A stretch of DNA of 61,265 bases, filler included, from Aduncisulcus paluster (taxonomy: Eukaryota): the NCBI GenBank assembly GCA_024181965.1. It is 5 parts of 5 records of this genome, joined end to end, with 100 filler letters (N's around TTAATTAATTAA, not from the genome) between each part and the next. Parts side by side here need not be neighbours in the genome. Positions count along the whole stretch, not along the records: positions 1 to 10,936 come from BQXS01010985.1; 4 more parts are not named here. One strand, given 5' to 3'. The notes beneath the pieces are model-generated. The model did no database searches. It saw nothing but the letters and a program-made list of their open reading frames with translations, and had not been told where the DNA came from. A program made the position numbers and the translations under genes. This document shows positions 1 to 61,265 of this stretch, piece by piece. Position 1 is the first letter of the stretch. The number at the start of each line of letters is the position of its first letter.

Positions 1-435
1 AGTTTTGAATGGGTTGTTGATAGGTCCACTTCGGAGGTTGAAAATTCACGGGAGTGATGGAAAACCGAAGGAGATTCAAGATCACGCGAAGAATCCAGAG
101 AAAGTGAAGGAATCGTCCTGGAATGTCCTTTTGGAGCTACAGGATCAAGGACTCTCCTTCTCGCTGTTGATTCCGTTGAATTGGCTTGATGAGAAATCAA
201 AGAACTTCCAACTTCCTTTCTCCTCGTTCGCTTGATACGGATTGTAACAATACAATGAGATCTCGAAGAATGGTGACTCATATAGGTTTGGTGGACTTTT
301 CTCCTTTGCATTCCGATACAGATACATTTCAGGGCTTCTTCACAGGACACACATGGGATCCATGAAAGATCTTGAACATACGACGAACCACTTAGAGAAG
401 TTCGGATGGACAAAGTCGGAAAAGGTAATTTCGAT

Positions 436-470
<35 letters not shown>

Positions 471-3400
471 GGAATGAGAAAATCTTGAGGATTTTTGTTT
501 CAACACACTCTCTGCAGTTGTTTGTACAGGGTGTTCGGAAAGCATATCAATAATTGAATTGTTATACAACTCTAACATACTGATACTGACAGAAATACAC
601 TCATTTTGACTTGAAGAAGTGGATCCACTGTACCGCTTGCACGTTTCAAACGCAGAAATCATTGTGTAAAGGGAGTGGAGAGACAGAGGCAAGACACCAC
701 AGTTCAGAGAACTCAAGAGGGAATCAAGGGGAAGAGCTGGAGTAGATGGTTTCGTTAGAGCTGTATACAATGATTTATACACGTTATAAGGCCCATTTAT
801 CGTGTATGTCTTCCCACTATTTGTTTGGCCATAGCACAACACACACACATTCATCCCATCAACAGCACACTCAACGAGTGGATTGATCTCGCTGAAGACA
901 TCCAATTGTGAAGCATCACCTCCAAAGCAGCGGAATACTTCATATTGTGAAGGGGGAAGCGAGGGATGGGAGGAAGTGAGGAGAACAGTGTGGGTGGACA
1001 GAGGAGTGCATCCAATCCCCACGTCCCCGGGTGTACCATCAGAAGGAATTTCTGTCCCAGCTGGAGAAGACGAGGGAGTTGAGGAAATCGGGTTAGAAGA
1101 GAGAGATGAAGGGGCACCTCGTTGTTGGTGGGATTCACGGGAATAATCAGAGTCCACAACTGGACGTACCCGACACAAAACCCGGACATTTCCTTTAATA
1201 TCTTCGATAACACGATATAATTTGGCTGCCTTTGCTTTTTCTAAATGTAAATGATCCTTGAGTTTCTCATTGTCTTTTTTCGACATGGCCAATTCTAATT
1301 TCATTCGATTAACAACCAAACGAAGCTCTTCTTCAGACGCAGAGGAAGTTCCGATAGCTCCCTGAAGAGAAAGGCAGGGAACTGATCGTTTCAAGTCAAG
1401 AAGACGGGTTTGGGAAGCACGAAGCATATTTGTCAGAGTAATCGTTTCTATATTTAGAACCTTATTCGAGTGAGAAAATTGAATAAGTCGGTTGTTTTGA
1501 CTTCGAATTGATCCTTGAAGCTCTTGAATTTGTTTTGACATGGCTTCACATTCTTTGGAATGAAGTATGCCCTGATCGAATAACTTTTGTTGTAAAATTT
1601 GTATTTGTTCGGAGCTTTCTTCTTGGATTTTCTTCATTTCTTTCTTTTTCTCGATATCTTCTCGTTTTCTATATTCCTCTCTCCTCCGTTCTTCTTCCTC
1701 TCTTCTTCTTTCTTCCTCTCTTCTTCTTTCTTCCTCTCTTCTTCTTTCTTCTTCTCTTCTTCTCTCCTCCTCTTCTATTCTCCTCATTTTTGCTCTCTTC
1801 TTCTTCTTCTTTCAACTTCTTTTGACTCTCTATTCTTTTTTGGCGCAATTCTTCTTGTTTTCTCTCCTCTTCCTCTCTTTCTTCTTCCTCTCTTTTCCTT
1901 TCCAACAGTTCTTCCTCTTCTTTCAACTCATCTGTTTCTTTGGATTGAAGATGAGGGAAAATAAACGTCGGCTCAAAACGGTGATTTTCGGCTTCCTTGC
2001 CCCATAAAACTTTCACGTCAATATTGGATAATTCACTTCGTTCATAACTACTATCGCGTCTTTCTTTCGATTTGACTGCCTTATCTGCAAGTCCATCCTC
2101 TTCCTCCTCCTCTCGCAGATTCTTCTTTGGATTCAAGGGTTTCCCTCCTTCACTGCTCATTGGGCCAGTGGAAGTATGAGATCCACCAAGATCAGACAAT
2201 TCGTCTCTCCGAATACCGGCTATAGACTGCTGGATACCGACATGTGATGCCACCAACCGGGCAACTGTCGCTTCTAGCCGTTCCAACCTAGGATCGCTTG
2301 TTCTTCCACTTGTGCTTGAATATTGCAAAGGTTGATTGTTGTGACCTGATTCTCTGTCTGCATGCTTCGTTTTGCCTCCACTCATGCTCATACTCCCTTT
2401 TCTTGGGGAATGGGTCGAGCTTTGATTTCCATATTTCTTCCGACGTGCTTGATTCTTCGTGGATGTATCAGATCGAGCACTGCCAAATGATTCCACACCC
2501 GGATGGGTTGAAGTACTTGAGCTAGAACTGCTTGAACTCACGCTTGTAACATGGTGTGCATGATTTGACGGCAAAGTTGGAGCTTTGAACACTTGGGTGG
2601 GCTGTGTGGTGTTGAATCCACCATAATGGCTATCAGAAAACATAGATGGCACCGAGGTTCCTGTAGTGGCGAGTGGAATGCTACTCTTACGAACAGGAAT
2701 GGAAATAGAAGGTGGTTCGAGTGATGACAATGCGAACTCTTGATCTCTCTGGATTCGTTCTTTTGGTGGCAAGATGGATATCGGAGTTGGATGTTCATCC
2801 TTCTTGCTTCTAATCTGTGGTTTAGAACCTGATATTTGTGAAATTCTTGATCCAACAGATCGAGCACGCATCGAAGAGGAAGGAGAGGTAGCCGTCGAGG
2901 ATGTGTGAGAGGAGATGGTTTTCTGTGACTTTGAGAGATTAAAGAACATCATATGTGTAGATGTCGGTTTTCTCGAAGTTGGTGTCACGGATCGAATCAT
3001 TGACTTATCTTTGATACCCTGGGAGTGCTGGGGGGTAATGGAAGGACTTGCAGCAGATGACATCCGTGGAACACTTTGAGATCTTGGTTCTTTCGATGTT
3101 GATTGTTGGGGAATGCTCTGAGACGAAGGCATAATGGAAATGGCTGGGGTGTGGCTCGTTGGATGGGTGGATATAGCATCGGGAGCACTTTTACGAGCCA
3201 TTTCATCGTCACGAGTTAAGATTGGTTCTGAAGGGGTATGGACAACCGGAGAGGGTGAAGGAGACGATAAAGGAGTAAGACTTCGAACAGACGTAGGACG
3301 AGTAGGATGGCTTGCTGATATAGGACTAGATATTGTTGGAATTTGAGAATTTTTCTGAGGTTTATGGTTAATTGTTGATATTTTTGAGTGTTCAGAAGGA

Positions 3401-3754
3401 TGGGAAGTAGGAGGCAGGTTGGAAAGGAATAAAAGTGAGCCAGGTAGAATATCAATGTCTTTACCTGTCATATTGTCAGATAACTGTTGTTTTCTGTAAT
3501 ATAATACTTGTTCTAATAAAAATTAATCAATATAAAATAAAGAGAGACCGTTAATAAATGTGGAGATGGAAATGTCTAACCAGAATATAATAGAACTAAA
3601 ACGTACGATCATAAGGAATTCCAGTAACCTTAGTAAGATGTTTTTTGATACTAGACACTTTAAGAAGCGGAATTTCATACTTATTTAACTGAATTCTATA
3701 CTTTTTCTTTGTAGGTTGACAAAACACCAAAAATGATATTTTGTTGTCGTTCAT
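1..3754 (-). CDS. Kinesin-14 family (C-terminal motor) protein with N-terminal ubiquitin-like domain; 3'-partial, one intron, one apparent frameshift near 1800
   Basis: Manual translation. The frame open from 1811 to the window edge gives a coiled coil, the neck IEDIKGNVRVLCRVRP (~1205-1160), P-loop YGQTNSGKTYT (~833-801), SMLELYNNSIIDML and switch I SSRSH (~269-255). The upstream ORF 1669-3471 joins through an E/R-rich repeat in another frame. Exon 1 (3754-3607) splices in frame to 3512. Confidence 0.9.
3513..3606 (-). other. Spliceosomal intron (94 nt) in the kinesin gene
   Basis: GTACGT...TTAATTTTTATTAG. Removal gives in-frame ...TGIPYD-Q-QVLYYRKQQLSDNMTG. Confidence 0.85.
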
Positions 3755-4060
3755 AATTTATAATAGCTCTGAAAAAGATATTTTGATTCAATAAAGAATC
3801 TGGGACCAATCCAAAATGGAGATTTCCGAAATCCAACCTGATTTTCAGGGTTTTGGTTTGAAAGAATTAATAATAATACTTGATTCTTTTGTAAATCTCC
3901 AAATTAATATTTTTGAAATTGAAATCTATCTCCTTTTCAATCATTATGAGTATTTAAAAAAAAAACAATGTGAAAATATCCAATGCGAACTTTATAAGAT
4001 TATGTAACATGGAATTTGGATAATTTAAGAATAGAATATTTTCAATAAAAATATGTCGGC

Positions 4061-7000
4061 TTATTTACTCATTTTGGACATCCCAGAGAACTTCTTAAGG
4101 TATACACTGGGAGGCAACTTGCTAAATATAGATTTATGGCTCTCTTCGAACAAGACAAATGGTCTTCCTGTCACTTTTAATGGAATATCAACTCCTTGAT
4201 TGACAACGCACTGTATTACAGACACTCCTTCCTGGTTGAAAGTAATTCCGGCAATGTAATCGTCACCGCACACACAAAACATCTCTGTAGCAACAAGAAG
4301 AGGCTGTGGGGTGGATAAACCTGAGTTTCCAGGACTTATATGAGCTAATTCCTCTTTGCTAGACATGGGATTAATATTGCCGTTACTGGGAATTGAACGA
4401 CCTTCAAGAATTCTAGATTTTGCAATGGTCTTTGAATGCATTTGAATCCTTTCCTTTTGTGATTTTGAAAGCTTTAATTTCTTAAACTGTCTCAAATCCA
4501 CATCTTTTGGCCCAATATACGCAATACCCTTAACACAACCTCCACGAACCATAGGAGCCAAATGAGGTGATGAACGCATAATCACTCTCCGAGTATCAAT
4601 GTTAACAGTCAAAACACCTCCTCCACCACATACACAGACCAGGAAGGAAGAAGAAAAGGCAATATCAACCACAATTGAAGGATGTAGAATATGCGTGGAA
4701 ATTATTTGACTTTGAACAACATCTTGAGAAGGTTGGGACGCTTGGGCGTCAGAGTTTGATTTGGATGAAGTATGTTTATCAATCGCTTTCATCTGTTTGA
4801 CTTGTAATTTCTTTTGTGCTTTTCTATTGACTTTTTTCCCCATTCCTTTGGCATTTGATCCAGCAAGTGAAATAGACCCCCCTGTTTTTGTTAAAGAGAA
4901 GACGTTCCCATTGGTTGCCTTGTTCACCTTGACCTTTTTCTCCATGTGGATATCAGGAAGGTTGACATTTAACGGACCAGTGAGCATATCGAGAGAGTAA
5001 AAAAATACACGTCCGCCAATGACGCTTGCACACATGCTTAGATCATCCTTGACGGCAAGACGGGTGACACTACAAATCGAATCTCTCGGCGACGAGAACA
5101 CGTGCTTGACTTGAATAAACTGTTCAGACGAAATTCCATCGTCGGTCAGAGCTTGATGAATGGCGCATAAAATGACATGGCCATCGAGCGTACCAAGCAA
5201 GAAGAGAGAGGAAGAGAGAGGTTTGCAGCAAGTAGAAGGAGGAAGAGGAGACAATTCCAATTCGTCACTTTCTTCGATATCAGATGTTTCTGCCATCCAT
5301 ATTTTCGAACATTGCGACCCTTTCTTCATCTTTTCACCCAAAATCACTTCATTGGGCAATTTCCACACATAAGTGGCTTCGCTACACCCAACAATGACAC
5401 ATTTACCACAAATAGTGACACATTTCACCCCTTTAAGAGACTTGTCGTGGATTCTGAGCACGAGAGAAGGGGGAATAATTGAAGAATCCAAGGAAGGATG
5501 ATCACTTTCGACATCCGGATGTTTGGTTGATTCTTGAGATTGTGGAACCTTCCAAATATCAACACAGCCATCGCCCTTAAGAAGTTTCTCCTCTTCTTCT
5601 TCTTCATCAATCTCTCGGATAGTTTCTGTTCCTTTGAATATACTGACCTTTGAACTTGCTGATTGCTGGTATGGGGAAAAAGAGGCAATCAAAGTGGAAG
5701 AGATTGGAGGGAGAGATGATAGGGAACGGGATTCAAGGACTATTGAGGAAGTGTCCACCGCTGGATCTGATTTCTCCGTCTCCTCTTCCTCTTCTTCCTC
5801 CTCCTCTTCCTCCTCTTCTTCCTCCTCTTCTTCCTCCTCTTCTTCCTCCTCCTCTTCCTCCGCTACTATCTCTTCTTCCTCTTCTCTCCATTTCGGGAGC
5901 TCAACAGAGGCAACATCGATGTAATTCCACACTTCGTTCAGACCACTGTGTCTTACAACACTCACATCACCAGAAAGGAAGATCTTTCCATCACGACCTG
6001 CACTAAGAGTCGAGTTTCCAATGCTGTAAATTCCCACAACATCATGGGTATGCAAGCGCATTCTTGAGGAAGGGAGCCATGAGTGCACAAACTCTTCATC
6101 GTCATTTGCAGCAACAATGGCATCATCGTCAAATCCAGGCTTTGAATCAGCCCAAATGTCGGCAACTTCTCCAAGGACATCTTCTTCCGCTTCTTCATCT
6201 TCTTCTCCGTCAGTTCTTTTGACGNNNNNNNNNNNNNNNNNNNNTTCTTCCTCCTCTTCTTCCTCCTCTTCTTCCTCCTCCTCTTCCTCCGCTACTATCT
6301 CTTCTTCCTCTTCTCTCCATTTCGGGAGCTCAACAGAGGCAACATCGATGTAATTCCACACTTCGTTCAGACCACTGTGTCTTACAACACTCACATCACC
6401 AGAAAGGAAGATCTTTCCATCACGACCTGCACTAAGAGTCGAGTTTCCAATGCTGTAAATTCCCACAACATCATGGGTATGCAAGCGCATTCTTGAGGAA
6501 GGGAGCCATGAGTGCACAAACTCTTCATCGTCATTTGCAGCAACAATGGCATCATCGTCAAATCCAGGCTTTGAATCAGCCCAAATGTCGGCAACTTCTC
6601 CAAGGACATCTTCTTCCTCTTCTTCATCTTCTTCTCCGTCAGTTCTTTTGACGTGGTCAGAGCGTTTCTCGACGGAATGCCGCAATAATATCATTGTCGG
6701 ATCAACTCCAACGCCGATCACACTGCCATCGTGACAAACACAACCGGCAAGGACATCGGCTTGGCTCTCACGACATACTTGAATGGTGTTCCCATCAAGG
6801 GTGTGGATAGAAAGAGAGTAGGAAGAGCAAGAGAAAATATGACGAGGGAGAGGATTGGGAGAAGATTGGGAAGGGGGTTTTGTGGCTCCAAGAGAATGGA
6901 TGAATGAAGGGGAAGAGGAGGGAGTAGAGGGGGAGGAGAATGAAGGAATGGGAATAAATCCAACATCCCATACACACACATCATCGTTCTCAAGCTTTAT

Positions 7001-7621
7001 CGTAACCATTTCATCCTCATCGACACCACAAATATGAATATGACCATTACTTGTTCCGTAGACAATGGCACGGGAACAAGGGGAAATACTTGAAGATAAA
7101 ACGCTTGGAGGAGCAGTAACATCTCCATCATATCCATGGTAAAACAAAGAACGATATGGTTCTAATCTAAAATCTAACGTATCCATATGAACATGCGAAA
7201 GGCGACATCTACCATCACTGTGTCCTGAACAAAGCAAAAGACCATCAGAGGATATTGATAACGACAAACAGGCTGGAGTTGATTGTAAATGTACTTTGAT
7301 GGGGGCATGTGTATCTAAAGACCATTCTATTATTCCACTTTGTGTTCCTGAAGTTAATAAATGAAAATTCTCCATGAAAAAATCATTTTCAATCTGTTTT
7401 GTTTTGGGATCTCTTGATGGGGGCAAAAATACCATTGATGAAATATTAATGGATTTGTCACCTCTCAATGAATCAATAAAGGTTATTGAATTACTTTCTA
7501 CCCTATATATCTCAATAATGGAACCTCTTGCGGCAGCAAAGAACTTTCCACTTGAATGTAACGCGGTGGCATTAATAGGTTCCGGAGAAGCTCCTAAAAA
7601 CCGACAAGTGGCATTTATCAT
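4061..7621 (-). CDS. UTP4: WD40 protein, UTP4/cirhin-like (U3 snoRNP t-UTP subunit)
   Basis: N-terminal CRF..P..I, IIEWSL, ADVL...GVD, RLHTHDV and C-terminal LPPSVYLKKF match Utp4/CIRH1A motifs. The internal ~143-codon duplication is a gap artefact. Alternative start at 7681. Confidence 0.8.
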   Translation of the reverse strand: MINATCRFLGASPEPINATALHSSGKFFAAARGSIIEIYRVESNSITFIDSLRGDKSINISSMVFLPPSRDPKTKQIENDFFMENFHLLTSGTQSGIIEWSLDTHAPIKVHLQSTPACLSLSISSDGLLLCSGHSDGRCRLSHVHMDTLDFRLEPYRSLFYHGYDGDVTAPPSVLSSSISPCSRAIVYGTSNGHIHICGVDEDEMVTIKLENDDVCVWDVGFIPIPSFSSPSTPSSSPSFIHSLGATKPPSQSSPNPLPRHIFSCSSYSLSIHTLDGNTIQVCRESQADVLAGCVCHDGSVIGVGVDPTMILLRHSVEKRSDHVKRTDGEEDEEEEEDVLGEVADIWADSKPGFDDDAIVAANDDEEFVHSWLPSSRMRLHTHDVVGIYSIGNSTLSAGRDGKIFLSGDVSVVRHSGLNEVWNYIDVASVELPKWREEEEEIVAEEEEEEEEEEEEEEEXXXXXXXVKRTDGEEDEEAEEDVLGEVADIWADSKPGFDDDAIVAANDDEEFVHSWLPSSRMRLHTHDVVGIYSIGNSTLSAGRDGKIFLSGDVSVVRHSGLNEVWNYIDVASVELPKWREEEEEIVAEEEEEEEEEEEEEEEEEEEEEEEEEEETEKSDPAVDTSSIVLESRSLSSLPPISSTLIASFSPYQQSASSKVSIFKGTETIREIDEEEEEEKLLKGDGCVDIWKVPQSQESTKHPDVESDHPSLDSSIIPPSLVLRIHDKSLKGVKCVTICGKCVIVGCSEATYVWKLPNEVILGEKMKKGSQCSKIWMAETSDIEESDELELSPLPPSTCCKPLSSSLFLLGTLDGHVILCAIHQALTDDGISSEQFIQVKHVFSSPRDSICSVTRLAVKDDLSMCASVIGGRVFFYSLDMLTGPLNVNLPDIHMEKKVKVNKATNGNVFSLTKTGGSISLAGSNAKGMGKKVNRKAQKKLQVKQMKAIDKHTSSKSNSDAQASQPSQDVVQSQIISTHILHPSIVVDIAFSSSFLVCVCGGGGVLTVNIDTRRVIMRSSPHLAPMVRGGCVKGIAYIGPKDVDLRQFKKLKLSKSQKERIQMHSKTIAKSRILEGRSIPSNGNINPMSSKEELAHISPGNSGLSTPQPLLVATEMFCVCGDDYIAGITFNQEGVSVIQCVVNQGVDIPLKVTGRPFVLFEESHKSIFSKLPPSVYLKKFSGMSKMSK
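5816..6653. repeat. Duplicated flanks (5816-6224 = 6245-6653) around a 20-N scaffold gap; probable assembly artefact
   Basis: Near-identical 409-nt copies at offset 429 directly abutting the Ns; one A/E codon differs. Confidence 0.85.
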
Positions 7622-7909
7622 TTCACAAACATTGTGATTACATAAAAATAATTTTTCAAGAATTAATTCAGCATCTATCATTGAAATAACAATTCTTGAT
7701 GATAATTATAATGAATATAATATGCAGTTTTAACAAAATTTATTATTTTTAACTAGAGAATTCCCTCCTAACTATGTTCTCCTCTCTATTGACTGAATCA
7801 TGCAGCAAAAACCGTGCATAAGGAATAAGTTAACATCAATAAAATGGCTATAATTCATTATTAATATTTAAAGTTTCAAATATTTGGTATTGATTTTTAT
7901 AGGTTCAGA

Positions 7910-10366
7910 ATGGAATTTATTGCCTATTTTCTTGTCATAATGGAGGTGAATAACTTAATTTCTGCCCTCTGTGGACTTGCAACCCCTCAAAAAATAAGTT
8001 TAAATGATGAGAGAACTCACAAACCAGTCACTATGGCTTCTTTGTGCGATCTCATAAGTTTAAAAAAGCTCACTGCTCCTCCACTTCCTATATTTACATT
8101 ATCTGGAGATATTGAAATCAGTATCTCACATAGACAGATGGCTGAGAAAATATTATCACTAGCTACAATCGTTGCGCAAATCAAAGTTGAATTGCGACAC
8201 ATTGAAAGTCAACAGGAATATTCATCATGCGCCCCGTTGGCAAGTGAATTCACATCAGAACCCGCGTTTTATCCAGCCGCTGGCCTTGTGATTTCTGCTC
8301 TAGCAACAATAGTACGTGAACACATAGAAGCTTTTGAAAAATGTCTAACAAGTCGTGATTTGCAAGAAGGACAGCATAAAATGGAACAAGAGGAGATAAT
8401 TCGTAAATATAAGGAACAAGAAAAGAAATTGCTTGAAATTCGACAAAAACGGGGCCAGGGTGACAAACTCTCGATTAAAGAGGTTTCAGAGGAGACCAGA
8501 CTATTCAATTCCCAGAACAAACTTGCAGTTGAGATTAAAAAACTTAAAGATTCTTCTATTCATACAGCCCTCACTCTTGAATCACTCTTTTTGTGGAGTC
8601 AGATTAAACTCCGTTCAATTCGATGCATCCACTCCATCATACGAAGTATTCACGGATGTCATGGTATTCAGATTCTCAATAAGGTTTTCCCACTCACTTC
8701 AAGTTCTGACAGATTCCTCGGTGTCATTGCCACTGAAATATTTAAACGATGCTATACTCCCTTATATCGAAACATATTTTTATTTTGTCGTGAAGGACGT
8801 GTTCAGGATAAATTTCACGAATTCTTCGTCTCTTGTAAATCTTCTTCGCAGAGACGTTCCTTGAGCATTCCAACTTCATCAACTCCTTATGAACTTTGGA
8901 GGATTAATTATACGCTGAGATCTTCACAAGTCCCCATATTTCTCACTGAACAATTCCTGGCAAAGATCCTCCAATGTGGGAAAACTGTGTGTCTGCTTCG
9001 ACAGAATCAATATAAGCATTATAGTGTTCCTGAGAAGTTGCTGGCCTCTTTTCACCCCGATTTATTGTCCACAAAAGCATCGGAAGGGAAGTCGGTCATG
9101 GCAACAATATCTGATCTTAAAACATTAATTAATACTGTTAGTAAGTGTGTTAATGCTGATGCACTGAAATATTTGAGGAAAGATGACAATCTCATGACTC
9201 ATTTGACACTTGTGAGACGTGTAATGTTGCTTGAAAGTGGTGATTTTGTTTCATATCTTCTTGATAATGATTTGGAAAGACGGTTATCATCATTCCTTGT
9301 GAGTGAAGCTATTGAAAAGACCTCACTGGAATATTGGGGCCGTTCTCTGACTTCTCGCATTGATGTTAAGTTCCAAGTTGACAGTAGTCATGATTTACTT
9401 CAGAAATTATCTTCCGATATTAATTATTTCGGAGTTTCTAATCATTCTAAAGAGAAGGTAGCTTCCGAGCATTCCTCCCTTGCTTCCACTCCTCCTCCTT
9501 CTCCCTCTCCCTCTTCTTCCGTGGCGTCTTTTACTCTTGCCTACTCAGTGTCAGATCTTCCCAGTTCTGTTATTCTCACTCCAACATGCATGGACACGTA
9601 TGGAGAGATGTTCAGATTTATGTGGACGATACGAAAGGCCGAGAAACGACTGACAACTGTCTGGGTGCTGAACACATCTGCCCGGAGAGCTCTATACTTC
9701 CTTCCCAAACGAGTCAAAGCCGAGGTTTCTGATATCTTCAGGGCCATCGGATGCATTCGAGCCCGTCTGTCGCATATCATCATTGGGATTCAGTATTATA
9801 TTCACATGGATGTCCTTGAAGCTGGGTGGATGACCATGCTCGAGAAAATGAAGAAGAGCACTTGCATTCAGGATTTGATTTATTGTCATCGAGACTTTGT
9901 GAGGAAGATATACAATTCAATTCACCTCAGAGTCGCTCAAAGGGAAGAATCAAAGAGACCAAGTAGGGAAGCCATGCCCATTATACCTAGACCTAGTCCA
10001 GAGGGAGAGCAGGAGAAAGAAAAGAAAGAGAGTGTTTCTTCAGCTAGTACTAATAATGGAGCTGTTGATTCAAATGCTTATCTGGCTTTCCATGTTATTC
10101 AGATCTGTGAATATGCACAGGCTTTGTATAAGCAAACAGGTCCTATTTTTGATATAGTTGAGAAAGTATTTGAGAGAGAGCGAAGTGGTTTGGCTTATGA
10201 AAGGAAATCAACACTCGTGGAAGAGGATGAAGCACGGGAGAAGAGTTTACTTGGAACAATACGAGCACTTAAGGAGAGATTGGATAAATTACAGAACTCT
10301 CTATCTATTGAAGAAGAAGAATTACACTCCCTCATCCATCAACTTGAATTAAATATTATGATATAG
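7910..10366 (+). CDS. GCP3: Gamma-tubulin complex component, GCP3/Spc98-like
   Basis: GRIP1/GRIP2 motifs: HEFFV, LWRINYTL..VPIFL, KILQCGK, HL..RRVMLLESGDFV, FTLAY, YGEMFRFMW, IQYYIHMDVLEAGW. The start may be ATG 7940. Confidence 0.85.
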   Translation: MEFIAYFLVIMEVNNLISALCGLATPQKISLNDERTHKPVTMASLCDLISLKKLTAPPLPIFTLSGDIEISISHRQMAEKILSLATIVAQIKVELRHIESQQEYSSCAPLASEFTSEPAFYPAAGLVISALATIVREHIEAFEKCLTSRDLQEGQHKMEQEEIIRKYKEQEKKLLEIRQKRGQGDKLSIKEVSEETRLFNSQNKLAVEIKKLKDSSIHTALTLESLFLWSQIKLRSIRCIHSIIRSIHGCHGIQILNKVFPLTSSSDRFLGVIATEIFKRCYTPLYRNIFLFCREGRVQDKFHEFFVSCKSSSQRRSLSIPTSSTPYELWRINYTLRSSQVPIFLTEQFLAKILQCGKTVCLLRQNQYKHYSVPEKLLASFHPDLLSTKASEGKSVMATISDLKTLINTVSKCVNADALKYLRKDDNLMTHLTLVRRVMLLESGDFVSYLLDNDLERRLSSFLVSEAIEKTSLEYWGRSLTSRIDVKFQVDSSHDLLQKLSSDINYFGVSNHSKEKVASEHSSLASTPPPSPSPSSSVASFTLAYSVSDLPSSVILTPTCMDTYGEMFRFMWTIRKAEKRLTTVWVLNTSARRALYFLPKRVKAEVSDIFRAIGCIRARLSHIIIGIQYYIHMDVLEAGWMTMLEKMKKSTCIQDLIYCHRDFVRKIYNSIHLRVAQREESKRPSREAMPIIPRPSPEGEQEKEKKESVSSASTNNGAVDSNAYLAFHVIQICEYAQALYKQTGPIFDIVEKVFERERSGLAYERKSTLVEEDEAREKSLLGTIRALKERLDKLQNSLSIEEEELHSLIHQLELNIMI

Positions 10367-10723
10367 AAATAAAATTGTAAATATGGTTAAATAAGACATT
10401 TAAATCAAAGTTGCCTCGAAATTGTATTAAATTTTGTTAGAATAACACGGCTGTTGCCAAAAGCAGACGTTTTTATTATTTTCTTTAAGGAGTATTATTA
10501 TTGAATATTTAATATATATTTTATAATACGATTTTAATTAATATATTTATTTCGATATTAGAATGTTTATTACTATCTTATTACCGAAGATCATATTTGA
10601 AAGTTTTTGTGTTTCTTTACAGACTATATTTTACCTTTCTTCGCGCATTCTTTTATTCTCAAACTAGTAAATTTGCTCCACCATCATTATAAAGGTTATT
10701 AAACCAACAATAATATTATTGTT

Positions 10724-10936
10724 ATGCCAAGCCCCACGACCAATATTACCTCATCTCGTGTCGAAGTTCCTACTTTAAAGGAGTATTCTTTGAAAAATTT
10801 GACCGAATTTTTTACTCGTTACGAGGCTTACAAAGCTGATCCCTCTGTTATCAGACCAACTCAATGGCATCGACTTTTCGATCCTCCTCTTTTGGCCGCA
10901 CTACAACTCGTAACAGGTATAAAAACAATTTCTAAT
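10724..10936 (+). CDS. 5' fragment of an unknown ORF cut by the scaffold end (possibly retrotransposon gag-like)
   Basis: ATG-initiated frame open to the Ns after an AT-rich leader; no diagnostic motif. Confidence 0.4.
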
Positions 10937-11036
10937 NNNNNNNNNNNNNNNNNNNNNNNNNNNNNNNNNNNNNNNNNNNNTTAATTAATTAANNNNNNNN
11001 NNNNNNNNNNNNNNNNNNNNNNNNNNNNNNNNNNNN
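10937..11036. other. Artificial scaffold linker
   Basis: 44 N + TTAATTAATTAA (stop in all six frames) + 44 N. Confidence 0.98.
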
Positions 11037-12009
11037 AAACAGTATCAATTTCTCTTGTTCTTCCTTCTTCCATCTCTCTTTCTTCTTCCATCTCTCTTTC
11101 TCTTCCCTCTTCTTCTTCTTCTTCTTTTCCATAATATTCAGGATTAGCAGAGTAACTTCGTGGAGCAGAAGAAGAATAAGAATAATATGGCGTTTCAAAA
11201 GTAGTTTCTCTTTCCTCAACTCGTTCTATCAGTTCCTTGCGTGCTTTTGCAATGGCTGTTATTGGTATTTCCCAAAGTCTCATGATCTGGCCACTGCCAC
11301 CCGTCATAATAGTTAAATCATCAAGCCAACACAGGGAAAGGACACGATCCTTGTGGGGAGAGGAAGAGGAGGAAGAGGAAGAGGAGGAAGTGGAAGAGGA
11401 AGAGGTGGAAGAGGAGGCTGGCCGTGAAGAGCTAGTAAGTGGATATCCCGACTCAGACCTGACATCGTCTGTGTCAGTACAATTTAATAGACAGACCAAA
11501 TCGAAGGAAGGGAAAAGACATACACGGATCTTTGTTCCATCTCTACCACTAACAGCAATAAGAGAGCGTGAGGGACTCACTTCAAGGATATGGATATCAA
11601 GAGTACATGAAGTGGTGCCATCGCCCGGTATATTTATACGTGTAGGTGGGTTAATATGGTATCTGTCGAACATGAGAACTTCTCCTGTCTTTGTGCCTGC
11701 TATAATATATCTATCGTCAAGCCAAGTTGAGGACATGACTTTGTTTATATGGGGAAGGGCAGTATTGAATGTGCGTTCTTTAAAATCTAATATTTTTCTT
11801 GAAATTAGTTCATTTTGTAATTGTCTAGACTTAATCTTGATTTTAGGGTTATGTAATAATGAAACTAATGATTTAGATAACGAAAATGGGCGTTTATCCC
11901 TAGATAAAATTGTGTTCTTATTCCGAAAAGTTTGAGGCTTCCAAACTAAAATATTGAATATTATTGGACACAATTTCACATTTGAGCAAAGATATAAATA
12001 TAATTTCAT
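11037..12009 (-). CDS. DCAF12: DCAF12-like WD40 protein (CUL4-DDB1 substrate receptor), 3'-partial
   Basis: FKER..NKVMSSTWLDDRYIIAGTK, IHILEVSPSRSLIAVSG and HKDRVLSLCWLDD..TGG...LW parallel DCAF12 motifs NKVFASQWL..GTKCN, IHAIELNPSRTLLATGG and HKDWIFSIAW. Start uncertain. Confidence 0.75.
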
Positions 12010-12402
12010 AATAAATCATACAAAGCGCAGATATCAACAAAAATTGTAATAAATTGTGAAATAACAAGCAAACATACAATTCATAAATAAAGATTTGATG
12101 TATGAAATAAAATAATGAATAAATTAAAGAAATATATTAATAGAATGAATTAGTGCATCCAATATCAATCACTTCATGTTTCAAACTAAAATACCAATTA
12201 AATAATTGGACCTAAGACATTCATATCATTTAAAACGTGATATAACAATTAAATAATATATTTATAATGTAAGATTTATTTAAAACGGACCGTGAGAAGC
12301 AAAATCACCAAAATGGGAAAATAATGACCAAAACAATCAAAATAAGAAATGCATTTGGGTACATTCATAATTAGTAATGTATTTTTGCACTTATATTATT
12401 AT

Positions 12403-14934
12403 TTATAATCTCTTCAAAATAAATCCAAATTTATCCAAAGATAAAAATTCAGTTTTCAAAAGCAAATTGAACTTTTCGAGTGCCAAAACGACATCATAAC
12501 CGCCCTTTTCATTGATTTGTACAGCCCAATCCCTCATTTTCTTAACCATTTCCTCAAGGGAATCACTTCCTTCTTTTTCCGGCATACCCAAAATCTTATA
12601 GAGGTGGAGAGAGCATTCTTTAACACGCATTCCTCTTTTAATCAGCTTCAAAAGATACTGTACATCAGTGAATGCATCCGTATATGATGGTAAAGAAGCT
12701 TCAAGGGAAGAAGAAGAAGAAGAAGAGCCTGAAGATTGGAATAGAGGTAAACCCCTGATGAAAGAATGTATTGAATACTCAATCACATCTTCATTGTCTC
12801 CAGACTCTTCCATTTGTCTCCTCTTAATCTCTTGGCAACATTCGATCATGTTCTCAACCCTTGAAACGACATCTTCACAAATGGCCATAACACAGGCTTT
12901 CTTAGAGTGACCAATTTTGTGACACATGGGACATTCAATTTGCCATGGATAACCTTTTGAACAATACTTGGCGTGCTTCTTCTTGTGTTTTTCAATTTCA
13001 TTTTTGAGTTTCTTGAGAGGTTTTTTACCAATTTCTTTATAGACAACTTCTTCAGTGTGAGTGTCTTCTTCTTCTTCTCCTTCTTCTTTTTTCTTGCTGC
13101 TTGATGTTTTAGCTTTAACAGCAACAACCTCTTTAACTTTAGAAGGAAGAGTACTCTCAGGATTGTCAAATATATACCCCTTGTTAAGTAAATAGTCTCT
13201 AACATTAAGAGAAACGATGGATTCTTCTTCTTTTCTCTTCTTTTCTTTGTCTTCCCACTCAGTATACTTCTTATCTTCTTGCAAAGACTGACGAGAAGCA
13301 ACAATATCGTCAGATAAAACATCAACGATCTTCCATGAACCACCATCCTCAATAGAAACGCCCAATTTAGCCATTTCAATGTCACGAAGAACAGTGCAAC
13401 GCTCTAAAAATACACTGTGGGGGGAACGATCGAGAGAAGCTGCGCGCACATCGGATCTAAATTTAGAAATAACGTCATAAAGGCGTTCCAACTTCTTTTT
13501 CTCAGAAAAATCAGCGCTGGAAGAGGAAGAAGCAGTGCCTAACCCAGGGAATCCAACCTCATCTCCAAGGCATTCAAGTCCTAGGATTCTGCAGATACGT
13601 GTGATATATCCAGCAGCATTGCTAACAACAGTGCACAATACTGACCTACCAGCATCTTTTTTATCCTTCAAATACTCGTTCAAACAGTCCACAAGTTCGA
13701 TAATAGCCTTCATGGCCTTGTGGTAAGCAAAATTGAGACGGAAGGACTCGTCAACGGTTTTCTTTGTGTTTGATAAAAATTTCATCAAGTTTTCATCCTC
13801 TTCAGACCGAATTTCTATTTCCATGGGGCTAGATTCACGGATAGCAATGGTACAGTTCGACAGACATGTAGAAATACGTTTCAATAAAGATCCGGCCTCA
13901 GTCATAATTGTAGTATCATAATTCATTGGACCATCGTAGGGACTGAGCAGGAAAAACATTCTAATTTCAGCCGGTGAGAAACACTTGATAGCTTCTTGGA
14001 TTGTAGTGAAGTTATGAAGAGATCTTGCCATCTTCCTGCCCTCGATGTGGAGGTGACCACAATGAAGGAAATAATTAACCCATTGTTGATTTCCATGGAA
14101 GGCTTCGCTCTGAGCTAACTCATTGTCATGGTGGGGGTATTTCAGATCACAACCACCGCTGTGAATGTCCATAGTGGGGCCAAAGTATTTGCTAGCCATA
14201 GCACTGCATTCAATATGCCAACCTGGACGGCCTTTACCCCAAGGAGAATCCCAGGAAGGTTCCCCAGGTTTCACAGCTTTCCAAAGAGCGAAATCACGAG
14301 GGTCTCGCTTTTCATCGGCCTGTTTGTTACCATCAGAGACAGACGACACGGCTTCGCTGCTTTCAGCAGTAGCAGCAAGAGATAATGTATCTTTGGCATC
14401 TTGCTTGGCTGGATCACACTTGCGGTAAGTGTGGGACTTGGAGAAATCGCTAATGGAGAAATAAACAGATCCGCTCCCTTTCGGTTGATACCCAAATCCT
14501 TGGTCCACAATTCCAGATATAAAGGATGTGATTTCTTCCATATGTTCCGTAACACGAGTCAAACGGGTAGGACGACGAACACCAAGAATCTCCATATCTT
14601 TGTGGAATTCAGCTTCATATTTCCTCGAGATTTCGGTAATCTCTTTCTTGTCCTCATTTGCCTTGTTGATGATTTTATCGTCGACATCAGTGATGTTCAT
14701 GATTAAATCGACATCAAACCAAAAATAATCTTCTAGGATTCTCCTAATAATATCGAAGCTAATGTATGTCCTAGCGTGACCAATGTGGGACATGGAATAC
14801 ACAGTGGGACCACAAGTGTACCATTTAATCTTTCCAGGCTCCATTGTGCATAACTCATCATATTCATCGGTAAGAGAGTTCTTCACTTTAATTCCAGTTG
14901 GAAAAGAGGGGGATGGTTTCGTCCAACGTTTCAT
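12403..14934 (-). CDS. CARS: Cysteinyl-tRNA synthetase with C-terminal CCHC zinc knuckle and extension
   Basis: [62 protein letters not shown] at the KMSKS position. Confidence 0.97.
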
Positions 14935-15448
14935 CACTAGCAGCAAAAACGAGTTCAATCCTTGATGGAGTTCAATCCAGAGTTGAATAGCTCACATAAA
15001 TTAATTTCTTCCCAAAATATTTTATGATTTTAATCATAATAATGGTAATTTTTTTGAATTGGGTTTTTGTTATTATTATTTCGATGTATTTATATAGTAC
15101 GGCATGAACCGACAATATTTTCGGTAGAAACACCGGTTAAGTATATACCGACTGGCCTTGCTTTGACGAACTCTACCAAATGAAGAAAATAGAGGTGATA
15201 ATGATTTAATTTCACTTTAATATCCTCAATATAAAATATTTTTTCATATTATTCCTCCCTTTTGTGACTTGAGCATTTTTCGAGGGTCAGGGAGGGTGTT
15301 GGGACCTCAAATTATGAAAGTTTAATTCAATAAATTATTATTTCTAACTCTTTATTATGAATGAATGTTATTTTATCCCACTATTAATACCGGTACCTAT
15401 CTGCAGTTTTCTTCAACACAAAACCGTAATATTTGATAACCACTCTAT

Positions 15449-16810
15449 ATGTCAAGTTTACTAGACAAAACAATTCAATTCTCTAAACAAGCTTCTGCCG
15501 CCGATATGGCTGGAAATTATCCTGAGGCCTTAAGATTATATGCTCTAACTCTTAGATCTTGGATGGCCGCTGTCCGTACTGGCGCCATTCCTGAAGGATC
15601 TGCTATGGTAGTCCGAAGCAAAATGGAACAGTATAAGGAAAGATATGCTGCTTTAAAAGAAATGCTCGATTCTAAGAAAAAACAACCTGTCGCTGCCGGA
15701 GGTAAAAAGAAATCATCTGGGAAGAAAAAAGATAAAGGAAAATCTGGTGAGGATGGAGAAGAAGAGGAGGAAGAAATGGATGAAGAAGAAAGGAAGCTCC
15801 AGGATGCTATTGCTAAGGTCATGGTCAGTGAGAGTCCTAATGTAAAATGGGACGATGTGGCCGGTCTCGAGGCAGCAAAAGGTGCTTTGAGAGAGGCTGT
15901 TATCCTTCCCGTAAAATTCCCTCAATTCTTTACTGGTAAACGTAGTCCCTGGCGTGCTATTTTGCTCTACGGTCCCCCTGGTACCGGTAAGAGTTACCTT
16001 GCCAAGGCTGTTGCCACTGAAATCGACTCTAACTTCTTCTCGGTGTCTTCCAGTGACCTTGTTTCGAAGTGGCAAGGAGAATCTGAACGTCTCGTGAAAG
16101 CTATGTTCGAGATCGCCAGAAAAAAGGCCCCCTCAATTATTTTTGTTGATGAAATCGATGCCCTTTGTGGTGCCAGGGGAGACAATGAGTCTGAGTCTTC
16201 AAGGAGAATTAAGAATGAGTTTCTCATCCAGATGCAGGGAGTAGGTAGAGATAATAAGGGAGTCCTTGTCTTGGGTGCCACCAATTTCCCTTGGGGTCTT
16301 GATAGTGCCATTAGAAGGAGGTTTGAGAAGCGTATCTACATTGGTTTGCCTGAAGCTCCTGCCAGAACAGCCATGTTCAAAATCCATCTCGGAAAGACTC
16401 CCAACGAACTAACTGAAGGTGATTTCGGTAAGCTTGGAGAGTTTTCAAAGGGTTTCAGTGGTTCTGATATCGGTACTCTTGTTCGTGATGCTCTGATGGC
16501 TCCCATTCGTGATTTCCAAAAAGCCACCAAATTCTACCCTAAAGAAGTCGATGTCCCTATTAAAAATGATGATGGTGAGGTTATTTCTTCAAAGAGAGAG
16601 ACCAAATGGTTCCCTATTACTGATGACATGACTGGTGATCCCCCCGGTACAGTTGCGCGTGATCCTTTCTCCTTTAATGGTGAAGATGTTGGTGATATGC
16701 CTGTTAAAGCTACCCACTTCATGTCAGCACTCTCAAAGATTCACGCTTCCGTAGGTGAAGAAGATCTGAAGAAACAAGAGGACTTCAGATCTAAATATGG
16801 AAGTGAATGA
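15449..16810 (+). CDS. VPS4: Vacuolar protein sorting 4 AAA ATPase (MIT + AAA)
   Basis: MIT helices, PNVKWDDVAGLE, EAVILPVKFPQFFTGKR, GPPGTGKSYLAKAVATE, SKWQGESE, IFVDEID, RRRFEKRIYI. Confidence 0.97.
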   Translation: MSSLLDKTIQFSKQASAADMAGNYPEALRLYALTLRSWMAAVRTGAIPEGSAMVVRSKMEQYKERYAALKEMLDSKKKQPVAAGGKKKSSGKKKDKGKSGEDGEEEEEEMDEEERKLQDAIAKVMVSESPNVKWDDVAGLEAAKGALREAVILPVKFPQFFTGKRSPWRAILLYGPPGTGKSYLAKAVATEIDSNFFSVSSSDLVSKWQGESERLVKAMFEIARKKAPSIIFVDEIDALCGARGDNESESSRRIKNEFLIQMQGVGRDNKGVLVLGATNFPWGLDSAIRRRFEKRIYIGLPEAPARTAMFKIHLGKTPNELTEGDFGKLGEFSKGFSGSDIGTLVRDALMAPIRDFQKATKFYPKEVDVPIKNDDGEVISSKRETKWFPITDDMTGDPPGTVARDPFSFNGEDVGDMPVKATHFMSALSKIHASVGEEDLKKQEDFRSKYGSE

Positions 16811-18247
16811 GAAAGAAAGAGAAGAGCGGCAAAAATCATAATTAATCACCGGAATATTAACAAATATATTTAGATTTAGATTTCTATTGTTTTGGGGAGA
16901 GTGAGAACGATCTATTTTTAGAGATTCTATATTTATACAAGAAATAAAATAACCGTAAGTATTTACAATAGGAAGTTTTTCAGCTTCCTCTGAATAAATC
17001 AGGATTTATAGATAAATTCAATTTATTATTGACTTCCAAAGGAAGACGGCTAGCAAATTTATTAAAATCATTTTAATATTTTATGATAAAATCACCGGCC
17101 CGGGTAAGAGGCGGTAATACCATCGAAACTGTATTTGTCCTATTTCAATAATCGTTAATCTTATGAGCTCCGCTGCAGTGGCCATGCCACTTCAGAAACT
17201 ATCTACAACCACCGTCTCCTATTTCCTTTTACTCGCCGTTCGTGTGTATCTCGTAGGCGTGGTTTGGTATAGATAGTGGGCAGATTTAAGGTTTTATTTG
17301 GTGACTTCCGACTTCATCTATAGTATCCATAGATTAGCTGCTCATACTCTTCCCATACCCCTCCATGAGGTTATGAGCTTTCTTCTCACTTCTTCTTACG
17401 TCGCCTACACCTATGTGTCCAATTATCTTCCCAAACTCTACCCTGTTTGACATCATAACATAGATCGACTGACAATTGCAATGTTCTGTAGCATGCATAC
17501 CCTGAAACCTCTACTCGAGTCCATGAAGTCCACTCTTGGCATGGAGAAGGGAACGCTGGCCCTTAGTAACATCATTCCAGTCACACATAATTCAAAACAG
17601 CTGGTATAAATTTGACATATGATCAATACCCTCTTTTTCAAAGACAATAAACACAGATCACAAATTTCAGTATCAAATGTATAATCTCAGTCTCGGATGT
17701 ATCAGATGATCAGGATCTGGCATTGGAGTTGGAGTTGGTGTGAAAGGAGGAAATGTCATGTTCCATGAAGCATCAGGGGATTAGATTCGTAGCAGTATAC
17801 AGACATATGCATACCAATCGTATTCTGAGTTCTTGATATTTTTGATTGTAAGCAAAAGCAAGTGAAAATGAAACAGAAAGGCAAGGATAAGGATAGAAAT
17901 GAAATGGAAATATATCCAAGTTATTGAATGGCATTGAAATCGTTCATAAATGTTCTTAACACGTGAAATGGAACTATATCCAGTCCTGAGGGTTCTCCAA
18001 AAGCCTGAGATATCGAGAATAAACACCATGGCATGGAAATGAAAATAAAACATGTTTTTATCATTTACCAGCATTGAACTCGTTTATATGTGTTTTTTTA
18101 AATTTCCAATCTTATCTATTGAAGGGTTGCTTGTTCAGTCCTCCATTTTTTCTCGTCGTACAAGCAAATTGTATGTTTAATATATGTCGCATCTTTTATT
18201 AAATGTATATTAAGAAATATTTTAACCGAATTCATTCATTATTCTGC

Positions 18248-18347
18248 NNNNNNNNNNNNNNNNNNNNNNNNNNNNNNNNNNNNNNNNNNNNTTAATTAAT
18301 TAANNNNNNNNNNNNNNNNNNNNNNNNNNNNNNNNNNNNNNNNNNNN
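18248..18347. other. Artificial scaffold linker
   Basis: 44 N + TTAATTAATTAA + 44 N. Confidence 0.98.
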
Positions 18348-19296
18348 AACAAAATGGATGACAAATTATTTCCAGAAATGGAATGACATACTTGAAAATG
18401 CTAGCACCCAATCCAAATATTATTACAACTGCAAGCAAAATATGGCCTGGATTTTTGTTTGTTATGTTGTTGAGATCCTGTCACGAGATGTGCTTTCGAC
18501 TTTCTTGAACTCATGCGGCATGGCAATATATAGAGCCATGAGATATAAAAAACCTGCATGTTGGTGGAATTGTCACAGGGTTTTCTCAACTCATCGCAAA
18601 GTCGCCATTTGGAGCGCCCACTGCCATATCCCTTGTGATTGAATGGGATAAAAATACACTTTCTATCCGCTGCGAGATCATTTTATTCCTTGTACTGCAC
18701 AGAGATTTGCAAGAAGGCTTCTTAATTGAATGAATGGATGTTTCGTGTCAAACGCCTTGAGCTTCTTTTCTAAAGACCATCCCTCGGAGCACAGCTCTCT
18801 TCCCAATGTGAGATCTTCCCTTTTTTTATTATTTTTTTTTGGTGTCGTGGAATTCACAGATACCGTTTCTAATCGATTAATCGACCAACAAATGAAGCTT
18901 TGAAAGATGTCTTGTTGAGTTGGCCCACATCCAATTCATGATTAATATCAAAAGTGATTGGAGGATGATTCCATTAATCCAGGAATCTCCAGCTCTCCAT
19001 GACAAAGTACTGGTAATGAACCTATGACTTCGTATCATCAGAATAACCTGTGATCACTCTTATTTTCAATTAAATTCCTATTAAATTTTCACAATTTATT
19101 CTTCTTTCATCAACAAGTCCTTGCAAACTGTTCTTCTTCAACTTCAAGTTGTTGACAGCTCCAAATCCACGAATGTTTTCATAGTGAGTAAAAACATCTT
19201 CGCGAGTGAGCCATTTAAGTTCGAGGTAAACACGACAGATATCACTCATATACGTCTCTTTAATTTCTCCAAACATGTTCTCGACTTGGAACAATT

Positions 19297-22200
19297 TTAC
19301 ATGTCGAGATCAGATTCCTCAAAGTCGAAATCATCCTCTTCTTCCTCACCCCGATTTCCACTTTCACTTTCACTGCTCTTCTCTTCCTTTTGTTGCGAAG
19401 CAGTTTCTTTCGATTTATCATCTTCAAAATCATCTTCAAATTCACTAAAACTCTCTTCATCTTCTTCTGCCTGCTTCTTTTCTTCCTCTTCCAACCTTTT
19501 CTTTCTTTCTGCTTCCTCCTCTTCTTTTCTCTTCCTTTCTTCTTCTTCTTTCCTCCTCTTCTCTTCTTCTTCCTCTTTTTCTTTTCTCTTTCTTTCTTCC
19601 TCCTCTTCTTCTTTTCTCTTCCTTTCTTCTTCTTCTTTTTCTTTTCTCTTTCTTTCTCTTCTTCCTCTTCTTCTTGCTTTCTCCTTCTTTCCTCCTCTTC
19701 TCTTCTCTTCTCTTCTTCTTCTTTTTCTTTTCTCTTTCTTTCTTCCTCCTCCTCTCTCTTCTTCCTCTCTTCTTCTTCTCGCTTCCTCTTCGCTTCTTCT
19801 TCATCCTCTTTTCTTTCCTCCTCTTCCATTCCATAATCGAATGCATCTTCCTCTTCTCCGCTATGTTCCTCAGACTCAGACTCTTTCTCAATCTCTCGAT
19901 CTTGCATCTCAGATGTCTTTTCTGCAGAAAAAGTAGAAGCCATTGTTGAAGATTCTTGAACAGTGGTGTGGTCAGAAAGCTCGGAGATTCCAACGCCATT
20001 CTGATCCACCTCTTCATCTTCAATGGTCTGTTCCAAATGCTGATTCTGAAGACTCGAAGAGGAATCGGTGGTGGGATTTGATTGAAGAGAATTAGAAACC
20101 GATTCTTTAATTTTAGAATAGAGGGGATTCTCGAGGAGTTGAACACCATTCTCATCAATATCTCCTTCAGCAACGATTAAGGGGTCATCACGAGTGGCTA
20201 AGCCAGCACTGCCAGCACTGAAAAGATCCATACGAGCACTCTTTTTCTCATCTTCCCGCATTTTCTTAATCCTTTCCCTTCGAAGCCTATCCTGTTCCTC
20301 AACGGAGGCAATGTGATGCCGTCTCATTTGACGGACAGCAAGTGCAGCACTCTCCTGAACACCTTCATCTTTCCCTCCAATCAATATGAGTAAACTTGAT
20401 ACAACGCCACTCTGACGAACGACCATAGCATTGTGAGCATCCTGGGCAAGTGCAGCAAGAGCCAAGCAAGTAGCATGGTTGACACAGTGGAGTCTGCTCA
20501 AGATCGAGTGAGCAGCACGAACCAATGATGGAGAAGGCGAAGATATCGTGGTACCTGTGGAACTACGAGCGGGGATGGACTTCCTGACAGTCATTCCGGA
20601 CTGCTCAGGTGTCCGTCTTGGCCTTCTTCCCTTGATAGCACTCCAGGGTGCAATATCTCTCCCTCTACCTTCAACTCCACCATCAGGGTCAGCAAGGAGG
20701 AACCCAAGCTCCTTCTCAAGGCCAAGATGAACGATATCTTCTGTGTATCTCACACAATGCTGCAAGATAGTATGACTGGCAAGCTCCTCATCCTCAGCAA
20801 TGTACTTACATAGCGATTGGACCACACCAAGCTCACCAAGTTGCTTTGAATGATCAGCAACGGGGGCAAGGGATGCGATGGCTTCAGCGACATATTGTCT
20901 GACAAGGAGATCCTGAGCAGTGGCGGCAAGATTTGATAGCAATGGTAAAACTCCATACTCAACAACAACCTTGGCATTGGCACGAATCTTACCCAATCTG
21001 GCAATCATTCCACACACATACGCACGAACATGGGAGGATTCTGAATGAAGCAAATGACAACACAACTCAAGACCACCGACAAGCTCTTTCGCACCAGTGG
21101 CAACGTCAATCAATTGCAAGAGAGCAGTCAGAGCATGGGCAGCAGTCCCAACAACCTCAATATCAGTTGATTTCAATAAACTCCACAAAAGCCTGAGACC
21201 ATCGGCATCTCTGATTTGTTTAGATACTTCGATATCTGTTCCAGCCTCTCCAAGAGCAGTTCCAACGATCTTTAGAAGCTCAACCTCAGTCCGCACAGTT
21301 AGCGCAACGAGAGCAGCAACACCTCCTTTAGTTTTCTTGAGAACATATCTTCCAGCGTCACATCTAAACAGACAACTCAGACAACGTACACACTGACAGC
21401 ACACTTCAACATCCTCGTCATGGGATGACACCTGGGCCAATAATTGGGGGATAGCGTTAGCCTTGACAAAATCTTCAGCAATACTGTTATCATTCTCAAG
21501 AATTGAATATACAACCCTACACACGGAAATAACAAGATCTCGACTACCCCGTCCCAATAATGAAACGATTGGAGATACACCTTTACATGCTTTTATACTC
21601 TCACTCACCCCACCATCATTAGAAACAAAGGATAAGATATCAGCAGAATGTTGGAGAAGACTTTGTTTCGTACTCTTGCCCAAAAGACCAATGACTCTAT
21701 CAACAAGACCAATCTCAAGGAGATCAGTCCGAGTGCGCACATCACGACATGATACGAAGGCCAGTAAAGCACCAGCAGCCTCACTAAGAAGATCTTCGGA
21801 CGAGAGAAGAAGAAGATCACATAAAACGATAAGACCTCCTTGCGATTTAATCACTGAACGGGCTCTATTGCTTGAAGCGAGTACGTGTAACAACTTGGCA
21901 GCTCCAGCAGCTACCTTCTCCTTATCTTTATGAACGAATGATTTATCCGTGGCTGCCCTCGTTAAACGTAAAAGAGATGTAATTCCTTTGCCTAATCTAA
22001 CCTCTTTCTTGGCAGTTCCAGAGATACACAGGAGAGAGAGTAACTCAGCAGCTAAATATTGAACAGACGGTTGAGATGAAATTGGTGGTTGTCTTCTAAC
22101 TTTCACCAAATGTTCATTTATCATAGTTCCTGGACGAGGTCCTTCATTCAATAAATCAATGCATCTTCTTACACCATCGACTTTGGTTATAACATACCTT

Positions 22201-22541
22201 ATCTCTTGATGATTTGCGAGAACTATCAAAACTTTTAGAATTTCTTGACGAATACGAGCTTCATGTGTCACAGAAAGTAATTTCAAAAGAGCTTCAGGAC
22301 CACCAACATCAAAGAACAGCAAACGGTTTCTTTCAGATGTAAAGTCAGAATTCTTAAGCGTTGACAATGCTAAAATAACTTGAGATGGAGCTTTGTTATC
22401 ATTGATCATTGCAACAACCCGTGTAAAAGGATTATCTATATCAGATTGATGACTAACACGTTCTTTTAAAACATGTGGGATTTCTTCATCACATTCAGAA
22501 TCTTCTCTATGTTTCGAACCTTTTCGTGTTGAATAATCCAT
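19297..22541 (-). CDS. ODAD2: Armadillo-repeat outer dynein arm docking protein ODAD2/ARMC4-like with long E/K/R tail; apparent 1-nt frameshift near 19655
   Basis: ARM repeats with DVGGPEALLKLL, LAAE, DGLRLLWSLLKS, VGGLEL..LL.S, GVLPLLSNLA and VQESAA. The acidic end (ORF 19297-19494) lies in another frame, joined through the GA-rich repeat. Confidence 0.85.
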
Positions 22542-22920
22542 AATATGAAAATAATATATATAATTTGTTGCAAAAAACACGAGATATTCATCTTCAATCA
22601 GTTATTTTTCTCCAGAAATAATAAATTATATATTTAATAATGAAATTTTATTTTATATTGTTGTAGAATGCAAAATATATGAAATATTTCTTTCTAATAT
22701 TGCGTGTTGCCCGTGAAGAGAAAACAATTGTCTAACCACCGTAAAGAAGATATTCATCACTTATTAAGCATAAAATCATGGTTAAACCTTATTTTATATT
22801 TATTCATCATCAACAATCGATAACTATATGTGTTAATTTCTCAAGGGTAGAATTTCATCGATTCAAATCATTGATCAAACACGAATTTACACCAAAAAAG
22901 TCAAAATATGGAAATATCCA

Positions 22921-23948
22921 TCATTCTGTAAGAGCTTCAAGAAGTTGTTTCATATTCTTTCTTACGGAATCAGCAAGATTCTTTCTTCGACGATGTCTCT
23001 TCCCTCTTTCTTCCATAATCTTCCTTCTTGCTTGCTTGAGTTGTTCATTATGAACCGATTTAATACTCGATAATTTGCGTAGATAATGCTCTTTCTTTTC
23101 TGCAGCAAGTTTGTTTAGAAGTTGAATCTTTTTAACTCTTCGATCAACACTAGCAATGTATAATTGTTGGGCCTTTTTAAAGGCGGCGATCTCTTTCACA
23201 ACGGCCTCTTCGATCTTTCTCCCTTCCCCGTTTGCTTCTTCAGTAATTTGGTGGACTTCTTCTTGCATTTTTATATAGATTTTGTCAAGCATTTCAGCAA
23301 CCGATTTGTCCTGCCTCTTTCGAACATGTTTTGAGCCATCTTTCTTCAACACAGACAAGACACCACTCAGGGCAGCGGAAAGAGGAGAAGATGGGTCATG
23401 TTGACCTGAAAAAGCCATCGCAGAACGATCACTGCCAATAAACGTAGTGGGAGATGCAGGAACAGACTCGGCAGACACATCCCTTCCTCCAGATTTCTTC
23501 ACAGTTGACATAGTAAGTGCAGAATGGGTGAGATTTGAGGATTTTGTGGAGGAAGAGAGGAGAGAGAGCAGAGCAGAGTGAGGGGACGTGGAAGGAATAT
23601 CAGGTGGAGGCGTGTGAACTTGGAGCTCACCATATTCGTGATCAACACAATCTTCATCAGGAATCGTTGGCGCATTAGCTCTCGAAGCTTCAGAAGTAAA
23701 AGCCATTGGCTTAGTGTTATTACGAACAGTTTCCACATCAGAATCTTCCTCTTCTTCATCCTTCTGAGAAGGTGAATGATTATCTTTGACACTCTCAGAT
23801 TGCTTTGATTGTTTCTTTCCAAGCTGACGCAAGCGAAGTTTCTCTTTTTGTTTGGCCTCTTCTTCTTCTTTCTGTTTAATTGCCAACAATCTCTGTTCAC
23901 GAGCTTGGGCACGCTGTTTCCTTTTTTCTTCTTGTTCTTTCTTCTTTT
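22921..23948 (-). CDS. Hypothetical protein, 5'-partial; disordered region followed by a C-terminal coiled coil
   Basis: Frame open to the scaffold edge (KKEQEEKRKQRAQAREQRLLAIKQ...); heptad-like last ~120 aa. Confidence 0.75.
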
Positions 23949-24048
23949 NNNNNNNNNNNNNNNNNNNNNNNNNNNNNNNNNNNNNNNNNNNNTTAATTAA
24001 TTAANNNNNNNNNNNNNNNNNNNNNNNNNNNNNNNNNNNNNNNNNNNN
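23949..24048. other. Artificial scaffold linker
   Basis: 44 N + TTAATTAATTAA + 44 N. Confidence 0.98.
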
Positions 24049-24556
24049 CAATTGGAATAACCAAAACGGTTATATACAACAAAAATATAATGGATAGAAA
24101 ACCTACAATGACTTGACCAACCTTGGATTGTAAAATTCGGATTGACGCACCAGAAATGGCAAATAGAACACATATAATCACGATATACAAACCCGCAAGG
24201 AAAGAAAAGTATGTAATACGGGGAGCTACAGAAGCGTCCCATACGAAATCAAAGGTTAAACTGTAAAGAAATTCCGACAGGGATGTATTGTTTCGGAAAA
24301 ACAAAAATGGGGCAAAAAGTAATGCTAATAATTGGATACTCTGAAAAATATCCAAAATAATTGTCAAATATGGGATCCAAGATGAGTGATATTGCACAAT
24401 GTGGAATACATTGAAAAGAGACTCTGATATCTTAGAGAAAATACTCTGCTCAACTCCAGAGTTCATTGAACGACGTGAAGATACATGAGAAGAATGAACA
24501 GAACCATCCATATCGGCAGAGCCTTGGGACACAGAATTACGCTGATCGACATCCAT
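24049..24556 (-). CDS. N-terminus of a multi-pass membrane protein (TmcB/TmcC-like), 3'-partial
   Basis: Ser-rich leader, then ESLFNVF...IFQSIQLLALLF and at least 3 hydrophobic segments. The family assignment is by resemblance only. Confidence 0.55.
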
Positions 24557-25047
24557 GTCTATTATGATTCGTTTAAATGCCTAAATATATGTATTATATA
24601 AAACTGTTAAAACTGAAAAGAAAAAACAGAATTATTGGGTATCAACTGTCAAGAAAATCACAATCCAAAAAATCAGATCCACCTGTTCATCGTTGGTTCG
24701 AGTCGCCCTGATAAAACTTCCGAGCTCGGTTCTTTTCGATTTATTCAAAAATTTAATAATAAATATTATTATTCCAAGAATATGAAAGACCTTTCGCTTA
24801 TTTCCCAAGTGAATGGGTGAGAACGAAAGTTTCTGTTCTATCTCACGATTCATACATATAATAGAAGAATCAATTTAATAATATCATTTAAATTTTAATA
24901 TTTATTGGGTTAATTAATAAATTTAGCTGATTTTTTTTCTAAATCCGCGATAAGATTGAAAAAAGGAAAATTTGGGGAGTTCTAGCCAAAAAAAATGGCC
25001 GAGTTGTTAAAACGATAAGTGCATGAGATGCAATGTTAAAAGATGAC

Positions 25048-27408
25048 TCAACATTTATCAAAATAATCGATGACTCCGGTGAGATTATATTGGCAGCCAT
25101 CAAGTATAATGGTTGAAAATTCTTTCACATTCTCCCATGCTTCCTTAATTGATCCCCTATCACGATAAATATGACAAATGAGTTTTGAAAAAGTGTCACT
25201 CAACCTTTTGGCAATGCGTTCAAACCCATTTTCTTTCAATTTTGCGAAATGATCCAAACTTTCTAATTTAAATAAAGGAAAATCCTTGCGTTCAATCAAA
25301 CGTTCCATTTCATCCCGGACAATATCAAGTTTGGATCCGGACTTTGTTTTCAGAGCAAAAGAATACCAATCATCCTGGAACTCATTGAAGACAGCGTAAA
25401 TGCTCATTCCAAGTGAATAAAGGTCTCCATCTCTCGAAGAAATCCCTCTCAGGATTAATTCAGGGGGTATATATGCAAGTGTACCATCAGCCATCAGATT
25501 TGGATTCTTCCGCATTTTGGTGAGAGCTTCAGATTTTTCAGTCGACTGCTCCTTTGCGAGTCCAAAATCTGCAAGAAGAACTCGATATTCATGAATTCCA
25601 TCTGAATTTATAACTTTTTTAATCAAGAAATTACTCAACTTAATATCTCGATGATAAAGATGGCCATCAACCTCTCTTACCCGAAATAAAGCTTCAATCA
25701 TTCCAACAGAAAGAAAAACTTTAAGCAACGCAATATGTTTCTCAGGGAGTGTCTTTTTTTTCAATGAATGACCAAACTTTTTAACAGATCCCAATTCACA
25801 ATAATCCATCAAGTAACCAAATGAACCTGTGAAAAGGGTCTCTGATGGTCCTGAGACCAAACAATTAACAATATAATGGGTTTGTGGAACATACTCAGAT
25901 CCTTTCTCATGACAATTTTTCCACAATTTATCCTGAAGGTTGAACTCTTTCACGACATTCTTAATATCTGTTAATGAAATTTCACCTGAATCTTGAGAAG
26001 ACTTTAGAATCATTTTATATGCATATGTTTGTTCTTCATATTCAACAAGCTGGACCTCTCCAAATCCACCCTTACCAAGTTGTAATCCTTTGAATGGAAT
26101 CGTAGTGATAACTTGCGTTGAAAGACTCCTTATTTCATCCAATACACCTTGAATTTGTAGAAATTCCACGATTTTTTCAGCACATTCCTTCCTGCTCAAG
26201 CTGGAAGTTGCTCCACATGAAACTGATGAATGGATTGAATAATCTTGGGATTCCCTTGGACCTCCCCGTTTCCTCCGAGTTATACTCGGTGCTTTTGGAA
26301 TTTGTGGTCTCTCTTTAATTGACTTAATATAGTCTTTATAGGCGGATATCACAGAATAATCGTTCCTTGGGCAACACAATTTCTTCATTTTCTCATCATA
26401 CCGCTTCAATTGACAACAAATTTTTGTATTGGTTGATAGTACAGCATAATATGATAGTTTAGAAAGGAGAATTTGCCAATATTGCAAACCTTCAGAACAA
26501 GAACGCTTTTGAAAAAGATCATACCATTCATCGAGATAATCTTTAACCAAATTGAATATCGTTTCACATTGACAATAGCAACCCCCAGCAAAAACAAGAA
26601 GAAGAGGACGATATTCAATAATTTTATCATTTTTGAGAATTTCTGGTAAAAGAACTACGATTGACTCGAAAATAGAGAATACTTTTGGAGCCATGTGAGG
26701 ATGTGGGTGATATACTGGAAGTGGTTGCCTAATAAGTTTCTCCGAAAATGGCAAATTTGCAAGGAATTGAATGAATAATTTTTTATATCTCTCAGAGCTA
26801 AAACAGACCTCCATATTGTGATGTTTCGTAACAATGTATGTATACCAGAGATCTAATAGTTCTTTACGAATATACTCGGTATGACTGTCATTTGATGAAG
26901 ATAAAGATAGAGACTTACATAATTCTAATACTTCGATAGAAAGATCCTTATTCAGTTCAGGGGAGGTAAGGAAGAGAGGAATGTACTGATCGAGGAACTC
27001 ACGAGCATAAAAATAAAAATCCCTTTTACATTGTTTTAATTTCTCCGAGCAACATCTTAGAATGCGAAGAAAATAAACTAAACTTTGCCCAGAACACCGA
27101 GCATGGAATTTGATGGTTCGAAGATGTTTTGTAATTTTTTTCATAGATGAATCCGAAAGGGGGTAATATATATCCTTATCGTATTCAGAAATCATCATAA
27201 TACTAATATATTTGCAACACTCGATAAATATTTCTTTGTTTTTATCAGAAACAATCTTCTGTTTGGAAAAAGCTCTAATCCAAGGAAATAAGTTTGGAAG
27301 TGACTCAGAAAATAAATTATCCTTTTCACAATCAACAGATTCAGCTTGTTCGATGACTATACTAATTTCATCAAGTGACAAAGACTCAAGATCAGAGGGG
27401 TGGCTCAT
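25048..27408 (-). CDS. Protein kinase with a long helical N-terminal domain
   Basis: LGKGGFGEV, YAYK, HRDIKLSNFL, ADFGLA, GTLAYIPPE, DLYSLG. Confidence 0.92.
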   Translation of the reverse strand: MSHPSDLESLSLDEISIVIEQAESVDCEKDNLFSESLPNLFPWIRAFSKQKIVSDKNKEIFIECCKYISIMMISEYDKDIYYPLSDSSMKKITKHLRTIKFHARCSGQSLVYFLRILRCCSEKLKQCKRDFYFYAREFLDQYIPLFLTSPELNKDLSIEVLELCKSLSLSSSNDSHTEYIRKELLDLWYTYIVTKHHNMEVCFSSERYKKLFIQFLANLPFSEKLIRQPLPVYHPHPHMAPKVFSIFESIVVLLPEILKNDKIIEYRPLLLVFAGGCYCQCETIFNLVKDYLDEWYDLFQKRSCSEGLQYWQILLSKLSYYAVLSTNTKICCQLKRYDEKMKKLCCPRNDYSVISAYKDYIKSIKERPQIPKAPSITRRKRGGPRESQDYSIHSSVSCGATSSLSRKECAEKIVEFLQIQGVLDEIRSLSTQVITTIPFKGLQLGKGGFGEVQLVEYEEQTYAYKMILKSSQDSGEISLTDIKNVVKEFNLQDKLWKNCHEKGSEYVPQTHYIVNCLVSGPSETLFTGSFGYLMDYCELGSVKKFGHSLKKKTLPEKHIALLKVFLSVGMIEALFRVREVDGHLYHRDIKLSNFLIKKVINSDGIHEYRVLLADFGLAKEQSTEKSEALTKMRKNPNLMADGTLAYIPPELILRGISSRDGDLYSLGMSIYAVFNEFQDDWYSFALKTKSGSKLDIVRDEMERLIERKDFPLFKLESLDHFAKLKENGFERIAKRLSDTFSKLICHIYRDRGSIKEAWENVKEFSTIILDGCQYNLTGVIDYFDKC

Positions 27409-27838
27409 TTCTATTTAAAAATTATTCAAGTTATAGGGACAAAAATTAATTGAAAACAGAAACTAAAGAAAAACAGCCAATATACAATATCGAAGCAAAA
27501 CAGAAGCTTTGGAGTCACTCCATCCTCTAATTAGGTTTTGAAACGAATACAGAAAAAAATTAGGAGAATATTTTCTAAAATTTGCCAAATATAAATATTT
27601 TTCCCAATACTTTGTATTTTTTGGTAATATTCATCGAGATATGAAGATTCTTCTGAGATTCTTCTATTTGTCCCGATATTGTCATTTTTATCCTCTATTT
27701 TTATCTTAACAATATTGTTATTATCTCAAAATCACCATGATATCCCTGTGAATTAACATTTCATGTCACATCCGATGACATACTTTTTGTTGCCAAGCAA
27801 ACCAGTGATTTCTCATAAATTTTTTTGGAAATTTTTTA

Positions 27839-29050
27839 ATGGATCATCGTCAGCAATTGCCTTATACACCACTATTATCACTCGCTAAACCAGACCAAAT
27901 GAAATTAACATCTGTTGTCGTTCTTGATCACGAAAAGGAATACGGAGAAAAAGAGTTTGAAGTTTCTGATCACGCTGAAGAACAACATGCTCATTTTGAA
28001 GATATTACGTCTTCTGATTCAATTACGATTGAAGAGAAATTGAGTGTTGCTGAGGCCACCATCAACGAAATATCCAAGAAATTGTGTGAAGTTCAGTTGG
28101 AGCGAGATATTTTATTGAAATTAGTTAAACAAAATGAATTGATGGAGCAATATCAACAAAATTTGTCCCAAAGTGAGAAAGACAGGGAGGATAAGGTATA
28201 CTCGAGAGGGGTTTTGGAGAAAAAAGATGAAATGGGTGCAAAAGTGATTGTTATTTACGAAAGATCCACACCTCATATGGAAAATCCTTCTGTTTCCGAG
28301 GAATTTCATCACTCAAGAGATTTTTATCAGACTATGTCATCCACAATTGCTCAACCTTCCTCGATGTTTCATGATGTTGAATTAAGACCAATGGAAGAAT
28401 CTTCAAATGTTCTTAGTAGTACTTCCCTTCTAAGTATTTCTTCCGATATTTGTAGAGTAACTGTGAATCAAGAAACTCAAACTCATTTCATCGCTCCAAT
28501 CTCCTCCCAAACATCCATTTTCCCTCGAAAAGGGGCTGGGCAAGATGAAAAAACACCTTCCCCAATGAAACAAGAAAGGACAATACGAGAGAGGAGACCT
28601 CCTCGTTATTCCTCCTTCCCTCTCTCATCTCCTCAAACAACTCCTGGAAAGATGGTGAATCCTCTTCCACCTATTCAAGAAAAGGTAGAAAAATCGCAGT
28701 CTGTTGATCATAGAAAGGATGAGGAACAAATAGAAGGAGATAATGAGCAAAGAAAAGAAGAAGAAGAGGAAATTGAAAAGACTGAGAGGAAATCGTTGCT
28801 GGCAACTCGATTAAAAGATTCTTTGGTTAGTCCAATTTTTGAATCATGGAAATTGCCCGTGTCTTCAATTCGAGATGACATTTCTAAACCAATCCGAGAT
28901 GAAGTGCAAGTTTTGTCCAGCATTCTTGTCAAATTAGCATTGAAACATTTTGAAGAAGAGGCAATTGATGTGATTAGACATCAAGATGATGAGCAATTGG
29001 ATATAGAAACCGATGCTATCGGGATCGGATCATTAATAGCTGACTTATGA
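27839..29050 (+). CDS. Hypothetical protein with a short coiled coil
   Basis: 403-aa ORF between AT-rich spacers; no family motif. Confidence 0.7.
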   Translation: MDHRQQLPYTPLLSLAKPDQMKLTSVVVLDHEKEYGEKEFEVSDHAEEQHAHFEDITSSDSITIEEKLSVAEATINEISKKLCEVQLERDILLKLVKQNELMEQYQQNLSQSEKDREDKVYSRGVLEKKDEMGAKVIVIYERSTPHMENPSVSEEFHHSRDFYQTMSSTIAQPSSMFHDVELRPMEESSNVLSSTSLLSISSDICRVTVNQETQTHFIAPISSQTSIFPRKGAGQDEKTPSPMKQERTIRERRPPRYSSFPLSSPQTTPGKMVNPLPPIQEKVEKSQSVDHRKDEEQIEGDNEQRKEEEEEIEKTERKSLLATRLKDSLVSPIFESWKLPVSSIRDDISKPIRDEVQVLSSILVKLALKHFEEEAIDVIRHQDDEQLDIETDAIGIGSLIADL

Positions 29051-29600
29051 TTGTCAAAATCGATCAGCCTGATCGAAGTGGCACTTCTCGTAAATGACTT
29101 CTCATTATTTATTTTGTGTATCAATGAACGAGTGTGTGCTATAATTGAATGCAAAAGAGGGAAAGGTGGTGAGCATCAGGAGATATTTAGTATACTATAC
29201 TAGTAGTGCAAAAGAGTATTGATGAGTCCAATATCTAAATAGAACAGTACAGACAAGTAGAATGAACGACCAAAAGAATACCATAATGATAATTCATTAT
29301 ATTGTATATAACAGTATCTCTTGAAATTAATGGTTTTTTATGGTCTCACAAAATATACCTCAAGTGTGCAGAAATTGGATATTTGATAATATGACATAAA
29401 TTTAAAATAAAATGGCTTAATGCGTTTCTTCCCAGTAATTAAGAAAACAACTCCGAGCATCACAAGAGCTCCACGACACATCTCCCAAAGATATGGGGAA
29501 TCGCCCAACAACACGGAAACTATGAATTATTCGAACGATTTTTTCGTTTCCTGTCCCAAATAGCACACAGATGCAACTACTAATTGATTCATAGTTTGAA

Positions 29601-30104
29601 TCATTCGAATAATCCTTTCATTATTTCTGAACGTTTTTCTCTCATAATATCAGCTTGATGATCAAGAAAATACTCCTTATCTAAAGTAATTGTCTTCTTC
29701 AATTCGTCAATTGATGAGAAATGAACGATCGGTCGTATGAAAGAGGTTAGACAGACAGACAGATTTTGCCCATAGAATTCTTCAGGAAAAATATGACAAA
29801 TATGAACTTCAATGGTTTTTGGGACCGTGGAAGTTCCATTAAAGGTTGGGTTTGTACCAATAGATACCAAACAAGGATAAATTACCGAATGTTCATATGA
29901 ACACTCCTTTTTGGGCGATATATGACAAAATCCAGCATATGTTCCATCTTTTAGATCACTATATTCCCCTTTAGTTTTAATATCACCAAGGTTGGCCGTT
30001 GGATATCCAATCATCCTTCCCCGCTTATATCCATGTACAACAATGCCTTTAATTGTAAGAAAATATGGTTCAATTCCACGACGAATGATATCAGAATCTG
30101 TCAT
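29601..30104 (-). CDS. RFK: Riboflavin kinase (monofunctional)
   Basis: G.VVHGYKRGRMIGYPTANL, SIGTNPTF, IEVHI, EFYG, FIRP..FSSIDEL...I..D. Confidence 0.95.
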   Translation of the reverse strand: MTDSDIIRRGIEPYFLTIKGIVVHGYKRGRMIGYPTANLGDIKTKGEYSDLKDGTYAGFCHISPKKECSYEHSVIYPCLVSIGTNPTFNGTSTVPKTIEVHICHIFPEEFYGQNLSVCLTSFIRPIVHFSSIDELKKTITLDKEYFLDHQADIMREKRSEIMKGLFE

Positions 30105-30812
30105 ATTTAACCTAATCAGCTCAAATTGTTGATTCACATATTGATTTTCCGCCGCGGCGGTGAATTGTCCGCCGGTTCGGATGTTGGCTTGTTTCTGCTA
30201 AAGCCTCACTCTATATCAATATAATTGATTCAATATATAAATTATTCAGTGAATAACGACAAGAAATAATAAAAACATATAACATACAAATGAAATATAA
30301 TCTTTTTATTGATCCCTCGAACACAAGAAGCCAGTATCAAAGAGACGCATTGCTGTCATTATTGAAGCAATCAAAGATACATCATCAAAATCAGATCAAA
30401 TATGGTACAACCAGAAAGAAAATTAATATATAAAATAAAATTCAAAATGTCAAGGATTCTTTTTTGAACACATCAAGATGTTCGTGCAAGAAAAACATAT
30501 TACTCGGCATATTAAGTGGATATAATGATATAATAAGACCTGCAAGAATCCCATATAAGAATTTAAGAATGTGTAAAGTTGTGGAAAATTGTGGATAATC
30601 ACGATTCACATATTCAAAGATCAAAATAGAAAAATTCACGAATAAAAGGATTAAAATTTCATCCAAGAAGTTGTAAACTGGTGAAAACAAAAATAATATA
30701 CTTATTCGCTAATTACGAATATTAATAGTAACATATATTAAACGAATGGCAATTAAAATAAAAAATAAAACATTTTGTGGAATGGAATTATCTAATATTA
30801 TCTGAACAGAGC

Positions 30813-31880
30813 TCATAAAGGATGTGTTGAAAGCAAAGGTTCCTTATCTCCCCTTGAATAGTTATTTGAGCCTTCTCCTTCGATTCTCTTCACTTTAGAC
30901 ATCTTCAAGGCATAGTATATGGAGATAATTGTACCTCCAATACATAAAACAAGTCCACAGCAAAGAATAATGATCGAACCATTCATGAATGATCCTTCAA
31001 GAGGTTCAGATTGTGTGAATCCGTCAGTTCCAAAGGTTGTAATGTATCTGGAACATAAATACCTCGCATCATATATATTTAAAGCCATGAGAGAAAGAGG
31101 AAGGGAGATGAGGGAGCCACAGTTGGCTGAGGTTTGGGCAGATGATTTTGAATTGATGTAACTTGATGGCAGAACAACGGGATTCATTGAAGATGTCTCT
31201 GAGAAGGCCAATAGAGGTTCACTAACAGAGGATGATGGCTCTATCATAATATTCATGTCAGATTCAAGGGTCCATACAACATAATGAGTGCCACACTTAA
31301 CACAAGAGTCGCCCGAGGGAGAATGTTGGCTAGTCGAGGATAAATTTTGAATATAAAACTTGGAATAATCGGAATATGACGAAGATGCGTTGATATCGAT
31401 CTCGACAGTTTCGTAGTAAACAGGATTAACCTTACTTGAAGAATAGGGCAAATCAGATGCCATTTCAGCGATGTTCAGAAATAAAACAGTTTGGATGTCA
31501 ATATCAATACCAAGAGATTCCATTTCTGCCCGATCATCAGTTGTAAAAAAATTAGAACATGACTGTTCCACGACATCGTTTGATGATACATTAAATGGTA
31601 ATAGCTCTGCATTTAATTCCTGCATATCATTGGAACTTCCAACATTCAATACAATAGAATTCAGAAGATCAATAAATTCTTTTTGTTTGAATTCAGGAAG
31701 GCTGGAGGGCAAAGAGAGTGCTTCATTTAAGAAATTTTCTTTTTTAGATTCCCAATGGTCATGATTTTCTTGTAATTGATGCTGACCATTAATCAAAAAG
31801 GACCCCAAAAAGATCAGAATAAGTCCTAAAACGAAACTAAAAGTTCCACAACAAAAACTATGTTGTTTTTGTGGTTTCAT
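30813..31880 (-). CDS. Hypothetical membrane protein (two TM helices flanking a ~270-aa loop)
   Basis: Hydrophobic segments near both termini; C-terminal EPLL could be a dileucine sorting motif. Confidence 0.75.
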   Translation of the reverse strand: MKPQKQHSFCCGTFSFVLGLILIFLGSFLINGQHQLQENHDHWESKKENFLNEALSLPSSLPEFKQKEFIDLLNSIVLNVGSSNDMQELNAELLPFNVSSNDVVEQSCSNFFTTDDRAEMESLGIDIDIQTVLFLNIAEMASDLPYSSSKVNPVYYETVEIDINASSSYSDYSKFYIQNLSSTSQHSPSGDSCVKCGTHYVVWTLESDMNIMIEPSSSVSEPLLAFSETSSMNPVVLPSSYINSKSSAQTSANCGSLISLPLSLMALNIYDARYLCSRYITTFGTDGFTQSEPLEGSFMNGSIIILCCGLVLCIGGTIISIYYALKMSKVKRIEGEGSNNYSRGDKEPLLSTHPL

Positions 31881-32135
31881 TTGATTTATATTCCGAATAT
31901 TATGAAAAAGATCTCGTTTTTAGTTTGAATTGCCGAGAAAATGCGTCGTCTTTGAAATAGCGACAGAAGAAAAGAATAAACGAATATAATCAAAAGAAAA
32001 ATCAATAATTATATTTCTTTTGTTTTTTTCAAGATTTATTTTTGGATGAATGGTCGCCTAAGGCATCGAAATGTTTGAATTTGAAGAAAAAATGAGAAGC
32101 ATGATAATAATAATAATATCCTCTGATGTGCAATT

Positions 32136-32716
32136 TTAAAATATGATGTCAATCATTTTTTTATCGAGCTTATCGCTGTTATCATGACTTTTAGAATGCG
32201 ACGAATCAAACACAGAACTCACAACTCTATCAACATCACCACCAGAATTGACAAATGTTTTCATTTGATCAAGGAGAGCCAATGTTTGTTCATTAGATGC
32301 TTTTTCGGGGTGTTTCTGCCTTTGTTTCTTTGCTTTTTTCTTTTCCATAGTTTTTACCGATTTCAAAGTATCTTCAAGAAAAATCAATGACCCCAGAGGT
32401 TTTTTGCTGGCTTCGACAAGTATCTTTTCCCTCTTTTGTTCTTTAACAAGTCGTTTTACAATTTTTTCCTTTTTTTCAAGAGCTTCACGTTTCTTACTTT
32501 TTTTCTTTGAAATCGTCTGTCCTTTCTGTAGTAAAAAGTGATTAAAAGAATTATATGATAAAATAGAGATCAAATAACATCAAGATCTTGGATTAATGCT
32601 GAAAGATAAAAACATAAGTAATAATCAAATTATCCACGTACACCTTCCTCGGAATTACTCTTCTTTGCTTTTGATAGCCTTCTTGAAGCTCTTTGTTTGA
32701 TTGTTTTGCGGCTCAT
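32136..32716 (-). CDS. Small basic protein (154 aa, two exons), possibly SLX9/FAM207A-like ribosome biogenesis factor
   Basis: Exon 1 32716-32642 (MSRKTIKQRASRRLSKAKKSNSEEG) joins exon 2 32525-32136 in phase 0. K-rich with LGSLIFLEDTL. The gene model is firmer than the family call. Confidence 0.65.
32526..32641 (-). other. Spliceosomal intron (116 nt)
   Basis: GTACGT...TTAATCACTTTTTACTACAG, phase 0. Confidence 0.8.
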
Positions 32717-32979
32717 TCCCTTCAAAAGCCACGATTGCATTTTCCGTTCATATCACTGCGTTTTTCCGTATTTTAAATGAAATAAAATGGATCTAATTGC
32801 AATATTTTTATGATATTGTGCATTTTATTCGGAATAATAAATTAAGATGACATCGTAAATGATGATGATGACTTTTCTCGACCGTTGGAATTTTTATCTT
32901 TTCTTTATTTATTAAACTTTGCAATTTTTGATCAGTAGAACTATTTTAGCCAATTTTTTTGAATATATATTGATTTTTC

Positions 32980-34184
32980 ATGTCAGAACACCTCGAGCCT
33001 CCAGACTCAGAATATGTAATTCCAGAAAGTGGCAAATTATCTTCAATAATTCCTGATTTTCATCCAGAGAATAATATTAGGCTTGGAGACCCTCTTTTGG
33101 ATAGAATTTTCCCTTCTCTCCCCGAAGGTTACATTCCTGCCTCAAAAATAACGTGTATGTCTGAATTTCCCAATATATTAATCTTTTTTCATTCTGTGGG
33201 TTTGAATTTTTAATTTTAATCTTTTCTTTGTGTCGTTTAACAATTATAGATATCATTGGAATTCCAGGGAGTGGAAAATCCACAATATTGTATGTTATTC
33301 ACTTCATTTAAATATTTCCCATGTTTTAATTTTGTGATTTACCTTGTGATCGTTTTTATTTCATTAGGCATCAATTATGTATGTCTTGTTCATTATCATC
33401 ATCCTGTGGTGGGAATGGTTCATACTCAATGTATATTGATTGTAAAAATGATTTTGATAGTCGTCGTATCAGTAATATGGCATTCCATGTGACAACCAAT
33501 ACTACAGAGGCCTCCGATTGTGTCAAACGCATAACTTATGTTCGTATAACCTCTATTGTTGATCTTATGGCTACCTGTCTTGGTGCAGCATCCCATCCTC
33601 ATTCAATGGAACATCCACCACATCTGATTGTTATCGATGGCCTTCTATCTTTGCTTGAGAAGGAAAGATCAATTAAGAAAGCATCAGAACTCATCCAGAC
33701 TCTACATTCCTCTTTCCCAAATGCTGCTCTCGTGGTTGCTTTTCGGCCTAGGACAAAGGGAGTTGAAGATTCTATTTATAGGCATGAGAAAGATGAGGAA
33801 GAGCCAGAAGGATATAAGATGCATGTTACTCGACCAAGTGGATTTGTGGATGAGGCTGGACAAGACACCTATGTTTCAGTTCAGTTTCCATTCTCTCCTG
33901 ATGCCTTTTCTCTATGCACTCGGTGTGTGATCCTTCATGATGATAGGGCGTGGAAACCGATCGGAGGGATTGGAAGCATCATGAAGACGGGACATGGTAC
34001 AGCTTCTCGAAGTGGAATATGCAGAGGGATGTGCGTTTGGGATACTAGGATTTCGCAGAGTTCACTGGATGGTGATAAGAGAGGAGAAAAGATTGATCCA
34101 AGGAGGGGGAAAGATGGGGAAAGAGAAATGGGAGCTTGGAAAAACATTATATACATTGTTGAAATGATTGCAAAGGGAGTATGA
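32980..34184 (+). CDS. RAD51-family paralogue (RecA fold), three exons, 343 aa
   Basis: Exons 32980-33154, 33250-33289 and 33368-34184 give LGDPLLDRIF..GYIPASKITYIIGIPGSGKSTILHQLC (Walker A), GGNG...YIDCKNDFDSRRI and LIVIDG (Walker B). Confidence 0.85.
33155..33249 (+). other. Spliceosomal intron (95 nt)
   Basis: GTATGT...TTAACAATTATAG; removal restores the frame into Walker A. Confidence 0.85.
33290..33367 (+). other. Spliceosomal intron (78 nt)
   Basis: GTATGT...TTTCATTAG; removal restores the frame into ORF 33381. Confidence 0.85.
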
Positions 34185-34392
34185 TTCGCTGCATTTGCTG
34201 CTCTGGAACTATATTGTTAGCATTGCATATGGATTAGTTAGTCCTTTATGAATAAATTATTTTGAAGTAAAATGTTCTTTTCTATTGAAAATTACTTTTG
34301 TTTATTAATTTTAATACTTTTCCATTGATATTTTTTCTTAACATCGTTTTTGGTTGATTGAGTATTTATCAACACTTTTACTTGCATAATTT

Positions 34393-37287
34393 ATGACTAC
34401 ATATCCGTATTTAAAATCTATTGGTCCTTTACCTTCAGTTGGTACGACATTTAAAGGAAGGAATGATCCTGTTGCTGTATCCCTATCAAGACAAATGATT
34501 GCGATTGCTTCAGGGATTCAAATAATTATCCTTTCTTACGATTCATCAAAATGTGATAAAGATTCCTGCGCATTAGCATATTCAAACTTCAATCAAACTT
34601 CTTTCCAGGCTAGTCTTCACAAAGTAACATCCTTAGAATTTTGTCACTCTGGGGTGGAATTGGCGGTTGGAGACCAGGCAGGAAATGTGATTATTTATCT
34701 TATTAATGATGCCCTTGAACCAATAGAGATATCCAGGCGTTCCTGTAGTACAAATGATGTTCTATCCCTGGCTTGGTCTGAAGATGAGAAAAAAGTCATC
34801 GTAGGGTCCATATCACATAATTCTAAGCCAGGGTTAGCCCCTTGTTCCGTTTTTCTTGCAGACTCTGGAGGTAGTGCCGGAACTTTGACTGGTAATTCCA
34901 AATGTTGCTCGTTTGTGTGTGCTTCTCCTGCAAGACCCCACACTTATGTGAGTGTTGGCGGCAGAATGGGGGGAAAGGGAGCAAATTTATACAAAGGTGT
35001 TCCTGCTTCTTTCCATAGCAAACTGAACTTCGTCAAGAAGATAGGATGCAAAAGGGACTTTATCGGGAGTATTTCTAAAGATAAAGGGGAATCTGATGTT
35101 TGTTCTGATAGCATTGAGACTGTTTCTCCATCTTCAACTCCTTCTTTCAGTTCAATCATCCCAATATGTACGTGCGCACACTATTCCCCCTGTGGAAGAT
35201 ACTGTTTGGTTGGAGATGTTAACTGTAAGATTCATGTATTCGCTGTGTCTAATGCTGTCCTCAACTCTCAAGGTCATGCTGTGTATCTTGGATCTTGTAA
35301 AATGCCCCACATTGCTGACAATACACTATACAATGTCTTGGTTGAGAATTCACGTACCCAAGAAAGTGCCATCTCTCTCTCCATTCCATGTGACACTGAA
35401 TCGGACACTGATCCTGAATTCACTGAATCGGACACTGATCCTGAATTAAAGGAGCATAGGTGCAAAGAGGTGCTTTCTTCCCTTCGTGTTATTACCACAT
35501 GTGCAGATGGACATGTGTGCATCTCTAAACTTGATGTTACTTATTGCGAGATGATGGATTCTGCTTCAACCATCGTGTATGCTGATATTGAGGTTGAAAG
35601 AACTGCTTTCTCCCGCAATTTATCCACTGTCGTATCTTCTCTTGGGATATTTTCGCCCAAAAAGGGATATGGACAAATGTCAAAAAAGAAGAAAGTTAAG
35701 AGAAGAGCCAAGGCCATCTCATACATTCGTTCTGGAGGTAAAGTGACATCATCTGTGGACACCGGTGATAAAATATCTGATTCGGAACAAGTTGTGTCCA
35801 TTCTATATGATGAAGATGAGCCCAAGAGTATTGAAGAACTTGAGAAGGATGTGTTTTTTGTATGTTGCTGTAAACAGAGTGGAATGCTTGCCTTTCTTTC
35901 CTACTCTTCGCTAGAAATCACGTACTGTATGTACGGCCATGGTCAGGGGATCAAGAATATTTCTTCAACTCCACATACTGTTGTATCTTTCTCTTGGAAT
36001 GGCAGCGTATGTGTCTGGGGAGTTGATGATAAGGTTATGAAAGGTGGAGATTCGAAGCGAAAAGATGCTCGATTGATTCCTCTTCCTGCTGAACAGTGTG
36101 TTCTTAAGGATATTAGACCTCATGGAGATTCTACAACAAAATCGGATTCTGATTCTTCTTCTTCCGGCGATGAGAGTGAGAAAAAGAGTGTTATAAGCCT
36201 GACTGCGACTTTTGAGAAACGGCAAGAGGAACGGATTAAAAGGTTAGAAATGAAAGAGAAAAAGTTAGCATGCGTGTACGATTCATCTTTCTATCCTTTT
36301 CCACGGACTTGTCAAATTATCCATTCCATTCGAACCAAATCCTATGTGATTGCTTTTTCGACTTCAAAGGATTTATATGTCCTCGAGGAAAGAGTATTAT
36401 CATCCGATGGAACTATTCTTGCCCCTAAAGAGCTGATGGATGTCAAGAGAGAAAGCAAGGAAGATGGATATGATGAAGAGTTTACTTCAAATGCTTGTGT
36501 GTGTATTGTGAAAGATTTTCATCACGGATTGGTGGTCTCATGTGCCTATTCGAATGCCAAGGATGATTCTCTTGTTTTGAGTGATGATACCGGTAAAATA
36601 TGGGAAATGTCCTTTAAAAATCTATATTTAGACGATGAGAAAAGAACTGGCCGTAAAGGATCCGTTGAGAAGTTCTTGATTGGAAAAGTTCCAACTTCCC
36701 CGACATCAATTTGCAAACATGGACCACTCATTGCTCTATCTTTCTCAAGGACTATAAATGTGTATTCTATAATTAGAATTGGGGGTGAAGACGATAGTGC
36801 GAAGGGTATGTCTCTCCAGCTATGTTTTTCAAACAAGAATGAACATCGAAGTGATATTCAAAGATGTCTATTTCTTCCTTCTTCTGAACCTTGTGAAGGC
36901 GAATCTTCCCCTCCCACTTCAAGTGAGTTGCCTTCCTCACTTCTTACGGCTGGCAATAGAGTTGTTAGCTGGAAAAATGATTGGGCAATTTCGACCTCGA
37001 CTACTGAACTAAAAGGTGCTTCCGAACTTGATTTTGTATCATCCGTTGCTGCCCACTCTTTGTCCATCGTATGTGCTGAAATGGCAGGAAAATATCTTTT
37101 TACTGTGGATGCTGGAGGAAGCATTGGAGCATTTACTCCTCTTAGGCGGAACATTGGTGGAATAAGGACTGATGAATTTGTTGGGGGTGCTTCCTGCGGT
37201 CTTGTTCATCCAGAAAGTGGAGTATGCGTTGCTTGCTCTGCTAGAGGTGAAATGAAACAGTATTGTATATGTGAGGAGGATAAATGA
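34393..37287 (+). CDS. WDR1: WD40 protein, AIP1/WDR1-like (actin-interacting protein 1), with insertions
   Basis: FLADSGGSAGTLTGNSK...SPARP and LYKGVPASF parallel AIP1 FLWDSGSSVGEITGH...RP and FEGPPFKF; also YSPCG and YGHGQGI. Confidence 0.7.
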   Translation: MTTYPYLKSIGPLPSVGTTFKGRNDPVAVSLSRQMIAIASGIQIIILSYDSSKCDKDSCALAYSNFNQTSFQASLHKVTSLEFCHSGVELAVGDQAGNVIIYLINDALEPIEISRRSCSTNDVLSLAWSEDEKKVIVGSISHNSKPGLAPCSVFLADSGGSAGTLTGNSKCCSFVCASPARPHTYVSVGGRMGGKGANLYKGVPASFHSKLNFVKKIGCKRDFIGSISKDKGESDVCSDSIETVSPSSTPSFSSIIPICTCAHYSPCGRYCLVGDVNCKIHVFAVSNAVLNSQGHAVYLGSCKMPHIADNTLYNVLVENSRTQESAISLSIPCDTESDTDPEFTESDTDPELKEHRCKEVLSSLRVITTCADGHVCISKLDVTYCEMMDSASTIVYADIEVERTAFSRNLSTVVSSLGIFSPKKGYGQMSKKKKVKRRAKAISYIRSGGKVTSSVDTGDKISDSEQVVSILYDEDEPKSIEELEKDVFFVCCCKQSGMLAFLSYSSLEITYCMYGHGQGIKNISSTPHTVVSFSWNGSVCVWGVDDKVMKGGDSKRKDARLIPLPAEQCVLKDIRPHGDSTTKSDSDSSSSGDESEKKSVISLTATFEKRQEERIKRLEMKEKKLACVYDSSFYPFPRTCQIIHSIRTKSYVIAFSTSKDLYVLEERVLSSDGTILAPKELMDVKRESKEDGYDEEFTSNACVCIVKDFHHGLVVSCAYSNAKDDSLVLSDDTGKIWEMSFKNLYLDDEKRTGRKGSVEKFLIGKVPTSPTSICKHGPLIALSFSRTINVYSIIRIGGEDDSAKGMSLQLCFSNKNEHRSDIQRCLFLPSSEPCEGESSPPTSSELPSSLLTAGNRVVSWKNDWAISTSTTELKGASELDFVSSVAAHSLSIVCAEMAGKYLFTVDAGGSIGAFTPLRRNIGGIRTDEFVGGASCGLVHPESGVCVACSARGEMKQYCICEEDK
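35394..35447 (+). repeat. Perfect 27-nt tandem duplication within the CDS (TESDTDPEF/TESDTDPEL)
   Basis: cactgaatcggacactgatcctgaatt twice. Confidence 0.9.
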
Positions 37288-37504
37288 TATGTAATTTATA
37301 TTTTTTGTTTTATCATCATTATTTTTTTGGCCAATCTGGATTCAAGCTTTTTCTATTCTTGTTTATTCGAAAATAAAAAAGTATAATTTATATATTTTTT
37401 CTTTAAAGCTTTTTTTTAGTGAAATTATTAAGTTTTATTCGGATATTGGCAAGTTTCGCTAAAGTCCTTCCTTTTGTTGTCAATTAAAAAAAAATAGGCT
37501 TGTG

Positions 37505-38524
37505 ATGACAATATATTTTCAATGTATACGATTGGCTTACAAATTTGGTTTTTTTTGTTCCCTTTTGTTTTTTTTATTTTCGTCTGTCATCGGAGCTGGA
37601 ACTGCCCCCATGTATATCATTACTAGAGAAACTATAACCCAAGCAGGATTCAATCTCATGGCCGAAGGAGTTAAAGATCAGATTATTACATCTGTAATGA
37701 GCACAGATATTCCTTCTTTTACGATTGATAATATCGATACTCCCATCGGAGTGGTTAATCTCAGTTTTACAAATATTTCTATTGAAACATTACAAATTGA
37801 ATCCTTAGTTACGTATTTCTTAACCAATGAACTTGAAGTAACCATAAACAACTTTCAATTTCAAGTATCCCTTGATTTTGGGTACAAACTGCAGACATGG
37901 CCATATAGTTCTGATTCGGGGCAATTAGAAATCACTGCAAACAATGCAAGCTTTATGGTGGAAGCTCACGTGACGACAAAAGACGATAGTCCGTTCATTT
38001 ATCTTGATACTGCCCAGTTCTCCCTTGGTGACTTCTCAATTGATCTTCGTGGAACTTCTGAGATGCTTTCTACGATCATTCAGGTTGCTACTCCTTTCAT
38101 TCAGTATAGTATTGAAACCTCAATGAATGCTGTCCTCACTGATGCTATTAATTCTATATGTAACTCTCTGTTCCTTCCTTCAACATGCATTGTGATCGAT
38201 GATACTACTGCCATTGACGTTCGACAACCCATTGATGGGATTTGTCAGGATAATATCCTTGATCTTCCCGCTTCTGGTTTCTATTATGGAACTGATACCG
38301 AATTCTTCGTGCCTCCCACAACTCCGGATCCAGACGATCTTCCTTTGATTATTACTAATGGTATGTTTATTGTATTGTAATTAATTTGTATTCGATGCGA
38401 AAATTAATTTATTTCTGTTTATTTTATCATTTGTTTTCATTTTTGCTTTGACACCAATTTAGATCAAGACCAGAGAATATTCAGTCCTCTGATGGTTGCT
38501 TCATTGTTCGACACTTACCGCCAG
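37505..38524 (+). CDS. BPI/LBP/CETP (TULIP) lipid-binding protein, secreted, 3'-partial, one intron
   Basis: Signal-peptide-like leader, ITQAGFN, IPSFT, beta-rich BPI1-type pattern, Pro-rich linker. After the intron it continues DQDQRIFSPLMVASLF. Confidence 0.75.
38361..38462 (+). other. Spliceosomal intron (102 nt)
   Basis: GTATGT...TTGACACCAATTTAG, phase 1; the frame is open afterwards. Confidence 0.8.
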
Positions 38525-38624
38525 NNNNNNNNNNNNNNNNNNNNNNNNNNNNNNNNNNNNNNNNNNNNTTAATTAATTAANNNNNNNNNNNNNNNNNNNN
38601 NNNNNNNNNNNNNNNNNNNNNNNN
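38525..38624. other. Artificial scaffold linker
   Basis: 44 N + TTAATTAATTAA + 44 N. Confidence 0.98.
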
Positions 38625-39161
38625 AATTGTGGAACTCTTGTTTACAACTCGTATGAAACGTTAATGGAAGGTCTTCAAACCCAGAGTAGTGATGGGTATT
38701 CTCTTGGATTATCTATCCTTTCTTTATTCACTTGTCTTCCGCCATTTCTCGGTCACCCAGGTCTTCGAGGTATTGTTGATAGCATTCAATTCATGGCAAA
38801 ACTCTCTCAGCTGATGAAGGCTGGTATGACTCCTAAACTCTCCAGTTCTCCCCTTTTCAAAACCCTTTTGACCATTGATGATGGCAAGTACGAACCTGTT
38901 CATAAAATATTTGATGAAGTATTCACAGGTCTCACTCTGCTTGATGTTGACAAACGCATGAGTGTGCATGAAGCTCGTGTGAAAGTCCAATGCATCAAAC
39001 CTTTCCTTCCCACGATTGGCGAAGACTATGAGTGTCCAAGCATTGAAGCCATTATCCGTGAGCAACGCAAGAAGTATGGTGGCTCTGTTGGAACCATTGA
39101 AGGAATGAGATGTGCCGTTGCTGGTGTTGAGCATGAGGAAGGTTGGGATCAGAGTCAGTGA
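38625..39161 (+). CDS. Protein kinase C-lobe, 5'-partial; paralogue of the kinase ending at 47360
   Basis: CGTLVYNSYE.LMEGLQTQSSDGYSLGLSILSLF...RMSVHEAR vs CGTLVFNSYE.LTEGIQTQKGDAYSLGMSILSLF...RMSVHKAR. Confidence 0.88.
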   Translation, partial: NCGTLVYNSYETLMEGLQTQSSDGYSLGLSILSLFTCLPPFLGHPGLRGIVDSIQFMAKLSQLMKAGMTPKLSSSPLFKTLLTIDDGKYEPVHKIFDEVFTGLTLLDVDKRMSVHEARVKVQCIKPFLPTIGEDYECPSIEAIIREQRKKYGGSVGTIEGMRCAVAGVEHEEGWDQSQ

Positions 39162-39380
39162 GTGATGTGGAAAGATTCTGATGTAAGATTTTATTTTTAT
39201 TCTTAATGCCATCAAGTTAATGGAACAATTGAGAGAAGAGTTCATTTCAAGCTTGAAGTTGATTGTTGATTGTTGAAGGTTGAAGGTTGAACAAGTTGCA
39301 TACTCTCCTTCACGATGAGACATAGTATTGTTTGGAATTGTTCTCTATTCTATATTATTATTATTATTACTGTTACTGTG

Positions 39381-39494
39381 TTCACGCCAGTGTATGACAA
39401 TCTTCTTGCAGCGTTTGAGGGTATCATGGAGTCAAAGTCCAAACGAATGAAAATTCATGATGCAAGTAAACTGACGGATGAGATCACCTTGTGA
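39381..39494 (+). pseudogene. Isolated remnant of a kinase-family C-terminus
   Basis: FTPVYDNLLAAFEGIMESKSKRMKIHDA aligns with YKPVYDCINEVFIGLT...RMSVHKA; no upstream coding context. Confidence 0.55.
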
Positions 39495-39681
39495 GAGGCT
39501 AAGATTGGAAAATTTCAGTAAAATACACCTGCAATATGCTGTGCATTTACTTCATGGACATAATGTCAAATACACTAATCTGACATAACATTACAATCAG
39601 AATAGCACACAGACAGCCAAATTTAGACGCAATATTTTCGTCTTTAAATTACAAAACCAAATGAAAGGATTTTCTAATGAT

Positions 39682-42600
39682 TCACATAGAGAGCAAGAGT
39701 TTCCTAATCTTGCCCTTGAGACGAATGGATCCCTTTCCTTCAATTCTCAAATACTGCAAGACACTCACCCAAATGATAGTGGCATATTCGTCAGCCGATA
39801 CGAATCTAATACTCTCTCCAACAGCCTTCTTATGGGCCAATGTAACGGTAATGACATAGTATGAAGCTGATTGAATACGTTCTCTTTGATAACCAACACT
39901 AACTATATCCCCAACATTGAAGAACAATTTCCACACACGTTTGACTTGATGTTGCTGAATTCGATTCAAAGAATGTTTCATGGCCTCGGGGGTAGCAATA
40001 TCACTGGGAATGATTGAAGGGAAACCGCTTTGAGAGGGTTGGTAGAATCGGGTGGAACGTATGGATGGGTCAGCAGAGGGATTAGCTGAGTCGGTGAATT
40101 TGAACATCACACGACTCATATCGGCATTCAAAGAGAGTTCAGCGTACACATACCCCTTGACAATGAGAGAAGAGTCTTCCTCAGGGGTGGCACCCAAGAT
40201 ACGAACAGAAAAAGGTTCTTCACGGGACTTCTGTGGAGCTGCAACACCCATCACTGCTCCACGACGGCATAGAGCAACAGCAGTGGCAGACTGGTCATCA
40301 TTCTTTCTCATATGATACAATACTCCCTTTCCCTTGTTGACTTCAGCACAAGTACGTTCAGAAATGGAGGCTCCTTCTTCTCTCTTCGTTGGAGGGGTCA
40401 TAACAAGGTCACTTGACTTCATCTCGGATGATCGTGGTTCCATTGGACGATCTTGGTCATCAAATATCTCCACGTCATACATTTGATCCGAGACACTTCC
40501 ATCGAGACCAGACTTATCATGACGGCCTCCAGTGATACCCAGCTGACTTACAAGCCAGTTCACAAACTCAGTACTCTTGACTCCAACGAGGAGTTCAGGA
40601 TCGATATCTTCGGCATTCACACCGGTGCTCAGACCATGTTGTTCGTCAAGTTCATCGGTCTCCATTATGCCTCCCTCCACATCGTCTCTTCTTCTTCCGC
40701 TGACATCGGGCAGAGATGAAGTTCTGCCGATGGAAGGTCTGCTCATAGATATTGCACTGCTACGAGAGAGGGTAGAACGGGATCCAGGGGAGGAGAGTCG
40801 GGTCTCTGGGGCAATGTGTTTGTGAGCAATGTAAGGATGTGGGGGTTCTTCCGATTGGCTGCCGTAGAGAGAACGTTGATCAGCTTCTCTGAGTTCTTGC
40901 ATCCTCTGCATTCTCTTCTTCTTTGAGCTTCTGAGCATGGCACGGTGTTCTTTCTTCTTCTGGACTTCTTGATGCAACTCTGGGAATAAAGTAAAACTTT
41001 CTTCATCGATATCGGTGTAAGATTCACACTGAACAAGGGTCACAGCGGAGAGGAGAATACGTTCCTTGTTGAGCTTGATACGTTCCTCCGAAAGCTGTTG
41101 TTTGACAGCCTTTTTGTTCTCCATACGTTCAGTCCAGCGGTCATCGTGTTGTTTCTGCTTATCAGCAAGAGTCTCTTGCAAGAGGCTCAACTGTTCGTCG
41201 TTGGCAGCACGGTCAGCGTCAAGTTTCTCACGGTAAGTGTCTCTCAGCTCCCTTCTCCTGCCCATCTCAGTTTCCCAGAGTTTGACACGGTCCTCAAGGG
41301 AGGCAAACGAAGGCTTGGAAAAGCCTCCGAGGGAAATGGTGGAAGAAGAGGTAGAAATGGAAAGAGAAGAGGTCTCTTGTTTGACCTTCTGGATCTGATC
41401 ACTCAAGATCTCACGCACATGTTCAAGCTCTTCTTTCCTCTTCTGCATGGCATCATAAGAATCAGCAGTTTCTTGCTGGTACTCTTGCTTCATCTTCTCC
41501 TCTGCTATTCTTTGTTCACTCATCAGACGCATGTTAGTGTCCTCGAGTACTCTAATATCATTCTCTGTCTCTTCAATCTGTTTATCAAGCTCCTCAATCT
41601 TGGCATCCCTCTCATCGACAAGACCTTTTAATGAAGACAGATTGCTCTGAGCACCGGGGGTGGACGGACTCTCCATCTGGGATTGGGCCAAGGGATGTGC
41701 TCGACGGGCAGGAGTCGCATAGTCCTGTGCATCGGCAGAGAGAGTGGAGGAAGTGCCAGTGGCATCATCATGATGTTCCAAGGAAGTAGTGTCCACACCT
41801 GCCTTACTGGGGATTGTGGGAGTCAAGAGACCGGCCTCGACGAATTGGTTAAGATGTTCGTTGGCACCATGGGATAAGGGTCTCTGAATCTGAGGAGTAC
41901 TTGCAGTCTTCTTGCACTCTTCAAGTCTGCCAACGACACCTCGAATGACACGATCAGTGTTGCCCCTGCCTTTCCATATTCCAATAATGTGATCCCTGTT
42001 CTTTTCAAGGCGTTTAATCCTCATCTTAAGGTGGTCGGAGAGTCGTGTATTGATGGAAGATGTATTGGAAGCCTGTTTGTTCAGAGCAGACAGTTCATGC
42101 GTATGTTTGATAACTTCTTTCTCAAGCTCAAATAGCTCATCAGAATCCAAGGAGACGGCCGAGGATGAGAGGTTGAGTCCTTCCACAATAACTCCATGTT
42201 TTGAACACACAATGGGGATGGAGACATCACGATATGTCACATGGGTGGTGTGAGGGGTTGAATCAGATGAAGAGTCAGAAGATCCAGAACGAGACGATTC
42301 TTCCTCTTCTTCCTCCTCTTCTTCTTCCTCGGGATGGTGTTCACCTTCAGCAATAGTGCCAGACAACAGCATTCTGTTCCTCATTCGTCTCTGATCTTTC
42401 TGTTCCTGAATCCTCTTCTTGCTCTCTTCTTTCTCAATGCGCATTTGTCTCCTCTTTTCCTCCTTTTCCTCACGCTCTCTCTCGAGCACAACTGCAACCT
42501 TCAATGCTTTGTAACGAGCAAACCTCTTGCGTGCCTCGGAAAGCCATGTGTTCATCTTGTCCAGGTTTTCCTTAATCTTTGTCTGGAGTTGGGAAAGCTC

Positions 42601-44366
42601 ATCCTCAGCTACTCCAAGACGTTCCTGGACTTCTTCGACTTCTCCTTGCACACCACGAAGAACTAACTCACGTGTGTTACACAAGTGTTTGTAGAGTTTG
42701 ATTATCTTCATGGGATCAGTGCCATCAACAACGATGCCACTCTCCAGAGAGCTCACAGAGGGAGAGGAAACTGTCCCGGATGAACTGGACATTCCTCCTT
42801 TATCCATCGATTCGCCGTACTTGTCAATGCGGTGGTACTCAATGATGAGACCAAGGGAAACACCTGTCAAGTGCTCAACACGTTCAACACAGGCACGGAG
42901 AGAATCGTTCTCAGAGTCAAGGTACTGATCCCTGAGGTGGGACAGAGAGGAATCATTGGCATCATCCACAATATGACTTTGGGAGGAAACAGGAACGCCA
43001 CGCTTATGACGACGTTCTTCTTCATTCTCATTCTGGATATTCTTGGCAAGACTCTGCAAGGCAACGGCAACATCGGCCTTGAGACGACGTTCGAACCCAT
43101 TTCCAAACTTGATCTTGTCAGAGTTGAGGTGTTTGAGTTCATCATGAAGAGTAGGGGGGGAACGAGATGAGGGCCAGGATTCAAGGAGAGGAACAATAGC
43201 TGAAACACGCTCTAATGTGTTATTGATGGTTGAGAAAGCTTTAGGATCAGCTCTTTCATCAATCTTTGCAAGAGATTCCTCGAGTTCACCAACACGTTTT
43301 GTCACACCTTCCAAAACAAGAGAGATGAGTTTAGGGGTGATAACAGTACGTTCAAGTGGACCTGGGCCAATGGCTGGACGTTGTTCTTGCTCAATAAACT
43401 GCTTAATGGCACCAAGAGTATCATTACGAGCGACAATACTCTGTTTCTGGCGATAATAGAAGGCAATCAGATCTTCCAAGGGTTGTTTCTTGTCAACTCC
43501 GCCGGGTCTGAGAGTGTCAAGGATATGAAAAATGGTTTCCATGCTTGAAATGGCTTCATTGGTCTGTTCAAGCTTTGTATGGGCCTCATCAAGTTGATGA
43601 TTAAGACGAGCAACCTCACCACGAGCTTTAGCCTCAGATTCTTTCTTGAAACGAAGAAGACCTTCTTTTTGATCTTCAACTTCCTTGATAGTGTTTTCTT
43701 TTGTTTGTTCCTCGAGATCTGCATCATCTTTCAGCGCAAGAATGGCTTGACGCTCACTAATGAGGGATTTTAACTCGGAAATTCTCTCCTTTTTTTGATC
43801 TATAAGAGAAATGAGCTCTTCTTTTTCCTGGGAGAACTCAGATTCGGATCTAGAAGCGGTGGCTTCTTTCTCTTTTAAAAGATGTTTTAGCGTTGATATT
43901 TCAGTNNNNNNNNNNNNNNNNNNNNAGATTCTTTCTTGAAACGAAGAAGACCTTCTTTTTGATCTTCAACTTCCTTGATAGTGTTTTCTTTTGTTTGTTC
44001 CTCGAGATCTGCATCATCTTTCAGCGCAAGAATGGCTTGACGCTCACTAATGAGGGATTTTAACTCGGAAATTCTCTCCTTTTTTTGATCTATAAGAGAA
44101 ATGAGCTCTTCTTTTTCCTGGGAGAACTCAGATTCGGATCTAGAAGCGGTGGCTTCTTTCTCTTTTAAAAGATGTTTTAGCGTTGATATTTCAGTATCTA
44201 ATTGATCAAGTCTATCATTTCTCTTCTTTTCCTTTAGCTTAATTTGCTGGATTAGAGATAATGTATCTTCGTCAATTCCACAAGAACTTTCTTGGAGTTT
44301 GGATCTTTCCTCAATCAAAAGACTAAGACGATTCTTAGTCTCCCTAATTTTCTTTGAAAGATCCAT
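39682..44366 (-). CDS. Large coiled-coil protein with probable C-terminal PH domain (~1464 aa after collapsing the gap duplication)
   Basis: ORFs 43887-44510 and 39682-43542 become one open frame once the 290-nt offset duplicate is removed. The C-terminal IRFVSADEYATIIWVSVLQYL resembles the terminal helix of a PH domain. Confidence 0.8.
43636..44195. repeat. Duplicated flanks (43636-43905 = 43926-44195) around a 20-N gap; probable artefact
   Basis: Identical 270-nt copies; collapsing them restores the reading frame. Confidence 0.9.
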
Positions 44367-44696
44367 TGGGTAACGAAATACTACTCCTTTTCCATTTTCA
44401 AATTTTTCTTTCTCTATACTATATTTTTTCTGGGATCTATGCTTTCTGATCAGAATAATATTAGCCATACAATTTAATTTTTTGCGTGTAACCACTGAAC
44501 TATTTTGCAATCATGTTCCTTGATCTTGACTTCTTTGCTGAGCTTTTGCGAAGTAAATATATTGGCTAAATTCTAAAAATCGTCATTCCCTTTGTTTTTA
44601 AATTTATTCCAAATTGTAAAATTTATTTCTTTGTCGCATATAAATGTGAGAGAACAAAATGCCATTTGTAACCTAATTGTGCTTTTTGAGAACAAA

Positions 44697-45701
44697 ATGG
44701 ATTCTCATATTCGGTTTTCGGAATTGGAATTTATTAAAACTATTGGAACTGGGACTGTTGGCCGCGTTCGACTCTGTAGACGGAAGAAGACAGATGAATA
44801 TCTTGCTCTAAAGTCAGTTCACAAAAAATCTCTCATTGCTTTGTCTCAGGTTGATCATATTCTTGATGAATTGCGTGTATTAAAGGAGGTTTCAACACAC
44901 CCCTTTGTTGTTTCCCTAATTGCTTCATATCATGATAAAGATTATGTTCACATGCTATTTGAGTTCGTTCCAGGTGGTGAACTGTTTACATATTTAAGAA
45001 AAGCTGGAAAATTTCCGCTTGAAGTTGCCAAGTTTTACGCTGCTGAGCTTGCTACAGTTCTTGAACATTTACATTCGAAACGAATTGTATATCGTGATTT
45101 AAAGCCTGAAAATATTTTAATTGACAAGCAAGGACATATTAAGCTTGCAGATTATGGATTTGCAAAGAGAATTAAAGATCAGACATATACCTTGTGTGGG
45201 ACTCCTGAATATCTTGCTCCAGAGATTATCCGAGGGAGTGGACACAGTTTCGCAGTAGATTGGTGGGCATTTGGTGTTCTAATTTATGAAATGTTGGCCG
45301 GTGTTCCTCCTTTTTATGGGCAAACAACGAAACAAACTTATGAGAAAGTCCTTCGCGGAAAGATAACTTTTCCTCCATCTTGGGACAAAACGACAGTGTC
45401 ATTCTTGAAAGATTTGCTTAATCCGAATAAGGCAGAACGTTTGGGCAGTGTGCGTGCCTCTGAGGTTCTGAAACATCCCTGGTTCAAAGAAGTGGAGTGG
45501 CAATGGCTTCGTGTGAGGTTGGTGAGACCCCCCATTATTCCTCGAGTTAAAAGTGCCAATGATACGTCAAACTTTGATGAATTTGCCGAGGATGATTCAG
45601 CTTTATTGATCCACTCACTCCCAAAGTCAGCTCTGAAGGGTCGCCGGTGTCCTTACTCTCAGGAAAAACTTGAGAAGATTTGGCGTGAGTTCGATATGTG
45701 A
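44697..45701 (+). CDS. cAMP-dependent protein kinase catalytic subunit / PRKX-like AGC kinase
   Basis: IGTGTVGRV, EFVPGGELF, YRDLKPENILID, TYTLCGTPEYLAPE, VDWWAFG, PPIIP...DTSNFD. Confidence 0.93.
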   Translation: MDSHIRFSELEFIKTIGTGTVGRVRLCRRKKTDEYLALKSVHKKSLIALSQVDHILDELRVLKEVSTHPFVVSLIASYHDKDYVHMLFEFVPGGELFTYLRKAGKFPLEVAKFYAAELATVLEHLHSKRIVYRDLKPENILIDKQGHIKLADYGFAKRIKDQTYTLCGTPEYLAPEIIRGSGHSFAVDWWAFGVLIYEMLAGVPPFYGQTTKQTYEKVLRGKITFPPSWDKTTVSFLKDLLNPNKAERLGSVRASEVLKHPWFKEVEWQWLRVRLVRPPIIPRVKSANDTSNFDEFAEDDSALLIHSLPKSALKGRRCPYSQEKLEKIWREFDM

Positions 45702-46436
45702 GAAAGATTATTTTTATTATTATTATTTTATTGTAAAACCCAGCGAGACAACAATCCTATCCCAAACATATTTCCTTTTGATTTATGGAGTTTTAGTCGA
45801 CTCGGCGAATCTTTTTTCGAGATTATTTCAGGTGAAAACCTCTATATTTGATTTTATTTATTTCTCTTTTGTTGAGTTATTTATTTATTATTATTATTTT
45901 GTCTCTCCCAGACCAAAGACAGGTGATTTCCATGCGTGGACTCTTGTTCAACAACTCTCTTTTTACATTGTATCGAATATTGTTGATAATACACTTAATA
46001 TCCCATTTTTTTTTCGGGGGGATATTATTTTTTCTATTTCCTTTGGTATATATCAAAAGTGGATAGATTATTCTTATATAAATGATGTGATTATTTTATT
46101 ATTACAGCCATTTTACCCCTTATTTTGGTTTTTTCTCTTTTTTGAAGGAGGTAAGATAGTTCTTCTTGTTATTGCTCAAATCAATTACTTTCGTAATAAA
46201 CTATTTAAATACTGCATTTTTATTCAATTTTTAAATCAGAATCCTCCAATATGGTGGGTTTAACGTGTGTAATTTCACACGGATTGAAATCCCCCTAATT
46301 TGCTTAATATCAACGTATGTTCATTCAATAATTTTTTTCTTTTAATAATAATAATAATATATTGTTCTTTTATCTTTTGGGTTTTTATGTATTTTGTACT
46401 TTTTATGTAGGAATTGATCTATTTTGTGGTAATAAC

Positions 46437-46925
46437 ATGCCTATACCCGATGAAATGGAAGATGCTGAACTTCGTTCGGTGATTAAACGAACTTTTGCTG
46501 AAATAGACTCTGATGGATTTGGTGTAATTCGAATTGAAGATATGAAACCCTTTCAGAGAGTTTTTGAAATGACCCCCGATGCTTTTCATAGTTTTCTTCA
46601 ATTTCTTAAGTTTTTTGATAAGAGTGGGGATGGAAGATTTAATTTAGAAGAGTTAATTGAGACATGTGTTATATATTCCTTATTGATGATGTTAGAAGAA
46701 TCCCATGTCCCTGAATTACGGAGAGAAGTGATTCGATTGTTATTTATTGCTCTTGATGAGGATGGATCGCAGACATTGGATAAAATGGAGTTGGAATATA
46801 TGGTCGGAATGATGGCAGATCATTGTGATGTTTCGAAAGAGGTTGCAATGCAAGCTTTTGATTTCGGTGCAGATAAAGAGGAAATTACACTTGAAGAATT
46901 CATTGAAACGTTTGATTTCTTGTAA
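46437..46925 (+). CDS. EF-hand calcium-binding protein
   Basis: Loops DSDGFGVIRIED, DKSGDGRFNLEE and DEDGSQTLDKME, plus a degenerate fourth (ITLEEF). Confidence 0.88.
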   Translation: MPIPDEMEDAELRSVIKRTFAEIDSDGFGVIRIEDMKPFQRVFEMTPDAFHSFLQFLKFFDKSGDGRFNLEELIETCVIYSLLMMLEESHVPELRREVIRLLFIALDEDGSQTLDKMELEYMVGMMADHCDVSKEVAMQAFDFGADKEEITLEEFIETFDFL

Positions 46926-47359
46926 TTTAGTGATGTATCACACTTTAACAACCGAACTCTTTTGAGTGCCAGTTTAAGATATATTTAGATTTATCCAATT
47001 TTTCAGAAGTCTAATTTGCATCAATCTAATGAATTTATCTATTTATATTGTGTTATTTACTGTCTGAGTTCAATCAATGACGGTCTAAGACAATGTTATT
47101 CTGAAATGAGCCCAATTATTCACAATAATGTTAACAATTCAACTCTCAAGCCTCTTATGGTCTTCTTCGTTTTGATTCATTCCCTTTATGTTCGATAGAT
47201 AAGTCCTTATTATCTGTGAATCGACAAGATAAGTGCATAATGGTGCTTTGGTGTTTGACATATTCATTAGTCAATTTTTCTTATTCTTGTTGAGTTTCTC
47301 AGATGTTTTTTATTCGAATGGAATTTCTCAGGGCGAATCTGTTGAAAGTAGATGCCCAG

Positions 47360-50300
47360 TTACGCAGGTTGCATATTCCTTTTTCTGCTTTTTAATAATG
47401 TCTTCAATTTTTGGACATTCCCATCCTTCTCCAATCTTGGAAGCAGGGCTTTGATCGATTGCACCTTCTTGCGAGCTTTATGGACGCTCATACGTTCTCC
47501 AACGTTCCTTTTTGTTAACCCAATAAATACTTCATTAATACAGTCATAAACAGGTTTGTATCTACCACCTTCTATTGTTTCGAGGAGAGAGAAACAGATA
47601 TTTCCAGCAAGTGATTGTGTGGATTCCGATTCAATCGTCTCTTTGATGTTCTTCAGAAGATCCTTTGGTTCACTAACACCTCTGAAAATGGGTAATCCAA
47701 TAAACGGATATTTACAAAGAAACAGGGAAAGTATTGACATTCCAAGAGAATATGCATCACCCTTTTGGGTTTGAATCCCTTCTGTAAGCGATTCATATGA
47801 ATTGAACACGAGGGTTCCACAGATTGTTCGCTCCTTTTGTTTAGCATCTTTACCATCAGAATCGGCAGATTCAACAACACTCTCGGAGAAGGTGGTACAA
47901 ACCTTGGAGGAAGAGATAGAGTCTTGAATCTGAGCAAGACCAAGATCAGCAAGAACAACAGTGCATTTCTTTGAATCAGGATCAACACGAACAAGGAAGT
48001 TGTCAGGTTTGATGTCTCGGTGAATAAGCTTTCGTTTAGCCCTGAATACATCGTCAAGACATTCAATCATCCCAATGCAGAGAGAACACAGTTTTACAGG
48101 ATTTAGGGTTGTGAGATCAAAGAACCCAGAACTTGAGGACGAGTCTGAGCGTTCAGAGTCAGATGACTCAGAAACATCATCGTCATCAGCACTCGCATAC
48201 TTGCCATCTGCACACCAACTCTTTGCAAACACACTCACACTGCCTCCAATACAGAATTCCATCAAAAAGCCATATACACCCGTGAAATCTGCATCGAGAA
48301 GATCGAGGATGTACAAAGGACGTGGGATACGATTGAAACATTTGGGATTGTTGAACAGTCTTTGTTGCACTTTAAACTCCTTCCGACACCCTTCCACAAC
48401 AGTTTCATCCGCAATCCGAAGCATCCTCTTCAGCACACATGGGAAAGGGATGTCATCGATTTTAACAAGAAGAACTTCACCAAATCCACCAATGCCAATC
48501 GTGCACAACTGAGTGATGGTTGATGAAGAAGTGAGGGTAAAAGAATCGGATTTTGGAGAAGGATGAGATTCATGATTTGGTATTTGGGTATGACTTCGAT
48601 TGAAATCATCGGCAATTGTTTCTTCTTTAATTTTATGTCTGACTTTATGTGTCTGACGGCGTTGAGTTTTACCTTTAGGAGATTGATTTGATTTAGATAG
48701 GTCACTGATATCAATCACGATACTACTACTAGGCGGTTTGGGCTTTTTCGAGTGTTTGGGCCTTGACGATTTGATGGCATGACATCGAGGTGGAGGAGGC
48801 GGAATGTCACTTGATGAATTATCTCTGTCTTCAGAATCCATCAGAAATGATGGATCAGAGGAAGAAGACGAAAAAGAATCACTGTCGCTTTCATCAGTAC
48901 TAGGCATATATTGGGCATCCACTGAAGGGATATACGAATCAGGAAGATAGGGATCTCGATTCCGTCTTAACTCCCTTTTTGCTGATCTGAACTCTTCACC
49001 TTTAACAAAAACATTCTTGCCACCTAATTTATATACAACATACATAACACATTCCTCAAGCAAGAAAAGGTATATAAAATCTTTAACATTTAGATGATCT
49101 ATGAATTGACGAAGAACAAAACCAGCAGCAAGAACATCTTTTGTAGCGACTTTAATCCTCATTTTCCCATCTTCAGTCGTGAACTTTGGGATGACATCAG
49201 GATCTAACCTTCTCAAAAAGTTCTTCACATATTCCTTAATAAGTTTTCTAGAAGTAAATTTCTCCCTGTATTTCTTCCTGATGCCAATAAAAAGTTCATT
49301 TTCGCCTTGAACTTCAGGCCACTCATCTTTTTCTTCTTCTATTATTGAATAATAAGGAAGATGTGGTTTGTGAGAACTACGAACAGCAATGGCTGGGTCA
49401 GAGCCACTACTATCATACTCAACAAAGACATGGGAGCTAACTTGTGAGTATGATATGACATCACTATCGCTCTCGTCAGTGGGAGATTTTTGAGAGTCGT
49501 CAGGAGCCGTAACCACCACATTCTTACCATCCAACTTAAAAACAACAAATTTCACACATTCCTCAAGCAAGAAATAATCGGCAAAATCTTTGACATTTTT
49601 ATGATCAATAAATTGATAAATAACAAAACATGCGTCAGGAACATCTTTTGTGGCAACTTTAATCCTCATTTTCCCATCTTCATCAGTGAACTTTGGAATG
49701 ACATCAGGATCTAACTTTCTCAAAAAGTTTTTTATATACTCCTTTATAGGTTTTCTAGAATTCAATTTGTCCCTGAATTTCTTCCTTATGCCAACAAGAA
49801 GTTCATTTTCACCTTGGATTTCAGGCCACTCGTCAGGTTTATCATCCTCAACTGGATACTCATCCTCTTCTTCGTCTTCCTTAGTTAATGATTTCCTTCT
49901 TTTCATCTTTATCTCACCACTCGACCCGTGCTTTCCGCTCCTTCCCTTCTTATTGACAGCATGTGTCGAACCATCAATATCATAGTTGTCTCCATCATAT
50001 TGTTTGTGAGTGTCCATCCTAACAGATTCAGCTCTAAACCCCTCTTCAGGATGAGAAGGAAAGGTCTCCCACGGATCTGTTCCACCTTCATTCTTTCCTT
50101 TCCTTTCCTTTCTTCCTCCCTCTNNNNNNNNNNNNNNNNNNNNCTCAACTGGATACTCATCCTCTTCTTCGTCTTCCTTAGTTAATGATTTCCTTCTTTT
50201 CATCTTTATCTCACCACTCGACCCGTGCTTTCCGCTCCTTCCCTTCTTATTGACAGCATGTGTCGAACCATCAATATCATAGTTGTCTCCATCATATTGT

Positions 50301-51516
50301 TTGTGAGTGTCCATCCTAACAGATTCAGCTCTAAACCCCTCTTCAGGATGAGAAGGAAAGGTCTCCCACGGATCTGTTCCACCTTCATTCTTTCCTTTCC
50401 TTTCCTTTCTTCCTCCCTCTCGAGAGAAGAGTCACGGGATAATCTGATTGTAGCAGAGTGAGAAGTGAGTTGTTTGTCATGAAGAATAGAGGTAGATTTA
50501 CGAGAGGATGTGATATCTTGGGATGAACGTCTGATATGGCCACTTCCTTCCTTCGGTTCATGTGGTGGTGGCAACGAAGGTGGCAGTGATAGTGGGGTCT
50601 CAGGAAGAGGGAAAGAGAACTTTAATTTATAGGTCGATACAGGATGTATGCGACCGTGAAGTACTTGATTGAATTGAAACTTGAAAGATCCTTCTCTGTG
50701 ACACTCCGCAACCTTTTGTGGATTGGAAAAGGCAACAGCATATCTAGTATCATCAATTCGTTTAAAATAAGCCAGTCTTCCTCTTTTAGCACACTCTGAA
50801 CTAACAACATAGGCAGGAACATTTTTATCTGTCACAACGGTTATCTTTTGAGAGGGCAATATTGCTCGAGGATTATCACATTCTGGAGATACTGAACTGC
50901 CAGGGAAATAATTCATAAGATGACAGCCAGTTATGGTTCCATATATTGTCTTACAATAAAAATTGTATGACACATTTTTGCCTCGGGCTTGGAATACAGC
51001 AGGAATAGCCATTCGAGCCTGCTGAATATTAAATATCTCAAAAGCATTCGGGTTTGATGGGTTCAAGGGTGTAAACGCATAAATAAACGAAGTAATTTTC
51101 GATTTGATGCTGGAATATGTTCCACTACCACTGGATATGATCTGACCTTCCAAAGGATGAAGAGGAATTCCAGTGGTTGTCATAGCACGTTTGGGTACCT
51201 TTTGAGCTTTTCCTTCGCCAAATATCCGAATCTTATCAGCATGAGGCATTATTTCTGAGCAAATAATCACATCTGGCGCAATATTTTTCAGGGAAGTAAC
51301 AAATGGGTCAACGAGAAGAAAATGAAATATTTCCCTCCGTTGGGATAAGAATTTATAATATGTAGATTTAAGAACAACAATATGGGCCTCTGTGCCGAAT
51401 GCCATTTCTGCAGCTATTACACCCGGTTGGTGATATTGAGCTTCATATTTCCGAAAAAAATCATCATACATCCGTTTTGGAACTCCATATAGAATTAGAT
51501 AATATGTCTGAGACAT
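47360..51516 (-). CDS. Multidomain protein kinase (unknown N-terminal region, two ~108-aa repeats, C-terminal kinase); frame break at (AGGAA)3 near 50400, or two overlapping genes
   Basis: IGIGGFGEV, CVLK, HRDIKPDNFL, ADLGLA, CGTLVFNSYE. The upstream ORF 50206-51516 stays out of frame even after collapsing the gap duplicate. Confidence 0.8.
49004..49834 (-). repeat. Two diverged ~324-nt coding repeats (49834-49511 and 49327-49004)
   Basis: DEWPEIQGENELLVGIRKK...FLLEECVKFVVFKLDGKNVVV vs DEWPEVQGENELFIGIRKK...FLLEECVMYVVYKLGGKNVFV. Confidence 0.92.
49847..50420. repeat. Duplicated flanks (49847-50123 = 50144-50420) around a 20-N gap; probable artefact
   Basis: Identical 277-nt copies at offset 297. 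Confidence 0.88.
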
Positions 51517-51858
51517 GGCCTCAAAATATGGAAAACATCAATAAATAAACACATCAGAAACATTAATTGAGGAGAATTGGCGATTAATAATGAACCGAAA
51601 ATAGATAAAAACAAAATCAAATCCTTTGTTTGTTCACAATTAGATTTTATAATATTGTTATAGTGAAACCTTCGTTTGTTGTTGTTCCCTACCGGTTTTC
51701 ACCGGTCCTGAACCGACCAAATTCCTCAAGAATTCTTTCTTGAAAACAGTTTCTAAAAATGGAGAAAATAAAGTTGTTTATTGTAATGATGACCGTATAA
51801 ATATCCTCTCAGCCCACGTAAACTGCAGATTCAAACTCCAAAAGGCAAGGTTCATTTC

Positions 51859-54800
51859 TCAATGGGCAAGCATGTGAATATAATTATTAAACTTAGTTGT
51901 GGTTGTTGAAAGTGATTCAAATATGAGTTTTCTGAAGTACTCGGCCGCTTCTTCATCCGAAAGCTCCAAGACAAAAGCGTCTCTCATCCACAAAATATCA
52001 TCAATCTTCTGCAATTCAGGAATACCAGTGCAGACCATCAATCCCATGAGATTCATGAAAACGTCAGCTTTTGCTCGAAGAATATTGAATGCTTCCCCAC
52101 AAATCTTGCAGAAACGCTCAAACTTGGCACTCTTGGTCCCAGCAAGAACATGAGCAAACGATGGAGTGAAAACGAATGGAGCTTTCTCTCTCTTAATTCC
52201 AAACTTTGTCTTGAAATTTCCCAAGAAATGTCCGAAATCGATGTGAAACAATTTTCCATCGGTCGAAAGCATGATATTCGAAGGATGACGATCTCCAACC
52301 CCGAGAACCCAAGTGGCCACGCAATATCCAGCACATGATTTCAAGAAGTTTTCAACAGCCATTTCATACATTCGTTCGGTTGGATTGTGTTGTTTCAGCC
52401 ATTCAGCAATAGGTTTGTCACTAAAAGCTCCTCTCATAGCTCCACTCATTTCCTTCATGATTTTAGCGGTTGTCTCTGCATTTCTAACAATCTGGAGCAG
52501 TCCTTCCATGTCTCCAGTCGCTGCACACAGATACGGAGAGAGAGAGAGGTTAATGCCATTGTTCTGCCAATATGTGTCCATGAGTCTGAGGAGTTGGAGT
52601 GTGAGTTGATCCTGCCTGAGATCATCTCCAACTTTGTAGAGAATGTCATAGACTTCATCGCCATAGTCAGAATTGATAAAGCGCAAGAAGAGAGGCTTTT
52701 TCTTACTGTCCATGAACTTGCATGATTTGGGAACAAGAGCTTTCAAATGGATGAAAGGAGAGAGAGGGAGAGCAAAATGTGGGGAAGGAAGAGACAGAGC
52801 TGCTAATTTCTTCCTCAGGACAACGTTCTTCTCTTTGTCACTCACAGATTTGATATCACTGGTGATCTGAATGAGATTATTATTAACGACAACTTGATCA
52901 ACAATGTCCTTGACTTGAGATTTATACACACTCAGCCCAAGTAATAACGACTCAAGGAGAACACAAAACCTCTCTGCAAACCGAGCATTACACAACTCGG
53001 CCTTCACTTTCCATAACCAGGCATGCCCAATGGTCATTGGAGATGAAATGGAACGACGCAGAAGGAATCGTGATAAATGGGAATCGTGGTGTGATTCAAA
53101 CTTCAATGCTTGGTTCAGTTGAAGTAACAGGGGACTCAGAACCTCATCCGTGCAGAACTCAAGACACTCAATGGCCATCTCTCGGACAACTTCATTGTTA
53201 AAGTGCATATCCAAGAGTTGAATGGCACGGAGAGGTCCCAATCGACTCCACTTTGATATCAATCTCCTTGCTTCTTGGCGACTGCTCCGGCATGCCCAGC
53301 CTACTGAACGAGCAAACAGGGGCAGGGCAGATGGTATCTGAACAAGTAAATTCCTGTATCTCCAGATAACTTCCTTATCTCTATTTGTAAGGGGAGTCAG
53401 AGGATCACGACGGCCGATTGCTTTGACTTCTGCAGGAAGAATGACACGATCTCCTTTCATTTTGGCACGAACAGCACAATCGACGATATCTTTCTCTCTT
53501 TTCTCCACTTCAGGACACAATTCAACCTCATCTTCTCCATTATCACCACAGACTACTGGACCGATATATTTGTCAAGTTCAATGTCAAGACGAATGGGAC
53601 AAGCGTCAACAGTATTGGATGAGGTGCAATCGACAAATGAGGCTGAAGCGTCACTCCACAGATTGACATTCATAGGACCTGCGTTAAGGACCTTCTCGGT
53701 ATTACAGACTGGAATATTAACCCACCCAAGAGGGATATCAGAGCCTAAAGCACTAGAGGATATAGGAATTGATAGAGGGTGTAGGAAGGAGTCGAAATGA
53801 GTGGAAGATGGTGACGCAGATGAGGTGGAGGGAGAGGAAGAAGAGGGGGGAATAGAAATAGGGTTAAGATGAGCAGTGCTGAAACGACGACTTTTCCTGG
53901 CTTGGAGAATTTGTTCTCCTTCTGCTTCTGCCATTACTCCAAGAGTTCCACTGGGTGTCAACGATGTTCCTGAAGCTCCAGCCTTCGCTGCAGAATCAGA
54001 GAAACTATTCATTTTCATGTGAGACGGCATAAATAGAGATGATGAGTGATGGTGGTGGTGTCTGGCACTGGGAGCTCCAGCAAAGGAGTTAACATCCCAT
54101 GAGGAACGTGTGGCTCGTCTTGATTGAGGCTCACTCGGTGACATTTCTCTGTTGCCAGTGACTTCCTGGACACCATGGGTATTGGATGTTGCATAAAGAG
54201 TCAAGCTCACGCGACTATCGGGTGGAATATCACGAACAGAAACACCAAATGATATCCATTCGCCCCAGTAAGCCCCAGTATTGATGGCATTGGCACAAAC
54301 TTCCTGTGCTTTCTGTCTCAGTTCTTCAATTCTTCGCAGTCTCCCTTGCTTATAAAGTGACACAGACTGAGTTGGCGAATGGATTGGAACAGAAAGCGGT
54401 GAGAGTGATGTGCATACGGGCATACACACTCGTTCACCTCCATGCGTGAGTTCAGCCACAACATATAGTTTTATCTTGGCTGAAGTAAAGAACCCAACAT
54501 CGTATCCCTTTGAACTTTCTTTGGCTCCCATTCCAGGCAGATTGCGCCACTTTAAACACCCATTCCCTGGCAGATTGAATGCTTTGACAATCCTGATTCT
54601 GAATGTTTGATATACTGATGCCGATTTTATCACCACGGGGTTAATTCTTGTAAGATTATGATAAGCGATTGATCTAATCTTATGGTCTTCTCTTCTGAAC
54701 ATTTTGAACAGTTTCCTTCGGTGGGCCATGTATTTCTTCCATCTTTTGCTATTTGCAACAAGCACATCCCTCGGACATGTCGTGTTGTGTGTGTGTGTGT

Positions 54801-56639
54801 GAATATAAGAATGGGGATGATGATGGGAGAGTGACGAATAGGAAGACAAGGAGGAAGAAGAGGAAGAGGAAGAAGAGGAAGAAGAGGAGGAAGGGGCTAT
54901 AAGAGTTGATCCGCGTACCAATTCAATCTCTCGTCTCCTTTCATCCACTCTCTTGACGAAATCAAGAGCCCATGGAGGAGGGGCTGGAGGGGTCTTGAGG
55001 GATAGATAGCTGACTTCTGCAATACATACAAGACTCACAGCAATGGCATTTGTCGCGGCATACATCTTTCTGGTTACATCATGGACAAGCAGAGCCTCTT
55101 CTGGATGGATTATGAACTCCATGCCATACACTTTGAAACAATACAGAGAAGCATCGTCAGGCATATGCAAAGAATGTAATAAATCACGCACATTTCCTTT
55201 CTCAAGGAATGCACTGATAGCACCATAGCAAGTAGTCGAGAATGAAACATGGAGACCTTTTCGAGTACCTCCAGGTAGGTGAACACGGAGAAGCACTCGT
55301 TCACACATCAACTTGTCCACATCAAGCCATAACGAGGGCACTGATCCCTGATGAGGTGGGATATGGGTCATAACATCACAGATCATGCTTCCAAGGCTTT
55401 CTTTGGCACGGTGGAAAGTGTCGGATCGTCTAATTCGGGAGGGAACGGACACAACGCACGATAATGTCGCTGATATAGACTGTGTTGGATGGATTGGAAG
55501 GTTTTTGGAGAATAGATTGAGATGGGGAGGAGAAGGAGCAGCAGGAAACAGGGATTTGGTATGACCTCGGAAATATGAGGAAAGAATATGGGCAGGTAAG
55601 AGAGGAATCTTCTCGATTTTATCTCTTTCCTTGCTGGCATCGAATGAAGAAGGAATATTTAGCCGTTCAGGAGCACAATTTCTGAGACGCCCCTTTTTAG
55701 AAGAGGAAGTCGCAATATTAAGTTTCNNNNNNNNNNNNNNNNNNNNCGTCTAATTCGGGAGGGAACGGACACAACGCACGATAATGTCGCTGATATAGAC
55801 TGTGTTGGATGGATTGGAAGGTTTTTGGAGAATAGATTGAGATGGGGAGGAGAAGGAGCAGCAGGAAACAGGGATTTGGTATGACCTCGGAAATATGAGG
55901 AAAGAATATGGGCAGGTAAGAGAGGAATCTTCTCGATTTTATCTCTTTCCTTGCTGGCATCGAATGAAGAAGGAATATTTAGCCGTTCAGGAGCACAATT
56001 TCTGAGACGCCCCTTTTTAGAAGAGGAAGTCGCAATATTAAGTTTCTTTTTGCGCGAAAATGATGATATTTTTCTGTGTCTCCCATATTTTTGAGTTGAA
56101 ACAATTCGATTGGCGATAGATTTTCCAATACCCTGAATTCCACCAAAAGATGGGAAAAACAGGTTTCTAATTGTTCTTTGAGATTCTTTGTTCTTTTGTT
56201 CCCGTGAACTAAGACAAACATCTGGATATAAGGTAACAGAAGGTGGAAATGGAGGAGGAATTATAGGTTCTGTGGTACTAACAGAAGATGGTAATTGGGG
56301 TAAAATAAATGAGTGTTTTAAATATGATTCGGAGTTAATTTGAGATAGTTCGTCCCGTTCTTTTTCACTATGGAGATATAATACAAGATTGTTGTAAGGG
56401 ATATCTAAACAATCACAAATTAAACATATTTCCTGACTTTCGAGATAAAAAAGGTCATTATAGCGAGCTGGATCCTGTTCATTTGAAAAAAACCATTGAG
56501 ATCCTTCTTCAGATTCAAAAATGGTTTTAAAATGGGAAAATATATTATATTTGAGGGAACTTAGGGTAGTATAGCAATTAAATCTAGTTATATATTCAAT
56601 AACTTCTTTGTTGTTGTTAAAATAAATCTTAACATTCAT
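51859..56639 (-). CDS. Class I-type phosphatidylinositol 3-kinase catalytic subunit (~1486 aa after collapsing the gap duplication)
   Basis: RBD-like segment, C2 domain (WGEWISF, IPLGWVN), helical domain, MDSKKKPL, KVGDDLRQDQLTLQ, SCAGYCVAT, GDRHPSNIM, HIDFGHFLGNFK. ORF 55659-56639 joins in frame after removing the 320-nt offset. Confidence 0.95.
55427..56046. repeat. Duplicated flanks (55427-55726 = 55747-56046) around a 20-N gap; probable artefact
   Basis: Identical 300-nt copies; collapsing them restores the frame. Confidence 0.9.
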
Positions 56640-56946
56640 GATCCTTGCAAAATTCGATAACTCAATGGTTTAGAATAGTTGTGGTTCACAAGAAAGATAT
56701 TTCAATTTTATTAATACAATTATTAATATATCTTATTGAAATTATTTTATTGGTTTTGTAGATTCAGAGATATTCAGCATAACTCAGAGTCTAAGGGAAA
56801 ATCGGGTTTATCAATCATAATAATATGTGAAAATGCAAAATTTCTTATTTTTGGTTTTGATTGTTGACATATTACTTTATTTTATCTTAAAGACAAAACG
56901 GAATACTACGGAATGGATTTTTTGTGGTAGTTGATTGTTTTTTTCA

Positions 56947-58803
56947 ATGAGATTTGATGAAATTGTTTCATTGAGTGGATTTGTTGCCTCTTTAAGTGCT
57001 CCACAAGCATCAATTCAAAAGGCTTGTTTCACTTGTGAAAAATGTAAAAAAACTCATTTTATTAGCACATCTACATCTCCTCCGTCTATTTGCCCTCAGT
57101 GCGGATGGAGAGTTCTTCACTTTGTGAGTAGTAAGAGTATTTTCGATGGTAAACAAACTATTAAACTGCAACAGATGCCCGAAGATGTTGAAGCTGGACA
57201 AACTCCAAAGATACACACTATTATTGTGTATGGAAAGATGTTAGATATAGTTAAAGCAGGTGATAGAGTGAAAGTTACTGGTATATATCGTGGAGAACCT
57301 GTTAGCGGGCAGATTGGTCGTTGCAAGAGTGTTTTGACAACATATGTCGAAGCCACCATGATTGAGCGCCTTGCCGATGCTGAATATAAAGGTGAAGAGG
57401 AAGATAAAGAAGAAGAATCTGAGTACACCCATACAGCCTCCCACACCCATACTGCATCTCACACTTTCACTCAAACCATGTCTTCTGATGAAGATGATCC
57501 CAGAAAAGAGGATTGGGAAGCTGCATACAAGGAATTAAAGGAAATTATCCTTGAACATGAGGAGAAAGAGAGTTATTTCGAGGTGGAGGAGAGCAGTGAA
57601 GAAGAATCTGAAGACGAACAGGTCGGAAAGAAAACTGAGGAAGAAGAAATCGGTGGATCAGAGATATTTATATCACCAGTTGAGAAACAATGGTATTACA
57701 CAATTGCTGGTCGCAGTGACGTGATGGATATCTTGATTCGTTCTTTCTGCTCAGATATCTGTGGCCATGATGACATTAAGCGCGGTATAATTCTTCAGAT
57801 GCTTCGGGGTGTTGAGAAGGAGTCAGAAAGTGCATCAAGTCGTGGGGATATTCATATTCTTTTGTGTGGTGATCCAGGTACAGCCAAGTCCCAATTCCTC
57901 ACGCAAGTCAATGCTCTGATCCCACGTGGAGTCTACACATCAGGAAAATCAAGCTCTGCCGTCGGTCTTACTGCCGCCGTGAAGAAGGATCCAGACACTC
58001 GTGAATTCACCCTCGAAAGTGGAGCTCTTGTTTTGTCTGATGGAGGTATCTGTTGCATTGATGAGTTTGATAAGATGGGAGATTCCTCCCGTGCTGTTTT
58101 GCATGAAGTTCTCGAGCAGCAAACTGTGTCTATCGCCAAAGCTGGAATTGTCACATCTTTGAGTGCTCACACCTCAGTTCTTGCTGCTGCCAACCCAAGA
58201 TACTCAAGGTACGATCCAAGGAAGAGTGTTGTGGAAAACATTGATCTTCCTTCTTCCCTTTTGAGTCGTTTTGACCTTGTCTTCCTTGTTCTCGACACCC
58301 CCAATGCTGACCGTGATAAAGAGATTGCCCTTAAGATCATTAGTCTGTTTTATAAGGAACCTTCCACTGAAACTCCTGTGCTAATCCCTCGGAGGAAGAG
58401 AGGGGAATCTGACTCAGATTGGAGTGACAGACGTCTCCGTGACATTTACACGCTTAAGCATTGTCCAATGTTGCCTCTTGAGGTGCTTCGTGGGTTCTTG
58501 TTGTTTGCACGTGAGTATTGCAAACCCAAACTCTCCGCTGAAGCCAGAGCAGAGCTTAAGGAGTGTTTTTTGAGAATGAGAGACCAGAGTACATCCTCCA
58601 AGACCGTCAATGTTGCTCCAAGGCATTTGGAAAGCCTTATTAGGTTGGCTGAAGCCCATGCAAAGACAAGATTGGCCAAGAAAGTCAAGAAAGCTGATGT
58701 TGCTATTGCCTACAAATTATTGAAGAATGCTCTTCTCCTTGATATAACAGACAAAGAAAGCGGTATTGTCAACTATCAAGCTCTCAACCAAGGGGGATAT
58801 TAA
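56947..58803 (+). CDS. MCM4: MCM4-like helicase subunit lacking the N-terminal helical subdomain and C-terminal winged helix
   Basis: C4 zinc finger (CEKC/CPQC), KLQQ.PE...GQTP, GDPGTAKSQ, SSAVGLTA, IDEFDKM, EQQTVSIAKAG, ENIDLPSSLLSRFDL, PRHLESLIRLAEAHAK. Confidence 0.85.
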   Translation: MRFDEIVSLSGFVASLSAPQASIQKACFTCEKCKKTHFISTSTSPPSICPQCGWRVLHFVSSKSIFDGKQTIKLQQMPEDVEAGQTPKIHTIIVYGKMLDIVKAGDRVKVTGIYRGEPVSGQIGRCKSVLTTYVEATMIERLADAEYKGEEEDKEEESEYTHTASHTHTASHTFTQTMSSDEDDPRKEDWEAAYKELKEIILEHEEKESYFEVEESSEEESEDEQVGKKTEEEEIGGSEIFISPVEKQWYYTIAGRSDVMDILIRSFCSDICGHDDIKRGIILQMLRGVEKESESASSRGDIHILLCGDPGTAKSQFLTQVNALIPRGVYTSGKSSSAVGLTAAVKKDPDTREFTLESGALVLSDGGICCIDEFDKMGDSSRAVLHEVLEQQTVSIAKAGIVTSLSAHTSVLAAANPRYSRYDPRKSVVENIDLPSSLLSRFDLVFLVLDTPNADRDKEIALKIISLFYKEPSTETPVLIPRRKRGESDSDWSDRRLRDIYTLKHCPMLPLEVLRGFLLFAREYCKPKLSAEARAELKECFLRMRDQSTSSKTVNVAPRHLESLIRLAEAHAKTRLAKKVKKADVAIAYKLLKNALLLDITDKESGIVNYQALNQGGY

Positions 58804-59133
58804 ATCACGAATTCAAGCTTATATTTATTGATATTCTTTTGAAATGGCACTCATTTTGCTTTTCTTGCTATCGTGGAGGTTTTGGTAGGCGAGAGATTCG
58901 AAATTTTTTCTTACTCAAAAACGGTGTTTATTTCATCCATAAAAAGCCATAAAAATGTGAATATAATCATCTGAAATTGTAAATTCATGTAAAAATACAC
59001 TGAATATTGATATTTCATTAAGATATGTATTCAAACATTTTTTGGACCAAAAATAAAATATAAAACTTTGAAATTTCTTCAATATAAATAATTCTTAAGA
59101 ATTTTCTTTCTTTGTTATTACTATATATTCTTA

Positions 59134-60798
59134 TTATTTGCAGAGATTACCAACAATCTCAAGGACGTAATCGCATGTCTCAGTGACACTATCAACATGG
59201 ACTCTTTCAGAAGGAGTATGAGGATCTCTCACAGATGGACCCACAGCAATCGCAGCAAGCATAGTTCCCCTGTGCTTCTCAAGAATAACAGAAGCTTCGA
59301 GACCAGCATGGATGGTGTATACAGTCACATCCTTATCCTTCCAGACTTTCTTTCCAGCTTCAATGAGGCCGAAGCATTCGCGTGCTTCGGGTGGAGCCGG
59401 ACTCCAAGGCGGGTAAGCACCTCTCTTGGGAGAAACCGTGGCATCATAGGTTGAAACACACTTTCCAAACACTTCGTATAGATGATCCAAACCAGATTCT
59501 TTGCTGGAACGAGCACTGGCAGTGAATTTAATGAGGTCATGTTCCCTATCGAGGTGAACAATAGTGGTGGCAGCAGAGGTGACAACTTCTTTCTCGTCAT
59601 TCTCTTCAAACACACCAAATGGGACATCGATGGCAAGCTTTATGAGTTCATCAAGCTCTGTGGAACCAAGACATCCCTGTTTCTTCGTGGAACCAGCCAT
59701 AGGCATCTCACCACAGCTGCAACAGCCAGAAACACGACCACAGCATTGAGTACACTTAGATACAGTGAAATAATGAGAGAGAGGGTTTGATTCCAAATCA
59801 ACATCCGTTTTATCGACGAGATACTTCTTTGCTCCCTCGTTTAAGCAGGCAACGATCTCCGCTTCAGAAGCTTTATCAACTAAGATACAGGCATCTCCTT
59901 CAGCAGGGATAGCGTTGTGGGCAACTCCACTATCGCAGGAACACATGAAGAGAGGGGCACGGGGTTTAGATGTCCTCAAGTGCTGTAAAGAGTGGAAAAT
60001 ACATTTCAAAGCAGACATTCTGTTTTTGTTGATATCATCTCCAGTGTGTCCACCTCTTCCTCCACGAACCTTAATGTCAAGGGCTGAAAAAGAAGGAGGA
60101 GGAGTGATTGGAGTGAATGGGTTTATAGGAGAGAATTTCTTTGTCATGTCAATAGTAAACCCACCACAACAACCAATAACAACGTGATGAACATCTTCTT
60201 CATCAAGGTTGATAAGATATTTGCTCTTGAGACAGTGTTCCTTGCATCCCAGAGCACCATCAAGACCAGTCTCTTCATCAATAGTGAAAAGTGCTTCAAG
60301 AGGAGGATGGGGGAATTCTGAACCATCACGAGTCATGAGATCAAGGGCAATGGCAATCCCAATTCCATCATCAGCACCAAGAGTTGTCCTGTGAGCCTTA
60401 ATCCAGTCTTCACCATCAACGACAATTTTCTCAGGAATAACTGGATCTTTCGTCAAATCATGTTTGTATTCACTTTCTTTAAGGGCAACGATATCCATAT
60501 GAGCTTGGAAACAAATGGTTGGAGCAGATTCTAACTCAGGAACGTTAGCTGGTGTTGTCATAATGACATTTCCTACTTCATCCACTTCGCTCTTCAAATG
60601 GAACATCTCGGCAAGTTCGAGGAGGTATTTTCTAATTCCATCGCAATTTCCAGATCCTCTAGGGATTTCAATGAAGGATAAGAACAAAGCCCATGTACGA
60701 TCGGCGAAAGGTTTTCCTTCACGACTTTCTAGCCAGTTATAGATCTCACGGCATTTTTCAGTTTTAATTAAATGTAATAAGGAGGTGGATGATGACAT
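59134..60798 (-). CDS. pepD: Aminoacyl-histidine dipeptidase (peptidase M20C, PepD family)
   Basis: IPRGSGN, QAHMDIV, TTLGADDGIG, FTIDEETGLDGA, INLDEED, GGHTG.DI, NAIP, IHAGLE, HTPSE. Confidence 0.93.
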   Translation of the reverse strand: MSSSTSLLHLIKTEKCREIYNWLESREGKPFADRTWALFLSFIEIPRGSGNCDGIRKYLLELAEMFHLKSEVDEVGNVIMTTPANVPELESAPTICFQAHMDIVALKESEYKHDLTKDPVIPEKIVVDGEDWIKAHRTTLGADDGIGIAIALDLMTRDGSEFPHPPLEALFTIDEETGLDGALGCKEHCLKSKYLINLDEEDVHHVVIGCCGGFTIDMTKKFSPINPFTPITPPPSFSALDIKVRGGRGGHTGDDINKNRMSALKCIFHSLQHLRTSKPRAPLFMCSCDSGVAHNAIPAEGDACILVDKASEAEIVACLNEGAKKYLVDKTDVDLESNPLSHYFTVSKCTQCCGRVSGCCSCGEMPMAGSTKKQGCLGSTELDELIKLAIDVPFGVFEENDEKEVVTSAATTIVHLDREHDLIKFTASARSSKESGLDHLYEVFGKCVSTYDATVSPKRGAYPPWSPAPPEARECFGLIEAGKKVWKDKDVTVYTIHAGLEASVILEKHRGTMLAAIAVGPSVRDPHTPSERVHVDSVTETCDYVLEIVGNLCK

Positions 60799-61044
60799 TC
60801 TTACTTTGAATAATGTTGTCAAATGTTGTTTACAAATTCAAAATTATATGTCCATCTTCTAGAACTCGTAATATTAATATTCCACGGCTTTAATCGCTCA
60901 AAATATTCATTTTGGCTTTTTTTATTAACTAAATTTGTTGATTAAGCCAAAATAATTTGTTTCAATCAGGCGAATTTCAAAAAATCAATTATAGTTCGAA
61001 AATTCTTTATTATGACAAATGCTTACAAGTTGAAATTAAGGAAC

Positions 61045-61265
61045 TTAGAAGTCACCCTCCATTTCGTCCTCACCTTCCATCTCTTCACCCTCGTCATCGT
61101 CGACGGAGGCGTCCTGGTATTGTTGGTACTCAGAGACAAGATCGGTCATGTTCATCTCAGCTTCAGAGAATTCCATGTCATCCATACCCTCACCAGTGTA
61201 CCAGTGAAGGAAAGCTCTACGAGTGAACATAGCACGGAATTGGTCATGGACACGACGGAAGAGCT
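61045..61265 (-). CDS. TUBB: Beta-tubulin C-terminus (divergent), 5'-partial
   Basis: [53 protein letters not shown] followed by an acidic tail. Confidence 0.95.

Follow-up and report, generated by a model that had tools for sequence, protein, structure and literature searches.

The window analyzed here is a stretch of 61,265 nucleotides of DNA, filler included, from Aduncisulcus paluster (assembly GCA_024181965.1), and all coordinates below count along this whole stretch. On the minus strand of one of its parts, BQXS01010985.1, the sequence from 3754 to 3 is probably a single gene that continues beyond the window, is interrupted by one intron of 94 nt, and encodes a protein of ~1,380 residues in which a ubiquitin-like domain (UBL) is joined to a kinesin-14 motor. 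Such a protein would begin with the UBL (~80 residues), followed by a linker (~390 residues), a Glu/Arg/Lys-rich helix with a coiled-coil stalk, a neck, and the motor at the C-terminus.

Gene model and reading frames

Exon 1 (3607–3754, minus strand; 148 nt, 49 codons) encodes residues 1–49 of the UBL, that is, strands 1 and 2, a short extra helix and the main helix. Its ATG start codon (3754–3752) is preceded two codons upstream by an in-frame TAA. The intron (3513–3606, minus strand) is AT-rich, in phase 1, and runs from GTACGT to TTATTAG (GTACGTTT...TTTTTATTAG). The first base of exon 2 is 3512, and the exon opens with UBL residues 50–81, the last strands of the domain (3418–3512, minus strand). 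The initial annotation had proposed splicing out 3606–3513, and our analysis upholds this: the first 80 residues of our product are identical to those it gave, and the alignment of the spliced product with its relatives is gapless at the exon junction. The donor matches GTAYGTTT, a motif with six occurrences in the window where chance would give 2.54. Splicing yields a product of 664 residues that extends to a stop codon at 1671–1669 (minus strand). Left unspliced, exon 1 is an ORF of 52 codons that ends within the intron, and because it is so short and stops there it is missing from the ORF list; the UBL was therefore correctly described as invisible in the ORF track.

Elsewhere in the window, a second candidate intron of similar appearance lies at 38361–38462 on the plus strand. 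The gene models of at least three relatives apparently begin at the same junction as that between exons 1 and 2 here. A search of metagenomes for DNA of the closest relatives, with which intron positions might be compared, found none.

The UBL is followed by a basic linker rich in Ser, Thr and Pro, residues 82–470 (2251–3417, minus strand). Ser, Thr and Pro make up 43.8% of residues 81–470, the pI of which is 10.8; no Pfam family was matched in the linker, and it is probably disordered. A Ser/Pro-rich region had been noted in the initial annotation at a length of ~500 residues. The region is indeed present, but its length is closer to 390 residues, and what follows is ~150 residues of mixed and Glu/Arg/Lys-rich sequence. 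Three SxIP (EB1-binding) motifs in the linker were considered and dropped, as 1.35 are expected (P 0.15) and the motif is absent from 12 of 18 relatives. Translation of the upstream frame across 1792–2250 (minus strand) gives a mixed charged segment that passes into a Glu/Arg/Lys-rich segment of helix type.

The motor frame is shifted by +1 with respect to the upstream frame. It is free of stops from 1811 onward, with an ATG at 1787, and is still open at base 3, where it passes out of the window (595 codons). Residues 1–197 of this ORF (1197–1787, minus strand) comprise a further Glu/Arg/Lys-rich segment and the coiled-coil stalk, and are followed by the neck and motor domain (3–1196, minus strand), which matches Pfam Kinesin, has long Ser-rich inserts and is cut by the window end. 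Both frames are open over 1672–1811 (minus strand), so the frame break that had been placed near 1800 is real in the DNA. The zone is purine-only, contains an 18-nt repeat and includes a run of five A residues at 1787–1791; one A fewer in this run would fuse the two frames. The upstream frame reaches its stop 118 nt downstream of the motor-frame ATG.

The ubiquitin-like domain and the motor

To characterize the N-terminus we used a family HMM (A1) built from the UBLs of 16 relatives, with the window sequence left out. This profile matched window residues 1–81 end to end at 74.7 bits (E 2e-19 at Z = 1e6), without a gap over the exon junction, and exon 1 alone scored 48.5 bits. When 1050 other open pieces of the window were scanned, the sole further significant score was that of exon 1 itself, and the match, as a matter of sequence similarity, is far beyond chance. 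With the general Pfam ubiquitin profile (PF00240), the exon 2 piece alone reached 14 bits (E 0.043; profile positions 39–67 of 72), compared to a cut-off of 25.4. Searching outward, A1 finds mono-ubiquitin (1.7e-6) and NEDD8 (1.1e-6), both over their full length, as well as the UBL of Dsk2 (2bwe_S, 1.1e-6).

The fold was predicted on a homologue, the UBL of Carpediemonas, for which the AlphaFold2 model has a mean pLDDT of 93.9. The best Foldseek matches to this model were ubiquitin, NEDD8, ISG15 and SUMO, with query TM scores of 0.75–0.86, and a structure search of the ESM Atlas with the same UBL agreed (TM 0.83–0.86). Together with the profile matches, the predicted ubiquitin/NEDD8-like structure of the homologue supports the assignment of the N-terminus to the ubiquitin-family beta-grasp domains, as the initial annotation had suggested. 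That annotation also considered the domain to be non-cleavable for want of a di-Gly, and here too it was borne out: a Gly-Gly pair after the last UBL strand is absent from the window sequence and from all 16 relatives; the sole GG pairs occur in two diplonemids, within the domain. The absence of this terminus indicates an integral domain rather than a cleavable modifier, and in the window the UBL continues into more than 1,000 further residues. The initial annotation put the UBL forward as a possible cargo or proteasome/p97 adaptor. In ubiquitin, Ile44 is the usual receptor contact, and a hydrophobic patch at this position is expected of proteasome-shuttle UBLs of the Rad23/Dsk2 type. At the equivalent position the window has Tyr; 12 of the 16 relatives have a hydrophobic or aromatic residue there, and the other four have Lys, Arg or Gln.

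The motor was matched by Pfam Kinesin (2.3e-38) and by Microtub_bd (PF16796, 1.9e-23; residues 184–340 of the 595-codon ORF). Directly N-terminal of it, with coiled coil before, is the neck KGNVRV (1196–1179, minus strand; KGNVRVLCRVRP from 1196 onward), a motif that we take to be of the kinesin-14 consensus. The P-loop GQTNSGKT (830–807, minus strand) and switch I SSRSH (269–255, minus strand) can both be read in the window. The last 162 residues of the motor, including switch II DLAGSE, lie beyond the window and are known from the continuation protein P0001, which overlaps the window end by 103 identical residues. As P0001 ends ~12 residues after the motor, the motor forms the C-terminal end of the protein. 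The best five solved structural matches are all kinesin-14s (KCBP, KIFC3, potato KCBP, Ncd and KIFC1), headed by KCBP 3h4s at 1.3e-21, and no Pfam match to MyTH4 or FERM was obtained in the window ORFs at E values up to 1. The domain matches, the solved structures and the overlap with P0001 support the designation of the downstream half as a C-terminal kinesin-14 motor with a KGNVRV neck, in keeping with the initial annotation.

A UBL-kinesin-14 family in Metamonada and Discoba

Among the 150 nearest relatives of the motor, 17 matched the window UBL at E < 0.01, a number that rose to 19 after iteration. Members include proteins of Carpediemonas membranifera (KAG9391462.1, for which the precomputed Pfam domains list both PF00240 and PF00225), Giardia muris (TNJ26483.1, named "Kinesin-14") and Willaertia magna (KAL9658086.1), together with those of diplonemids and of the trypanosomes Trypanosoma grayi (XP_009313082.1), T. 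cruzi, T. conorhini and T. melophagium. Metamonada and Discoba, which the initial annotation had singled out for a search for UBL plus C-terminal kinesin architectures, are both represented. In all 18 of the UBL-bearing relatives scanned with Pfam, Kinesin and Microtub_bd were found at the C-terminus, and the Pfam ubiquitin profile exceeded its cut-off in four of them. Since the 19 relatives are single polypeptides, the fusion is a genuine family trait and is not unique to Aduncisulcus paluster. A search of longer proteins with A1 returned at least eight matches, all the listed ones already members, and an ESM Atlas search with a whole member (P0040) returned plain kinesin-14 clusters, none with PF00240.

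A motor tree, which had likewise been proposed, was computed from kinesin-14 motors, and it placed all 19 UBL-bearing relatives in a single group of 28 rows (SH-like 91). This group, the window and a KCBP-like group together form a branch with an SH-aLRT of 98. In the best tree a single branch, with a support of only 41, sets the window and these 28 rows apart, and the branch to the window itself is long (1.65). A UBL was undetected in nine of the 28 rows. Four of these nine are clearly fragments or models cut short; the other five have at least 300 N-terminal residues. Judged by these homologies, UBL-kinesin-14s are a conserved subfamily, to which the window protein probably belongs. The subfamily occurs in Metamonada (Carpediemonas, Giardia muris) and Discoba (Willaertia, diplonemids, trypanosomes), and in the tree its motors group beside KCBP-like kinesin-14s, whose N-terminal cargo domains are of other kinds.

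In the literature searched (on kinesin-14, Giardia, Trypanosoma and ubiquitin-like proteins) no description of the UBL plus kinesin-14 architecture was found. The word "ubiquitin" has no occurrences in the main text of Wickstead et al. (2010), in Richardson et al. (2006), or in a Naegleria preprint (bioRxiv 10.1101/2024.01.08.573270); two supplementary archives of Wickstead et al. (2010) contain neither "ubiquitin", "UBQ" nor "UBL", nor any of three short motifs.

Proposed protein and comparison with known systems

The reading of the locus as one gene depends on how the frame break is explained. We consider the +1 break to be most likely a single-base difference in length, due to a sequencing or assembly error in low-complexity DNA. 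The alternative that the frameshift is genuine, the gene being a pseudogene of recent origin or a single disrupted allele, in which case the cell would make at most a motor-less UBL-linker protein of 664 residues, seems unlikely to us. The frames do differ in the DNA as given, and in six other genes of the window the Pfam domains, away from N gaps, match unbroken; the base-level quality therefore looks fair and the assembly is not generally indel-ridden, which leaves room for a real frameshift. Against this, both halves are otherwise free of stop codons, over 664 and 595 codons, and the break falls in a purine-only 18-nt repeat with a run of five A residues, a typical place for length errors. 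It is less probable still that the locus holds two independent genes, one for a UBL/Ser-Pro-rich protein and one for a tail-less kinesin-14. The motor frame does have its own ATG (1787) and the upstream frame its own stop (1671–1669), but as separate genes the two would share 118 nt of coding sequence in the same orientation, Glu/Arg/Lys-rich sequence continues through the frame switch, no stand-alone homologue of the Ser/Pro-rich upstream ORF with a length of 330–1050 residues was found, and every one of the 19 UBL-bearing relatives combines both halves in one polypeptide.

Least credible of all is that the frame is restored at the level of the RNA or of translation, through splicing of an unconventional short intron or through programmed +1 frameshifting. 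The shift required is indeed +1, and removal of the sequence between any of 396 formal GT/GC-AG pairs would bring the two frames together; however, none of these pairs shows either feature of the introns at 3513–3606 and 38361–38462, a GTAYGT donor and a T-rich acceptor tract that closes with TAG, and the zone lacks any T-rich stretch, so that an intron at the break was rejected on its splice signals. A stop codon of the kind described for known +1 frameshift sites is absent at the A run here.

The domain, its fold, the family and the architecture of the family having been demonstrated, a mechanism may be sketched for the single-gene protein that we favor. One mRNA would encode both halves in Aduncisulcus paluster, and the stalk would dimerize the product. 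The paired motors would be expected to walk toward microtubule minus ends while the tail, with the folded UBL at its far end, holds cargo. We favor the UBL as a handle on which a partner protein would dock, with the basic linker making the nucleotide-independent microtubule contact that is usual for kinesin-14 tails.

A different role for the UBL within the same gene is also conceivable, and we offer it tentatively: rather than being a handle for a partner or the proteasome, the UBL and the basic linker may together form a second microtubule- or tubulin-binding site of the tail, as in the tails of Ncd, HSET and GiKIN14a. The family's UBLs are largely basic (median pI 9.4; at least 8.95 in 13 of 16), the window's having a pI of 9.68 and its linker, as noted above, one of 10.8; that of Carpediemonas, however, is neutral (pI 6.56). 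We had considered a conserved basic UBL surface as proof of microtubule binding but dropped it, as both invariant basic columns may be structural: in the alignment they fall on Lys11 and Lys27 of ubiquitin itself, where Lys27 pairs with Asp52. Published work also speaks for the microtubule site: kinesin-14 tails, that of GiKIN14a included, are described as commonly binding microtubules (PMC11055046), and of five kinesin-14 tails in Naegleria, four carry a positive charge (bioRxiv 10.1101/2024.01.08.573270).

The tails of kinesin-14s determine what these minus-end motors cross-link or carry, and those of the model members are disordered and basic only. A UBL at the tip of the tail, in protists from Giardia-like to trypanosome-like, points to a conserved and so far unsought partner. 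The motors that build the microtubule organelles of these organisms (flagellar roots, ventral disc, feeding apparatus) are poorly known. A more speculative proposal, which we regard as rather doubtful, is that UBL-kinesin-14s are an ancient class of Metamonada and Discoba, either as a rare architectural character uniting the excavates or as a LECA trait lost elsewhere, in which the UBL couples minus-end transport to ubiquitin-recognizing partners or is a new microtubule-binding module. Were this true, TbKIFC1 and other characterized motors of these lineages might carry an unrecognized UBL. The combination of UBL and kinesin-14 is in addition a simple architectural character that can be scored across eukaryotes and that bears on shared derived traits of Metamonada and Discoba. 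For annotation, the locus illustrates how a first exon of 49 codons and a frame break in low-complexity DNA can conceal the true gene model.

Among known systems, Rad23, Dsk2/ubiquilin and parkin have an integral N-terminal UBL that lacks a Gly-Gly end and is not conjugated; they act as ligases or in bringing substrates to the proteasome, and there is no motor among them. The proposed protein shares with them the N-terminal ubiquitin fold without Gly-Gly but differs in that the Ile44 equivalent is not uniformly hydrophobic across its family. With Ncd, Kar3 and HSET (KIFC1) it has in common a basic tail, the coiled-coil stalk and a C-terminal motor immediately preceded by a KGN[IV]RV-type neck; to our knowledge, the tails of these motors have no ubiquitin-like domain. 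The contrast with these three, on which the initial annotation had founded its claim of novelty, stands, but the novelty itself is weakened, since the layout is already present in public protein sets.

Closest to the window motor among solved structures is KCBP, the MyTH4-FERM kinesin of plants and green algae, and the neighboring KCBP-like clade includes a MyTH4-FERM kinesin from Ostreobium. Both designs place a folded domain of cargo type at the N-terminus and the motor at the C-terminus, but where the KCBP tail has MyTH4 and FERM the window has a single ubiquitin-family domain. The database relatives have the same order throughout, with a homologous N-terminal UBL, a variable linker, coiled coil and a C-terminal kinesin-14 motor with Microtub_bd; relative to them, the window has a longer linker richer in Ser and Pro, long Ser-rich inserts in the motor, a long branch and the broken frame at 1672–1811.

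TbKIFC1, GiKIN14a and Diplonema papillatum KIFC1 were compared through their published descriptions and are, like the proposed protein, C-terminal motors of Discoba or Metamonada. According to one report (PMC7479354), TbKIFC1 of Trypanosoma brucei moves endosomal membranes and has an N-terminus described, from homology modeling, as a VHS domain; the residue numbers given there showed no convincing correspondence with the trypanosome UBLs. The tail of GiKIN14a of Giardia intestinalis binds microtubules and raises processivity, as described in PMC11055046, and D. papillatum KIFC1 is placed by a further report (PMC13615690) at basal bodies and at the microtubule root of the feeding apparatus.

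Exon structure and the N-terminal ubiquitin-like domain

The minus-strand ATG at position 3754, which lies two codons downstream of an in-frame TAA, starts an ORF of 52 codons in the unspliced DNA. Splicing out a 94-nt phase 1 intron at 3606-3513 (minus strand; GTACGT...TTATTAG) joins this first exon to the long frame, yielding a product of 664 residues with a stop at 1671-1669 (minus strand). The first 80 residues of this product are identical to the N-terminal sequence proposed in the initial annotation, whose elements (ubiquitin-like domain [UBL] exon, splice, Ser/Pro-rich part, Glu/Arg segment, motor, and KGNVRV) are all present at the places it had assigned to them. Residues 81-470 are 43.8% Ser/Thr/Pro with a pI of 10.8, and are followed in the same frame by a mixed and then a Glu/Arg/Lys-rich segment. 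A candidate intron resembling that of the UBL, also phase 1 (102 nt, AT-rich, GTATGTTT...AATTTAG), was located at 38361-38462 on the plus strand, with the frame open afterwards, and the motif GTAYGTTT occurs six times in the window vs. 2.54 expected.

Against the unspliced pieces, the Pfam ubiquitin model matched the first 37 residues of exon 2 (E 0.043, 14 bits vs. a cut-off of 25.4) and gave no match on exon 1 alone. Relatives were obtained by taking the neck and motor of the window as a query against 1.84 billion representative proteins, giving 13,084 matches at E up to 0.001, of which the best 150 were used. The spliced 85-residue N-terminus matched 17 of these 150 at E < 0.01, nearly all at the relatives' own N-termini and best in a Carpediemonas protein (5.6e-16), and an iterated UBL profile converged at 19 of the 150. 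An HMM of the complete UBLs of 16 relatives (alignment A1, with the window left out) matched spliced residues 1-81 of the window with 74.7 bits (E 2e-19, calculated for a nominal database of one million sequences); of the window's 1050 other open pieces, exon 1 was the sole one to score as well (48.5 bits). The HMM alignment is ungapped at the exon junction, and this match to intron-free relatives supports the splice at 3606-3513. For P0002, P0012, and P0005, which are metagenome ORF calls and the three closest by motor among the matches listed, UBL similarity begins at or just after the first residue of the window's exon 2, with 14-38 unrelated residues ahead of it in the P0002 and P0012 models. 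These starts fit a common intron position read through by ORF callers, which suggests that the database models of all three may be wrong at the N-terminus.

Among solved structures, the A1 profile matched ubiquitin, NEDD8, ISG15, and Dsk2 (mono-ubiquitin at 1.7e-6, residues 7-71), and its alignment places a four-residue insertion ahead of the main helix relative to ubiquitin. The fold was predicted on the Carpediemonas homologue rather than on the window's own spliced sequence; with A1 as the alignment, AlphaFold2 returned a strand-strand-helix-strand-strand model with a mean pLDDT of 93.9. Foldseek ranked ubiquitin, NEDD8, ISG15, and SUMO at the top for this model (query TM 0.75-0.86, rmsd 1.0-2.8 Å), and an ESM Atlas structure search concurred on a ubiquitin-type fold. 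Of 18 UBL-bearing relatives scanned, 4 passed the cut-off of Pfam ubiquitin itself and 7 had a match to it with E up to 0.1. After the last strand, neither the window nor any of the 16 A1 relatives has a Gly-Gly. The relatives-based profile, the homologue's predicted fold, and the missing Gly-Gly lead us to assign the window's N-terminus as a predicted integral ubiquitin-family domain and not a modifier, in agreement with the ubiquitin fold and the non-cleavable UBL that had been proposed initially.

The motor domain and the frame break

The motor frame (minus strand) is open from 1811, contains an ATG at 1787, continues past the window's end at base 3, and is offset by +1 from the upstream frame in the window DNA. 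It matched Pfam Kinesin (2.3e-38) and Microtub_bd (1.9e-23) and contains KGNVRV at 1196-1179 (minus strand). Among solved structures, its top five matches are KCBP, KIFC3, potato KCBP, Ncd, and KIFC1, and it has intact P-loop (GQTNSGKT) and switch I (SSRSH) motifs. The continuation of the same gene, P0001 (265 residues), lies on another public contig of 2,740 bases and shares an identical 103-residue overlap with the window's end; its sequence includes switch II (DLAGSE) and stops ~12 residues past the motor, which is therefore C-terminal. Structures, Pfam, and the P0001 overlap thus agree with the C-terminal kinesin-14 motor initially recognized. The motor (3-1178, minus strand) has long low-complexity Ser-rich inserts, including a run of ~17 serines; a ~75-residue insert before switch II carries on into P0001, the catalytic motifs being nonetheless intact.

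The two frames meet at 1672-1811 (minus strand), a purine-only zone with an 18-nt repeat in which both are open. In the upstream frame the repeat translates to an odd run of Lys/Arg/Gly ending in the stop; its motor-frame translation prolongs the Glu/Arg/Lys-rich sequence begun upstream. Deleting one A from the A5 run at 1787-1791 would make the frames continuous, as would any single-base length change within 1672-1811, and we consider it quite probable that one intact UBL-kinesin-14 gene crosses the break. That the frameshift is real and recent is unlikely, although six other genes of the window have unbroken Pfam matches, which argues against a generally poor assembly, and the other frame breaks seen coincide with N gaps whereas this one contains no N. 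Those others, in a PI3-kinase gene (55659-55749, N gap 55727-55746) and a kinase gene (50124-50431, N gap 50124-50143), are gap artefacts. Two separate genes would need a 118-nt overlap on one strand, and we regard this arrangement as highly improbable. An intron bridging the break is also unlikely: with AG ubiquitous in the zone, the frame is restored by 396 formal GT/GC-AG pairs, but all of them lack the GTAYGT donor and the T-rich, TAG-terminated tract seen in the intron at 3513-3606 and in the candidate intron at 38361-38462.

The window, with twelve N gaps and a G+C content of 33-49% in 2-kb windows, is ordinary gene-dense eukaryotic nuclear DNA. Its other genes encode a gamma-tubulin complex protein, a cysteinyl-tRNA synthetase, a Vps4-type AAA ATPase, armadillo-repeat and kinase proteins, a class III-like PI3-kinase, an MCM protein, and an M20 peptidase. 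Adjoining the kinesin gene, a 1,214-codon ORF (4061-7705, minus strand) has long Glu runs and no Pfam match; a stretch of ~150 residues is repeated near-identically on either side of its N gap at 6225-6244, which looks like a duplication from the assembly gap and not biology.

Distribution of the architecture and motor trees

Each of the 18 UBL-bearing relatives scanned combines the UBL with C-terminal Kinesin and Microtub_bd domains in one polypeptide. Members come from Carpediemonas membranifera, Giardia muris (annotated "Kinesin-14"), Willaertia magna, Lacrimia lanifica, Diplonema japonicum, and Trypanosoma grayi, cruzi, conorhini, and melophagium, the remainder being from metagenome or run assemblies. 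In the Trypanosoma kinesin-14s (P0070, P0187, P0188, and P0189), the UBL lies 35-75 residues from the N-terminus.

A FastTree analysis comprised the window and 143 of the 150 motor relatives, leaving out P0001 (same gene), three with matched spans above 650 residues (P0003, P0118, and P0007), and three that were unmatched or had fewer than 250 matched residues. All 19 UBL rows fell inside one 28-row group (SH-like 91). In nine of the 28 rows the UBL was not detected: three are short fragments, P0005 begins within the second half of the UBL, and five have at least 300 N-terminal residues. In an IQ-TREE analysis of 52 rows under a mixture model, this group, the window, and a 13-row group formed one branch (SH-aLRT 98) vs. 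ten other kinesin-14 rows. The 13-row group includes an Ostreobium MyTH4-FERM (KCBP-type) kinesin, ankyrin-WW kinesins, and a RhoGAP-bearing fragment, and has no ubiquitin match. The window's motor is on a long branch, and a branch of the best tree with a support of only 41 places it with the 28 rows. As a conserved family architecture, the UBL-kinesin-14 fusion is well supported by these sequence comparisons; in the window's own DNA it is probable.

Possible roles and comparison with characterized kinesin-14s

By analogy with established kinesin-14 behavior, the stalk would dimerize the protein, the motors would move toward microtubule minus ends, and the tail would bind a second microtubule or cargo. 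A docking role may suit the UBL, as the neighboring clade has diverse N-terminal cargo domains. Its main rival is that the UBL acts directly in microtubule binding: most of the UBLs are basic (median pI 9.4; at least 8.95 in 13 of 16), as is the linker (pI 10.8), but the two basic columns that never vary correspond to Lys11 and Lys27 of ubiquitin itself and so may have a structural role. The evidence does not speak for or against a putative proteasome-shuttle role; 12 of 16 relatives have a hydrophobic residue at the Ile44-equivalent position. The basic linker contains [ST]x[IL]P motifs (SQIP, SILP, and SSIP, at approximately 3340-3350, 2770-2780, and 2680-2690, minus strand), which were considered as candidate EB1-binding signals and rejected, being neither enriched above shuffles nor conserved (absent from 12 of 18 relatives).

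Our full-text literature search found no description of a ubiquitin-like domain on a kinesin-14, and the word "ubiquitin" does not occur in the main text of Wickstead et al. (2010), of Richardson et al. (2006), or of a Naegleria preprint annotating kinesin-14 domains. The architecture is visible in databases, undescribed in the literature found, and not unique to this genome. Characterized kinesin-14s of these lineages include TbKIFC1 (PMC7479354), GiKIN14a (PMC11055046), and Diplonema KIFC1 (PMC13615690). A complete Vps4-type ATPase (MIT, AAA, and Vps4_C; 15440-16807, plus strand) lies 12 kb from the kinesin gene, and VPS4 is reported in the proximity proteome of TbKIFC1 (PMC7479354); this is probably a coincidence. 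The same paper assigns the TbKIFC1 N-terminus, by homology modelling, to an all-helical VHS domain with the motif KRYHTV (PMC7479354), and we found no VHS match in the T. grayi member at E up to 0.1. As given there, KRYHTV resembles the RRYKVF with which UBL strand 2 begins in the UBL-bearing relatives, a start whose basic-x-aromatic pattern is invariant.
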